From positions 15,252,001 to 15,316,000 of the forward strand of contig NC_135254.1 of the NCBI RefSeq assembly GCF_964204865.1: DNA of 64,000 nt. The letters run 5' to 3'. The DNA is from Styela clava. Its lineage: Eukaryota. The position numbers and the translations under genes were made by a program. Every line of letters begins with the position of its first letter. The first letter of the stretch is position 1. Below, piece by piece: positions 1 to 64,000 of the stretch. A model generated the notes under the pieces. It saw nothing but the letters and a program-made list of their open reading frames with translations. It was not told the DNA's origin and made no database searches.

Positions 1-523
1 TCGGAATTAATTGTTACAATATAAATATAAAAAAGACGGAGAATGAGTAGGCAGATATTTTAGTTCCACGATTACACACTAAAAGCCCATTGTGATAGAG
101 TTTAGAGGACATGTGTAAAATATATATAATACCAGTGCTACATTGTGATCTAGTACATTAGGCAACAACAAACGGTCAAACAAAAAAAACAGAGATTTCC
201 CGGAAGACGAGCATAACTAACATAAAATTGGACACACGATAAAAACATCGGCAATAACTTTTAAATCGATTTAATTGATGCCAATATTAATAATTGTCAA
301 CGTGTTTATATTGCTTATTATTGTGAGACGAATTAACATACATACAGAACACTGATCAAAAGGACAGGGCAACACTTTGTACAAACGAGAATTCACGTAG
401 CTTTCACGGAATATTGCATATATTGATTGACCAATGAACCAAATGTACACTTGAGTAATTATCTGTAGATCTGTGAAAAGTTCGCATAACTCAACATATA
501 AGAACATTGATTTGAGCAAACTT

Positions 524-1390
524 ATAAAAGTCATATTGGGGATGGCAAAATAGGGATGGCGAAATACGGTCGAAAGGTGGCAGATTAGGGATGGCGAAAT
601 AGGGACGAAAAGCCAAATTGGGGATGGCAAAATGCGGTCGAAGCGTGGCAGATTAGGGATGGCGAAATACGGTCGAATGGTGGCAGATTAGGGATGGCAA
701 AATGCGGTCGAAGCGTGGTGGCAGATTAGGGATGGCAAAATGCGGTCGATGGCTGTCAGTTTTTGCCAAATCGACTGTCATAATGCGCTGTTTAGTATAC
801 AGATAACAATAAACAATTGCCTCAAAATTACAAAGAAATATGGCCAAAGTGTTTAGATTTGGGGCTGATGAAATGGATTAGTACCTGTCAAATTCGGGCT
901 GGGAAAACACAGTCGATGAGTGTCAAAATGGGATGGCGAAATGGGGTCGAAGCGTGGCAGATTAGGGATGGCGAAATGCGGTCGAAGCGTGGCAGATTAG
1001 GGATGGCAAAATGCGGTCGAAGCGTGGTGGCAGATTAGGGATGGCAAAATGCGGTCGAAGCGTGGTGGCAGATTAGGGATGGCGAAATACGGTCGAAGCG
1101 TGGCAGATTAGGGATGGCAAAATGCGGTCGAAGCGTGGTGGCAGATTAGGGATGCCGAAATACGGTCGAAGCGTGGCAGGTTAGGGATGGCAAAATACGG
1201 TCGAAACGTGGCAGATTAGGGATGGCGAAATGCGGACGAAGCGTGTCAAATTGGGGGTGGCGAAATAGGGTCGATTCCTGTCAGGTTAGAGATGATGAAA
1301 TATGGTCGATGCGTGTCAGATTAAGGAGGGCGAAATAGGGCAGTGGGTTGACGGGTGTCATGTTAAGGATGGCGAAATGCGTGTCAGATT
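524..1390 (+). repeat. Left TIR and subterminal tandem arrays (34-37 bp unit GGCAGATTAGGGATGGCRAAATRCGGTCGAAGCGT[GGT])
   Basis: Two arrays, about 535-749 and 930-1390, separated by a unique spacer. Units degenerate towards 1390. Confidence 0.9.
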
Positions 1391-2266
1391 TGGAAACAAA
1401 CATTGTCAAATTTAAGGAACTAATCTGATCAGTGTTTCACATTTTAAAATTCATTTAAAAGGTATTGTCCGATTTTACATCGTGTCTTTATTTTATGATT
1501 AATTTTAATGTTTTATATATTATTACATTTTTCTCATCAAGTCTTGAACATTTTTATTATATTTTTCTGATTAATAATTTTAATACAATCTTTTAATGTT
1601 TGATATATTATTACGTTTCTCTCATCAAGTTTTGGGTACTCCTGAAGTATGCGCACCAAGATGTCGCACAACCTGAACCCCAACCTGGTACACAACTTGA
1701 GTTCAGGTTGCGCGCCAGCTTATTGCGCATATTTCAAGAGGTCTGCATTGGCTGGCATAGCATTGTGGATCGTGCCATCATTTATGAGGTCATATGTTTT
1801 ATCTCTTTCGTCATGGAAATTTCAGTTTTTCCCTGGTAATATTGTCCCTACAATTTTTTACGCCACCCCGAAGCTTGCGATATTTCTATTCCAAATACTG
1901 TTATTAAACAATTCTTTTCAATTACAAATATTTTAAATTGCTCAAGTATATATGTAGAAGAATCCTGTTTTGCTTTAAAATATTTTTGGCATAATTCACG
2001 ATCACACTGCTTGAAGAGTTCATTCTCCGTGTTTCGTTAAGCTCAATTCTCAAAATTTCTTTCGAAGTTAATTGGTTTTATAATTTGAATATAACCTTTT
2101 GATGTAAAGATGTGTTCGATATATTATGCTATAAAATGATTTTTATGATATTGGGTGAATTCCTATCTAGAGGAGAGTCTTTGAATAGGAATATACGTTG
2201 TAGTATTACTCACTTTTGTATAATATTATTCATGAAAACGCGACAAACTATTTGAACTGCGTAAAA

Positions 2267-2668
2267 ATGAAAATGCGACTTTTGTATAACACTGGCGAAG
2301 AATCTACAAAAGGCAAGGTAATTAAACATAGGGATTTTGGTATAAACAGTTCAAAAACCAACTAATAGAAGATTTCAACACAAAATGTTGGAAACCACCA
2401 AATTCATCCATTTTATCGTTTTTCAGAAAGAAAATGTCGAAGACTAGTTTGACTTTTTAGGAATCTTCTTGCATGCTTTACTTCTTGAGGAACTTAATTA
2501 CCATTACTTGGTACAGAATCCAACCCATGTCTTACTGGATAGCGAAGGAGCAACTTATAAATTAATGTGTTACGTGTAACGCAAGTCTTGTTCTCTGTTG
2601 CAATTGAATTCCAAGGAAAGACGCATTTGCGACGAATTTTCCGTGCTGTTTGGAATAGGGTGGGTTAG
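2267..2668 (+). pseudogene. Decayed MULE-family transposase fragment
   Basis: Manual translation gives RLLYNTGEE (cf. FLLYDSG), KENVED*FDFL...LVQNPTHVLLDSEGA (cf. K..ETY..FL...L.P..I..DFE.A) and, after a frameshift, FQGKTHLRRIFRAVWNRV (cf. GC.FH..QA.WRK). The motifs occur in the expected order, with stops and a frameshift. Confidence 0.5.
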
Positions 2669-3433
2669 ACCTTGGTGCTATATATATCCGCATTGTTTAA
2701 TATTTAAAGGTGCTTATAACTGGCGTAGTTTCGTGCACCGTTATTTCGCGTTCAAATGCGTTTGATGAGGGATTAATTTTGAGCTAGTAATACGTTCAAT
2801 ATTCATATCTAATGATTGTAATATTTGTTCTGGTGAGTATAAGATACAAAAAGCCTTTCTAGATTTTCAATTGAAATCAAATGAAATTATACTTTCAAAA
2901 ACTTATAGGCGAAATGTTTTGAAAACATTCTGCGCTGAGCAGGGTCTCTATAATTGTACGGACATTTAGCGAAATAAAGCCAGTGAAATACTTCCCTGAA
3001 TATTCGACATTTACACTGGAGTCAAATTACTACTAATCTGCAACTGAAAATTTTCAACCTAATTGTTTTGGAACTTTACAAAACAATCTCAAACATTTGA
3101 TGGTCAGAAAACGCTAATGTTTCATGTAGTAGTCAGGGAACACGCAATTTGATGGGTTAGTCTAGCAGGAATGGCGAACCTTTTTAAAGAATTGGGTCGA
3201 AAATTATTGTTGTATTGTAGAAAAGAAGACTGTGGTTCGTAGACAGGGTTGTCTAAAACGAATCAAATATTTGAATACATTTTCGGCTGATTTTCGAATA
3301 ATATATAGTCTCTTTTCATCGTAAACACGGTTTTTCGTTTTTGCGGGAATCTTCAAACGATTTTACACATTCATTTCCATTACGTCAAGAAATTGAAGAT
3401 TATTCAATGTCGTAATTGTTATGATACCCAATA

Positions 3434-4250
3434 AATTGTCGCAAGTCGGAAAACAAGTCGATTTATTAGAGGAAATAATCAATACTTTTTCCCGCTTTAT
3501 GGCAAATAATTTTGATAATGATATTTGAAAGTTTCGACTTTTACTGGGATGATTTTCTGTTGTGCAAATTATTCATATCCATGACCGATACCAGCATATA
3601 AAATTATTATGCGTTATTAATTTAGTTTTGTTTGACGTAACTTATGGTTGCGACGACAATTTGTGAGCATAAAATGTGTAGTGAACTGCCCGATATTATT
3701 CATTTTTGATTCCTATTTTCGGATTTACTGAATAATAAAAGTATTATTACTCTGAAATCTACTGGAATTCGTGGACTTAAAATGTGTGGCAAGGTGCCCG
3801 AATATAATTAATTTCTGATTCGTATTCACAAAATAATATTACTCAAAAATACACTACACGGACTTAAAATGTGTGGTAAAGTGCCCGAATATAATTAATT
3901 TTTTATTCGTATTTTCGTATTCACAAAATAATAAAAGTATTAATACTCAAAAATATAACGGCGATTTGCGGACTTAAAATGTGTGGTAAAGCGCCTGAAT
4001 ATAATTAATTTTTGATTCGTATTTTCAGACTCTTGGAAAAATTGTCCCAAGTCAGAAAAATAATTTATACTTTATCCCGCTTTTTGGCAAATAATTTGAA
4101 TAATGGTTGGTATTTGAAAGTATGAACTTTTTACCAGGATGATTTTGTGTTGCGACAAATATTCAAATCCATGACCGATACCACTATTTCAAATGCCTTG
4201 CCATATTAATTTAAATCTGTTAACGTAACTAACTCATGATTACGTCGACT
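3434..4250 (+). repeat. Degenerate tandem duplications
   Basis: Four 85-110 bp units starting AAAATGTGTGGTAAAGTGCCCGAATATAATTAATT (about 3671, 3779, 3866, 3976), flanked by two diverged copies of a ~220-bp block (about 3434-3660 and 4040-4250). Confidence 0.75.
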
Positions 4251-7200
4251 TGTGAAAGAATAAAAGCGTTACGTTTCTAAAATATATATCGCAGTAATCT
4301 GTGAATATGAAATGCCTGGTAATATAGCCAGTTATTCCATTGTTTATTGCATGCAAATTCTTCCGCATATTATAGATAAGCGTTTTTTGAACTTCAAATG
4401 TATTCGAAACAGTGAACTATTCGGTATTGGCCACTCGTAGGTAAACCCGCTACCGCAATTTTTCCGTTAGACTCATAATCTTTGACGTTGAAGGACTAAG
4501 GTAATATCTTGTACTTGATTTTATGTAATTTGTGTAATACTAATTACCGAAATATGTTCCAACGCTACGGACTACGGTAAATATTCCCGTGGTTTCAAAA
4601 GAGCTTTGAAACGGGATTTCACTGTATGAGAATTGCATTTTTAGATTGGCTTTCTGCCACGTTGAAGTCACTACCACTCTAATCACAACCCTCTAACGAC
4701 TACGTGATTGAAGAGGCGTTATAAACTCTTCATTTCATTTTCAGTTTTCCACGATAAAAACAGTGAATGAGGAGGCCTCTTTATTTCATTTTATTCAGTT
4801 TTCCACGATAAAAACAATCTCAAAACTTTCCAAGACTAGACTAACATTGAAAACATATTGAACGGTATATATGTAGGGATGAATTAAATGTCCCTAAACT
4901 AAATGACCAGAGAGTTTGACAAGCCCGTGAATCGATGCTCTAAGAACGACCAGAGATCGTAGGTTTTATGGTATTTTCAAATTTGAGGTAATGGCATTGG
5001 TTACTTAAGATATGTAAATGGTGAATGACTCAAAGTAAGGTATAAGGCATTAAAAAGTAACTATAATGGTCTAGTTGTTGTAACTAAGTAGGTTTAAAAA
5101 AATCATCATCATCAATCATTTCAAAATTGAGCAACATTAAAGTTGGCTCATGTAATATGATATGATTTTGAAAGCTTTATATTATAGAAACGAAAGCGCA
5201 CTGACATGAGAGTGAGAGTATATTCCTTCAAAGGCCAGAATGAATCATGTATACAGCACCTAATGAAAGTGATGAATTGAATATTCCCGTTTTTGAAAAA
5301 ATAGTGTTCACAAGCAACAAGAAATATATGACATTGGAAGGCATAGAGAGTGAGGGTTAAATGCTAATTGGAGCGCTTAGTATCAGCAATAATGTCAGCA
5401 TCAGCATTTCCCTGAATACCGGGAATTAATAAAAATAGAAGAAAGAACACCAATGTTAAATTATAAATTACAATAGTTTTTCATTCTGCTTTTAAGAAAA
5501 TTACAAGCAGGACATTCATGAGAAAACATGCAAATGCTAGTGAACCATGCATGTTTATTCATACATGCGCGCAAGAAAGAAGTTGTAAACGGAAATAAAG
5601 AGATGACATTTGAGATAACATGAAGCACATAATTTGAGATGACATGATGCTATAAAGATATCGGGTATAAATGCAAAATGGGAAATCCTACATCATTTAC
5701 AGTAAGGTTCAAAATGTGAACACAAAAATTGGGATATCCAACCAATAAAAAATTATTACATTATTGAGAAATTAATTTACAATATTTTATAATAATGAAA
5801 GCATATAACACCAGTATATCATATTGATTCGAAATGTTGTCACACAATTATATTGTGTTTCCATGCATAGTTTGGCATATTAAAACATGAACTTAACCAA
5901 AGGACTTAGTAAATGCTAGGACATTATCTGGGGGAAGACATATTTTCACTGCAAGATTTCAAGATTACACACTGAAAACTATTGCTACAGAAAGTAATCA
6001 GGAACTTCATTATAGAATATATATAACAGCATATGCACCCACCCACATAAATAACAAGTTTATCTTATAACAAGAACAAAATAACACAGTATGGAGTAGT
6101 AGCAGAGAAATTGTTATTTTAGGATTGCAGACAATGCATTAGTACAAAGTGGTTATGATTCATGAATGAAATCAGATCTTATTGATTGACTTCAAAACAA
6201 ACAAGGACTAGACAAAGTATATAATATCGTGTACACAAATGCTACAGTCCCCATAAATAGTGTTTAATAATTGGCAAAAAATACTGAAAGCAAATTAAAA
6301 CATAATTCTGTATCTTGGAAAAATGAATCTCAAACAAATACAATTTAGTATGTTGCACGTTATTTGAAGAAAAAAAATAAATATTTGGAATTTGTGTACA
6401 CAAGTTGAAGTCAGTGATATTAATTTGAACAGTAGCACAAATAGAGCTATTAGGTTATTAAACGACGCTTCTGTAGTATGTGCACTGAGATGGCGTACAA
6501 CCTGATAACCCTAACGTGGTACACATACTATGTTCAGGCTGTGTGCCATCTTGGTGCACATGATGGGACGGGATGCACACACGGGAGCACCTATTAAACA
6601 TATAAAGGTATTCAAACTCAGCGATTGTGTGATCTCAGTGATTTTAGGTAGGGTTAGGAACTGAATTTTATGAGAATGTCTTCAAGACACGAAAATGGAA
6701 ATCACAAAAGTAAGTGAGATTGCATACTAGTAGCAAGTCGAAATGATAAAATATTCGTGGCAGTAAAGGATCAGACCAGGAGATTGCACTCTTTCAAATG
6801 TTTGTGTAAATAAAATGATAACTATAGGGCTGACTATGTGCTATTAGGTGAAATCTATGAAAAAGTTGATCTGTCACGAAAATGTTTAGATTAGCTGGAT
6901 GGATAACCTTGGATGCAACAATTGGAATACAGTTTGCATAAAAAACAGTAGCAATAAATAAACTATAAAACAAGATTAACAATGAGAGTGATTTTTATGA
7001 TTGATCCAAGTTTCATTAACAAAAATAGGAAAATTATTTTAATAGAAGCAATTATGGCAAATAAACAACTCTTACTAACATGGATTAGCAAACATACACT
7101 AAAGTTTAATGCTTTACATGCCCTTTACAAATAACAAGTATCTAATTTCTCATTTAACATTTGCCTTATAAGCTAAAATGCTAAATAAATATTAAATATT

Positions 7201-8221
7201 ACTAGATTAGAATGGTTCCTTTATGAAATTTGAACATAATCATATTCCAAGAACTTGTGAAATACGGTACTACACAAAGCTATTGTGTTAGAAAGTATCT
7301 TCAATACATTTTTGTACCAGGGTAAAGTTAACTATAACAAAATAGGAACCTCCGTCTGCTGAACGATTATTATTACTTTTTAATGAGTTGTCCGAAGCAA
7401 TGATCAGCAATGATACCAAATCTGAACTGAAACGTAAGTTTCAGCACTTCAAATTCATAAACATTCTCAAGTTTCAGAATATTTGCAGATTGATACAATA
7501 CACAGTAGAGTATGTGAGCCGGTCATCAACTTCAAAACACAGTTTTGAAGTACAAAGATAGTTTTGGAGATAAAACTATATCAAGTCCCATGTCACAATT
7601 CATTTGTGGGCATGTAGTGGACCTATGAATCGTTTTGTTATTATGTTGTTGTTCTTTGACACATATTGAAAAACCGCTTTTCTTGTTGATTACTGGACGA
7701 ATTGCTTTGAAATTTTCAATGGTTTAAGATTGATTTGCCTGAAGGCTATTACTTTCATGTATTTCCAATATTTCTGAGAGCTGCATGGAATTCATTTCTT
7801 TTGTGCTATGACCTCATCAAAAATTGCCACCATGTGGCGGTTCATCGTGCGCAGCGAGTCACGAGGTCAGCGAACATTGGTGCTTCTAGTGTTTAGCGAA
7901 CCGTCAAAGGTAAGCTGGACTACTGCTTCGCTCAGGCTGCATGTCCATATATTTGAGCATTGCTCTCTTGTTGAAAGTGCAAACTATAAAGTTCTTGATC
8001 CCCTTTCTGGCACAAATAGACTCACTTCAGTCATTGCAGCAATATCCCTAAAGACTAGATAACCTTAATCTTCATATCTGAAATTATATCAAAATACTTG
8101 ACAGAGTTTCAAGTAGTCATTATAGACTTAATGTCATTTACGATCAAATTTTATAATGGAATTGGAAGTTCGGGGCTTTTACTACAGTTAATTAACATGA
8201 CATGTGTCTCGCTCGGATTAA

Positions 8222-8497
8222 CGATAGGATCTACATATCTATCCCAGGAGAGAGATAATGGACCAGATGGTGGAGGAAGCTGTAACCGAACAGCAGTTGT
8301 GTGAACCACCCAACTGCGACGAGGAGTCCAGTAATCCTCCGCACATAACCATGGGGTGACGAGCGTATTCCTAACAATCTCCACATTTACCCTGCGAACC
8401 TACACAGACTGACATAGTGCAGTAGTGTAAGTAATAAGAGGTGCAATGCCAAGCTTATTCCGCTCACAGGCTTAGCACGATGAGCCACACCACTGCT
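8222..8497 (-). mobile_element. tRNA-derived SINE copy
   Basis: The reverse complement shares TCGTGCTAAGC, GTTAGGAATACGCT, TTATGTGCG.GAGGATT, GGGTGGTTCAC and CTTCCTCCACCA in order with the copy at 44505-44812. It has an A-box-like 5' end. Confidence 0.65.
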
Positions 8498-9130
8498 AAT
8501 TTGAAGTTAGACAATTCAGCAATTAAATATATCAAATGGTTAGAATGCATATTAACTTTTTGCTTAGGTCTGCGGAGTTCACTCAAACAGTCAAATGGCT
8601 TTAGCAGTTTCACTTTTTAGTTTATCGCTTGCTCCACACAATGCTGCAATGTTACCAGTCCCAATTTGACATACCGTGTTCGTGCCTACATCTTGCCACA
8701 CAATAATTCCACCGCGAAGGCATACCGTAGTTCAATGATACGATACCGTATCGGTACCGGTAGTCTACCGTTACCATATTAATTAAAAGTCCAAGTCTTG
8801 GTACGGTACCGTACTGTCTTTGTAATTACCACCAAAACAATTGCCAGGGTAGCCTAATTTGAACCAGAAGAATGTTAAATCTCTTATTTTCTGTCTACTG
8901 CCATTCTCTACGCTGCCCATGCCGTCAAGGACTGGATTAGCATTAACAGATTAATGCTGTAATGGGTCACATACCGGTACCGTACTCACTACGGTACGTA
9001 CCGGTAGGTGGTACCTATTACCGTATCCTGGCATATGCAGGTACATTCGGGCTACATGCTAAACTTAAGAACCTTAAAATGTTCGTACGGTACGGTAACA
9101 CTGACACCATGCCCTTCACTTTCTCAAACG

Positions 9131-9420
9131 TCGCCATCCCTAATCTGCACCACAATTCGACCGCATTTTGCCATCCCTAATCTGCCACTACGCTTCGACC
9201 GCATTTTGCCATCCCTAATCTGCCACCACGCTTCGACCGCATTTTGCCATCCCTAATCTGCCACCGTTCGACCGCATTTCGCCATCCCTAATCTGCCACG
9301 CTTCGACCGCATTTCGCCATCCCCAATTTGACTTTTCGTCCCTATTTCGCCATCCCTAATCTGCCACCTTTCGACCGTATTTCGCCATCCCTATTCTGCC
9401 ATCCCCAATATGACTTTTAT
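9131..9420 (-). repeat. Right TIR tandem array (inverted copy of the left array)
   Basis: Repeated CGCCATCCCTAATCTGCCAC..TTCGACCGCATTT units ending in CCCCAATATGACTTTTAT at 9420. Confidence 0.9.
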
Positions 9421-9428
9421 GCTACCAC

Positions 9429-10136
9429 TGTAGCCAATTAGTTGTTATGTAACTACAAAACTACACCAAATTGGCCCAATTCGTGAGAAACTCATGAAAA
9501 CCAAAATTAATTATTCCCGTTATAGCAATTATCAATTTCTCAAAATCCAATTTCAAGATTTAATAGCCTTTCGGTGCCATCCCATGTGAAAATAAAATTT
9601 ATTTCCAGTAATATTCCAATAACGTAAATTCGAAATATCTTGTTAAAACCAAATTATCCACTTGAGAACAATTTTTTACATCTCATAATTGGAGTAAGTA
9701 CGTGACCAGGAACACGGTGACTTGGCAATAACAAGTTAATTGCTAGTAATGAACTTCAAGAAAACACTTTTAATAATGTTTGATTATAGTGAACCGAAAG
9801 CTAACCAGAAACCGGAATGACGCGTGATTCTTTAATCGTTAATGTAAAAATCTGTTTCTTTATTCTATTTTAATTGCTTGGTAGAAAGCTATATATTCAG
9901 CAATGTGTTTTGTGTTAATCAGACTAGATTTGATCAAATTGTGTGTACATTGTATTTCTGTATATATTGTCGGAATTGCAATAAACTCATAAGGTGTTTT
10001 CAAACGTCTCCTTACTACAGCCGAAGGCTATCGACAGATAGACAGTTCGAATTAACGAACGCAAGACAAAACTATTGTCAGTCAATGCTGGGGTTATAAC
10101 ACATAAACCAGACCAATCTACAAACAATCTATGTGT
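9429..10136 (+). repeat. 5' LTR (3'-truncated by about 20 bp)
   Basis: Starts TGTAG, with TATATA at 9890-9895 and AATAAA at 9980-9985. Identity with the 3' LTR stops at 10136, where the sequence runs directly into gag-like coding sequence. Confidence 0.92.
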
Positions 10137-11037
10137 CTCTCGAGATCCTTTTAAAATACCACCATTTTGGATTGATTCCCCGCAATTATGGTTTAGATGC
10201 GTTGAGAGCGCATTTTCACGAGCAGGCATACTTACTGAAACCAAAAAATTTGATGAAGTTTTGGCTGTTTTAGATAACTCAGTTATCGATAGAATTGGCT
10301 TGGATTTACTAGAGATACATGGACTTAGGCCATATGCTCAGCTTAAGGAAGCCTTGTTGACAAAATTTGCACCCACGGAAGATCAGAGATTGACTGCATT
10401 TTTGCACACTTCCGAACTAGGAGATCAAATGCCTTCTGAAATGCTAAAACGTTTGAAATTTTTAATCGGACCTGAACGTTTGCAGGAAACTCTTGCTAAC
10501 AGCCTGCTCAAGAAGTTATTTTTAGAAAAGTTACCGTCATCTATCAGAAATATTTTGGCGTCAAACTACGACAATACAGTGGACCAATTGGCAATTCAAG
10601 CGGATCGAATCGTACAAAACTCGGATTTTTCAAAACAAGACACGTATGTACAAAGTCAGGTGCAAAATAAATTACTTGAAGCAAAAATTAATGACCTTGC
10701 CGATAGCTTCAGAGAATTTTCCACTAACTGGCAAAAACCGAATTATGTCAATCATCAAAATAAACGAGGATTTCAATCTACACGTTTTACGAATAATTCG
10801 TCTAGGCCCCAGTGGCGTCCGAGACGAGATTATCAGAATAACTTTCGATCCCAATCTTATCGACCCATGAATAATTATAGAAATTCAAACCAAGCTCCAC
10901 ATACCGATGGTCCCCAAAATTTTAGATCAAATGGACTTTGCTATTATCATAAAGCATTCGGGGATAAAGCCAAGAAATGTATGCCGGGATGTACTTATAA
11001 ACACCCAAACGCAAATGCCATTCGATTAAGACGCTGA
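10075..11037 (+). CDS. gag: Gag (CsRn1-type); no AUG before the conserved N-terminal motif
   Basis: KIPPFWIDSPQLWF capsid-type motif, LGDQMPSEML, and C-terminal CYYHKAFGDKAKKCMPGC = C-X2-H-X9-C-X3-C, the CHCC knuckle of the CsRn1 clade. The first ~20 codons of the ORF call are LTR sequence. Confidence 0.92.
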   Translation: MSVNAGVITHKPDQSTNNLCVSRDPFKIPPFWIDSPQLWFRCVESAFSRAGILTETKKFDEVLAVLDNSVIDRIGLDLLEIHGLRPYAQLKEALLTKFAPTEDQRLTAFLHTSELGDQMPSEMLKRLKFLIGPERLQETLANSLLKKLFLEKLPSSIRNILASNYDNTVDQLAIQADRIVQNSDFSKQDTYVQSQVQNKLLEAKINDLADSFREFSTNWQKPNYVNHQNKRGFQSTRFTNNSSRPQWRPRRDYQNNFRSQSYRPMNNYRNSNQAPHTDGPQNFRSNGLCYYHKAFGDKAKKCMPGCTYKHPNANAIRLRR

Positions 11038-14000
11038 ATGCGAATGGTCTGCACACGGATGGTAAGCGTCGGCAATTGTTTATATATGACGAATGTACAA
11101 AACTTGATTTTTTAATTGATTCAGGTGCTGCTATAAGTGTTTTACCTTTTTCGAAATTCAATTCTACTAGCAGGCACGCAACACATGAACTTCAAGCTGT
11201 TAATGGTACTCGTATTTCTACATTTGGAGATAAAACTTTGAATTTGAAATTACGACAGCACAAGACAATGCCATGGACTTTTACAATTGCTGACGTAAAT
11301 ATGCCTGTGTTGGGTAGCGATTTCTTAACTAATTATGGACTTATACTTGATTTTAAAAATCGCTTACTAATTGATCCATCTAGCACGACGAACGAGATGA
11401 AGCAAAATACAATGACTTTGGTAGCGGCAAACATCGCCTCAGGCATCAACAAGGACAATCGTTACGTTCAAATATTGAAAGAATTTCCTTCAATACTACG
11501 AGAAACAATCAATCCACTTACAACAAAACATGATGTGAGGCATTCAATTACTACAACTGGATTGCCGGTGAGAAGTAAAGTTCATAGATTACCACAGATG
11601 AAATATACAGCAGCCAAAGAACAATTTTCCAAACTCTTGAAACAAGGTATTATCTCACCATCTACAAGTGAGTGGGGTAGCCCTATTACGGTTGTTTTGA
11701 AGAAAAATGGAGACATTCATAAAACTGACTCATACAGAATTTGTGGAAATTATAAAAACCTCAATATACAAACAAAAAAGGACACATACCCAATACCAAA
11801 CATCCAGTCCTTCACTAATGAAATCCATGGATCGGAAATTTTTACGAAGGTTGACTTGCGATCTGCTTATCATCAAGTTCCGATGAAATCCGAAGACATG
11901 GACAAAACAACGGTAGTTACACCTTTTGGCGCATTTCGATATCACGTGACTCCATATGGCACTAAAAATTCAGGTTCAACATTTCAAAGACTCATCGATA
12001 TGGTAATCCGCAACATTCCAAATGTTTTTGCTTATGTCGATGATATTTTGGTATTTTCCAAATCACCGGAAGAACACGAAGAGCATCTCAGACAACTTTT
12101 TCAAAGATTACACGACTACGGTCTAATAATTAATTTCGACAAATGTCTGTTTGGAGTACCTGAATTAACATTTCTTGGATATCATGTGAATAATAAAGGA
12201 ATACGGCCTATCAAATCAAAGGTAAATGCTTTACGGAACTACCCTCGTCCGAAAACCAAACGACAGCTACGTGCTTACTTGGGAATGTACACTTTCTACC
12301 AAAAATGTTTACCTCATTGTGCTAACATATTGGCTCCACTTCATAAAATGTGCTCTCATTACTCGAACAAGTATCAGAAAATTACTTGGACCAAAGAACA
12401 TGACGAAGCTTTTGAAAAATCGAAAAATGCATTGAGTGATTTTGCATTATTAAACCACCCAGACCCAGAAGCAGAAATATCTCTTGCGGTGGACGCTTCA
12501 GGAGATTCGATTGGAAGTGTATTACAACAAAAGAGAAATAATCAATGGGAACCATTAGGATTTTTCTCAAAATCGTTAAACCCAGCCCAACGGAAATATT
12601 CTACTTTTGATCGGGAACTACTGGCTGCTTATCTGAGTGTCAAACATTTTCGATATGATTTGGAAGGACGTTCGTTTTTCATCCTCTCTGACCATAAACC
12701 ATTGACGTATGCCCTACACAAAAGTGCTGAAAGATCATCTCCACGACAAGTTCGTCATCTCGATTTTATAAGTCAATACACAAATGACATGAGATATATT
12801 GCTGGAAGCAGTAATGTGGTAGCCGATGCTTTGTCTAGAGCGACAATTGCCGCATTCTCACACTTGCCTACAACTCTAACCTTGTCTGACATCGCTTTGG
12901 AACAACGTAAGGATCCGGACATTCAAAACCTGTACAATGAACCTAAAAGCATGGAATTACGATTTGTGAAACTTAGTGACGATTTACATCTACTATGCGA
13001 TTCAAAACTATCAACACTACGCCCAGTTATTCCGAAGAAATTTCGAAAACGTATATTCGATACGAATCATCAATTAAGTCACCCTGGAATTCGAGCAACT
13101 CAAGATCTTATTCAAGCAAGATATATTTGGCCAAACATGAACATTGACATCAGGAAAATGTGCCGAGCGTGTATTCCATGCCAATCATGTAAAATTCAAA
13201 GGCACACGATCTCACCTTTGCAAACTATCGTAACTCCAGACGAAAGATTCTACCATATCAACATTGACATTGCTGGACCTTTACCACCATCTAACGGATA
13301 TAATTATATACTCCTCATTGTGGACAAATTTTCGAGATGGGTGGAAGCTATTCCTATCAAAGACATAACATCTGAAACGGTAGTTAAAACATTTTTTCTG
13401 TTCTGGATTTCTAAATATGGCGTACCTGCAATCATCACCAGTGACCGTGGAGGTTGCTTTCAAAGTGTTCTATGGCAAGAAGCAATGCAATTTCTCGGTT
13501 CTCAACACATTTCAACCACTAGCTATCACCCAGCCTCAAACGCAGCTGTTGAAAGACAAATACGACAATTAAAAGCATCTCTGATGACTCACTGCCGGAA
13601 TACTGCAGATTGGTATCAAAACTTGGGTTTAGTTCTACTTGGCATGCGAACTGCCATTAAACAGGACTTAGGATACAGTAGCGCCGAACTACTTTATGGA
13701 ACACCATTGAAATTGCCTGGAGAATTTTTCTCGACCAACCAACCGGGTATCAACACTAACCCTCAGGCGTTTATGAAACGCTTGAGCAGTTTCATCAATA
13801 AGTTGAAACCAATCCAACCGAGAACACCTCTAAATAGAAAGACATTCTTATCACCAGAATTGAATACTTGCAGTCACATCTTTCTACGTGTTGACGCAGT
13901 TAGAAGACCACTGGTACCACCTTATCAAGGACCTTTTCGTGTTATACAAAAATACGACAAGTTTTTTAAGATTGATTTTAAAGGCAAACCTACCACTGTT

Positions 14001-14267
14001 TCTATTGATAGAGTTAAGCCGGCTCATGAAGAAATTTTCACTCCCGATACTCAGGACATTTCTAATTCAAATACCCCAACTCTTGAATCTGACGTACTAA
14101 TACACAGATATAACGTACCAATATCAACCGATATTGACGACTCTTTACTTATTACGCAGAACGAGGAAACTAATAGCAATCAACAAGGTTCAGGATCAAT
14201 ACAATCAAGGACTCGACACGGAAGGACAACTAGACCGCCACAGAGAGACGATTATGTTTACTATTAA
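11001..14267 (+). CDS. pol: Pol polyprotein (protease, RT, RNase H, integrase) in the -1 frame relative to gag
   Basis: LIDSGA protease; YVDD RT; DAS/ELLA/SDH/ADALSR RNase H; HHCC, D-D-E and GPF integrase motifs. The frame is open from 11001 (after TAA 10998-11000) and overlaps the gag end. Confidence 0.97.
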   Translation, partial: TPKRKCHSIKTLNANGLHTDGKRRQLFIYDECTKLDFLIDSGAAISVLPFSKFNSTSRHATHELQAVNGTRISTFGDKTLNLKLRQHKTMPWTFTIADVNMPVLGSDFLTNYGLILDFKNRLLIDPSSTTNEMKQNTMTLVAANIASGINKDNRYVQILKEFPSILRETINPLTTKHDVRHSITTTGLPVRSKVHRLPQMKYTAAKEQFSKLLKQGIISPSTSEWGSPITVVLKKNGDIHKTDSYRICGNYKNLNIQTKKDTYPIPNIQSFTNEIHGSEIFTKVDLRSAYHQVPMKSEDMDKTTVVTPFGAFRYHVTPYGTKNSGSTFQRLIDMVIRNIPNVFAYVDDILVFSKSPEEHEEHLRQLFQRLHDYGLIINFDKCLFGVPELTFLGYHVNNKGIRPIKSKVNALRNYPRPKTKRQLRAYLGMYTFYQKCLPHCANILAPLHKMCSHYSNKYQKITWTKEHDEAFEKSKNALSDFALLNHPDPEAEISLAVDASGDSIGSVLQQKRNNQWEPLGFFSKSLNPAQRKYSTFDRELLAAYLSVKHFRYDLEGRSFFILSDHKPLTYALHKSAERSSPRQVRHLDFISQYTNDMRYIAGSSNVVADALSRATIAAFSHLPTTLTLSDIALEQRKDPDIQNLYNEPKSMELRFVKLSDDLHLLCDSKLSTLRPVIPKKFRKRIFDTNHQLSHPGIRATQDLIQARYIWPNMNIDIRKMCRACIPCQSCKIQRHTISPLQTIVTPDERFYHINIDIAGPLPPSNGYNYILLIVDKFSRWVEAIPIKDITSETVVKTFFLFWISKYGVPAIITSDRGGCFQSVLWQEAMQFLGSQHISTTSYHPASNAAVERQIRQLKASLMTHCRNTADWYQNLGLVLLGMRTAIKQDLGYSSAELLYGTPLKLPGEFFSTNQPGINTNPQAFMKRLSSFINKLKPIQPRTPLNRKTFLSPELNTCSHIFLRVDAVRRPLVPPYQGPFRVIQKYDKFFKIDFKGKPTTVSIDRVKPAHEEIFTPDTQDISNSNTPTLESDVLIHRYNVPISTDIDDSLLITQNEETNSNQQGSGSIQSRTRHGRTTRPPQRDDYVYY
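11004..11070 (+). promoter_or_regulatory. -1 ribosomal frameshift signal (slippery heptamer plus predicted pseudoknot)
   Basis: C CCA AAC at 11004-11010 in the gag frame. Stem CCATTCG 11018-11024 pairs with CGAATGG 11041-11047, and loop GACGCT 11030-11035 is complementary to AGCGTC 11065-11070. Confidence 0.8.
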
Positions 14268-16200
14268 GTGCCTCGCAATCTGTATGTATCTTTTTGTTTA
14301 TTCGTCTAGTCTGCCATTTAAATCTGCTTTACCAACTCCAACAGTTACAGTAAACCTATGCCACCCCAATAGACCCAAAGCTGAATACTTTATTCAGAAG
14401 CCCAATAATTGTACTAAGGAGACACCCCAAACCATTAAGCAATGCTCTGTTACGGTACATGAATTATCTTCTAGCTATACAAATATTACTTTATATGTAT
14501 GTCAGAAATCTGCTACTAAATGGTCTAGTCATTATTTTTTCTTTGGTGCACATTCGAGTAAACTGACTTCTACCATGATAGAACCACCCACCCCTTTATA
14601 TTGTGAAGATTGGGTACACACGTTAAAAGCTGATAATATTGGAGATTTAGAACCCACTTCCCCAGATACTTGGTCCACTCAAAACAAGGCAAAAGTTACT
14701 TATAGTTGGCCATCCTCTAGACACGGACAAGTGATCAATGCTCATTTGTCTCGTATTCAAATTTCGTATGATCCTTTTCATGGGGTAATGTTAGGTGCTT
14801 TCCCTTCAATTTCCACCTGCAACATATTAACTGGGTCATGCACGTTAGGAAGTCAAACTTTAATTTGGAAACACCATCCTTTAATTGATTGCCCTCAATA
14901 CCAAACAACTGTTACTGAACTTATTTTACATTATAATTCTTCTAATCAGATTTACCGCTTAGATTTTCCAAAACTTGGGCAATCAATCCATAACTGGGGT
15001 TCATGTGGCAAGTCAGTTAAAAGATGTTTTAAGTCTGATACTTTTTGTACCAATAATGGTTTGTTATTCGAAACGCAACAATGCATTGCACTTGATGGTT
15101 CATCCCTTTTTACTCTTAAATATCCCGCCTTTAATTACGATTATACTGTGAAGAATTTTTCAGAATCTTCTCCTCTAATTGGGTTTATTCAAGAAAGCAC
15201 TGATAGGGTTTCCGAGGTAATAAACAAATTGACAGCAGATATTAATTATTTGGAATGCCAAATTGAAAGCATTCTAACCACTAATATTAAACTCCTGTCT
15301 AAACAATACCCCGGTAAGATCCTAAGTCAGTTACTAGGTGGGAACAGAGCAGCTATCACCGTGGGTGATATATTGACCGAAATTGAATGCCAACGTATTA
15401 ACGTTACCGTTCTTAGGAACCTCTTTTTACAGGGTAAATATGCTACCCGACCTTTAGTGCACTTTATTAATAATAGCAATGAAACGATCATTGCACAAAT
15501 ATTCCCTGATTCTAACGCTTATGTGGGTATTCATTTTTTTGAAAATTATACGCCTGGTCGTATATTTACGTTTCAAATTGACGGTCGGTTCTATAACTAC
15601 GTCAATTATACTTTAAATCATGCGGATATGCATGTAAAATTTCTGAGACCCACATTCAAGCCTTTTGTCGACAATTTTAATCCTATCGATTACAACGAAG
15701 CATATAACGAATTACCAAGGGGACACCAGGGTTATGATGATATTAATAATATGTTATTATCAATCAGCCACATTAACCTTATTCGAGAACGAATATTAAG
15801 TGAGCAAACCCTAACTAATGCAGATAGCACATCAGACACTGATACTGATGCTATCTCACATGAAGTGCAAGACACTTTTGTTCATGCCCTCTCCTTCATT
15901 AAGACGTCAATTTTATCAGGTATTTATATGCTCTTATTCCATTTATCTCTCATTTGGGCCACTATTTGGACCGTTTGTTTTATCAAGAAACTTTGCCCAA
16001 AACTGAGAGATCAAGGACTTCCTAGAATACAACGGCTTCGGCAATACTTGGCTGCTCGCAGGGAACAAGTGAACCCTGTTGAACCACCTCAACCTCTTGT
16101 GCAAAACAATAGACAAGATCAGGGGGGTCAAATCTATCAATCTAGACCAAATCCCAATAATAGATCAAATTCGAACTTATACCCTAGTCTGGCAGACTAG
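14254..16200 (+). CDS. env: Envelope glycoprotein, class III fusion (herpes gB-like), 648 aa
   Basis: ATG 14254 starts a signal-peptide-like MFTIKCLAICMYLFVYSSS. The ectodomain is Cys-rich with N-glycosylation sequons and gB-like motifs YPGKILSQLLG..RAAITVGDILTEIEC and GKYATRPLVHF. It ends with TM ILSGIYMLLFHLSLIWATIWTVCFI and a cytoplasmic tail. Confidence 0.88.
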   Translation: MFTIKCLAICMYLFVYSSSLPFKSALPTPTVTVNLCHPNRPKAEYFIQKPNNCTKETPQTIKQCSVTVHELSSSYTNITLYVCQKSATKWSSHYFFFGAHSSKLTSTMIEPPTPLYCEDWVHTLKADNIGDLEPTSPDTWSTQNKAKVTYSWPSSRHGQVINAHLSRIQISYDPFHGVMLGAFPSISTCNILTGSCTLGSQTLIWKHHPLIDCPQYQTTVTELILHYNSSNQIYRLDFPKLGQSIHNWGSCGKSVKRCFKSDTFCTNNGLLFETQQCIALDGSSLFTLKYPAFNYDYTVKNFSESSPLIGFIQESTDRVSEVINKLTADINYLECQIESILTTNIKLLSKQYPGKILSQLLGGNRAAITVGDILTEIECQRINVTVLRNLFLQGKYATRPLVHFINNSNETIIAQIFPDSNAYVGIHFFENYTPGRIFTFQIDGRFYNYVNYTLNHADMHVKFLRPTFKPFVDNFNPIDYNEAYNELPRGHQGYDDINNMLLSISHINLIRERILSEQTLTNADSTSDTDTDAISHEVQDTFVHALSFIKTSILSGIYMLLFHLSLIWATIWTVCFIKKLCPKLRDQGLPRIQRLRQYLAARREQVNPVEPPQPLVQNNRQDQGGQIYQSRPNPNNRSNSNLYPSLAD

Positions 16201-16476
16201 TCGAATAGCAATGCTCATATTGTACATATATATTATACTTTAACATAATTTCTTTCTAACATGTGTTTTACGAAGAATTAAATACTTCGTGCATTTACAT
16301 CAATACCTATAACAATAATATACCTCATGTATAACTATCTCAGGAATAACTATATTTAATCTATCTTTATACAGCTTAAAATTTATTTTTTATTTTTAGT
16401 TGAATTTCATGAAAACAGCACGTCATTTCCGCCTTCTCAGCCCAAATTGCATCCTTAGAATTCTCCGAACTCCTGC

Positions 16477-16483
16477 GGGGGAG
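16477..16483 (+). other. Polypurine tract
   Basis: GGGGGAG 3 nt upstream of the 3' LTR. Confidence 0.8.
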
Positions 16484-16486
16484 TTA

Positions 16487-17214
16487 TGTAGCCAATTAGT
16501 TGTTATGTAACTACAAAACTACACCAAATTGGCCCAATTCGTGAGAAACTCATGAAAACCAAAATTAATTATTCCCGTTATAGCAATTATCAATTTCTCA
16601 AAATCCAATTTCAAGATTTAATAGCCTTTCGGTGCCATCCCATGTGAAAATAAAATTTATTTCCAGTAATATTCCAATAACGTAAATTCGAAATATCTTG
16701 TTAAAACCAAATTATCCACTTGAGAACAATTTTTTACATCTCATAATTGGAGTAAGTACGTGACCAGGAACACGGTGACTTGGCAATAACAAGTTAATTG
16801 CTAGTAATGAACTTCAAGAAAACACTTTTAATAATGTTTGATTATAGTGAACCGAAAGCTAACCAGAAACCGGAATGACGCGTGATTCTTTAATCGTTAA
16901 TGTAAAAATCTGTTTCTTTATTCTATTTTAATTGCTTGGTAGAAAGCTATATATTCAGCAATGTGTTTTGTGTTAATCAGACTAGATTTGATCAAATTGT
17001 GTGTACATTGTATTTCTGTATATATTGTCGGAATTGCAATAAACTCATAAGGTGTTTTCAAACGTCTCCTTACTACAGCCGAAGGCTATCGACAGATAGA
17101 CAGTTCGAATTAACGAACGCAAGACAAAACTATTGTCAGTCAATGCTGGGGTTATAACACATAAACCAGACCAATCTACAAACAATCTATGTGTAGTGGT
17201 AACTAATCACTATA
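16487..17214 (+). repeat. 3' LTR (728 bp)
   Basis: Follows the PPT, matches the 5' LTR for 708 bp, then continues AGTGGTAACTAATCACTATA before the CCAC duplication. The exact end is ambiguous by 2 nt because TACCAC also matches on both flanks. Confidence 0.9.
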
Positions 17215-17371
17215 CCACCACTATAGGAAATTAGTGCTAGCGTCACAGCCATTTTCAGCGCGTGTTTCGAGACTTGGTGTTCCAGTTGTTTGGTTGTTCT
17301 GACACCTATTCCTGTATTCTGTTGGCTTGGCGCGTTGGCTCAGTTGAATATTTCGGAAATAAAACACCACT

Positions 17372-17671
17372 ATGGCAGAAAGGAAGAAAAAGGAGAGCAT
17401 TTTAGACCTTTCAAAATATTTGGATCGACCTATAAGGGTTAAATTTCACGGCGGACGAGAGGCAACAGGAGTTTTGAAAGGATTTGACCCACTTTTAAAT
17501 CTTGTACTGGACAGTACCACAGAGTTTCTTCGGGATCCAGATGATCCATACAAACTCACAGAAGATACAAGACAGCTTGGACTGACTGTATGTCGAGGAA
17601 CAAATGTTGTTTTGATATGTCCACAGGATGGCATGGAAGCAATTCCCAATCCCTTTGTTCAACATGAGTGA
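17372..17671 (+). CDS. LSM7: U6 snRNA-associated Sm-like protein LSm7 (intronless CDS)
   Basis: KKKESILDLSKY.D..IRVKF.GGREA.GVLKGFDPLLNLVLD...TRQLGL.VCRGT.VVLICPQDGMEAIPNPF is near-identical to known LSm7. Confidence 0.97.
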   Translation: MAERKKKESILDLSKYLDRPIRVKFHGGREATGVLKGFDPLLNLVLDSTTEFLRDPDDPYKLTEDTRQLGLTVCRGTNVVLICPQDGMEAIPNPFVQHE

Positions 17672-18486
17672 CACCCTTGCATTTACAGTCATCACTGCAT
17701 CACTATACTGTCTGGCAGATTGGAAGGGTTGCAACCCTGTACATCATGCATTAGTTGAAAGTACTTTGGATCTTGTTGCATTGACCATTATCAGAATATA
17801 GTGTACTGAAATAATCGAACTGCGAAGTTAGATCAGTAATGCGGTATTGTGTTTCAGCATTTTGCTGTTTTGTTGGGCTAAGCTGCTTTTGACATCTTTA
17901 ATATTAAGCTCAAATGACTGTAGGAATTTTTGAGCGCTGCTGTAAGTCAAATTAAATTTTGACCCGGTATTTTAATTTGTGCATGGTGAGTTACAATAGA
18001 TATCAAAAGTCTGTTTAATTTGGAATTAGTAAATAGTGCTGTGAATGGTAATATTTATTTGGATGCCAAGCCTTATGTTGTCTGCTATTTATTGAGTTAT
18101 CTGAAGTATATAACTTATATGTAAATATCAGCTTTTAGGGCAGCAGTAGTCACTTGCAACGGCTGAGATGAAATAAAATTGATAACATTAATGGCCTATT
18201 ATTTGAACAGGATTATTATGCACAATCATGCTTTATTTCCAGGGTCATGCAGTCTTGTTGATGTTACATCAGAATGTTTACATGCTGTCATTAATCTCTT
18301 GAGGATTAAATAATGAATAAACTTCTAATACCTTAATTGTGTTTTCCGATCGAACCTGTCTTTCTCAATATTTCCATTTCATGCTTATAACATTTTTCTA
18401 TGATTTTTTTTAAAATTAGTTCATCAGTTTTTTACTTCTCGATTACTATTCAACTTTCTTGAAGTATTTTTTATACTATTTGTGGA

Positions 18487-21400
18487 ATGCTCATCAGCTC
18501 AGCAAGTAGCAAAAAAACAAAATCTATAAATCATGTTCTTGGAGAATCGAAATATATTCTGGCTCCTATGGTTGACCAGAGTGAGCTGGCATGGCGAATT
18601 TTAGCGAGAAAATATGGAGCACAATTATGTTTTACACCAATGTTTAATGCAAATGTAATATTAAAAGACTTAACATATCGCAAAAAGGTGAGACATATTT
18701 GATTTGTTTTATTAGCCGATGATAAACAATCAACTTTTAAAGTTTGCTGTATTTAGGTGTTGAAGGACCTTTCCTGTGAAGAAGACCGGCCATTGATAGT
18801 CCAATTTTGTGCAAATACCCCAGAACAGCTATTGGAAGCCGCAAAAATAGTTCAACCTTTCTGTGATGCAATTGATCTCAACCTTGGTTGTCCTCAACAC
18901 ATTGCAAGACGCGGTGAGTAGAAATTGATTTAATAGCAGGGTTAAATCAGGTTGAAGTTCACTGTCTGATTCAATGGCTGTAATTGTCAAAGACGTTTTT
19001 GTTTTCGGAAAAAAACTACATGTTTTGTAAAAAAATAGTCCTCGTTTACATTTTTATTTGCATTTTTTGTATCGAAAATAGCTTAATATAGCTCGATTTT
19101 ATTGTAATGTAATGACACTATAATTTAATCTTTATAATATATGTTTGCTTTTCATCGCAAAATCCTTCTTATCAAAAATTTTGCACAGTCGAAGCAACCT
19201 GTCATTGATTTTGAATGTGTAGGATATAGCTAAAACAGTAGATATATCCTATTTTTTCACCTTAACCAAACCAGCTAAATCCTTCTCAATCCCTTTTTCT
19301 AGATTCAATATTATTGCATATTCTATTTATATACAACAGGTCATTTTGGTGCGTTCTTACAAGACAGTTGGGAGTTGCTACACAAAATGATTTATGCTGC
19401 TAACGATGTGCTTGATATCCCGGTTACAGCAAAAATCAGAATCTTCCCAGAGGTCAGTGGAAATTGACAAAGCATGATTTAATTTAAAAAATTGTCAAAG
19501 TTCAAGCTAGTTTGCTTTTAATCTGTTAGCCTTGTGTTTGAGAAAAAGAATATCTACTTTAAGTGTCTGTGGTACGGTATGTAAGAGATTTTTAATATGA
19601 TTGCTATTCTCGCTGTTCACTCTGAACATTGTCCTGTACTATTAACTTGTGGCATGCGAGCATACAACAGTGGTTTTCAACCTTTTTGGTGGAGTGACAC
19701 CATGTAACATTTCAAAGACTTTAGGACCCCCTGTACAATAGTTCAATTGTCTAAATTGTACAGACTATGAATCTATATAAGAGCAAATCTAATAATCACA
19801 AAACAAAATGATCTCTAAAGTGTAGAAAATTTATTAGAAGTGTCGAGCATTCGGTTTTGTAAAATACGATTTTTTTAAACTATTTTGAATTCTCATGAAT
19901 TTCTTTGATACCGAAGGTGGAGAAAACTGTAGCTTATGCAAAAATGTTGGAATCTGCCGGATGTAGTATGTTATCAGTACATGGTAGAACTATTGAGCAG
20001 AAAGGAATAATGACTGGTTTGGCTGATTGGAATCAAGTGAAAGAAGTGAAGTAAGTTTTTATCTTTAGCTATGGATCTACAAAAGTAGTTTTCCTATCAA
20101 TTTCTCATTGGTTATACAATCAATCAAGATGAATTATGACACAAATTTTTTTCACAAATGTCATTCATACCCCAGATACTTTTCTAAATTGCAATTTATT
20201 TTCAAATATTCCAGGAAAAATTTACAAATTCCTGTGATATCAAATGGAAACATCCAAAATTTAGAAGACATACATCAATGTATTGAACAAACAGGAGTAG
20301 ATGGTGTTATGGTGGCGGAGTCCCATTTATCCAATCCTTGTATATTTATTGGTAAGTTCAGGCGTTTTTATGTTGTTCAATTTAATTCCAAGAATATAGT
20401 TCAATATTGACTTTTGAAAGATGTTATTCTCAATGTTCAGCAAGCAAATTTTAATCAGTTATATCGTATTTCTAACATTTCCTGTTAACGTGGTTTAAAT
20501 TTAAAGTAATATTTATTGCTATCGAGGTTTTTCATTCATCTATCAGACAAGAGTTGATGTGAAACTTTGAACGTTATTTGAACTAAAATTTTAGCATATG
20601 TTCATGCTCTAACTAGATTCATTTATGTTCATTTTTTCTTTTCGTTTACAGGAGAAAATCCTAGTGTGTATAAGATGACAAAAGAGTATCTTGCCCTTGT
20701 TCGGATCCATCAATGTCCCATCAGTTTTGTGAGATCCCATCTTTTCAAGCTATGGGTTCATACTTTGAAAGTAACATTTATATATCTGTATTATCTTATG
20801 TGGAATACCTTTATATTCTGCCTCAAACAATTTGGTCTGTAAAGTTGTATCGACTTCCTTATTGCATCCACTCAAAAACTGTGAATAAAACTTGACTATA
20901 TTTGTGATTGTAAATTTTTGATGGTAGAAATATTTTCATTTGAACATTTGTCATATATAACATTTGATATCTGATTCTTTGACAAAAATTTGACTTTGAC
21001 CGAAATTAGAAAATCATTTGAAATAAATAATGGGTATTTTAACCAATTTTGTTATTAAAATCAGTTTCTATGAATACTAAATGATCTGTGCATCCTTCGT
21101 TGAATATGACCCAATTTTGGAAATTTTCTAAATTAAAAATATTTAGGATGTATTTGGCATAGTATATGATTCTGCTTCAGTCATGTCATGATATGTGACA
21201 TTTTTAACTTCATTTTAAAACTTTTTTCTACAGGTCTATCCCGACTTCCAATTAGCACTCGGTAGGGCACAAAATCTTGATGACATGGAAAATATAAATG
21301 ATGAGATCAACCAAGCTTGTCAGGTTTGTATTAATTCACAATTTGTTCAGACGTTCACGTAAGAAAAAACTGAAAATGTTCAATATCATTCACCTTAAAT

Positions 21401-21882
21401 GAATTCATTTTAATTTCCAAATTTTTTTATAACTTTAATTTTCAATATAGGAGGATGATGAAGCTTGTCCAATCACTGTAAATGGTTTTCCTCACTATGT
21501 TTGTCAACCTTATGTAAGGTAGGTATTACTTTTATGTCAGATATATGTATCATCCTTACCTGATACATTGCTTATTATTATTGCTTGGGGGATTCATGGT
21601 CACAATGTCAGGGGCTGATAGAGTTGATACAATATTTTTCTGGTTAACTGGTTAATGTTTCAATCTCACAACAATGCCATTATGTCAATTATTGCTGTGA
21701 GATTATTTGGAAAAATCTGCAGAATCTGTGAAATACCATTGCACAACTCAGATCTTTGATCAAACACTTTTTGCTTTTACATTTTTTCTCTGTTTTAAAA
21801 CTACCGGTATGTTATTTTTAGAACTCGAAAGCATAAAGAAGAACAAGATGAAAGTGAAAATAAAACTGAAAGAGAGTTGTCT
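18487..21882 (+). CDS. DUS1L: tRNA-dihydrouridine(16/17) synthase DUS1-like moiety (exons 1-9 of a probable DUS1L-TRMT10B fusion)
   Basis: Exons 18487-18687, 18757-18913, 19340-19452, 19917-20050, 20215-20351, 20652-20770, 21234-21323, 21451-21518, 21822-21882, all GT-AG and phase-consistent. Motifs [48 protein letters not shown]. Confidence 0.93.
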
Positions 21883-21944
21883 GTGAGTATGGTTTCTGGC
21901 TTATGTAGTTCTTCTAAGACAATCGTAATACTTTTGTATACTAG

Positions 21945-22148
21945 ATTGGGAACAAAACTCCGTTTATGCTTACTGTAGCGATTCTCAAAGCCAGGAATTA
22001 TCCATATCAGCTTCCAAGAAGTTCCGCTCCAGATATCGACATGGAAGCTCTGTGTGAACCAGTATCCAATGAAAATTCTCGTAACAAAAAAACAGAATAC
22101 ACACGTTGCTCTTTCAGTGGTCCTATTCCTATCTTTTCCTCTATCTAG
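21945..22148 (+). CDS. Candidate alternative terminal exon giving a DUS1L-only isoform
   Basis: AG acceptor at 21943-21944 (62-nt intron), in phase with exon 9, open for 67 codons to TAG. AATAAA at 22318-22323. The peptide has no recognisable homology. Confidence 0.35.
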   Translation: MGNKTPFMLTVAILKARNYPYQLPRSSAPDIDMEALCEPVSNENSRNKKTEYTRCSFSGPIPIFSSI

Positions 22149-22366
22149 AAGTCATTGCAAATTTAGGCTTGCAACCTTGCTATAAGTATCCATATTCAAT
22201 ATATAATTTTATGATAGAGATATTTGCTATTTTCACTCTTGTTCGGGGGATACTTTGCCTATTTTCACTTTCATTCTACTTTTCAGGATATTAATATTTG
22301 AAATTGCATTATTGCGCAATAAACCTATGGCTGGATTATTCTCTTGATTATATTAACTTTTAACAG

Positions 22367-25300
22367 CGTAATCAGCAAAGACGTCTTTTACGTTATCAGC
22401 GTAAAGTTGAAACATTAAAGTTTAAACGAAAATCTGAAAGGGAACGCAGAAAGGAAAAAAGAGCAGTAGAAAAGGTTTGAATTTTAACAATAACGCCAAC
22501 TTTTTAACGTTTTGAATAACAATTACACGTTGACCTATAGACCTGCATGACGACATATATGTATTGAAGATGCAGATATAATGGCAATCATAAGGTGAAG
22601 CATGAAGCAAGCTGGGCAGTCAATGGTACTTGAAATGGGTTAGGGATAGACGGAAAAATCCAGCTACCTATGTCACCTACTCCATCATACTGACTTTTTT
22701 GTTCAGTCATGAACTATTGTTTAATTTTTACAGCTCAATGACTTAACCCTGGAATCATGTCCATCACCAAGAACGCATTCTACAAGTAAACTTGCTAAAT
22801 CATTAATAAACTGTCGATTAAAAGAAGCTATGCAATGTATTGATTCTCTTAAAGTTTGTGTTGATCTGTCGTGGACTAATAGTATGAATAACAAGGTAGT
22901 TTTAATAGTTGTTTCATCACACTTTTATAATTCAAAAACGTTTTGGATTGTTGTTTATTTTTTCATTTTGGATCAAATTTGTGAACATCGTGAACAACCA
23001 ACTGTGCTTTCTGGGTATGTTAATCTATGCAGATTCTTCATGATTTTTTGAAGAACAGATTTCAGTGTAATCCAAATATCTTGTGAATGGGAGGAAAATT
23101 TAATATTGTGACACCCTAACTCTTGCTCAGAGAAAACAAAGCCAAGTTTCTCAAGTTGAGGAATTTATATAAATATTTAATGTTTGAGATTTATGAATTT
23201 TTTTCCCTTGGATAATCCGAATTCTCTGTCACTTATTTACTATTTGTAAATTATATCATTTCTGTACAGGAAGTATCAAAGTTAGCAGGTCAAATAGGAA
23301 GGTTATATGGATCTAACAGAAAAGCATCTTCTCCTGCTTCTTTGTATTTTACTGGTTTGTTTCATTTTCTCTATTTCAACTGTGCATTTTTTTAAATTCT
23401 GTCCCCTAAAAATACAGTACTAAAACTTTTATCATTGCAATTTGTGTTAAGTTGCCTGTAACTGTGAAAACTGAACGTTGTTTTTATAAAATCAGTGCTT
23501 CAAAATTTATCCTGTATTGGGACTGCGGCCCAATTTAAATACTGCACTCCCAACTCCGTGGCAACAAAATTTTGATAAGCTGAACTTTGGCGTGCTCATG
23601 CCTTTTTTAATTGAGAATACTTATTCAACTTGATGTTTTTTGAGTTTTTTTTTTAAAAAATTTTACGTTGATTGTAACCATGATAATTATCAGCATTAGG
23701 TCTTAAATTCAGTCTCTCGACTATTAGAATTCAAATTTCGACTCTCATTTCCTGGGAGTTTGAAATGTGACTATGGCCCAGATTCCAACAACAATAAAAA
23801 CATGCAATCTTTAAACTCTGACTCCATAACCCTGTTGAAAATGCTAAGGAATATTTGTGTTTGCTGTAATTTTGAATGGCTGTTCATACAAACATTTGAA
23901 TTGTTGACATCTGCTGTAAATATTCACATGTAGTAACTTCATCCCTTTGCATAATATCCATGTTGTAATCATGCTAATTTCAAAGTCTAGTATCCAAAGC
24001 ATTGTGGAAATAAAGGTTTTCATGTATTGCAGTCAATTGCAAATAAATCTGTCTTCATAATTTTGATTTCAAGAGAACGGAATTTAAGAGAAATTTGAAA
24101 TCAAATGTCTTTCAAAGTATTTGTGCATTTATATGAGTTAAATGCAATTAATATTTCTTTTTAGCTGAAAATGTTTCCAGTATAAGAAGAAAACAATATT
24201 TTTGTTTGAATTTCCAGGTTTTTCTTCGGATTCCCACCTGTATCAGGAATGTACTCGAAAACACAATGGATTTGAGAATTATAAAATAACTGTGACAGAA
24301 AATAGTTTTTTATCTTTGTTTGATAAAGAAAATCTTATCTATTTATCACCGGATGCAGAGATAGGTAAGATGTTATGAATGAAGATTTTGATTTAGTAGA
24401 TCACTGCTTAAGTACTTTTGGCACCTCCTCGAATTGAAAAATATTTCTTACTCAAGATTTCAGGTGTTCTTTTAATTGTCTTTTGAAAATGCCTTGTTGT
24501 CTTAATTCTGAGGTATTGTCAGAAATTTTGATTTCGATCAACACCATTAAAAGTTTGTAATTCCGACTGACATTTCTGGGAAATTCAGAATTTTGACTGC
24601 AAAGAGTTTTCGATGTTGTTGAAAACATACCAAACTCCTTAAGTACACAAGCCCTGTTCCAGCAATGTTAATGAACAATGAAGTACATTGCTGTATTTCA
24701 ATGCAAAACACTATGAAACTCCATATCAGTAGTTTTCAACCTTTATTGTGGAACGATAGAAAATTTCTTTAGGCTCTGGAAACCCCTGTGAAATTGATTG
24801 TAATTGTCATTATAAAATATGTCACGGAACACGAAACAGTTATTATTTGTTCATTAGAACCGTGTATTAGAGTATATTTGTTCAATATACATAGAATAAT
24901 AATATAGACTCTCGTATTCAAGTGTAACCTTGCGCAACCCCTGGACTGCGCTGCCGGAACCCTGAACGGCACCCTGGTTGAAAACCAATGCTCCCTTTAT
25001 ATCATAGATTAAAAGTTCAATAAATGATGTGATGTAGTTGCCAAGAATTATAATTTTTTTCATTCTCCAAATGTTTAAAATTACAGAATTAGACGCTGTC
25101 GATGCATCTCATATTTATATACTCGGTGGATTAGTTGATGAAACTGTCCGCAAACAACTGACCAATGATCGAGCTTCTGAAATAAGAATATCTTGTCGAC
25201 GTCTTCCCATACATACATATATGCACCGATCTGGTCACCATCACAGTTATTCAACTGTGCTTGCTATCAATCAAGGTATGGGAAAAAGAAATGTTTGCAT

Positions 25301-26269
25301 TTCTGACGCTAAGATATTTATTTGCTTGCTTCAATGGTGTGTTCGTTACTGATCAAAATCTATATGGTACTATCGTAGATTCGTAGTATGTGTACCAGGT
25401 TAGGGTTAGTTAGGCCATAATTTTATTCCGATTTTCCTCATTTTAGTTCTATTAAGAGTTTGGGGACTGTCTGTGTTAGCCAAGTGAAAATCCCCCTGGT
25501 CATAGGTTTCAGTCCATTTGCACAAATTGATGTAAAGTAGGCGAGCACAATTAGTTACCTTCATATTGATACACACAAGGGGGTTTGTGTTTTTACTTTT
25601 CCAGCTCGTTTCGTTATGTATATTGTTTCTGACAATAGATTCCAAACCATTGTTTATGAGTAGGACACTTTATATTAAGTCCATACTATTTCTGTGAAAA
25701 GTCATTTTTAGTATGTTTCTTAAACCAAATGTATGTTTTTTTTTTGAACAAAACACAAATGTTTTTTTTATTTATATACTAATATTTAGTTGCTCTAAAT
25801 GTACTTGTCGCTCAAGAAAGAATATCTATACTCAAATACTTATTCAACCTAATACATATATACTGGTATATGTTATAATAATAAGGGCTTCCGAAGTATG
25901 CGAACCAAGATAGCGGACATCGGAACGTAACAGGTTAGGGTTAGGCGATAATTTTTTTCCAATTTTCCTTATTTTAGTCCTATTATCAGTTCGGAGACTA
26001 GCCAAGAGCCTCCCGTAGTAATTATACCTAAAATTATGGCCTAACCCTAGTACCCATATTACATTGCGATGTCCGCCATCTTGGTTCGCATACTTCGGGA
26101 GCACCTAATAATATCTATATTAACAGCGATGGGGATTCCTTCTAATGCCACGTTTTATTTAGTATTCGACATCTTGTTGTCCTACTATTGCACTAAGAAT
26201 TGGAGAGAAGCGTTGATGAAAGGAATGCCTCCAAGAAAAGGATTTTTAATAAATGAGGATGTTAGCTGA
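22367..26269 (+). CDS. TRMT10B: tRNA methyltransferase 10 homolog B moiety (exons 10-15 of the probable fusion)
   Basis: Exons 22367-22474, 22734-22895, 23270-23354, 24218-24364, 25087-25275, 26163-26269. Motifs VCVDLS, SKLAGQIGRLYGSNRKA, YLSPDA, YILGGLVDE, RLPI..YM, LAINQVFDIL, NWREAL.KG...KG match TRMT10B. Confidence 0.93.
24727..24990. mobile_element. hAT-like MITE in an intron
   Basis: TIRs CAGTAGTTTTCAACC / GGTTGAAAACCAATG. Confidence 0.65.
25885..26105. mobile_element. Palindromic MITE (PIF/Harbinger-like; TAA on both flanks)
   Basis: Long TIR (GGTGCTCCCGAAGTATGCGAACCAAGATGGCGGACATC consensus) with internal GGTTAGGGTTAGG/CCTAACCCTA. Related copies at 46100, 54353, 6464, 1634 and 25366. 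Confidence 0.75.
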
Positions 26270-26710
26270 CCATATCTATGCACCACAGATGCCTTGATTG
26301 TGTTGCCTATTTATTTCAGCTCTATCGGCAATCATTAAAAGTATTCATTTTACGAGAATGATTTTCTTATAACATTCATGCCTGGACTATTCTTGAGAAA
26401 TGAAATATATATTTTGCTTTCGCATTTTGTAAAAATTTAAATTTAAAATATGTGAATTGTGGACACTTTTAAAAATTATATACCGGGCCTACCTATTTGT
26501 GCATTTCACTGGGCGGAAGTAAAAATACGATTTTTGGGGATATTTCTTTGTCAAACTGAGACTGCAAGTATTATATTTCATACAAGGGATTAGGTTGTCG
26601 GGTTTATTTAAGCTCGGTAATCTAAATATCTTGAGTGATAAGAACTCCATACTTATCGATTCGTAAACTTTGTTTATGGCTGATCAGTTTTAAATTGAGA
26701 TGTTAGAGTT

Positions 26711-26897
26711 GGTGACCGTACATTTGAACCCATGTACATTTGAACCCATGCGTATATCCACGGGTTCAATCTATATGCGGGTGCTAAAACCCATGGGTTA
26801 GTGTTAGTATGGGTTTAACTATCCGTGAAACAGAAAAAATTCCATAGGTGCAATAGCATACAGGTGCAATTGTCATGGGCTCAAATGTAATGGAACC
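26711..26897. mobile_element. Mutator-like MITE
   Basis: GGTGACCGTACATTTGAACCC...GGGCTCAAATGTAATGGAACC. An inverted sister copy at 44320-44495 has a perfect 9-bp TSD. Confidence 0.7.
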
Positions 26898-27301
26898 GTT
26901 AGTTTCGTACCCCGTCTGGGCAGCGCAGGAATTAAGACCGGTGAAACAATGACTATGGCTGATTGAAATTGCCAGAAACATTCCACTGAAATAACGATGA
27001 AGCAGGTATTGTTGAGATCGATGTATGGATTTGGAATACATTTATTTTGACTGACGTGGTGTTATGTAGTACCCGCGGGCCAGATGCGTCCGACCAGCGG
27101 CATATTTGTAGCAGCAAAGTTCCATAAAATATACGTCCGTGTTTTTGTTCCATAGCCCAGCGGTTCGAGGCGACAATTATAAGGGAATAAACTCACGGCG
27201 CACTTACACGAAAAAAATTGCTGCCATCAAATAAAACTCATTTTGTTATCGTTAGTGTGCACTTTATGCTTTTCAAAGTTTGAAAACATGAAGGCCTAGA
27301 G

Positions 27302-28825
27302 CAGGGATGGCGAAACTTTTTCAATGAATGGGTCAGAAAGTTTATTTTTATCGCGGAACTGAAGTGAGTGGGTCACAGATATTTAATCAATGTTTGTATC
27401 TATGAAAAACTTCTGAAATCCTATGAGCTTCTGTAGGTGGTGGTGTAGTTTTAGGCTTTACCTATGCAGGACTTCTATCAGGGACTTTTTATGGCACTGG
27501 ATTTTATAAAACTAGAGTACGAAAACACGCATATGAATAAACAAAAACGTTTAGGATGATGCGGCAAATTATTTTACGGTTACAAAGAATTTAGAGCTAA
27601 TTCAACTCTGATAGTTTTATATTTTTCAATCAGCTTTCAAGCACATTAAAGCACTTTTACACTGCCCCATTGTTATTTCAGATTCCTAGGTTTTTATTTC
27701 AAGTCTGGAAGATTTTGCTTTCTCAACGCCATTGTAGGCGAGAGACTAATAAAATGCAAAGTAACATCTAGATTCAGATTTTATTTTCGTCATGCAAAAC
27801 CAATATACGATATGAAAAAATAAATAAAAAAAGACATATAACAAATTACGAAGACAGATATCGGCTTGTTGCAATAGACGAGGGATCGCGAAAGACTCAA
27901 AGAGTCATCCAGTCAGCGACACCTTGTAGCTGCATTGAAGCAGCAAATATAGCAACCGAACAACTCAATATTAAATAGTCACTAAATTCGACACAATCAT
28001 ATATATAAAAGGGACAACAAAAAGAATGCCACAATGACCACGAAAAGTTACCTAAACATTCACTTAATTAGCCTCAATCACAAAAAGGAACAGAAAGTTT
28101 GAAAAATAAAATACAGGATGTCATAATAACTATGGAGTATTAGATATTTACCTAATTAAACTCGATCATACAGAGTAAGAACAAAATAAAATCGAAATAA
28201 ACACCGAGATACTACAATGATCACATCGTATTATATGACTTAACAGCGACATCTGTAAGAAGGATATGCCTCAATGACAACAAAGAATTGCGAAATAATG
28301 CTGACTAAGCATACAGTAAACCAATATGGCGTGCCCAGCAACGGGCTTCTGGCTGCGAGAATCAATACCGTTCTAGTCTATATCTAGTTCTCTTATAACC
28401 CCTAAAACAGTCTGCAGATGTACTTCTGAAAGGAACCACACGTTGCGAGAAAGGAACGAATCAATTGCATTGTTGTGTCATAAACGATGTCAGAGCCAAT
28501 AGCTGAATATAACGATACACAGCGATGCAAACATGCGTCCAACATTAGGCGTTTTGAAAACTACCTTAACGGCACCGAAATTAACAATTTAAATGAGCGA
28601 TCGCAGCCCTGACTGCCCAACTGACGGTACATTATAATAGTTTAGTTATTGTTAGATTAATTTAAGACCGGTTTTATCAATTTTTATCACTGATATATTA
28701 GCAGTTTATTTTTAAATTTTATTCGTGCCTTGGCCAAAGCGTGTATATAATATGGCCTTGGCGGGTCACGAATAAAACGACATGGGTCACTTTGTGACCC
28801 GCGGGTCAGTGGTTCGCCATCCCTG
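27302..28825. mobile_element. Non-autonomous hAT element
   Basis: TIRs CAGGGATGGCGAA / TTCGCCATCCCTG; 8-bp TSD GCCTAGAG at 27294-27301 and 28826-28833. Confidence 0.88.
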
Positions 28826-28833
28826 GCCTAGAG

Positions 28834-29964
28834 CAAGGGTGCCCAACCCGCGGCCCGCCTGACTGTTTTTCGCGGCCCAGACCAATAAATATTTTTAAGC
28901 ATACTTTTCAATTTTTTACTATGTTACAAATAGGCTTAAGTATGTTTCGTGGTTTTGGTGTAATTATTCCCGCCATCTATCTACATCCAGATGCCGATTC
29001 CTATTATTACGTATTATGTATCAAGTCTTGCGTCCTGGGTGACATCGACGTTCGTTTTTTTTTCGCAGAACTGTGCGTTCTGTTCGACGATCTCGAAAGA
29101 TGTTGTGCGATCATAGGCGACGAACGCTGAGCGCAATTGTGGGAATGAATTTGGAACCTAAATTTTCAAATTAGTTTCATTCTGATTGCTTTTTTTCGTG
29201 TAGGCTTTGATCGTTTTTATCGCCAACGTAAAAAAAATAGTCAACAATATTCTTTGCTTCTGGCTCCGGGACTCGTTTTTCTTTTATGTTTGTATTTTTG
29301 TTTATGATATGTTTGCGTTAAACAAAATTCAGGAAATATTATCACTGCGTATCCCGTCAACAATTCTGATAAAATTGACTTATTGACAATTCTACATATT
29401 CAAATTTAGTATATGCGGTATATTCGTCCAAAAGTTATTGTAATGTTTTTTTTTCACTAAATACTTGTATTAATGTTTCAAATTTCACGAAACGGCCCAC
29501 CAAAACTTGATGTTCCCGCATTGGCGCACATTACGCTCATTGAGACAATATCAAAGCCACTGAAAATAAATAAATAATTAAACTCCATGACTCAAATATA
29601 AGACTCAATTTTTACGTCTTTGTTTGTTAGTAACTCTGTGCAGATTCTCGTGTGGTTGTCATGAATTCACAATTGCGTTGTGTAATGATTGATTTTTTTG
29701 ATTCAGCGGCGCGCGAGTGTCAATGTCCACGCCTTGGGTTACCAGATATTCGACGAATATTTCGCCAGCACTAATGAGTAACCATGCAGTAAATAATTAT
29801 TAACGTGATTGATTTTATGTTAATATATTTTCCTTTTATGTATTATATAAATTCTAACGAAATCAGGACTTGGTTGGTATTAAAGTTTGGTACAAACGTT
29901 TGCGGCCCGCAACGAATTTTCTTATGTGAAAGTGGCCGCGAGATGAAAAGGTTGGGCAGGCCTG
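28834..29964. mobile_element. Second non-autonomous hAT element at the same target site
   Basis: TIRs CAAGGGTGCCCAACC / GGTTGGGCAGGCCTG; TSD GCCTAGAG at 28826-28833 and 29965-29972. Confidence 0.85.
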
Positions 29965-30797
29965 GCCTAGAGAATAAAATCAATGTCAACACTCCTCTAC
30001 CTGATTTTCCTTCGAAATATCAAAAAAAAAAACGCTCGTGTACGCTAAACTCGGTTCAGAAGATGAACAAACTGCAGCTCATGAAAGTGCAGCAAGTAAT
30101 GTCTAACTCTATTGTTACGTAACACGGAAGACCGACACTACGTAACAGAAAGTGAAAGACATGGAAAGATGAAATGAATTTATTGATTCATATACACAGC
30201 ATTTAAAATAAGAAACAATAAAACATTTATAATAAATACAATATGTAAATATTCAATCATATATTAGTTATTTAATTAACGCAATTCTGTTAACTTTCGG
30301 GACGCACCTATCAAATCGCCGTGGCACTCCCTTTGGGAACCGCTTCCATAGCCTATAGTAGATATTTTGAAATAACCTCGAATGCAAATGTACATACCGA
30401 TAAGTCCAAATATCCATGGGTACAACGATCGTGTAAATATTATTTTACCATTGCAATTACGCTCTGGGCTTAATTTATTTTCATAACATTTAAAGCATCG
30501 AAAACTAAAATACATTATAAAGAAAATATGATATATATGCATATATATATATATATGGCTCAAGTAAGCTGAGGGTCACTTGTGTTGGCTACATATCCCC
30601 AAATTTTGAGCACAAGGCCTGTCAGACAATACAGCCATCGCGGGATATTGTTATTGTACAGTTTATCCACATGTGTTATATTTATTATATATATTTCATC
30701 TGTGCATTTTACTGAAATTTATTTCAGTCGTTGACCTTGTGGATTCAATTTCCTGACGAAATATATCTGTGCAACAAATACGTAAAACAGCTATCCT

Positions 30798-33700
30798 TCA
30801 CCCTATTTTCCCACGTCTACGCGAAGTGACGCTTGCTGCCGCCAAATATTTTGAAAGATTTCGCTCCTCTTCGCCGTCTGATAAAGTGTCGTCATCTGAC
30901 AGTTGTGTATTATCGTTGGAAACTCTTTCCCCGGACATGCTTATTGGCCTCTTGCCAATAAAATCCCACACTTTTCTTGCAACGTCTTCATTCTCCAACT
31001 TTTGATTCTGAATTCTAAGTTTTAAGAGAAATTCTTTTTCATTTGATTCTAATTTAGACTTGACCACAGAGAGACGCGACTGTCCCTGTTTATCTTGGAT
31101 TTTATTGGCTGATTTTTTGTCCTCCGCAAAATTGGTTAAAAGATTTTCTATGCCATCCAACGATCCTCGATGCCGAGAGAATCTCACAGATTTCAAAGTT
31201 TCATTTGACTTTCTGGAACCTCGTTTTTGATCAGGTCTGTAAATGGAAATATTGCGGTGATAAGATAAATTGTAAATATGCTCTATCCTCAAATGCAGTA
31301 TAAAGACTGAAACAAACTATATAAATTAGTTTATTAAACAAATGAAGTCACCAGCAATGACAACATTCAATTTCGAATATCCTCAAATTCTAAGCTCAAT
31401 GACGACTTCGCGTCTACCCTGCTGGTTACAAATTATATATATTTCCTACCGCGGTATTTTGCTGTTGGTAGCCTGTTTAGACTATAAACGAAGCTCGGAG
31501 GCAGGTGATATTCACTCCTTGCCTATGCACTTATATTAGAGAGTAATATTGCAAGTATTGCATTGGCAAAAATATCTTTGAATAACAAATAAAGTGAAGA
31601 CTCGCCCACAGTCAGGGTCAGATTTACCAGGCCCCGACATCCAATTTATAACTATCGTGATTCTTTAATTAGTTTTTGTTTATTTGTTTTTATCAATTAT
31701 TCATCGCCTGCTATGCTGATTTTATTTCAAGTCGTTTTTGAATTGTAAAATCTTTGAAATATTTTAATCTGATTGATAATCTTTGTTTCAAATATTTACC
31801 ATTTGACAGGTTAGAAAATGAAATAATATACTATATACATTGAAAAATGAATTCGGTTAAAAAAGTTTGAAATTTTAAAATATTTTTCAGTACTGTCAAA
31901 TTCACCCAATAATTGGAACACCGCTTCACTGGAATGATTAGGGTTCTATCTTGCCTAAAACTTAAATTTTGCATTTCAATCTATAAATTGAAGTCATAAT
32001 ACCTTTTACGGGGCATGTTATGACGTACAAACGGATAAGTTATGACGTTCTTGTTGAAAGGGGGACTCACTATAGCATATCACCGTCTAAATCCGGCCCT
32101 GCTGGTACCAATATGTTTTGTTACAGATTTGAGGTTTTTAAATTTAACTTACCATCAATCTATTTAAGAGATTAGCGCGTGAATTTCGTATTTCACTCCA
32201 TTTAAAATTTATTCATGATGTCATACTTCACCTATACTTTCTATGACGACATAATGGATGCCACGATTCTATAGTTGAAAAGGAGCCTCACAAATGGCTT
32301 AGCCTAGGGCATAGGTTCTCAAAGTGCTCCGTACGGAGCCCCAGGGCTCCGCGAGAGAAACCCAGGGGCTCCGCGAGCTATTGGATTACTTTTCAAAATA
32401 CTGACTAGTTTTGTAACTGTTCTAATAAGAAGCAATAACAGCTTTGATAAAATCTGACAACGAAATAGCCTCGAAATATGGCAAAGAGGCGGAATTAAAA
32501 AATGACATTATTTATACACAGGAGCGCAGCCAGGATTCTTAAGAGGGTGGTGGTTCAAAATTGGAATCGGAAATTTCCGCACCTTAGCATTTAACGAACA
32601 ATTGAAATTTATTTTATTGCATTCGGCTCCGTCGGTAGTTTCAGAATGAAAAAAAAGGTACATCACGGAGCGCGCACAATTGATTGCATGACACGCCATG
32701 CTGACGAAAAAAATCGGCGATTGTAACAAAATGCAATTGCGCACGTTATTAGCGGCCTTTTAAGTCTTCCAAAAATGTCAAAAGGGAAAAGATTCGACCC
32801 CTTATTTATTAATATGTTTGTCAAGTGTCAAATTTACAGCTTTAGTGTATATATAATTTATGTTTGAAATTTAGATTTATGTATGACTTGTATTAACCCT
32901 AAGGTTCAGCATTTAAATTAAGTAAAGTACTTTTAACTTGCTCAGGAATATTAATCTGAAAGTAACAACTTTAACATTTATTTTGGGGCTCCGTGAATAA
33001 TAGTCAACCTTTCCAAGGGCTCCGCAACACCAAAAGTTTGAGAACCCCTGGCCTAGGGCACCGCTATTCAACCAGTGGGCCATGGCCCACTGCTGGGTAA
33101 CAGAAACATTTTCAGGTGGGCCACGAACCTACTGAAAATTGCTGGAATTATTGATTGATAAATCAATCAATTTTGATTGCAGTAGCAATGAATGATGATG
33201 CTGTTTTCCGTTACTGTTTTTTTCCTTGCATGAGAAAGTTAATGGACCACAGAATTTTTGTGGGACGAGAAGAAAAAAGACTGATCTGGGGCCTCCATGG
33301 TCTAAGTCCAGCCCTGCTCACAGTATAAAACTTATATAATGTTAAATACCTTGTTGCAGGTGACGTCCGTTGGTTCGGGGCTCGCATTTGCGACGACATG
33401 CTAAATCCGGTAATGGGTGGAGACCGTACACCCTTTGGCTCAGGTTCTCGTATTTCGTCATGTTTAGGTGCAATTTGCTTCAATTCTGCATCTTGATTTA
33501 TAACGGAACATACGCCGGACGTCATCCATATCATTGCTTCTGACTTGGCATCATCACTGTTAGGATGTGACGAGTGATGATTATTGCCTTCAGAACATTT
33601 CGCTTTGTCAGTGACTGAAACACGATTTTGGACTCTCATAGTAGAGGTCAAGGCGGACTCATCAGCATTCCGTCTCTGGCTTCCTTCGACAGCAGCTATT

Positions 33701-36700
33701 TGAACATTATCTTCGTCTAAATTTTCTGCACCATCCTCCATATCATCTTCAAAATCAGGAAGTATTCTTCGTCGAGTGTCAAGTCTTTTCATTCTGTGAT
33801 TAACACCGGGTGCATTCATTAAGCCATCAGTGAAAAGAGCGCCTTCGATGTCAGCGGCGACAGAAGGTCGGCGGGTATTTTTCTTTTTGCCTTCAAATGG
33901 AAAAATAAAGAGATATTATCAGCTTGTGTTTGTACCTCTTCAGCGGCGTTCATATAAAAGTCACATCACCGTGCAAACGTTAAAAAAAAATTTTTCTTAC
34001 GGCGGTATCGTCTGACTAAAATAACTAATTTAGGCGTGATAGTTGTTGTTTAAAAGTTAAAATATCTGTTTTTAGATGGATTACAGACAAAAAGTAGTAC
34101 GTACTTTTACAGTAAATAATGCGATATATATATATCATAATCACTGATGTTACCCATTACTACAAGACTAAATTGGCATGGGATAAGTATATATCCAAAT
34201 ATAAAATCAGCTTTTCAAGTGCATCAATCACTAGAACAGTGTTTCTCAAACGTTGGGGCGTAGACAATTTTTTGAGGAGGCGAGAAACTAATTGAAAATA
34301 AAAATATTTGTTAGATTTGATCTTGCCCGCCTTATTTTGAATATTTCAAAACTTTATATATATATATATTTATTTCATTATTTACGTTGCATCTATGTGA
34401 TCCCAACGTTTTTTTTTAATAAAACATGCTTTCGTCTTACTGTTGTTAATCGTCTGTTGTTTGTAGCTTATTGTTAGCTAGTTATTTTTAAGGTGGGTCG
34501 CGAGACTTGACAAATTCTAAAAAGGATGCGCGACCTAAAAAGTTTGAGAAACACTGAAGGTGATGAAGTTGAGCAATAATTTAGTATTCGCTTGGTTTTG
34601 GCCGTCCGTGAAATCACCGCTTATAGTTTGCCGTTGTTTCATACATATTAGCTTTCCTATTGGGATGTGAAAATTGTAGTTCAAAGTACGAGGATTGCCC
34701 AATATTTTGACTAATTTTTGTCAGCAAAACTTGAGCTTAAAGTAATTACATAAAGTAGAAATACCTTGTGTTTGCGACAGATGTAATTCATTCGAGTCGT
34801 ATAGGTAACATATTTAGGCACATGTTATTTTGCACGACTTAATTCCAAGACCACAATGACAAATTTGTTACCGATTACATCTCTTTTTCGTAGTTAGACC
34901 TACTTAACGAATGTATTCCACGAGAGAAACATATTTATAATTACGTTGGTAAGCTGTTTACATGATTTTACGTAATGTATGCATCAAAGCAGTCAGTGTT
35001 GGTACGAAACGTCCGATGTGATAAGTAGGTCAAATGGGTCAAAAATTGTTACTTTGTCAAGACTAAACTTGGTAAATGACCAAATAAATTTTCGTTCAGA
35101 CTTTAGACCAGGGGTGGGCAAATTACGACCCACAGGCCCGATCCGACCCACCGAAGTGTTCATTCGACCCACTTGGGGCTTTTGGAATAACGACTATAGT
35201 TTTTATGGATGTAAATTTCCGCTGAAAATATCGATGAAAATAACAAATCGTCGGCTACATCAGTCCCATTAATCATTGTGTCACTCGGTACACCAGCTGG
35301 TTGTTGTACATTGAGCTGTTACTCTAGTTATTTGCAAATAAAGTGATTTTTATTCACATTGAGTTTTAAGTCTCTGGCCCAGTAACCAAGTGTATTATTC
35401 GTAACTGGCTCACTCAGAAAAGTAATTGCCAACCTCTGCTTTAGACGGTTACGAGGTTATATTAGTTGAATTTTGTTCGGCTTTCGAAACCGTCCGAATG
35501 TACCTTTTTGAATTAACCAGGATTATGTCCCGAGAACACTCCAATACCTCCTTCATCATATCATGGGACGATAAATCGTGCCGGGCTGGACAGCTTATTA
35601 TTTCGATATTTTTAATGACAAGCGACCGTTCGTTCGAGTGATCGAGTGGGTTACCGAAGAAAATACCTCAATTAAACAAACACTTGTTACAATGGGCTTA
35701 ACTGAGGCAAAGTATTTTTAAATTGGAACGCCCGGTAATAATATGGCAAGCAGATAAGAAGCTTTTGTATGGAGGAGTTTTTCATGTCCCATACTTGGTA
35801 AACACTTTATAAGCTGTTGTATAGTACAGTGCTTCCCAAACTTTTTTGACCATCGCCCCCCTAAAGTAGTTTATACAACTTCATCGCCCCCTTGTACTAC
35901 AAAAAAATATAAAGTCAGAAACGAATATATTACAGACCAAATAAGAAGACAAATCATAGTTTATAGTGTTTTTTAATGAGATAAATGAGCTTGGTGTTCT
36001 TCAGCGAGTTTTTTTATTATATCTAAAATTACCCCGTTTACTGATGGAAAGGTGATTTCGTTGTTTTAATAGCAATAGTAGCCGGGCTGAAAACCCCCCT
36101 TTTTACCATATAATAGGTCGGAAATGAAAGAATCCAGGGTTCTACCTCCTCAAAAATCGCCGTGTACTCTTGTCTTATAGCATTTCACTTCCTAAATCCA
36201 CCCCATTTCACATTAAAATAATAAAACCAAAGTTGATTTTCCCAAACTTATAATAATGATTTTCGTACATCTCATTCATTCGTACAGCCTGAGGACCTGC
36301 ACCAAAAAACTTCGGAAAAATTCATTCCCGATTCCTCATCCTATCACGGCCTCCAGTCCGATCACCAGTTCATAATTAACCAGCCATTTGTTTTTGGATT
36401 CATAGACTCGGATGTGGAAGAAGACGTGACTGACTATCGGCTACGGCCCAGGGGTCGGCAAATTTTATGTCGCTCGCAGGACAAATTCAGGGTTGCTAGT
36501 ATTTTGCGGGTCGCATATATTTTTCGAAAGTTAAAAACGGAACAGCGCGCAAAAACTGCGACAATTCGTGAACTCAACTCAGTCGTCTTATTAAAAAAAT
36601 ATTACAATGACATTTAATGTGACACTGTCTTGTTGCTGCATCACGCTGGATAGCTTTACGACGCCAAGATTGAAACATTTTCTAAATGGGCATCACCACA

Positions 36701-39497
36701 CCCACTTCTTTGCTTGTTCTTTGTAATGTTCATTTTCGAAAATAATGGTTTGCACAAATACGTACTTCCAAACATCGAAGTGAATATTTCCGCATGATTT
36801 GTGAAATTTTGATAAATATTTTCTTTAAGAAGATACATTCTTACAAAAATTATGCAGTGATCAATCTCTCGAATAGAATATGAATTTTATTTCCTTATTG
36901 CTTTGCAATATATTCGAATATTTACTGCGCTATTGAACCCCTGCACTCAGCATCAACTTTTCTGCGTGTTTCCATTTGTCTAATTATAATTAAATTGTAG
37001 GCTCGTTAAACGAGTGGCTGTTCACTAAATTGTTAGGATATAGTATAATTCAGTATAAACGTGTCTCGCGATAAATTCTGTTACGTAAAAAAATGTAATT
37101 TACTCCTCGAGCGCAGATTATAAATAAAAAAAAATTCATCGTCAAAACCGCCGTTTGGATATTTCCCCGGGCATAGACTTCCTTGTTTACTTCGTGACAT
37201 TGGCCAATCAGCAAGATGCAAAATACGTAACAATGCCCCCTTTCGCATCCGCTCAGACACTCTCACTCAGACAGATTTTCAGGCGTGGTCGTGAACATTA
37301 CCTCATTTTCGCGTTTTTGAATTATATTCGTTAGTTTTTAGTTGTTTTTCGGAAATTTGAATATAAATCAAATAAGTCAATGAATACTTTGTCTTTCTAT
37401 GAGTTTCAGTTTAAATACAGCAATCAAAAATTAGTGTAGAAATAGCTGTGATAGACTAGGCTCAAATTCTTTATCGGTACTTTTAAAAAACAGATTGTTA
37501 AATGGTGTGTATTAGAATGATAGTTTGAAACAAATACCCCATTTCACAGGCAACAACTCGCGAAACCACTCTTAAAATAAGCACCGAAAATTTTAAAATG
37601 GTAAAGTATGGGAAGAATTTTCCGCGGTCAAAGGTCAGGGAAAGGTTCATTCAGTGAATCGTCCCGGGCCAGATTATTTTATTCCGGCCGTATTTTGCCG
37701 ACCACTAAGATACGCAAACTACCTTGCCTTACTGCGAAGACGAGACCAGAAATCCTTTCGCGTGTGATAATCGCCCACGTGATTTAAGCCTGCGAATGCA
37801 CACAGAGTACAGAATTAAGTGCGCCGAACATAAAACAGGTTTCGCAAAATCGCCCCCTAAGACTTTTTCACCCCCATCTGTATCGTTTTCGCCCACTGGG
37901 GGGCGATATCGCCCACTTTGGGAATCACTGGTATAGTACGTTCAGTAGCGTAAGTGGGTATCTAAAGTGACAGAACATTCGCAGCCAAAAATATCACAAT
38001 GATACTTGAATTTGATCCGGTTAACCCCACTCCAGATTTTATATGAAAGATAATTCTTTCCGGTTTTGCATGATTTTGTGTTATGGGTGTGAAAGGGGCG
38101 TGTACATATTAAAATAAATGTTGAAAATTCAGCATTTTTCATTAGATGCAACATATTTTAGCCTTGAATATGGCTGTGAACAAATGAACGCTGATACGCG
38201 ACTTTCTTACACATAGGGTATTTGTCTAATTCAGTTTGTAACCGAGATCTCTAATCTGGGATGAGAAACGTTTTTAATTGCAATTGATCAATATGTTGGA
38301 TAACTTTATGTTTATTTTTCTTAAAATTAAACCCGGCGCAAATTTTTTTAAACTATTTTCTAGTGAACTGAGTAATTGCTCCAAAATTCCTTTGGCTCCA
38401 TGACTGTCCGATTTTGCTAGGGAATTAATACGTAAAAATACGGATGACATATATTGTTTTGCTAAAATCTTCCCGTATTGGAAATAAATTTGTATTTTAG
38501 CTTTCCGCTTTGTGTATATATATTTATAACATTTATAGGTTTTAGCGATTTTAAATAGTAACATTGTTGTGCGCATTCGAATATCTGTTGGCGGTGTTTG
38601 TTTAGAGTTTAGTTAGACAATACTTCACCCGATTCTGTCCTTATTTACGTGTGGATATCTATGACTCGAGCTCAATACACCACCGATTTAGTTAATCCCA
38701 CATACAATTCTTTCGGAGTCCGCAAGACGCGTGTTTGTATTTGATTTTATTCAGTCATAACCACAAAAGTTATCTATAGATAAATATGGAAACAACTCCC
38801 ACATTTTTCCGTCCAGTTCAAAGCAATACTATTATATTGCGCACAATTATTACCCGACCATGCCATTAGAAACGTAACCGTAAAATCGTCAATTCCAGAT
38901 ATATTAGAAGCCATATAATCGGTATTTTTGTTCATCTAATTTTGGGTGCGCTATTTAATAAGGGTTATGGAAGATGGTGGGTTATACGACCGCTTCTATT
39001 TAATTATTATATAGACTAAACCAGGCTCTAAAGTGCAAAAATTCCGAAATCTGCCGATAGAATAGATAGATAGATATCATCGGCGTACATAGATTTGAAT
39101 ACACGTTTCTACTTGACAAAGACGCCGATAAAAATAGACTGACGCGACTTCCGTAAAGCCGATAAATTTGCACCGTTGGAGGATTTATTCATATATTTTT
39201 TCAAGCTAAAGCAATGGTTAATCGAATTTCAATTCAATTAGTCTTACCTTCATTTTGCGTTTTTTGCATTTGATATCTCAACATCACATTGAATTTTTCA
39301 TCTTTCTTTGCTTTGAGATCGGCTTGTAATTCTCTCTGTCTTCTTGCTACAAATTTTAACATTCGTTTTCTGTCGACTTCGATAACGTTTAAACATCTTT
39401 TTAGGTGAATATTCATTCCTCGATTTGATAAAATAGTTTGCTCGAGTTTTGACGATCTTGTAAGTTTCCTTGCTTCTACATTAATGACAGCAGCCAT
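30798..39497 (-). CDS. Uncharacterised protein with an N-terminal coiled coil (weakly CCDC190-like), about 409 aa, 3 coding exons
   Basis: Exons 39497-39248, 33890-33350 and 31236-30798 join with GT-AG sites and matching phases (1, 2). Minus-strand AATAAA near 30180. The family assignment is weak and the true last exon is uncertain. Confidence 0.65.
32310..33050. mobile_element. Non-autonomous hAT element
   Basis: TIRs CATAGGTTCTCAAA / TTTGAGAACCCCTG; TSD GCCTAGGG at 32302-32309 and 33051-33058. Confidence 0.85.
34237..34556. mobile_element. hAT-like MITE
   Basis: Perfect TIRs CAGTGTTTCTCAAAC / GTTTGAGAAACACTG; TSD not intact. Confidence 0.75.
35109..35438. mobile_element. hAT-like MITE
   Basis: TIRs CAGGGGTGGGCAA / TTGCCAACCTCTG; 8-bp TSD CTTTAGAC on both sides. 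Confidence 0.85.
35827..37930 (-). mobile_element. hAT (Buster/Charlie-type) deletion derivative with a transposase C-terminal remnant
   Basis: TIRs CAGTGCTTCCCAAA / TTTGGGAATCACTG; TSD GTATAGTA. The minus strand at about 36020-36180 reads ILSFPTYYMVKRG/FSA..LL.KQRNHL.I..RG.FR (dimerisation domain, frameshifted). Confidence 0.85.
36449..37707 (-). mobile_element. Nested hAT (SPIN/GTF2IRD2-like) derivative
   Basis: TIRs CAGGGGTCGGCAAA / TTTGCCGACCACT. ORF 36656-36838 reads SMFGSTYLCKPLFSKM..TK.KQRS...D.HLE, a hAT dimerisation motif. Confidence 0.8.
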
Positions 39498-42400
39498 TTT
39501 GGTAAGATATAACTGCAAGATATATATTAGGAATTAGGTGACATTTTCAAACCTCCTATCTACGTACTGTCAAACATCCGCTAGATTTTCGAAACATCAG
39601 CGGGAGCCGCGTCAACATCATACCTCTTTAATAAAAAGTATTCATCTAAAATTGATGACACACTCACTTAGAATAATCTTCTTATTTCAGTAACTATTGC
39701 CAGCTAATACAACACACTTCCACAGCAGAATAGCGACGCCAAAGTTCTGAGATCGAATTATTGTGAACCCGATTCGATTGATATCTTGGGATAACTTCCC
39801 CGGATCAACTTATCCATCCAAATGGTATCATGTCCATCAGTCACGACAGAGCGTATAACATCGTGAGACTGATATCTCAACCTGAATGCCATATTACTTA
39901 TCGCGGATAAGTCTTATATAAATAGAGTACAAAGAATAGTTTCAATTCGTGATTACTATTTTTACAGCGGATAGTATAATGATACAATGCGGCCTTGACT
40001 CCGCCGTTGTCCGATTTTAGTTTTTAAGCGGACATTCCTTTGTTGGTCGGCTTTTCAGGGCAACTTTTGACGCTATCAAAACAGTTTAAATAAATACAAT
40101 AGATACATACTGCATTCGTATTAAAATGAAATATCTTATTTCAACACTTACATAATACTCCTCATTGCGTGCCGATTTAATATTTTTAACGCGACTGGTG
40201 AAGACATAAGATTGGAAGATAAATATTGCAAAGTACTTTTTTATTGACTGTGGAGTTTCAATTAAAAGTCTACCAAGTATGAGCAAAAAATCAAATTGCC
40301 AAGTTTGATTTGTTCTCTGATTGATATCTCGATTGCGGAAAAAGGGTGCGTCAAAGTCCCTCTCCCTTGCGAAATAAAATGTAAAATATTAACATCTATC
40401 CCATCCTAAGTGTATTTGTTTTTGCGCTATGTTGTCATGGATGCTATAATCTCTTCATAAGGCTACAGCAGCTTATTAATGTGAGTTGTTAAAACATAGT
40501 CAATTTTCATTTCAAATTCGATATTCGACGACTAAGTGGCCAAATTATGTAAACATTCCCAGCGTACGAAATTAAATTTTTCATGAGTGAAATAAGTGAC
40601 CATTCTGATTGCTGGTCAATGAGAAGTATAAACATGATACTGAGAACGAATATTTTGCGTTGTTTACACGTGTGGTAGACAAGAAATAATTTCTATCCGT
40701 TCATACGATTCATTGTCAATCTTTCCTGTGGCACTTGAAAAATTATTTCTAGGAAATATTATTTAATTCTTAATCGCGATTAATCGTCTGAAAAGTAGCG
40801 GACACAATTTTATAAGTAAAAGTTTTAATATGTACTCTATACTCGTTTTCAAGTTAGGCGAATTACAGCTTGAGAATACGGCATATTGATACTTCAATAA
40901 AATTCAATATACTGGTACGTATCCAAAAATTAATTAGTAAATAAGCATTCAAATATATACATATACTTGAACTTTGAAGTATTCATCCCGAACTGAACGT
41001 TGAAAATAGTTCGTTAACGCTACAGTATACCGTCCTGAATCCCAACAAATAATAACTTCTGTGGCAGGGATGTGCAACCTGCGGACCGCGAGGAAAATGG
41101 AGGCGCAGTTCTTACCACTTCATGGCAGCTCCTGCCACGAACGTACCACGCCGTCTCCTGCCATGGTTTTATGGCGCTATTACCGGTATATTTACAAATT
41201 CATGTACCATATTTTAGTTTATCATGCGAAATTATATCTACTTGAACCCTAACCCTAACCCCAAATCCATCCAAACTGTATCCATAAGAAAAACATTCCA
41301 ACTCACCAAATATTTATCACCATCAGCAGATTAGGGGCAGCCCTGCTATTACAGCCGACCTGCCGTGGTTACGGCAGTAAAATTGGTGGTATTCGATTTG
41401 CTGCCGTAACCACGGCAGCTCGCTATTGGTTTGTGGCAGCTAAAAAGTCAGTCGCCGTGGGTTTGGTCTTAGTGGCCGTGGTTTGGAAATCCCGCCATGG
41501 TTTTGCGGCAGCTGTAGACGCCACAAAATACTTGAAACTGCACTTGGGAAAATGCGACCGACAAGGAGAAATAGTGCGACCCGCGGAGAAGTGCAAATTT
41601 TGAATGGTGTGCGGCCCGCGAAACGAGTTTTTATTTCAGTCGTGCGAGTAATTCAAACCTCTTCGCGTTGCAAAGCCTATACCTGAGTCCAATTTATTAT
41701 CCACGCCTATGACGTTACAATGCCCTAACAGCTGGCCTGTGCAAAGAGAACAACACATATCATAAGATCAGTAACCAAACTTTTTGTGCCTGTAACTACC
41801 AGAAATCTTTTTCTTTTCTTGAAGTTTTCGTTGTACCCCACGGGCCTTAATTTCATTTCAGCACGTAAAGCGATCACGAAATGACGTTGGCTATCGCTCT
41901 CAACTCAAATGCACGTCATGTTATACCGAATGGTACGCGTGCACTTGAACCAATCCATCTTATCTAAGCACAGCAATTTCTCTTCAGCACTCTGTATATA
42001 TTACGAGACGCAATCAGTCATTCCAGTTTATTCAGTCTGACCCGTGCAAACTTTTTCAACATTTTAAAGTTTCAAACTGTAGTTATCCTTTAGACATGCT
42101 TGATAACGGTTCTAATGACCTGATGTTTGTATCCGTGTATACCCAACACACGGACTCTATCAACCCAGCTCTGCAATATTTGATTACCTCAAAGATGATA
42201 CATCATCTGTCTTGTTAGTGAATGAATTGACGCTTTTGTGAATGTGTCCAGATAACTAATGTGTTTACACGCAAGATACGTCATTAGTTAGACATGAATG
42301 TTACAAGGCGACATTGCGTAGTTACTTGGATAACTAAATGCGTTACTTCTAAATATGGATTTGAAATCAATTTGAGCTTTGTACGAAAAGAGTAACATGA

Positions 42401-44319
42401 TACACCCGAGCTTGAACGAAAAAATAGAAATAAATTTTAATATTCCATCGTTGCAATTGTCTCGAGATATAGACATTTGTTTGTGTAAAAGTACCCATTC
42501 GGAGTGAATTCCTTATTTCCAACTTTCTAATAACTCAACGATGTTTATAATACTTTTACATATATGCAACTTTAAATTCAACTTTAGCTTCGCCTATACT
42601 TACAGTTAAAAGTATTTGAAACAGCTACGTGTCAATGATTTCTTTACTTTGTGAAAATGGCCACTTCTCTGTAACTACATAATATATAAAATGCATATTG
42701 GAAATACCAATCCATTTTCTACGCTAACAATAACACTACTCCGACATCATGTGTGTTTCATATAATTTACCTAGCAAATAATAACTGAGTATTATCCGTC
42801 ATAAATCTTTACACTTAAATAGTCATAGATAGAATATCCTAACATTGAATTTCGAATTGCGCGCTTACTAATGCATTTTGCCCTGTCGTGGGCAATTTTG
42901 CGACGCCATGAAGGGCTATTTTGGCCAGAAGAGAAGAGCTATTTCGGTAACGCGATCAATTTAACTTGGCAGCAAAATGTAGGTGGAGCACCCCTTTGTT
43001 AAAATTGTATTGTGTTCAAGTATTCAGCCGCACTTGGGGAAACAATTCATGTGAAGACAAAATGATGAAACGATTAATTAGAGGTTGGAACTATTTGCAC
43101 ATTTGTTACAAATTGTGGTGCATTTAATATTAATCGGAGTAACGCATAACAAAACCATTATTTATTATTAATGCCATATACGCCGTCTGTGCCCTATAAT
43201 ATTCTGGAAAATTACTATATATCATGTTTAGATTTGGTAGATGCGGCGATTTGATTGGTTCAAATTTTCGCCGATTGTACCAAATTCTTTAAAATATGTT
43301 AGAAATACGCTTTTGCCGTTACCTACTATTACATTTTTCCTTAAACTCTCACTTTTAACACTCTCAAAGCTATATTAATCTATTACATCTCCTTCCAATG
43401 CCGCAGACGCCCTTTTGAACACCTATCACAAATGTCTCTTCCATTTCAGTTCTCATCTTTTCTTCTTCAGCGTTCTCACCAGGTCTATTCCAAAGTGTGA
43501 CAAAACGCAGAGCCGACGTCAACGCCGCGCAATCCAGTTTTTTTTAGCTAGGTCCCGAAATACCAACTTAGACGGACTTGGTTGTTATTTGACGATGGCA
43601 CTAAACTTGCTCATGCTGCTGGTTTTTAAATTACTCAAATATAACAATTCGTAATAAAATGAGTGTCACAAGGTGACATAAGGAAAACACGGCGGAAGTG
43701 TATTTCCTTGCGCATCACACAGTGTCTGGTCTGATTTTAAGTTATATGTGTCACGAAAGAATATAATTTGAAGCGACATTAAACGCGAGATGCGGAAAAT
43801 ACAACGGTAATTCTCGGGAATAAATTTTAAAATAACTGAAGGCCTTATATATATATATATCTATATCTTCTATAAAAGAACGCCAGCCAGGCAACATAAT
43901 AATAGTCTGATTAGAACGGTAAACTCACGTTGTTTAATAAATTTAAAGTAAGTGAACTCGCGATATTTCGATCATTTTGGGGTTTTCTCCGACTTGCGAC
44001 CCGCGAGACCTCCTTAAAAGTTTCTGCAGTCCTTCAATCTAGCAACCTTGAACCACCTCGAGGTAGACTACTAGATACCGGTAAAGTTTCAAACTACAGT
44101 TGTGACTTGTATCCTTTGGTATTTCATTCACGTTTAGACTGGAAGCATATACAGCTCTTGAAGTGCCTAATCAAAACGGTAATCATGCTTACGAATACCA
44201 AGGATCGGGTCTTCTCGCAGTTCAGATCGGTTACTATAAATTCGGTCGATCAGCGTCTTGCCTGAACTGCCTCACTGATGATGAGATCGTTTAACGCTTC
44301 TTCTCATTTAGGATCGGCT

Positions 44320-44495
44320 GGTTCCATTACATTTGTCCCCGTGTACATTTGAACCACGTACACCCACGACAATTGCACCTATGGATTTTTTTTTGTTTCA
44401 CGGATATTTGAACCCATACTAACCCTAACCCATGTTAGCACCCGCATATAGATTGAACCAGCGGATATACACATGGGTTCTAATGTACGGTCACC
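44320..44495. mobile_element. Mutator-like MITE with a 9-bp TSD
   Basis: GGATCGGCT at 44311-44319 and 44496-44504; inverted sister of 26711-26897. Confidence 0.8.
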
Positions 44496-44504
44496 GGATC
44501 GGCT

Positions 44505-44812
44505 CGGCTGTGTCATCTGTCGTGCTAAGCGTTAGGAATACGCTTGCCACCACATCTCTGATTACCCTGTGTGGATTTGTAAGTTTGAATCCCGTGGTGG
44601 TAATTATGTGCGAGAGGATTGTCTAACTCCCGTAGGGTGGTTCACGTTACCGCTGGTCGGTTAGGACTTCCTCCACCACGCATCTAAAACAAACAACTGA
44701 CTAACTATAACCATAACGGCATGGACTGGTAACCGGACAAGAGGCGTTGGTTCGGCATATGATTAAGCCCACTTTCTTCTTCCCCGGGATCAATAGGTAA
44801 ATCCTAAATCCG
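44505..44812 (+). mobile_element. tRNA-derived SINE
   Basis: A-box-like 5' end, B-box-like GTTTGAATCCC and 3' AAATCCT repeats. Homologous to 8222-8497 and to a fragment near 49810-49840. Confidence 0.6.
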
Positions 44813-45993
44813 GAGATAAAAAGGCGATAGCACGATATGCCAGCCGTCGAGCACAATGAAAAGATTGTGGTACCAGCGACCGAATCGAGCACCAGTTACG
44901 CTTACTAAAAAAATGCAGACTGGAATATATTTTCATAATTTATTTCTTGCATACATAAGCTGATTCTTAGATAACAGCACTATTTTGATAATGAGACGAT
45001 ACCAAGATAAGAAATTTTAATTTACCATGTATAGGCAAACCGTGCACGACTATCCAGCATTTATTCCAGGGATAAGAAATGGTAATTTTCTACTTGAAAA
45101 CTTTCTTGATTTCCAACACTCCATGGCAACGCAAATAGGAAGTTATGACTAAACAGCTCTGAGTGGTCAGATCACTGATATAAATGGGAAAATTAAATAA
45201 AAATCAAGGTAAAACTTACAGCACAATAAACTGAATATAAAGCTCTTTAGGATGGAAAATGCTGTTCAGCGTAGCGAAAAAAAAAAATGCGCAAACTATA
45301 GTAATGGACTATGAAACTAAAACTCCAAGCAAATGGCAGCTCCTAATGAATGAAGCCAAATCAAAAAATCTTTTGAAACAGACGAAAACAGATGTAAGTT
45401 GCACAGCTCATGCGAAAAAATAAAATAATATCAGCATCACCAGAATCTTGATGTAAAAATTACATTTTAGAATTGATTGCTCCTAAGAGGATTTCGGGAT
45501 GGCATGTTGATTATATTAAATATTTGATCCGTCCTAAAAAATTTTGATTTTCACATTGAACTTGGATGTGTAAAAAAATTATGATACCTTGGCCACGTAG
45601 TCGGGATTGATGACCCCACTTTATCGCATCCTATGATGATTTTTCAGATAGTGGATGAATAATGTAAGATAGTAAATACTGTAATATGAAGGGTATAAAT
45701 AGCAAAAATTTGCCTTTGCTACATGAAGAAATTTGTTACTTAATTTTTTAATAATTAATTATAAATTAATAAAATTTCAGAAATAGGAATCTTGAGTAAA
45801 TTTAATACAGAGTTATAAGAAAAGTCGGTTAGGGATGGTATAACTAGGACTGATATGAAAATAGAATAATGTTGGAAAATAATTACTTATTAGCAGATAA
45901 GTTCCTAAATGGTACTCATAACTGGATAAATACAACCAGTGTTCACATCCGTTAGAAAATCATACACTTTAGAAGGAGAATAATATGTTAATA

Positions 45994-46498
45994 AAGTGGT
46001 TTTCAACTGGTGTTCCGCAGAACCCTAGGATTCCGCCAGTACAGTCCAGGGGTTCGGCAAGTTTCCATTCCAATCTAAGAGTCCATATATTATTATTTGG
46101 GTGCTCCTGCAGTATGTGAACCAAGATGGCAGGCACCTGAACATAGAGTGTGTACCAGGTTAGGGTTAGGCCATAATTTTATTCCAATTTTCCTTATTTT
46201 AGTTCTTTTACGAATTCGGGGACTAGCCAAGAGACTCCCATAGTATTTGTACCTGAAATTATGGCCTAACCCTAACCTGGTACACATACTACGGGAATAC
46301 CAATATTTGTATACTGTTTAAATGTAATCAAATACCTATTTGGTTTGACACTTTCATTAAACTTGTTACACTATAAAGATCATTTTATTCCATTATTAAG
46401 CTTTTATGTATATTTATAATTTATACAATTTAAACAATGAAACAAATTTAAACTATTACACAGGGGTCCTGCTCTACCAAAGTTGTTGAAAACCACTG
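45994..46498. mobile_element. hAT-like MITE containing a nested palindromic MITE (46100-46301)
   Basis: Outer TIRs AGTGGTTTTCAAC / GTTGAAAACCACTG; the inner element GGTGCTCC...GGGAATACC belongs to the 25885 family. Confidence 0.7.
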
Positions 46499-46808
46499 TA
46501 TTAACATAATGAAGAAAGAAGCATAAAAATTAGCTCAAATTGTATGGAATACAATCTGCCGCAAATGTCTTGAACAAAATATATTTTTCAAACCGTATTG
46601 ACCTATGTCGCAAGGTTTTAAAAAAATTGCACACCACATAAAAAAATGTCTCTTATCTAGAATTTGTAATATAATTAGAATAAAACATAATTAACATAAT
46701 AATTAAAGTTAAAAATATGAAACAAGGAACACTCGCTCAAAATTGAAAGAAATGTATACAGTTTAGCCAAGGCAAGAATATTAAGCGGACACCGATATTG
46801 TTCGCTCG

Positions 46809-47053
46809 CAGGGATGGCCAAAACCAAATATTTCACTATATCAATTCATTCTGAAAAAAATATTTTTGAATATAGAATATCGAATACATTCTAAATTACG
46901 GGCAAGTTCATGTGGAAATATATATCTGCTTTTCTGGTGGCCCGAAATTTTCTAATTTTCAAATAAAAATATTCTAAATTATTCCTAAACTCCATTTTTT
47001 TGAATCGAATATAATTAAATTGGAATGTATTCGATTCGCTTTGGACATCCCTG
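46809..47053. mobile_element. hAT-like MITE
   Basis: TIRs CAGGGATGGCCAAA / TTTGGACATCCCTG with internal GAATA/TATTC motifs. Confidence 0.65.
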
Positions 47054-47484
47054 ATTCAGTGTATTGTGTAACACGAAAACAAGTGGGCTTCCAGTTAAAT
47101 ATAAGTATCGATGATTCGGTCAGATCATGTTTAAATTGATTGGTATAAGTTATATTGATAATAAAATGTCCTGCCTTGAATAGTGTGGTAAGTATTTTTC
47201 TAATACTAATAGTGCAACACAATATAAATTCATTTAAATTAAAACTTTCAACGCTAACACATGCCAAGAGCATAAGACATGGCAAATAGATGCAAATAAC
47301 ACAAAAAATTAAAGTATGAAGCTTGAGTATGATATTTTAAATGGCTTTTTATATTGTAGCTTATCATTGTATCTTGCCCTGGGTAGGCAGTAATTATATT
47401 ATTGTTGTGAATGGATACCTGAAAACAAATTATGATGCAACAAATATAACCGAGTAAGTGCACAGAGAAGAAAAAACTTCAAAC

Positions 47485-50400
47485 TTAAAATAGGATGTCT
47501 GTTGTTGAACTTGAATTGGTCACGTCGTCCCATGTTGCAGCATTATCATCTGGTGTGGCATCATTAGAAGTCGCTATTTCTTTTTCTGAAGATGTTGTTG
47601 ACACTGATTTCGAATCACTTGTATCTTCATCATCAAGTTCCTCAGATTTCATTGACAAAAGATATTTTGGTGTGTATTTTCCTATGGTGCTATCTTCTGT
47701 AGATACAAATATTTGAACAAATTTATTACAGGATTTAAATTTCAGAGTAGTTATATTTCCAACGAAAGAAAAAAAGAATGAAATGCGTCAGTACAATTTT
47801 AACATGCCACAGTACGCCATTTAAACCAGCAAACACATATTCTTGAATATCATTGGAAGTATATTTACATACCCAAACATACTAGTATCAAAAAGAAGCA
47901 TTCAAAGTTGGAAAAGCTGTATTATTTAATGATAGAATCAGGAAGAAGGTAACAGTTTATAACAGAGAACGAAAATCTTGTGCGAAGATTCAGTGTGGCT
48001 AAATTGACCAAACAAATGATGACAAAAGGAAAATAAAACACAATTACTATGAGAAATAAAACATAATGCACACTCGCCTTGTCGTCTTCGATACACAGGT
48101 ACAAGTTCTATCGATGTAAGAGTTGGATAGAAGAAGTGAAGAAATGGAGAGAGAGAGAGAGAAAAAATATAGGAAAGAGACAATTACTTATTAAAACCCA
48201 TCTAAGATTAGACTAACATATGGAGAGCGTCCAAAATAGTCGGTATATTACATTTAATTGAAATGCAATTACAATCATTCCGAAATTTCAGTTGAATCAG
48301 GAATTGAATGAAACCCTTGTGTTGTATGTCGTTATAAGCTATATCTTAACACAATGTCATTTAAACTGAACAAAAATATGGAATGGAACTTGATAAAACG
48401 TAGAATGGAGTGCTAATCATTTTTTCTCCAATTTCACCCCTGATTAAAATATTGATAGGAACCATATCTCGGCATTTTTACATATCAATATAGACTGTAT
48501 TACGGAACCCTATCAACAACAAATCAATTTGATTTAAAAAAAATGGCAACACATGCCCACTGGGCAATGCGAATTTATATTCCATTCATAATTTATATAT
48601 ATTCAGATTTCTTACTTCCAAATCCTGGTGCTTTCGTAACAGTATTCACTGTTGCTTTTGTTTCAAGAGCCAACAATGATCTTTCTGATGCATAAGTAAA
48701 TGTTTTCTCAAGGTCTTTATCTTCACAAAAAGATATTGATGAAACCTGGAAATATAAAAAGGTATTGAAACAGAATAAATCAAGCATACACAGAAAAAAA
48801 GCATGGGCCAAAACGGACTAACAAAATTGGCAGTCGACCACAGCTATCCTTCCATGGAAGCATATGAAAAGTAACTTTTACAGTTGTCTGACTATATACA
48901 TTTATAGCTTATTTTGAGTTCCTTTTTGCGAGATGCGCTTACGACATGGTCAATATGAGAGGAATAATTAAGGAAATTTATGCGAGGGAAAACAGCCAAA
49001 CTACAGCAACTCAAATATTACACACGAACGACCCAAGGATGCCCTTTAATCACGTAATGGATTTCTTAGTAATACAACTTATAATTAAACAGAAATATGC
49101 GTGACTTATGGACAAGAACGAATAAACAAACCTTGGTAAATTATTAATCTACTCGCTTAACAAATTTCGTCAAACTCTTCGCATATCATGTTGATTAGAC
49201 AGTGCTTAGAACACTGTCTTTAATTTTGTTACTGACCTCGCATCCCTCATTTATGTAAATTTGTTAAATGGTCTCTTTTATTTAACATCAAGTTGTTCAT
49301 AAAGCCATGGTGGCTGCATGGAATTATTGTATGATTGTTTCAGAAATTAACTATAAGCCAATGCTTATGTTTATTTTTTAGGGTCTATCAAGAAGATTGC
49401 CAATTACGCTAATGCGCATAGACAAACTTTTTTTCAGACTAGAAGTATCAACAAATACACGTCTGCTTACATATGTCTGCTTAAAAACCCATCTGTAAGA
49501 TTGTATTCTTGGGTCTTGACCATGAGAATAAGATAGGATTCTCATATTTATCATAGGGTAGATGAAAGCCGATAATACGATTTACTCATATGGCACCCCC
49601 CCCCCCCCTCTACATGACAGAAAACTGGTTATCCTCTGAAAAAGTCAGCTATTTTAACAGGTGGCGTGATCGCAATGTCTGTTTCAGAAGCTGCTGCATC
49701 AGAAATTTCCCATTCCGATTTTTGAAACTCCACGCTCAAAAAATGCTGGCTGCGTCCCATAACCAGCCAGTGGCTATCTAAGCCACCCTATGACAGGAGT
49801 GCAATGGTAAAAGTTAGCACGATGAGCCAACCACAGAACCTGAGATTTTGGCAGTTGGAGTTGAAAAAGGAAAAGTTTAATTTTCTGATTGTCAATATTT
49901 GCAAAAAAGAACAAATATGAAAGTATATATAATACATATAATAAGATGTACGAGTAAGAGTAAACATTTTCCGCCTGTCGTAAAAGTTGGCAATCAGCAA
50001 ATTTTGTCTTGATAGTAGTGAAATTTGATATAGCCTACTTTCATTTTGGTACAAGGTAATGCCCAGATTTATTAATCTTACCGATTTTTTTCTCTTTGTA
50101 TTCTTAATGAGGCATGATCTCTCAAGAGAGATGTACCCACCGATAACTGTGATTTGATCCACTGTGAGTTTCCTTTTTCCAGATTTTGCTGATTCAATGG
50201 AATCAGTTTCTGCAACGTTAGGCTTATTTCCAGGAACTATCATACGAGTGTTGCCAGATCCCTGTGTGAAATAAAGTAAGAAGACAAATTTTAAACACGT
50301 TATGTAATCAGGTGCCAAAAATTTTGCCCATCCAGACTGGCGGGCCATGCAAGTGTGACATGAAAAGTTACATTTTATGAACAATATTTACAGTGTTACA

Positions 50401-53400
50401 AAAGTAAAAGTAGAAAACAATGAGCCTCGCGCCAAAACTGAATTGAATAGCAATCTCAACAAATTCCTTGAGCTATTTTTTAACTAAATCAGCAAAATTT
50501 GGTTTTAGTTTGATTGTGGCAGCATCAGACATGCCAGATTAAATTACCCAACAGGCCGGATTTGGCCGTAGTTTGCTCATGCCAGGTATAGAATAACATT
50601 TATTATATACATTGTACATATTAGAGTGGTAACTAAAAAGAAGAAATCTAATTTAAGAATGATATGCTTTAATGTAAAATTTATCCAGTCCACAATTAAT
50701 ATAAAATTACAATATCTTTTATAAAACAACAGGCTATATTACTTCTCATTAATATACAAATATTCACTCATTCACTGTTCTATGATTAAAGCTTGTTTAA
50801 TTGTCTTCACATCTAAAAAGCCAAGTTATCCTCACAAAATGCCTGTCTATCCTGGTAGTGGTAGCACTAAAATATAATCAACAATCAACATAACTAACTC
50901 CACAAGTGAAAATTTGACTAAGAGACGTATATTCACAATTCAAACCATGAATATTTGATGAATTTTTTCTACGAGACTCGCAATTGTGGTTTACTAGTTA
51001 GCTACTGATAATAACCCAGTGCAAAATTACTTTTCCAACTGACTCACAACAGCAAAACACATATTGTTGACGGACATTCTGGTTTTCTGATCACAGCACT
51101 ACCTATCACAACCAATGTCTAACTAGTATACTGCTGTCCGATACAAATTCTATATATGCTCTTTTGCTAAATAATTAACTAATTTATGGTTAACCCCATT
51201 TGTTTGATATCATGTTATCAGTGGTTGGCACCACGTGCCACATACTTTAAGTACTATTGTACATAACATATGTGTTTGCAGTTCATCAACGAGACAGCTA
51301 CAGCTTAAGGTACAACTATAATGGAAATTTGGGTGAAAAGGTATTAAACAACATTTTATTAAACGGTAAATCTTATGCTGAGGACTAGTTTCGGGATCAA
51401 AGTTATTCTGTTTAGAAAATTGAATAAAAGTGATAGATATGAGGGTGTATTTTTGACTACATATACATGAAATTTTTAGAAATAACAGGATCTAAAACTG
51501 AAGTATGGCATTGTGGAAGATTACTAGAAAGCATTAAAAAAATATTTTTTTAAAACTTATTGCTGTAATTTTAAGTTGTATTAATAGTACATGATTTTTA
51601 CGCAAATGAGAAATATATTAAAATTTTCACTAAATTAATGCTTTTTTCAAAATTGAATAAAATTTTTTCAATTCAGAATCACTTTCTGTAAGTTACATTA
51701 TCAGAACAATCATACCGTCAGGGAAATATGTATGAAAAGACTTACTGACAAATTTATAATTTTGTACCATGAACCCATCAAATTTCTGTTCTGCAGTGTC
51801 AAATATTATAAAACCATGCCATACATACCTTTACAATATTGGTTGGTGGTGGAACAGGTGCAGCAGCAGATTTACGAAATTTGCTTGGATCAATTGTGAA
51901 ACTTTTTCCACGACTTGATCCCGATGTTGACGAAGGAAATCTAGAACCAAATGACGCAGGCTTTTGCACAGATTCTGTTTTAGGGATAACGGATATTGTA
52001 TTGGAATTAGTCCTGTTTGTAAACATAGTCGAAGGTTTATGAATATCATTCGAATTAGATGGTGATGGAATGGTAGCGATTGATTTTTTCTTCTCTTCCT
52101 TAAAAATTACAATATCCTTCCTTGGTTCGGTTGGTGAAATTGGTAATGATGCCACAGGTGTGATAACGAGATTCGTTTCGTTAAGAATATCGTCAATTGA
52201 TGTTGAAGGCAGATCACCTTCGGGTGGGGCCTTCACATAACCCCCAACAGGTTCTTGTGATGGCAAATCCTTTTTGGGTGAATCCTTAACCCATGACTTA
52301 TTAACTGGTTCTGGTGATGGTAGATCGTATTGGGTGGGACTTTTCACCCAAGGTTTGACGGGTTCTTGTAAGGGTGGGGCTTTCGTGTGAGACTTCACAA
52401 GTTCTTGTGATGGCAATTCATCCCTGGGTTGATTTGTTACCCAAGACTTTGTAGGTTCTGGTGTTGACTCTTTATTTTCCATAATATGAATTTCCTTTTC
52501 AACGCTCAATCTTTTTGCAGGGATTGGTTTATGATTTTTTTCTGATGCTGTTGAAACTTTTGTCATAGTTTTGGTGGGTGTGGCCGTAGCTAATTCTGGT
52601 TCATTTTGAGGAAACTGTTTTCTAGCCCTTGACGGGGTAATTTTTAAAGTTTTTGAAGTCATCATGAGTTTATTAGCTTTAATTGCCAATTTACTTTTCA
52701 ATGTTGATTCATCGAGAGATTCGTGTACAATTTTCATGAATTCATTTTCCCCTTTGCCATACTTTTTTACATACGGTGGATGACTTTGTACAGAGCTATT
52801 ATTTTCTTTCATTGTTGAGGGCTTAATTTGAACTTTTGGTTTTTGGCTTTCTACAGATGGCTTTATAATAATCTCTTTCTTAGGAGGCTCATATTTCGGG
52901 ATTGTTTGCATATTCTCTGGCTTATGAGCTTCATTTGCCTGCGTTTTGGCACCTTGACGATAAGATGTAAAGTTGCTTTTATCTTGCAGTTTTGGTTTCT
53001 GGATTTCCTTTGCATTACTAGTCTGCTCTACAGTACTTCCGCTAGAATGTAGAGTTTCACCATTTTTCAAATCCGTGTGTTTTTTTAGAGAAGTGACACT
53101 GTATGGAGCATGCTGTGGTTCTGTTTTGACAGTGGTGCGTACAAAATTTGTGTTATCCTCTCTAGCGCTGTGTAGCTTTGATAAATCGTCATTGAATGAG
53201 CTGGTGTCTTTATTTTTTGTTTCAATTTCATTTGAAACATCTGGTTTAGAAGCCGCTGGTTCAGTTTTTGTTGGCGATACAACATGCTTTGGACTGGTCG
53301 GGGCTGATACTTTACGAATGGGGACATTAACATGATGAAAACCGTGATCAGTACTTGACATAGCTTGCTTGGAAAATGGCTTGGCGGAGGATATAAGAAG

Positions 53401-55692
53401 TGGTGATAGCATATCTGTTGGCATTGTGGATTTTACAGTATCCTGTGATTCTAAATTTTGTGTTTTCTTTTCAACAATCACTGTTGGGTAAGGTTCAATA
53501 TGTGTCAATGTTGTTGGTGATTTAACAACTTCAGAACTTTTTGATCTTTGATAAGTTGGAATGTGATAGGTTTTAGTCTTTTGTTGTTGGTCAGATTTAT
53601 CAGTTTGAAAGCGTCCTAGAAGTTTATGTACGATCCCCACTTTTGGATATTCCTTCGTTTCGTCCGTTGCAAAAACAGATTCAGAATTGTTGTTAGATGT
53701 TACTTCATTGTTGACAGACTGAAAAATATAACAATAACATTAGAGTCACTTCAAGGAAAAAAAAGTTGGGCTGCATTGAAATATAAACAAAATAATTGCT
53801 GAGCTTATTCAGTTTTATTATAAGAAATCTAAAGTAGCGCTACTGATTTGGTTTCTGTTGGACTGACTACTTATCCTTCTTCTATGCTTTTGAGCCGGTG
53901 GATCTGTATGCAAATAATGCAAGGAGGCTATAGCAAGATTGAAGATATCTATCTAAATTACACTACAAATTTACAAATATATTTGTAGATCTGTTTTTTT
54001 GTTTTGTCAATATTGTTTGTAATTTTAGGATAATTTCATTCGAGAAAATTGATGCCATCTACACCAAATATTAATAAACAAGAGTGAATAAATGACATCT
54101 AGTTCAGTAGCTAACCATTACATAATAGCGAAATGATCTGGGTCAGCTACAGCATTATCTCTTCCCAATCATGTGTGATAGATTTAATAAAAACAGACCT
54201 TTTGTCAGTAACAGTTGAAAAATCGTAGCCAATGTAAATTTGATCAAATTATTTATATTCTTTTTTATTCAATCACACAATGTTTATCAAGTCATGAATA
54301 CATTTATCTGAATTTGAAATATCATGGAGACCAGGTAATATAAACTTAAAACGGTGCTCCCGAAGTATGCGAACCAAGATGGCGGACATCGGAACGTAAC
54401 ATGGGAAACAGGTTAGGGTTAGGCGATAATTAGTCCTAGTATCAGTTCGAAGACTAGCCAAGAGCATCTCGTAGTATTTATACCTAAAGTTATGGCCTAA
54501 CCCTAACCTAGTACACATATTACATTCCGATGTCCGTCATCTTGGTTTGCATACTTTGGGATCCCCCTTTAAACAATACCTTATCCTCATTCTCAATAAT
54601 AATTATATTGTCAACAGAAGTTATGTTGATTGGATTAGTTGTTGCTATTTCTGGAGACAAAGATTTGTTGGGAGGAGTTGATGAATATTTCGGTCGATGC
54701 TGCTTCTCGTGTACTAAGAATATATTGTCTGAGACCTGGACAAAAAAAGGTTATAAGTAATTAGCACTAGTTTTATAAAAAAATCACAATCATAGCTAAA
54801 AAAAAAAAAAAATTCACGATCACAGCTATGCTTCAATGTAAATTATTGTAAAAATGGTCGCATCAGCAGATTTGACAATGTTGCAAAGTATTTTATACAA
54901 TCATCAGATTCAAAAACATAATGACCATAAAAAGAGACCTACCGTACTTTATTTTGAAAATAACTTTTGTGCAAAGCGTCCTAGATTACTGAAACTATTT
55001 GGTGATTGTAATCATACACAAATAGAAGTTCGAGTGCTAAATAAATTTTCGTAGAAGTAATTAAGAAATTTATGGATTTTGTTTTTTACGAGGGTCACCC
55101 TGTATAATTCACATATAGCCTTGATTGTAAAGAATTCACTTGATTGAATTACCGAAACAAAAGAAAGTTGTAAATCAACATGACAACTTTATTGCCTTAT
55201 CAGTAATCTGTTAAGAATGTATTACATGGTATCCAATGAGATAAATCATGAATGATGTTGTTATTAGAAACCCACAAAGATTTATTGTTCATAATGAATA
55301 ATAATATAATGATAATTTGACAAATGAGAACAGTGACTTATTTTGAACTAAAATTCTCTGCGTCTGGGCATATGGAAATACGAGGGATAAACCAAATCTC
55401 CCAGTCCCGACTCCCAACTACATTAAATACTTGGCCTTTTCCAAGTGAAAGAGAATTGATAAACATTGGCAAAGTAATACAAAATACTGGTAATATTAAA
55501 CAGAACCGTTCACTCTTTTTAGGTTACAATCTTAAAATTTTTATTTTCATTTTCCAACCATATATATACTACATACATATAATATAAACTTACTTTAGGT
55601 ATGTGTTCTTCTAAAATATCAGTCTGATCTTCATTCATTCTCTGATTCTTAGAATGGATTCTTTTCAAGAGCTCTCGTTTCCACAAGGGAAC
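47485..55692 (-). CDS. TPRN: Taperin/phostensin (TPRN/PPP1R18) family protein; start exon not located
   Basis: Exons 55692-55594, 54735-54580, 53718-51829, 50261-50082, 48745-48616, 47696-47485, phase-consistent. N-terminal VPLWKRELLKR, VSDNIFL and VDNIIIIE; C-terminal ITVIGGYISLERSCL.K, ISF....LEKTFTYASERSL, GKYTPK and terminal DILF match the phostensin domains. Confidence 0.85.
54353..54567. mobile_element. Palindromic MITE (25885 family) in a taperin intron
   Basis: GGTGCTCCCGAAGTATGCGAACCAAGATGGCGGACATCGG ... CCGATGTCCGTCATCTTGGTTTGCATACTT. Confidence 0.75.
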
Positions 55693-58600
55693 CTGTGTTA
55701 CAAAGAAGATACAATACACATTTAAGCCTGCAATAAGGAACAATATAGAATGATGCATCTCTATTAAAGGTTGGATGATTCAAGCGACTGACTGATAAAA
55801 AAAATTAACCCTTTGATACACAGGTACTCATTTGATGCCCAATAGAAACCAAATGTTAAATAACAAACACCATTTTATATTAGCTTGTTTATTTATTTAT
55901 ATTATATTTTTGACAAAGCTATATTAGGTCTGACAAATCTGATGTATCCAAACTAAAAAGTACCGGTATATTAAAGGGTTCATTATATGTTCTTATATCC
56001 ACGCAAATATGATATTATATCATCCCACATGGTAATTACTTTTTGCTATTGCAAGAAGCTGAGAAGGAAATTGGCCTGCATACCATTCAATAATATATTA
56101 ACATTGATTGCGTAAAGATATACATAATATTGCTTTGGTGGTTTTAAAATAATAGAATAAATAAATTTTGAGCGCTTGGTCGACAGGGTTGTTCATGTTT
56201 TCACACATGACTGTTTGAAAAAGAAATATGATTAAATGAAACAATTGCACCTACTCATGATTTTGTGAAATATTTTTAAAATTTTTTCACAATACATATA
56301 AGCAGATTTACGGAATGATCTGGATTTTACACAATCGACAATGCATTTTACGCCCATAAGATAGATTAATACATATAGGCAATTTACTCAGAGAAACCTT
56401 GGGTTTTCATTTGAATTTATATGCATATACACTGCCATGCATGAGTAATTGATAAATGTTACTAAACATCCTTATATGTACCATAAACAGCTAAAATTTA
56501 TGAAGCAGTAATAAGTCTCAGACAGTAAACCATAAATAGTTCATGTAATCATGTTTCACCCTCATTTATTACAATTAGGACAGGGTGCCTGTCTTCTAAG
56601 TCAAGTTAATTTAGTGAAGATCCTAATAACTTTGGGACTAAAGATATTTATAAAAACCATAGCCTTACACAATTTAGTTGAATAAATATCTATATATATT
56701 TTATTTAAAGTTACAAGTTTCGGAACTTATGGCTGAATCACATTGGTGTAGCTCAATAAGTAGATATGTATAACTTTTGGAAATATTTCAGAATGTAACA
56801 ATAATATTAACTTTTCAAGTAGACTACCGGTACATTTTGTTGGTAACCAGAGCCTTGTTCGGAGCAAAACATGTATAAATATGACTATAAATAAGAGACT
56901 AACTAAACTGGCAATGACAAGATAAGAGGTCCGGATAGTAATAACTTTTCAGTAAAACTACGCTCTATCATCATGTCCCTAACTTACTCAGAGAGTATTA
57001 ACATCGCATATTGCATCCTATATTTTGGAAGCCAAATTTCAACAATTGAGTTTAAGGAAATATTATTATTTTCGATTGAAACCAAAACAATTTAATGATA
57101 AACACATCCACTGCTCCCAAGTCATTTCCCCGAATATTCTCAGAAGTAGACATAAACAAATAATTCGCCTGAGTACTGTATATTTCAAAAGGAAGTCTTT
57201 ATATTATCCGCAACACAGCCGAAACATTAAAAAACGGCAGAGAAGAGCAAAACAAGTTTATCAGAAGTTAAAACCGTCAAAATTACCTCGACACATCAAC
57301 AACGAATTAATTCTGCACCCCAGAAACCTAGACGACGAAATGAGTTAATTCACCAAGGACGAATTGTGTGCGTCAAATCGATACGACGGGCGAAATTAAC
57401 AAGCCTTTAAATTGGCTATACAACAAATCAATATCGAGAGTGAATTGACAATTTCTTAACTTTGTAACACCTGCTGACTTACTGTTGGTGATTTAATTTT
57501 AAAAATGAATGGAAATCCTATTCGTTCCGGAAATATTATCACAGTGGGCTATGATACCGTGTATAAAAAGATTAGTCAAATTCTCCTCGATATGGGTCAC
57601 AATCATAATTGGATACAATGTAACATGGAATACTCACACTAGGACACCATGATGCGCTAAATTTATCTCTACGTGAGGCGAAACCACCAAGACAACGACG
57701 GTAGGTTCATTTAATCACCGTTTTGAAAAGATTTAAGATGAGAATTTGACGTCTTCAGCTATTATGAATCACAATTCATGCGTTTGCGGCGTTAAGAATG
57801 AAATTCTTATATGTGTCAAAGTACGAAAACGACACAGCGAACAATAACGATTATGAAAAATCACCAATTTAATTGCATGCAAACGTTGACCTCATTATGC
57901 ACGTTGACAGTGGAATACGAGAATTATATCATCGCTCGCAAAAAAACAACAACATACAAATGCATTGCAAGCATACGAATAAAACTATGCTTCGCTAGGC
58001 GTTTGAAAGACAAAAATAGCAAATTAAAGTAGACGAATTTCTTATTTTGGATTCCACATTCGTCTGACAATTAAACTATAAAATAATAGATACCTTGCTA
58101 ACTTGAATTGAAAAATATTTAAATGTCTTTATCTTCCTGCTTGCAAATTATACAAACACAGTATCATTATCTTTCTGCTTGCAAATAATACAAACGCTAT
58201 CCAAAAGGCGTATGAAAGACATGAACAATCAAGCCGGAAACTACCACGCTACTATGTCATGAGGTGATTTTTATCCTCGTCTTCAGCTATATACATTTAA
58301 AAAGATTCGTAAATCTCATTGATATACAGCGTAATTCAAAACTTTAAAATGTATTTCAAGGACTATGCACACATAAATTTCACTTGAATTACAAGTATTT
58401 CCGAATGCGATATGACCTATACACAATAAGCATCTTAATTATCCCATTTGGCACTGCCGCAAGATACGTCTGCCAAAGTTATATTTATCTGGTTTTTAAC
58501 TTTAAATAAGTACGCTATTCAGAACAGGATTGGTCGTAGTAAATGTCATACCAATTGGCCATATCTGGCGAATGTATAAATCTTCGCACATACAAGTTGT

Positions 58601-61600
58601 TGCCATATTACGAAAGCAAAGCACGATTCGATTGAGACCGAGACACGGACAATACAGGAAGGATATATAAAATTTAGTGATAGGTTGGACTTCCTGCCTC
58701 GTTTATTTGTGTAAGTAATGCTTACTCGAAAATAAAATGTGGACATCTTAGTTTAGTCGAAGATTATTATAACCGAAAAAGCACTAGTTTTGCTTGTTAC
58801 ATGAATCACGCAATTCTCCCAGTCTTTTGCATAAAGTATAATGATGACAAATTTCATTTTCACATTCTTGTTATTTTCATTTCGTTGCACAAAGGACATT
58901 TAAAAGTCCTCAGTATAAACAAGAAAGTAATGCTCAAATATATGGACACGATAGCAAAACGAAATAGTACGGTATGAAATCTGCCACGGTAGACTACCGG
59001 TACCAGTCTCCGCGACTTCGCCTGACCACCAGAACGCAACAAACGCGGAGCCGCCACAAGTTTAAGTTTGATTACGTCATCGCACACAAAAAACGAATCC
59101 CACCAAGCCAACAGAAATTTTTGACATAAAGTAATAGACTTCTGGCGACAATCTTTAACCACTGCACTTTTCAAAGCAGTTGACCCTGTAGTTGATGAGA
59201 GATTTTTTACAACATGAAAAAGAAAAGAAATACAAACAAGATGAATAACAACATTACAGCAAAACAATCCATAGGTCCATTTCGTGTCTAATAAATACAC
59301 AATAAAAGCGTGGTATTTAAATCCGCGAAAATCTAATATATCTTCAACATATACCAATTACAAATTACTGTACCTCATGCTCTTTCGTATAAGCTACACT
59401 GCGCTTCGTGATTAAAATCTTCTTATTCAATGAAATGAATATAGCGAAAGAGATTGCGTTGCATTTTTAGAGTGAGAAATTTGAGAATTCCTAAATAATT
59501 TATTGCTCAGACGCCTAAAATTGCACGTGATAAATAAGGAGGTCTTGATTTTCGTTTTGACTTTGCTGTAACCTGGATACTTTTAAGACGAGCTAGAGCT
59601 AGCTAGAGAGTTGGGGAAATAAATCGCCCCCAGAGACGACCAAACTATTCAGGATAACACGTGAACGAGAGCACAAAGCAGTCAATTTTACGGACCACGG
59701 AACTTGATAGCCTTGATCACGGGTGTGACGTTAATAAAAATCGAAATTGCCAGACAAGGAGAAAGGGAAGCGAGTTGTATTGAATATATAATCAGTGCTA
59801 ACTGGGTTTGCATAGCATGCAAAAGAAAATAAATGACGGCCAATCAAAGCAATATACAATCTATCGCAACACTTTTAGGATATCTGGCTGTTCAAGCCGC
59901 TATAGCCAACAGGAAAGCGTAAAAATGTATCACGACAACACCATCATTTATTGGTAGTAATTTAAAAATAATATTGAAATGCGCTTGAATTTCCCTTGAA
60001 ACATCGACAATCAAAAGAATCAATCAAAAACGGCCGTCTAATATTCCCATGGCTAGCCTACCAAAGAGTTTTGTTCAGAAACTAAAGTACAACCTGATCC
60101 AGGACAAATCGACGACTACCCACAGAAAGTCATATGAGATTGAAAATTATATTCTATCAAAAATAATATTTGCCGGAAGCGAGGCCTCGAGTACTGTAAC
60201 ACGCTTTTGCGGTGGACATTGTCGGGGCAAACTATTTCATCGGTGTCTACCAATTTCACAAGACTGGCAACCGCGACAATATAAAACCGGACAAAAAAAA
60301 TTATGATATCCCAAGTATCTTTCAGAGATGAAGTTTTTTCCGGGATTACAAACATTGAATAGCATGTACAATTAAGCTTACCGATCGCTGTTCGATTTGA
60401 AAAAATCCATCTCTTCGTAAAAATAGGAAAACCCTCTTCCTACTTCACTAGCCGAGCACAATTCCTTTCTAACAGTATTACTCACGCGAAGAGCCGACAC
60501 CCGCAATTACCCAAAACGTCGTTTTTTCCTTTCGCTTTGTCCAGCAAACCTTTTTCGTCATCGAAATCACTGTTTTGTAAGTACCGGTACGTTAAATAAC
60601 CGCCTCCGTCGTTTTCGTCTAGTCTAATAATGGCTTTCCCCTTGGTTTTTCTCCCAAGCTAGTAATTAAGCACTCGGCAAAATAGAAACAGCATATTTAT
60701 CGGCTAAGCCATCTGCCGGTACTCGCAATATCAAATCAAAATACTCGCAATATCAAATCCAAATATAGCTGGAAATGTACTGGTTAAAACTACATGTAAA
60801 ATATTCCGCATTGCATAGTTAACATCAAATAGGATCGCTCTACACGCTGTTGACAATGCTATACCACGTTAACCGTACAATAATAGTAAATGACACGTAT
60901 TTTCATAGAGTATAGCTTATCGCTCAGGTATGCTAAAATGAAACCTTTTTTGGGACGGGGTTGAGTGCGGGTATGATAAGGTTGTTTGGTGCGTAAATCG
61001 TTGCGTATTTACCTAATAAAACAAAATGAAAGTGTGCTTTAGTAAACAAACAACCAAATAATGAGGTCTGAGAGCCCGTTGACATGCTAACATTCCTGGT
61101 ATACTTTCAAGCCATTAGAATCAAATAAACCGATGGCATAACATCGGTATGAGAGAAATACCGAAAGTGAACAGGCAATACACCAATCTTGTTATCAAAT
61201 ACACCAGTCTTGTTATCAAACAATTCACGAATACCTAAATGCCTAACCATTCCAGCCCATCTCTAACTCTGTGGAGTGACTGAAGCGATTGTAATCTCCT
61301 AGTTATTTAAGAGTGCAAATTAAGTTATTAATTACAGGTTTGTCGAATAGAGCCGTTCAAATTGGAACTTAAATACCCGAAGTTTGAAGCACTCGGAAAC
61401 TATCGTGTCGCGAAGGTGTTACACGATAATTGCTAAGCTTTGGTTTTTATCTCTTAATCCCACTGATCCAAAATCCAATGCGTTATTTGATTGGTGTTGC
61501 TGAAATCAGCGCTAGCGCGAATCAAGTGAGAATATATTTATATGTGACTAGGGCCTGTTTGCTAAATTACTCAATCAGAAACATCAAAAATCGAAGGTAT

Positions 61601-64000
61601 ATGAGATGACGACAACGCACGGATTGAAGTGCTTAAGTAAGCTTGATAAAAAGGTGATCATGAAACATCTTGAACACGGAAAAGACAATCTTCATACGGC
61701 TTTAAACGGCTTTTTACGGCCTTTAAAAAAATTTCTCAAATTAGTTTTTCTATACCATCAAAATTTGGTCGAAATTATTAACCTTTCTTCCAGACTTTCA
61801 TTCATGTCACCAGAAATACAAAAATAACAGACTCGTTTATTTCAACAAGAGAGATTTATAAATACAAAAATGTCTACCCAATGAGAAAGAAGTATAGTAT
61901 TAGTTTGACAATGAACCACATATAAATTTCGATATTTAGGTAAGGGTAATTATAGGCCATGCACGGCGAAGACAAAAATCTGGCACACAACCATCATCAA
62001 CAAAACAAAGAAAGTAACTGAATAAACAAAAGGCCGTAATCAACAGAATGTAGCGATTATTAAGCCGAGTTTGACTTTCAATCACGATACACAGGTGCAC
62101 CCGATTAGCTTAAATAGAACATAAACATTGAACAAGAATATACAGCGTTCAAATACTCACAAAGTACAAATAAAACACACCTTATACTACGTATTATGGA
62201 AGCAGTAGATGGTTGTTTGCTAAGTGGGCACACCCAAACCATGTCTCATATAGCCTACTACAATTTCCAAAGGTATTTGATAGAGAATTGGCGAAAGTAA
62301 CCGAACGACAGGAGAAAAATGATATATATATATTTCAACACAAAATTTTAAACAATTGGTGAAAAAAAACATTAGTATTGTGGCACCACACAAGTGGATC
62401 AGAAAATAAGTTTACGCTGGTCCGAGTTACGAAAATTGAAAAATAAAATATAACAATGAAAAGAAAATACGAAAGACTCCAATTCTGTTTCGCATCAGGA
62501 TAGGACACAAGAATTTAAGGGTACATTGAAGTCAACGCGGTATGGCTATGAATCAAACAACTGCTGAAAATTGGCTTTCGAGTCACGGTCTATCAACTTT
62601 GCCGCCAATTTGGGGTCAGATGCTAAGACTTCGAGGCGACTTACGCCACCTCGAGGGACCAGCTGTCTCGTTGGTGCATATTCGTAATGCAGATAGGCAA
62701 GCATAATCGCATTTTTTTCCGATAAACATCTCACGTCAGAAAACTGGATTTGCTATTTCAAAACATTTGGTGTACGTGACAGGGAGGAAAATCGTAGATG
62801 ACGTGTTTTTTTTAATTAAATAGTAATCGGCAAGGAGTCTTGTTGGTGTAATAAGTTGTTTTCCCACGATTTCCAAAGTCTGATAAGGGTAATTTAATTT
62901 GCTATTTCAATTATAAACAATGTTTTTATTAAAAATTCTTATTTCATATCATTCGATTTGCGGATGTAACGATATTCGTCTCTGACAATGCTAAGACCAC
63001 ACACACCGAGAATTGGCGCTAGCTCATTTTCTTGCGAATGCCGTTTGTGACATTAAAATTCACAATAGTTTTCACTTTTGTGTCGGATGAGGCGTTTAGA
63101 TTACTTGTTTAATTTTTGCTAGCTTGCGTAATTCTCTGTATGTATAAATAATTAAGTACCTAGCAACATATGTCATGCGTACATTGAAAATGAAGTCATA
63201 ATGATAAACGTTTCATCATAAGAAGATATTTTTCACACTTGACACTTTCGGGAAATCCAAAGAAAGTCGAAATAAGTTCCATATATTGTGTTATACAGTA
63301 AAATTTAATATGTCTAGTCTGTAAGAAAAGCTTCGTCTGAAGTAGTGTCCCACGAGGCAAGTACCATCGACAAGATATTATTTTCTTTTTAATCTTAGTA
63401 TTGACGGAAGGGAGTCGGGTCTCAAGGGGGAAGACACAATAAAGCATCGACGCTAAGTCAGGGTGAGTGGTCGATTTTAATTAAGACGAGATATGATGAT
63501 GCTTTCGTTAGAAGTATCAACACAGGCGCGCGAATTGCGAGTTTGTTACGATTACGAAGGTCATCGATTTGTTGATACACATCCTGCATACAGTTAGTTA
63601 CCAAGCCTATACCAACAGGTCGCAGAATTATTTTTTATCCATATATTCATACCGGACTTTTGTATATATGAATTACTGACTATTCCCAAATTACAGCCTT
63701 AATAAAAGTTTATCGATCACTTTAAAGACATGTAGATATTATTCATGGATAGTGAACAGCGATTTTATGACCTTTTAAATAACGAATGGGCAGTCAGTAA
63801 CTTAGACCAATCGATTTGTTGTTTTCAAAATTCCTTTACATGCGAATCTTATGACCTAAATTATGAATTATATTCAGACAATGACGCTGTTGACGAGTAG
63901 GAAGTTTCATATTGTAGTCTACATCAACGAAATTTCTAGCTGCAGGCTATTTTATGATTCCTTTTTGTTTATTGTCGAAAACTGTTTCAGAAAAAACGAT

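What the first reader, a model, noticed from the sequence alone, without database searches (positions are those of the whole stretch)
18487..26269. Predicted DUS1L-TRMT10B fusion: one polypeptide with two tRNA-modifying enzymes
Seen: 15 GT-AG exons sum to 1878 nt (625 aa plus stop), with every phase matching and no stop between the DUS catalytic domain and the SPOUT methyltransferase. Exon 9 (…ERELS) joins exon 10 (RNQQRRLLRYQRKVETLKFKRKSERERRKEKR) to rebuild an LS-R/K-NQQ-R/K motif that resembles both the DUS1L linker and the basic TRMT10 N-terminus, a plausible fusion seam. The Cys-rich C-terminal tail of vertebrate DUS1L is absent. Exons 10-11 have no in-frame AUG until MQCID, downstream of TRMT10B-conserved residues. 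Known: Dus1 makes D16/D17 and TRMT10B methylates N1 of purine 9 (m1A9 in human). These are neighbouring sites around the D-arm and are normally handled by separate genes. Inference: a bifunctional enzyme that could couple the two modifications. I do not know of a described example.
Basis: partly seen in the sequence, partly recalled or inferred. Interest (0 to 1): 0.9.

Follow-up and report, generated by a model that had tools for sequence, protein, structure and literature searches.

The report
Fused dihydrouridine synthase–TRMT10B tRNA enzyme gene
This sea-squirt (Styela clava) gene most likely encodes one 625-residue protein joining two different tRNA-modifying enzymes, and the same fusion, which I could not find described in any paper, also turns up in other sea squirts, spiders, worms, a sea anemone and choanoflagellates.

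Summary
Fifteen GT-AG exons (18487-26269, + strand) give an open 1878-nt frame. Exons 1-5 hit Pfam Dus and exons 12-14 hit the TRM10 methyltransferase domain.

The fusion therefore rests on comparison.
- A 622-aa ORF on a 2.8-kb public contig (P0224, a related ascidian) matches 13 of the 15 exons by tblastn at 56-87% identity, and exon 9 in alignment. It has the same start and runs unbroken across both disputed junctions.
- Ciona, Phallusia, a nemertean, an annelid, spiders, a scorpion, a sea spider, Actinia and two choanoflagellates carry predicted proteins with the same Dus + TRM10 architecture.
- Further uninterrupted ORFs of this kind lie on short ENA, JGI and Logan contigs.

The S. clava genome also holds a separate, intronless, canonical DUS1L with the Cys-rich tail, plus TRMT10A-like and TRMT10C-like genes. 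Its only TRMT10B-like exons are the ones in this window. Catalytic motifs of both halves are intact.

Six full-text literature searches found no description of this architecture. Verdict: a real fusion gene (confidence 0.8), a member of a widespread but apparently undescribed bifunctional family. Direct RNA proof in S. clava is still missing.

The parts
18487..18687 (+). Exon 1: start codon and first beta-strands of the Dus TIM barrel
   Evidence: Pfam Dus positions 1-43, E 1.5e-7. It has the same M-L-I-S-S start as P0224. Exons 1 and 2 together are 74.6% identical to P0224.
18757..18913 (+). Exon 2: Dus, carries the NLGCPQ motif with the catalytic Cys
   Evidence: Pfam Dus positions 49-94, E 1.1e-13. 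Motif read directly from the translation and conserved across fused homologues.
19340..19452 (+). Exon 3: Dus, AKIRI motif
   Evidence: Pfam Dus positions 98-132. 66% identical to P0224.
19917..20050 (+). Exon 4: Dus, VHGRT motif
   Evidence: Pfam Dus positions 138-179. 82% identical to P0224.
20215..20351 (+). Exon 5: Dus, SNGNI motif
   Evidence: Pfam Dus positions 182-224, E 1.4e-13. 75% identical to P0224.
20652..20770 (+). Exon 6: start of the Dus helical domain
   Evidence: 81% identical to P0224 residues 244-286.
21234..21323 (+). Exon 7: Dus helical domain
   Evidence: 56% identical to P0224 residues 284-315.
21451..21518 (+). Exon 8: end of the Dus domain ([10 protein letters not shown])
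   Evidence: 65% identical to P0224 residues 315-337. The motif is shared with canonical DUS1L from L003.
21822..21882 (+). Exon 9: acidic linker ending in ...ERELS
   Evidence: Aligns without any length change to P0224 'KQNSEEDLDEKKSEREIS'. The equivalent part of the P0224 model is disordered, residues 338-356.
22367..22474 (+). Exon 10: basic Lys/Arg-rich segment (RNQQRRLLRYQRK...), the N-terminal region typical of TRMT10B
   Evidence: 86% identical to P0224 in the alignment. No ATG in any frame. Predicted as one long helix, residues 358-394. The same motif occurs in unfused vertebrate TRMT10B.
22734..22895 (+). Exon 11: pre-SPOUT helix and first strand of the TRM10 domain
   Evidence: 71% identical to P0224 residues 393-447. 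First in-frame ATG at 22830.
23270..23354 (+). Exon 12: TRM10 domain (GRLYGSNR)
   Evidence: Pfam tRNA_m1G_MT positions 9-35. 74% identical to P0224.
24218..24364 (+). Exon 13: TRM10 domain
   Evidence: Pfam tRNA_m1G_MT positions 38-92, E 9.6e-5. 80% identical to P0224.
25087..25275 (+). Exon 14: TRM10 domain with the GGLVDE catalytic Asp
   Evidence: Pfam positions 98-162. Aligns to yeast Trm10 residues 198-244, with the Asp opposite D210. 87% identical to P0224.
26163..26269 (+). Exon 15: C-terminal helices of the TRM10 domain and the stop codon
   Evidence: 82% identical to P0224 residues 588-620. TGA at 26267-26269.

Best explanation
The window (Styela clava, contig C5) carries a single 15-exon gene whose mRNA encodes a 625-residue two-enzyme protein. 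The N-terminal ~340 residues form a DUS1-type FMN-dependent tRNA dihydrouridine synthase (TIM barrel plus helical domain). Next come a ~20-residue acidic disordered stretch (exon 9) and a ~40-residue basic helix (exon 10). That helix is the tRNA-binding N-terminal region typical of TRMT10B. The C-terminal ~215 residues are a TRM10-type SPOUT methyltransferase orthologous to TRMT10B. Shown here: the open frame, both domain identities, intact catalytic motifs, collinearity with continuous fused ORFs in relatives, and the absence of any other TRMT10B-like exons in the genome. Inferred: the protein reduces U16/U17 and methylates N1 of purine 9 on the same tRNA, two sites that lie close together around the D-arm. 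The Dus half would then also dock the methyltransferase on its substrate. A separate canonical DUS1L (L003) probably does the bulk D16/17 work.
For: The exon model is open and phase-consistent. Pfam Dus hits exons 1-5 and tRNA_m1G_MT hits exons 12-14. P0224, a 622-aa ORF on a 2823-nt Logan contig, matches 13 of the 15 exons by tblastn at 56-87% identity and exon 9 in alignment. It has the same start and is continuous across ...EREIS|RNQQRRLL... and ...GEK|LRDF... with no inserted residues. Fused Dus+TRM10 proteins exist in Ciona (XP_002130384.2), Phallusia (CAB3240110.1), Tubulanus, Lamellibrachia, seven spiders, a scorpion, Nymphon, Actinia and the choanoflagellates Barroeca and UC4. Uninterrupted ORFs of the same kind lie on short ENA, JGI and Logan contigs. 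In the S. clava genome, TRMT10B-like exons occur only in this window; the other TRM10 loci are TRMT10C-like (C3) and TRMT10A-like (C4). Exon 10 has no ATG, and it is the best-conserved of the seam exons 8-11 aligned (86%), so it is translated from upstream. The motifs NLGCPQ, KIR, HGR, NGN and GGLVD are kept. An AF2 model of P0224 gives two confident domains, and Foldseek matches them to Dus2/Dus structures and to Trm10/TRMT10C structures.
Against: No S. clava protein with this architecture appeared in the protein searches, so a public fused model for this species was not seen. Gene models of close relatives disagree. Ensembl-derived Ciona entries are split, and the TRMT10B fragment starts exactly at the exon-10-equivalent boundary without a Met. 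Ridgeia has an unfused model next to the fused Lamellibrachia one. Ascidians use spliced-leader trans-splicing (my own knowledge), so extra TRMT10B-only mRNAs cannot be excluded. That P0224 comes from a transcript is inferred from the contig length, not seen directly.
Confidence: 0.8

Rival explanations
1. There are two separate cistrons, and the fused frame is never translated. The DUS1-like mRNA would end inside intron 9 (stop at 21976-78, AATAAA at 22318). TRMT10B would be made from its own mRNA, created by spliced-leader trans-splicing at the acceptor 22366/22367 or 22733/22734, as in an operon.
For: The genes are co-oriented, and other first-stage notes report many candidate trans-spliced operons in this genome. 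An AATAAA lies 45 nt before the exon-10 acceptor. The Ciona Ensembl fragment F6SV73 starts at the same exon boundary.
Against: Exon 10 has no ATG, and the first in-frame ATG (22830) lies beyond the conserved basic region, which is 86% identical to P0224. The ascidian spliced leader supplies no AUG (my own knowledge). AATAAA occurs at background frequency, 1.2 per kb of intron. Continuous fused ORFs exist in a related ascidian and in Ciona and Phallusia. The frame and length of the exon 9-10 seam are preserved between species.
Confidence: 0.07
2. The fused mRNA is the main product, but the locus also yields shorter isoforms. One would be a TRMT10B-only protein starting at Met 22830, made from a trans-spliced or internally initiated mRNA. 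Another would be a Dus-only protein made by retaining intron 8, 9 or 10.
For: Read-through after exons 8, 9 and 10 meets a stop within 1, 31 and 1 codons. Split Ciona models exist. Trans-splicing is common in ascidians (my own knowledge).
Against: Nothing in the sequence requires such isoforms. A protein starting at 22830 would lack the conserved basic N-terminal region that Trm10 enzymes use to bind tRNA (review PMC9508554).
Confidence: 0.3
3. The fusion protein is real, but the Dus half serves mainly as a tRNA D-arm docking module for TRMT10B rather than as a second catalyst.
For: In the fused proteins of Actinia and Barroeca the Dus catalytic motifs (NLGCPQ, HGR, NGN) are lost while the TRM10 motifs are kept. 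S. clava retains a separate canonical DUS1L.
Against: In S. clava, the other tunicates, Tubulanus, Lamellibrachia and the chelicerates all Dus catalytic motifs are intact.
Confidence: 0.2

Closest known systems
DUS1L / yeast Dus1 (tRNA-dihydrouridine(16/17) synthase, Pfam PF01207)
   Same: It has a full Dus catalytic and helical domain with all the motifs. Its homologue P0224 is 53% identical to the canonical S. clava DUS1L, against 38% and 29% to other Dus paralogues. It also shares the PHxVCQPYVR ending and a following LSK-type basic motif.
   Different: It lacks the Cys-rich C-terminal tail, which is present in the intronless paralogue L003. It continues instead into a TRM10 methyltransferase.
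TRMT10B (vertebrate tRNA m1A9 methyltransferase, TRM10-type SPOUT)
   Same: It has the basic N-terminal motif (S-K/R-N-x-x-R-K...KRK), the TRM10 domain and the GGLVDE catalytic Asp. It groups with vertebrate TRMT10B from Solea, Electrophorus, Monodelphis and Phalacrocorax in the TRM10 tree.
   Different: It has no start codon of its own. The roughly 40-100 variable residues that precede the basic motif in stand-alone TRMT10B are replaced by a whole Dus enzyme.
Predicted Dus-TRM10 proteins already in databases (for example Ciona XP_002130384.2, Phallusia A0A6F9DAQ5, Tubulanus XP_074654537.1, Actinia A0A6P8I3S0)
   Same: They have the same domain order, the same seam motif and similar length, 581-800 aa.
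   Different: They are automatic predictions, named after one half only. No functional or evolutionary description was found.
TRMT10C (MRPP1) with SDR5C1
   Same: This is another TRM10 paralogue whose activity depends on a second, unrelated partner enzyme.
   Different: There the partner is a separate polypeptide and the complex is mitochondrial. The TRMT10C-like gene of S. clava is a different, intronless locus (L001).

Membership tests
Dus family, DUS1 subfamily | Dus catalytic domain (Pfam PF01207) above the curated cut-off | tested here: met
   Exons 1-5 each score 25.8-51.4 bits against a cut-off of 20.4, at consecutive profile positions 1-224.
Dus family, DUS1 subfamily | Catalytic Cys in N-L-G-C-P-Q, plus the K-I-R, H-G-R and N-G-N motifs that bind FMN and substrate | tested here: met
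   Read directly in exons 2-5. Conserved in fused homologues and in canonical DUS1L.
Dus family, DUS1 subfamily | Closer to DUS1L than to DUS2, DUS3 or DUS4 | tested here: met
   The homologue P0224 is 53% identical to the canonical DUS1L locus on C6, against 38% (C18) and 29% (C6:8.6 Mb). The tunicate fused Dus domains sit with the canonical DUS1L clade, SH-aLRT 97.
Dus family, DUS1 subfamily | Cys-rich C-terminal tail of canonical metazoan DUS1L | tested here: not met
   No Cys-rich stretch resembling the DUS1L tail was found on the + strand between 21500 and 40000. The tail is present in the paralogue L003.
Dus family, DUS1 subfamily | Formation of D16/D17 in tRNA | not testable with these tools
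   This needs an enzyme assay or tRNA sequencing.
TRM10 / TRMT10B | TRM10-type SPOUT domain | tested here: met
   Exons 12-14 hit PF01746 in order (15-22.6 bits each, individually under the 27.3 cut-off). Exon 14 hits yeast, S. pombe and human Trm10 structures. The orthologue P0224 scores 328 bits on a TRM10 profile built here from fused proteins, P0224 included. Its model matches Trm10/TRMT10C structures with target TM 0.85-0.89.
TRM10 / TRMT10B | Catalytic Asp equivalent to yeast Trm10 D210 | tested here: met
   The Asp of G-G-L-V-D in exon 14 aligns with D210 of chain 9xzq_B.
TRM10 / TRMT10B | Orthology to the B paralogue rather than A or C | tested here: inconclusive
   It groups with named vertebrate TRMT10B sequences, but in a weakly supported clade (SH-aLRT 85) of a quick tree. 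The genome has separate A-like (GGLVDHNKHK) and C-like genes. Sources name the Ciona and Actinia counterparts TRMT10B.
TRM10 / TRMT10B | Stand-alone gene with its own initiator Met | tested here: not met
   There is no ATG in exon 10, and the first in-frame ATG is at 22830, after the conserved basic region.
Spliced-leader trans-spliced operon (rival reading) | Downstream cistron has its own AUG soon after the trans-splice acceptor | tested here: not met
Spliced-leader trans-spliced operon (rival reading) | Spliced-leader-bearing reads at the acceptor, and polyadenylated upstream mRNA ending just before it | not testable with these tools
The AATAAA at 22318 is at background frequency.

The most novel reading that the evidence does not exclude
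The DUS1-like-TRMT10B fusion is ancient, predating animals, since it is present in two choanoflagellates, a cnidarian, spiralians, chelicerates and tunicates. It would then be the ancestral form of TRMT10B, with the stand-alone vertebrate TRMT10B arising by loss of the Dus half. The LSK-type basic motif shared by canonical DUS1L, the fused proteins and unfused TRMT10B would be a trace of that history. Functionally, the enzyme would couple D16/17 and m1R9 formation on one tRNA, or use the Dus fold to select TRMT10B's narrow substrate set.
Probability: 0.3. Interest if true: 0.8.

Novelty: new variant of a known kind. Interest (0 to 1): 0.65.

Why it matters
TRMT10B is the least understood of the three animal Trm10 paralogues. 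Human TRMT10B is slow, very selective (one A9 tRNA), and its evolutionary rationale is stated as open in PMC6800469. A natural covalent link to a DUS1-type enzyme in many invertebrates suggests a concrete hypothesis: TRMT10B works with, or is targeted by, a D-loop-binding Dus module. The hypothesis can be tested directly in a tractable chordate such as Ciona or Styela. The fusion also shows that TRMT10B-type enzymes are not confined to vertebrates. Finally, it gives annotators a rule for a locus that pipelines currently split or fuse inconsistently.

Tried and rejected
The public gene calls at this locus and the origin of contig P0224 could not be inspected.
- Joined model: the spliced model was never sent to any search tool. 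Exons were searched one by one by reference, and joined only inside one script to count length and stops.
- Exons 10 and 11 against PDB sequences: nothing useful.
- Bacterial promoter/terminator scan of the seam: irrelevant to a eukaryote.
- Word-based search with the TRM10 half of P0011: only close relatives found.
- A hidden Cys-rich DUS1L tail downstream, with TRMT10B nested in a DUS1L intron: no DUS1L-tail-like Cys-rich stretch was found.
- AATAAA in intron 9 as an operon signal: it occurs at background frequency.
- Single versus multiple origin of the fusion: unresolved. The best Dus tree puts the tunicate fused Dus domains with canonical DUS1L, but the AU test does not reject one fused clade (p = 0.063).
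Full report
**The observation.** I re-derived all 15 exons from the sequence. Every internal boundary is AG|exon|GT and the phases chain. The total is 1878 nt with no internal stop. The ATG is at 18487 and the TGA at 26267-26269. Introns are 69-887 nt, and the disputed intron 9 (21883-22366, 484 nt) is unremarkable. Searched one at a time by reference, exons 1-5 each exceed the Pfam Dus cut-off at consecutive profile positions. Exons 12-14 hit tRNA_m1G_MT at consecutive positions. Exon 14 aligns to yeast Trm10 with its GGLVD Asp opposite D210. Exon 10 has no ATG in any frame, and the first in-frame ATG of exon 11 is at 22830. No Cys-rich stretch resembling the DUS1L tail lies on the + strand downstream.

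**Organism and paralogues.** An intronless ORF elsewhere in the same assembly (L003, contig C6) is 100% identical to the NCBI protein 'tRNA-dihydrouridine(16/17) synthase-like [Styela clava]'. The genome is therefore the ascidian Styela clava.
- L003 is a canonical DUS1L with the Cys-rich tail. The window's gene is thus a second, DUS1-like copy.
- The genome also has an intronless TRMT10C-like gene (L001).
- It has a TRMT10A-like gene with the GGLVDHNKHK signature (L002).
- A whole-genome search with the related fused protein P0224 finds TRMT10B-like exons only in this window.

**RNA evidence.** The joined spliced model was not sent to any search tool. It was assembled only inside a script to count length and stops.

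**Comparative evidence.** A search of 1.8 billion representative proteins with exon 14 alone returned several long proteins whose match lay at the C-terminus. Pfam showed that they carry Dus plus tRNA_m1G_MT. I then built a profile from these proteins plus the individual window exons as separate rows. That search returned about twenty proteins with both domains. They come from:
- Ciona intestinalis (XP_002130384.2) and Phallusia mammillata;
- the nemertean Tubulanus and the annelid Lamellibrachia;
- seven spiders, a scorpion and the sea spider Nymphon;
- the sea anemone Actinia;
- the choanoflagellates Barroeca and UC4;
- unnamed ORFs on short ENA, JGI and Logan contigs.

The closest of these is P0224, a 622-aa ORF on a 2823-nt Logan contig. 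By tblastn it matches 13 of the 15 window exons at 56-87% identity, and exon 9 aligns. It starts with the same M-L-I-S-S. It reads straight through both disputed junctions with no extra residues...SEREIS-RNQQRRLLRYQRKVETLK... and ...RSGEK-LRDFKLVPCPSPRTHSTS.... The S. clava gene carries 5.9 kb of introns. A 2.8-kb contig holding the whole ORF is therefore a spliced transcript or an intron-poor gene. Either way the frame is physically continuous in a relative. Exon 10 is the best-conserved of the seam exons 8-11 aligned (86%) and has no start codon, so it must be translated from upstream.

**Caveats from annotation.** Pipelines disagree at this locus in relatives. Ensembl-derived Ciona entries split the gene. 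Their TRMT10B fragment begins, without a Met, exactly at the exon-10-equivalent boundary. That shows the intron position is shared, but it could also reflect a separate mRNA. Ridgeia has an unfused model beside the fused model of its relative Lamellibrachia. No S. clava protein of this architecture surfaced in my searches. The AATAAA 45 nt upstream of exon 10 is at background frequency for these AT-rich introns.

**Structure and catalysis.** An AlphaFold2 model of P0224, built with an alignment of 15 fused proteins, has mean pLDDT 80 and pTM 0.55. In order it contains:
- a confident Dus TIM barrel plus helical domain;
- a disordered acidic stretch at residues 338-356, equivalent to exon 9;
- one long basic helix at residues 358-394, equivalent to exon 10;
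- a confident SPOUT domain.

Foldseek matches the two halves to Dus2/Dus/DusB/DusC structures and to Trm10/TRMT10A/TRMT10C structures. The motifs NLGCPQ, KIR, HGR, NGN, GRLYGSNR and GGLVD are intact in S. clava and in most fused homologues. Actinia and Barroeca have lost the Dus motifs, and UC4 has a degenerate TRM10 half. This pattern suggests that the Dus fold may also serve as a tRNA-docking module.

**Evolution.** In a Dus-domain tree the tunicate fused domains group with canonical DUS1L (SH-aLRT 97). The protostome and cnidarian fused domains fall outside that group. An AU test does not reject a single fused clade (p = 0.063). In a TRM10 tree the fused domains are interleaved with unfused TRMT10B of vertebrates and others, in a weakly resolved clade. 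An LSK-type basic motif sits at the seam in fused proteins. It also sits after the Dus domain in canonical DUS1L, and near the N-terminus of unfused TRMT10B. One ancient fusion with later losses and repeated fusions both remain possible.

**Literature.** Six full-text searches found no description of a Dus-Trm10 fusion. Neither did targeted reading of the Dus evolution paper (PMC3674756), the SPOUT review (PMC9508554) and the two TRMT10A/B papers (PMC7293042, PMC6800469). PMC6800469 treats TRMT10B as conserved in vertebrates and states that its evolutionary basis is open.

**Verdict.** It is not unique to this genome. It is one member of a widespread family that is present in databases but apparently undescribed. 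The missing piece is direct RNA or protein evidence in S. clava. Additional shorter isoforms cannot be excluded.

Noticed in passing
window 17372-17671 (+): An intronless 99-codon ORF lies 816 nt upstream of the fusion gene on the same strand. Another first-stage note (s1-808010) reads it as LSM7 and the whole cluster as operon-like. I did not verify the LSM7 identity.
   Followed up: partly
L003 (G000:C6:1921778-1923175), L001 (C3), L004 (C6:8.6 Mb): The canonical DUS1L (with Cys-rich tail), the TRMT10C-like gene and a 611-aa Dus paralogue are all single-exon ORFs in this genome. The fused gene, by contrast, has 14 introns. This could reflect retrogene replacement of housekeeping genes.
   Followed up: partly
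window 25875-26114 (intron 14): An inverted repeat has 56-nt arms, 86% complementary, 128 nt apart, and looks like a MITE. By eye, a similar internal sequence (ggttagggttag...) recurs at about 25398-25470.
   Followed up: partly
window 19668-19693 and 24727-24752 (introns 3 and 13): A 26-nt direct repeat (88% identical) looks like part of a dispersed repeat family.
   Followed up: no
proteins P0025, P0072, P0085: Other TRMT10B-like domains are fused in predicted proteins to different enzymes. P0025 has TRM10 + queuine tRNA-ribosyltransferase (600 aa) and groups with the rotifer Adineta. P0072 has TRM10 + pseudouridine synthase (597 aa). P0085 has a lysine methyltransferase + TRM10 (626 aa). 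These could be real or chimeric gene models.
   Followed up: no
proteins P0075 (Actinia), P0078 (Barroeca), P0241 (UC4): The fused proteins of Actinia and Barroeca have lost the Dus catalytic motifs but keep the TRM10 motifs. UC4 keeps the Dus motifs but has a degenerate TRM10 half.
   Followed up: partly
proteins P0306, P0307 (Ciona, UniRef H2XYU0 and F6SV73): The Ensembl-derived Ciona fragments of the fused gene break at exon boundaries shared with S. clava: after the exon-5 equivalent and before the exon-10 equivalent. The intron positions are therefore conserved between the two ascidian orders.
   Followed up: partly
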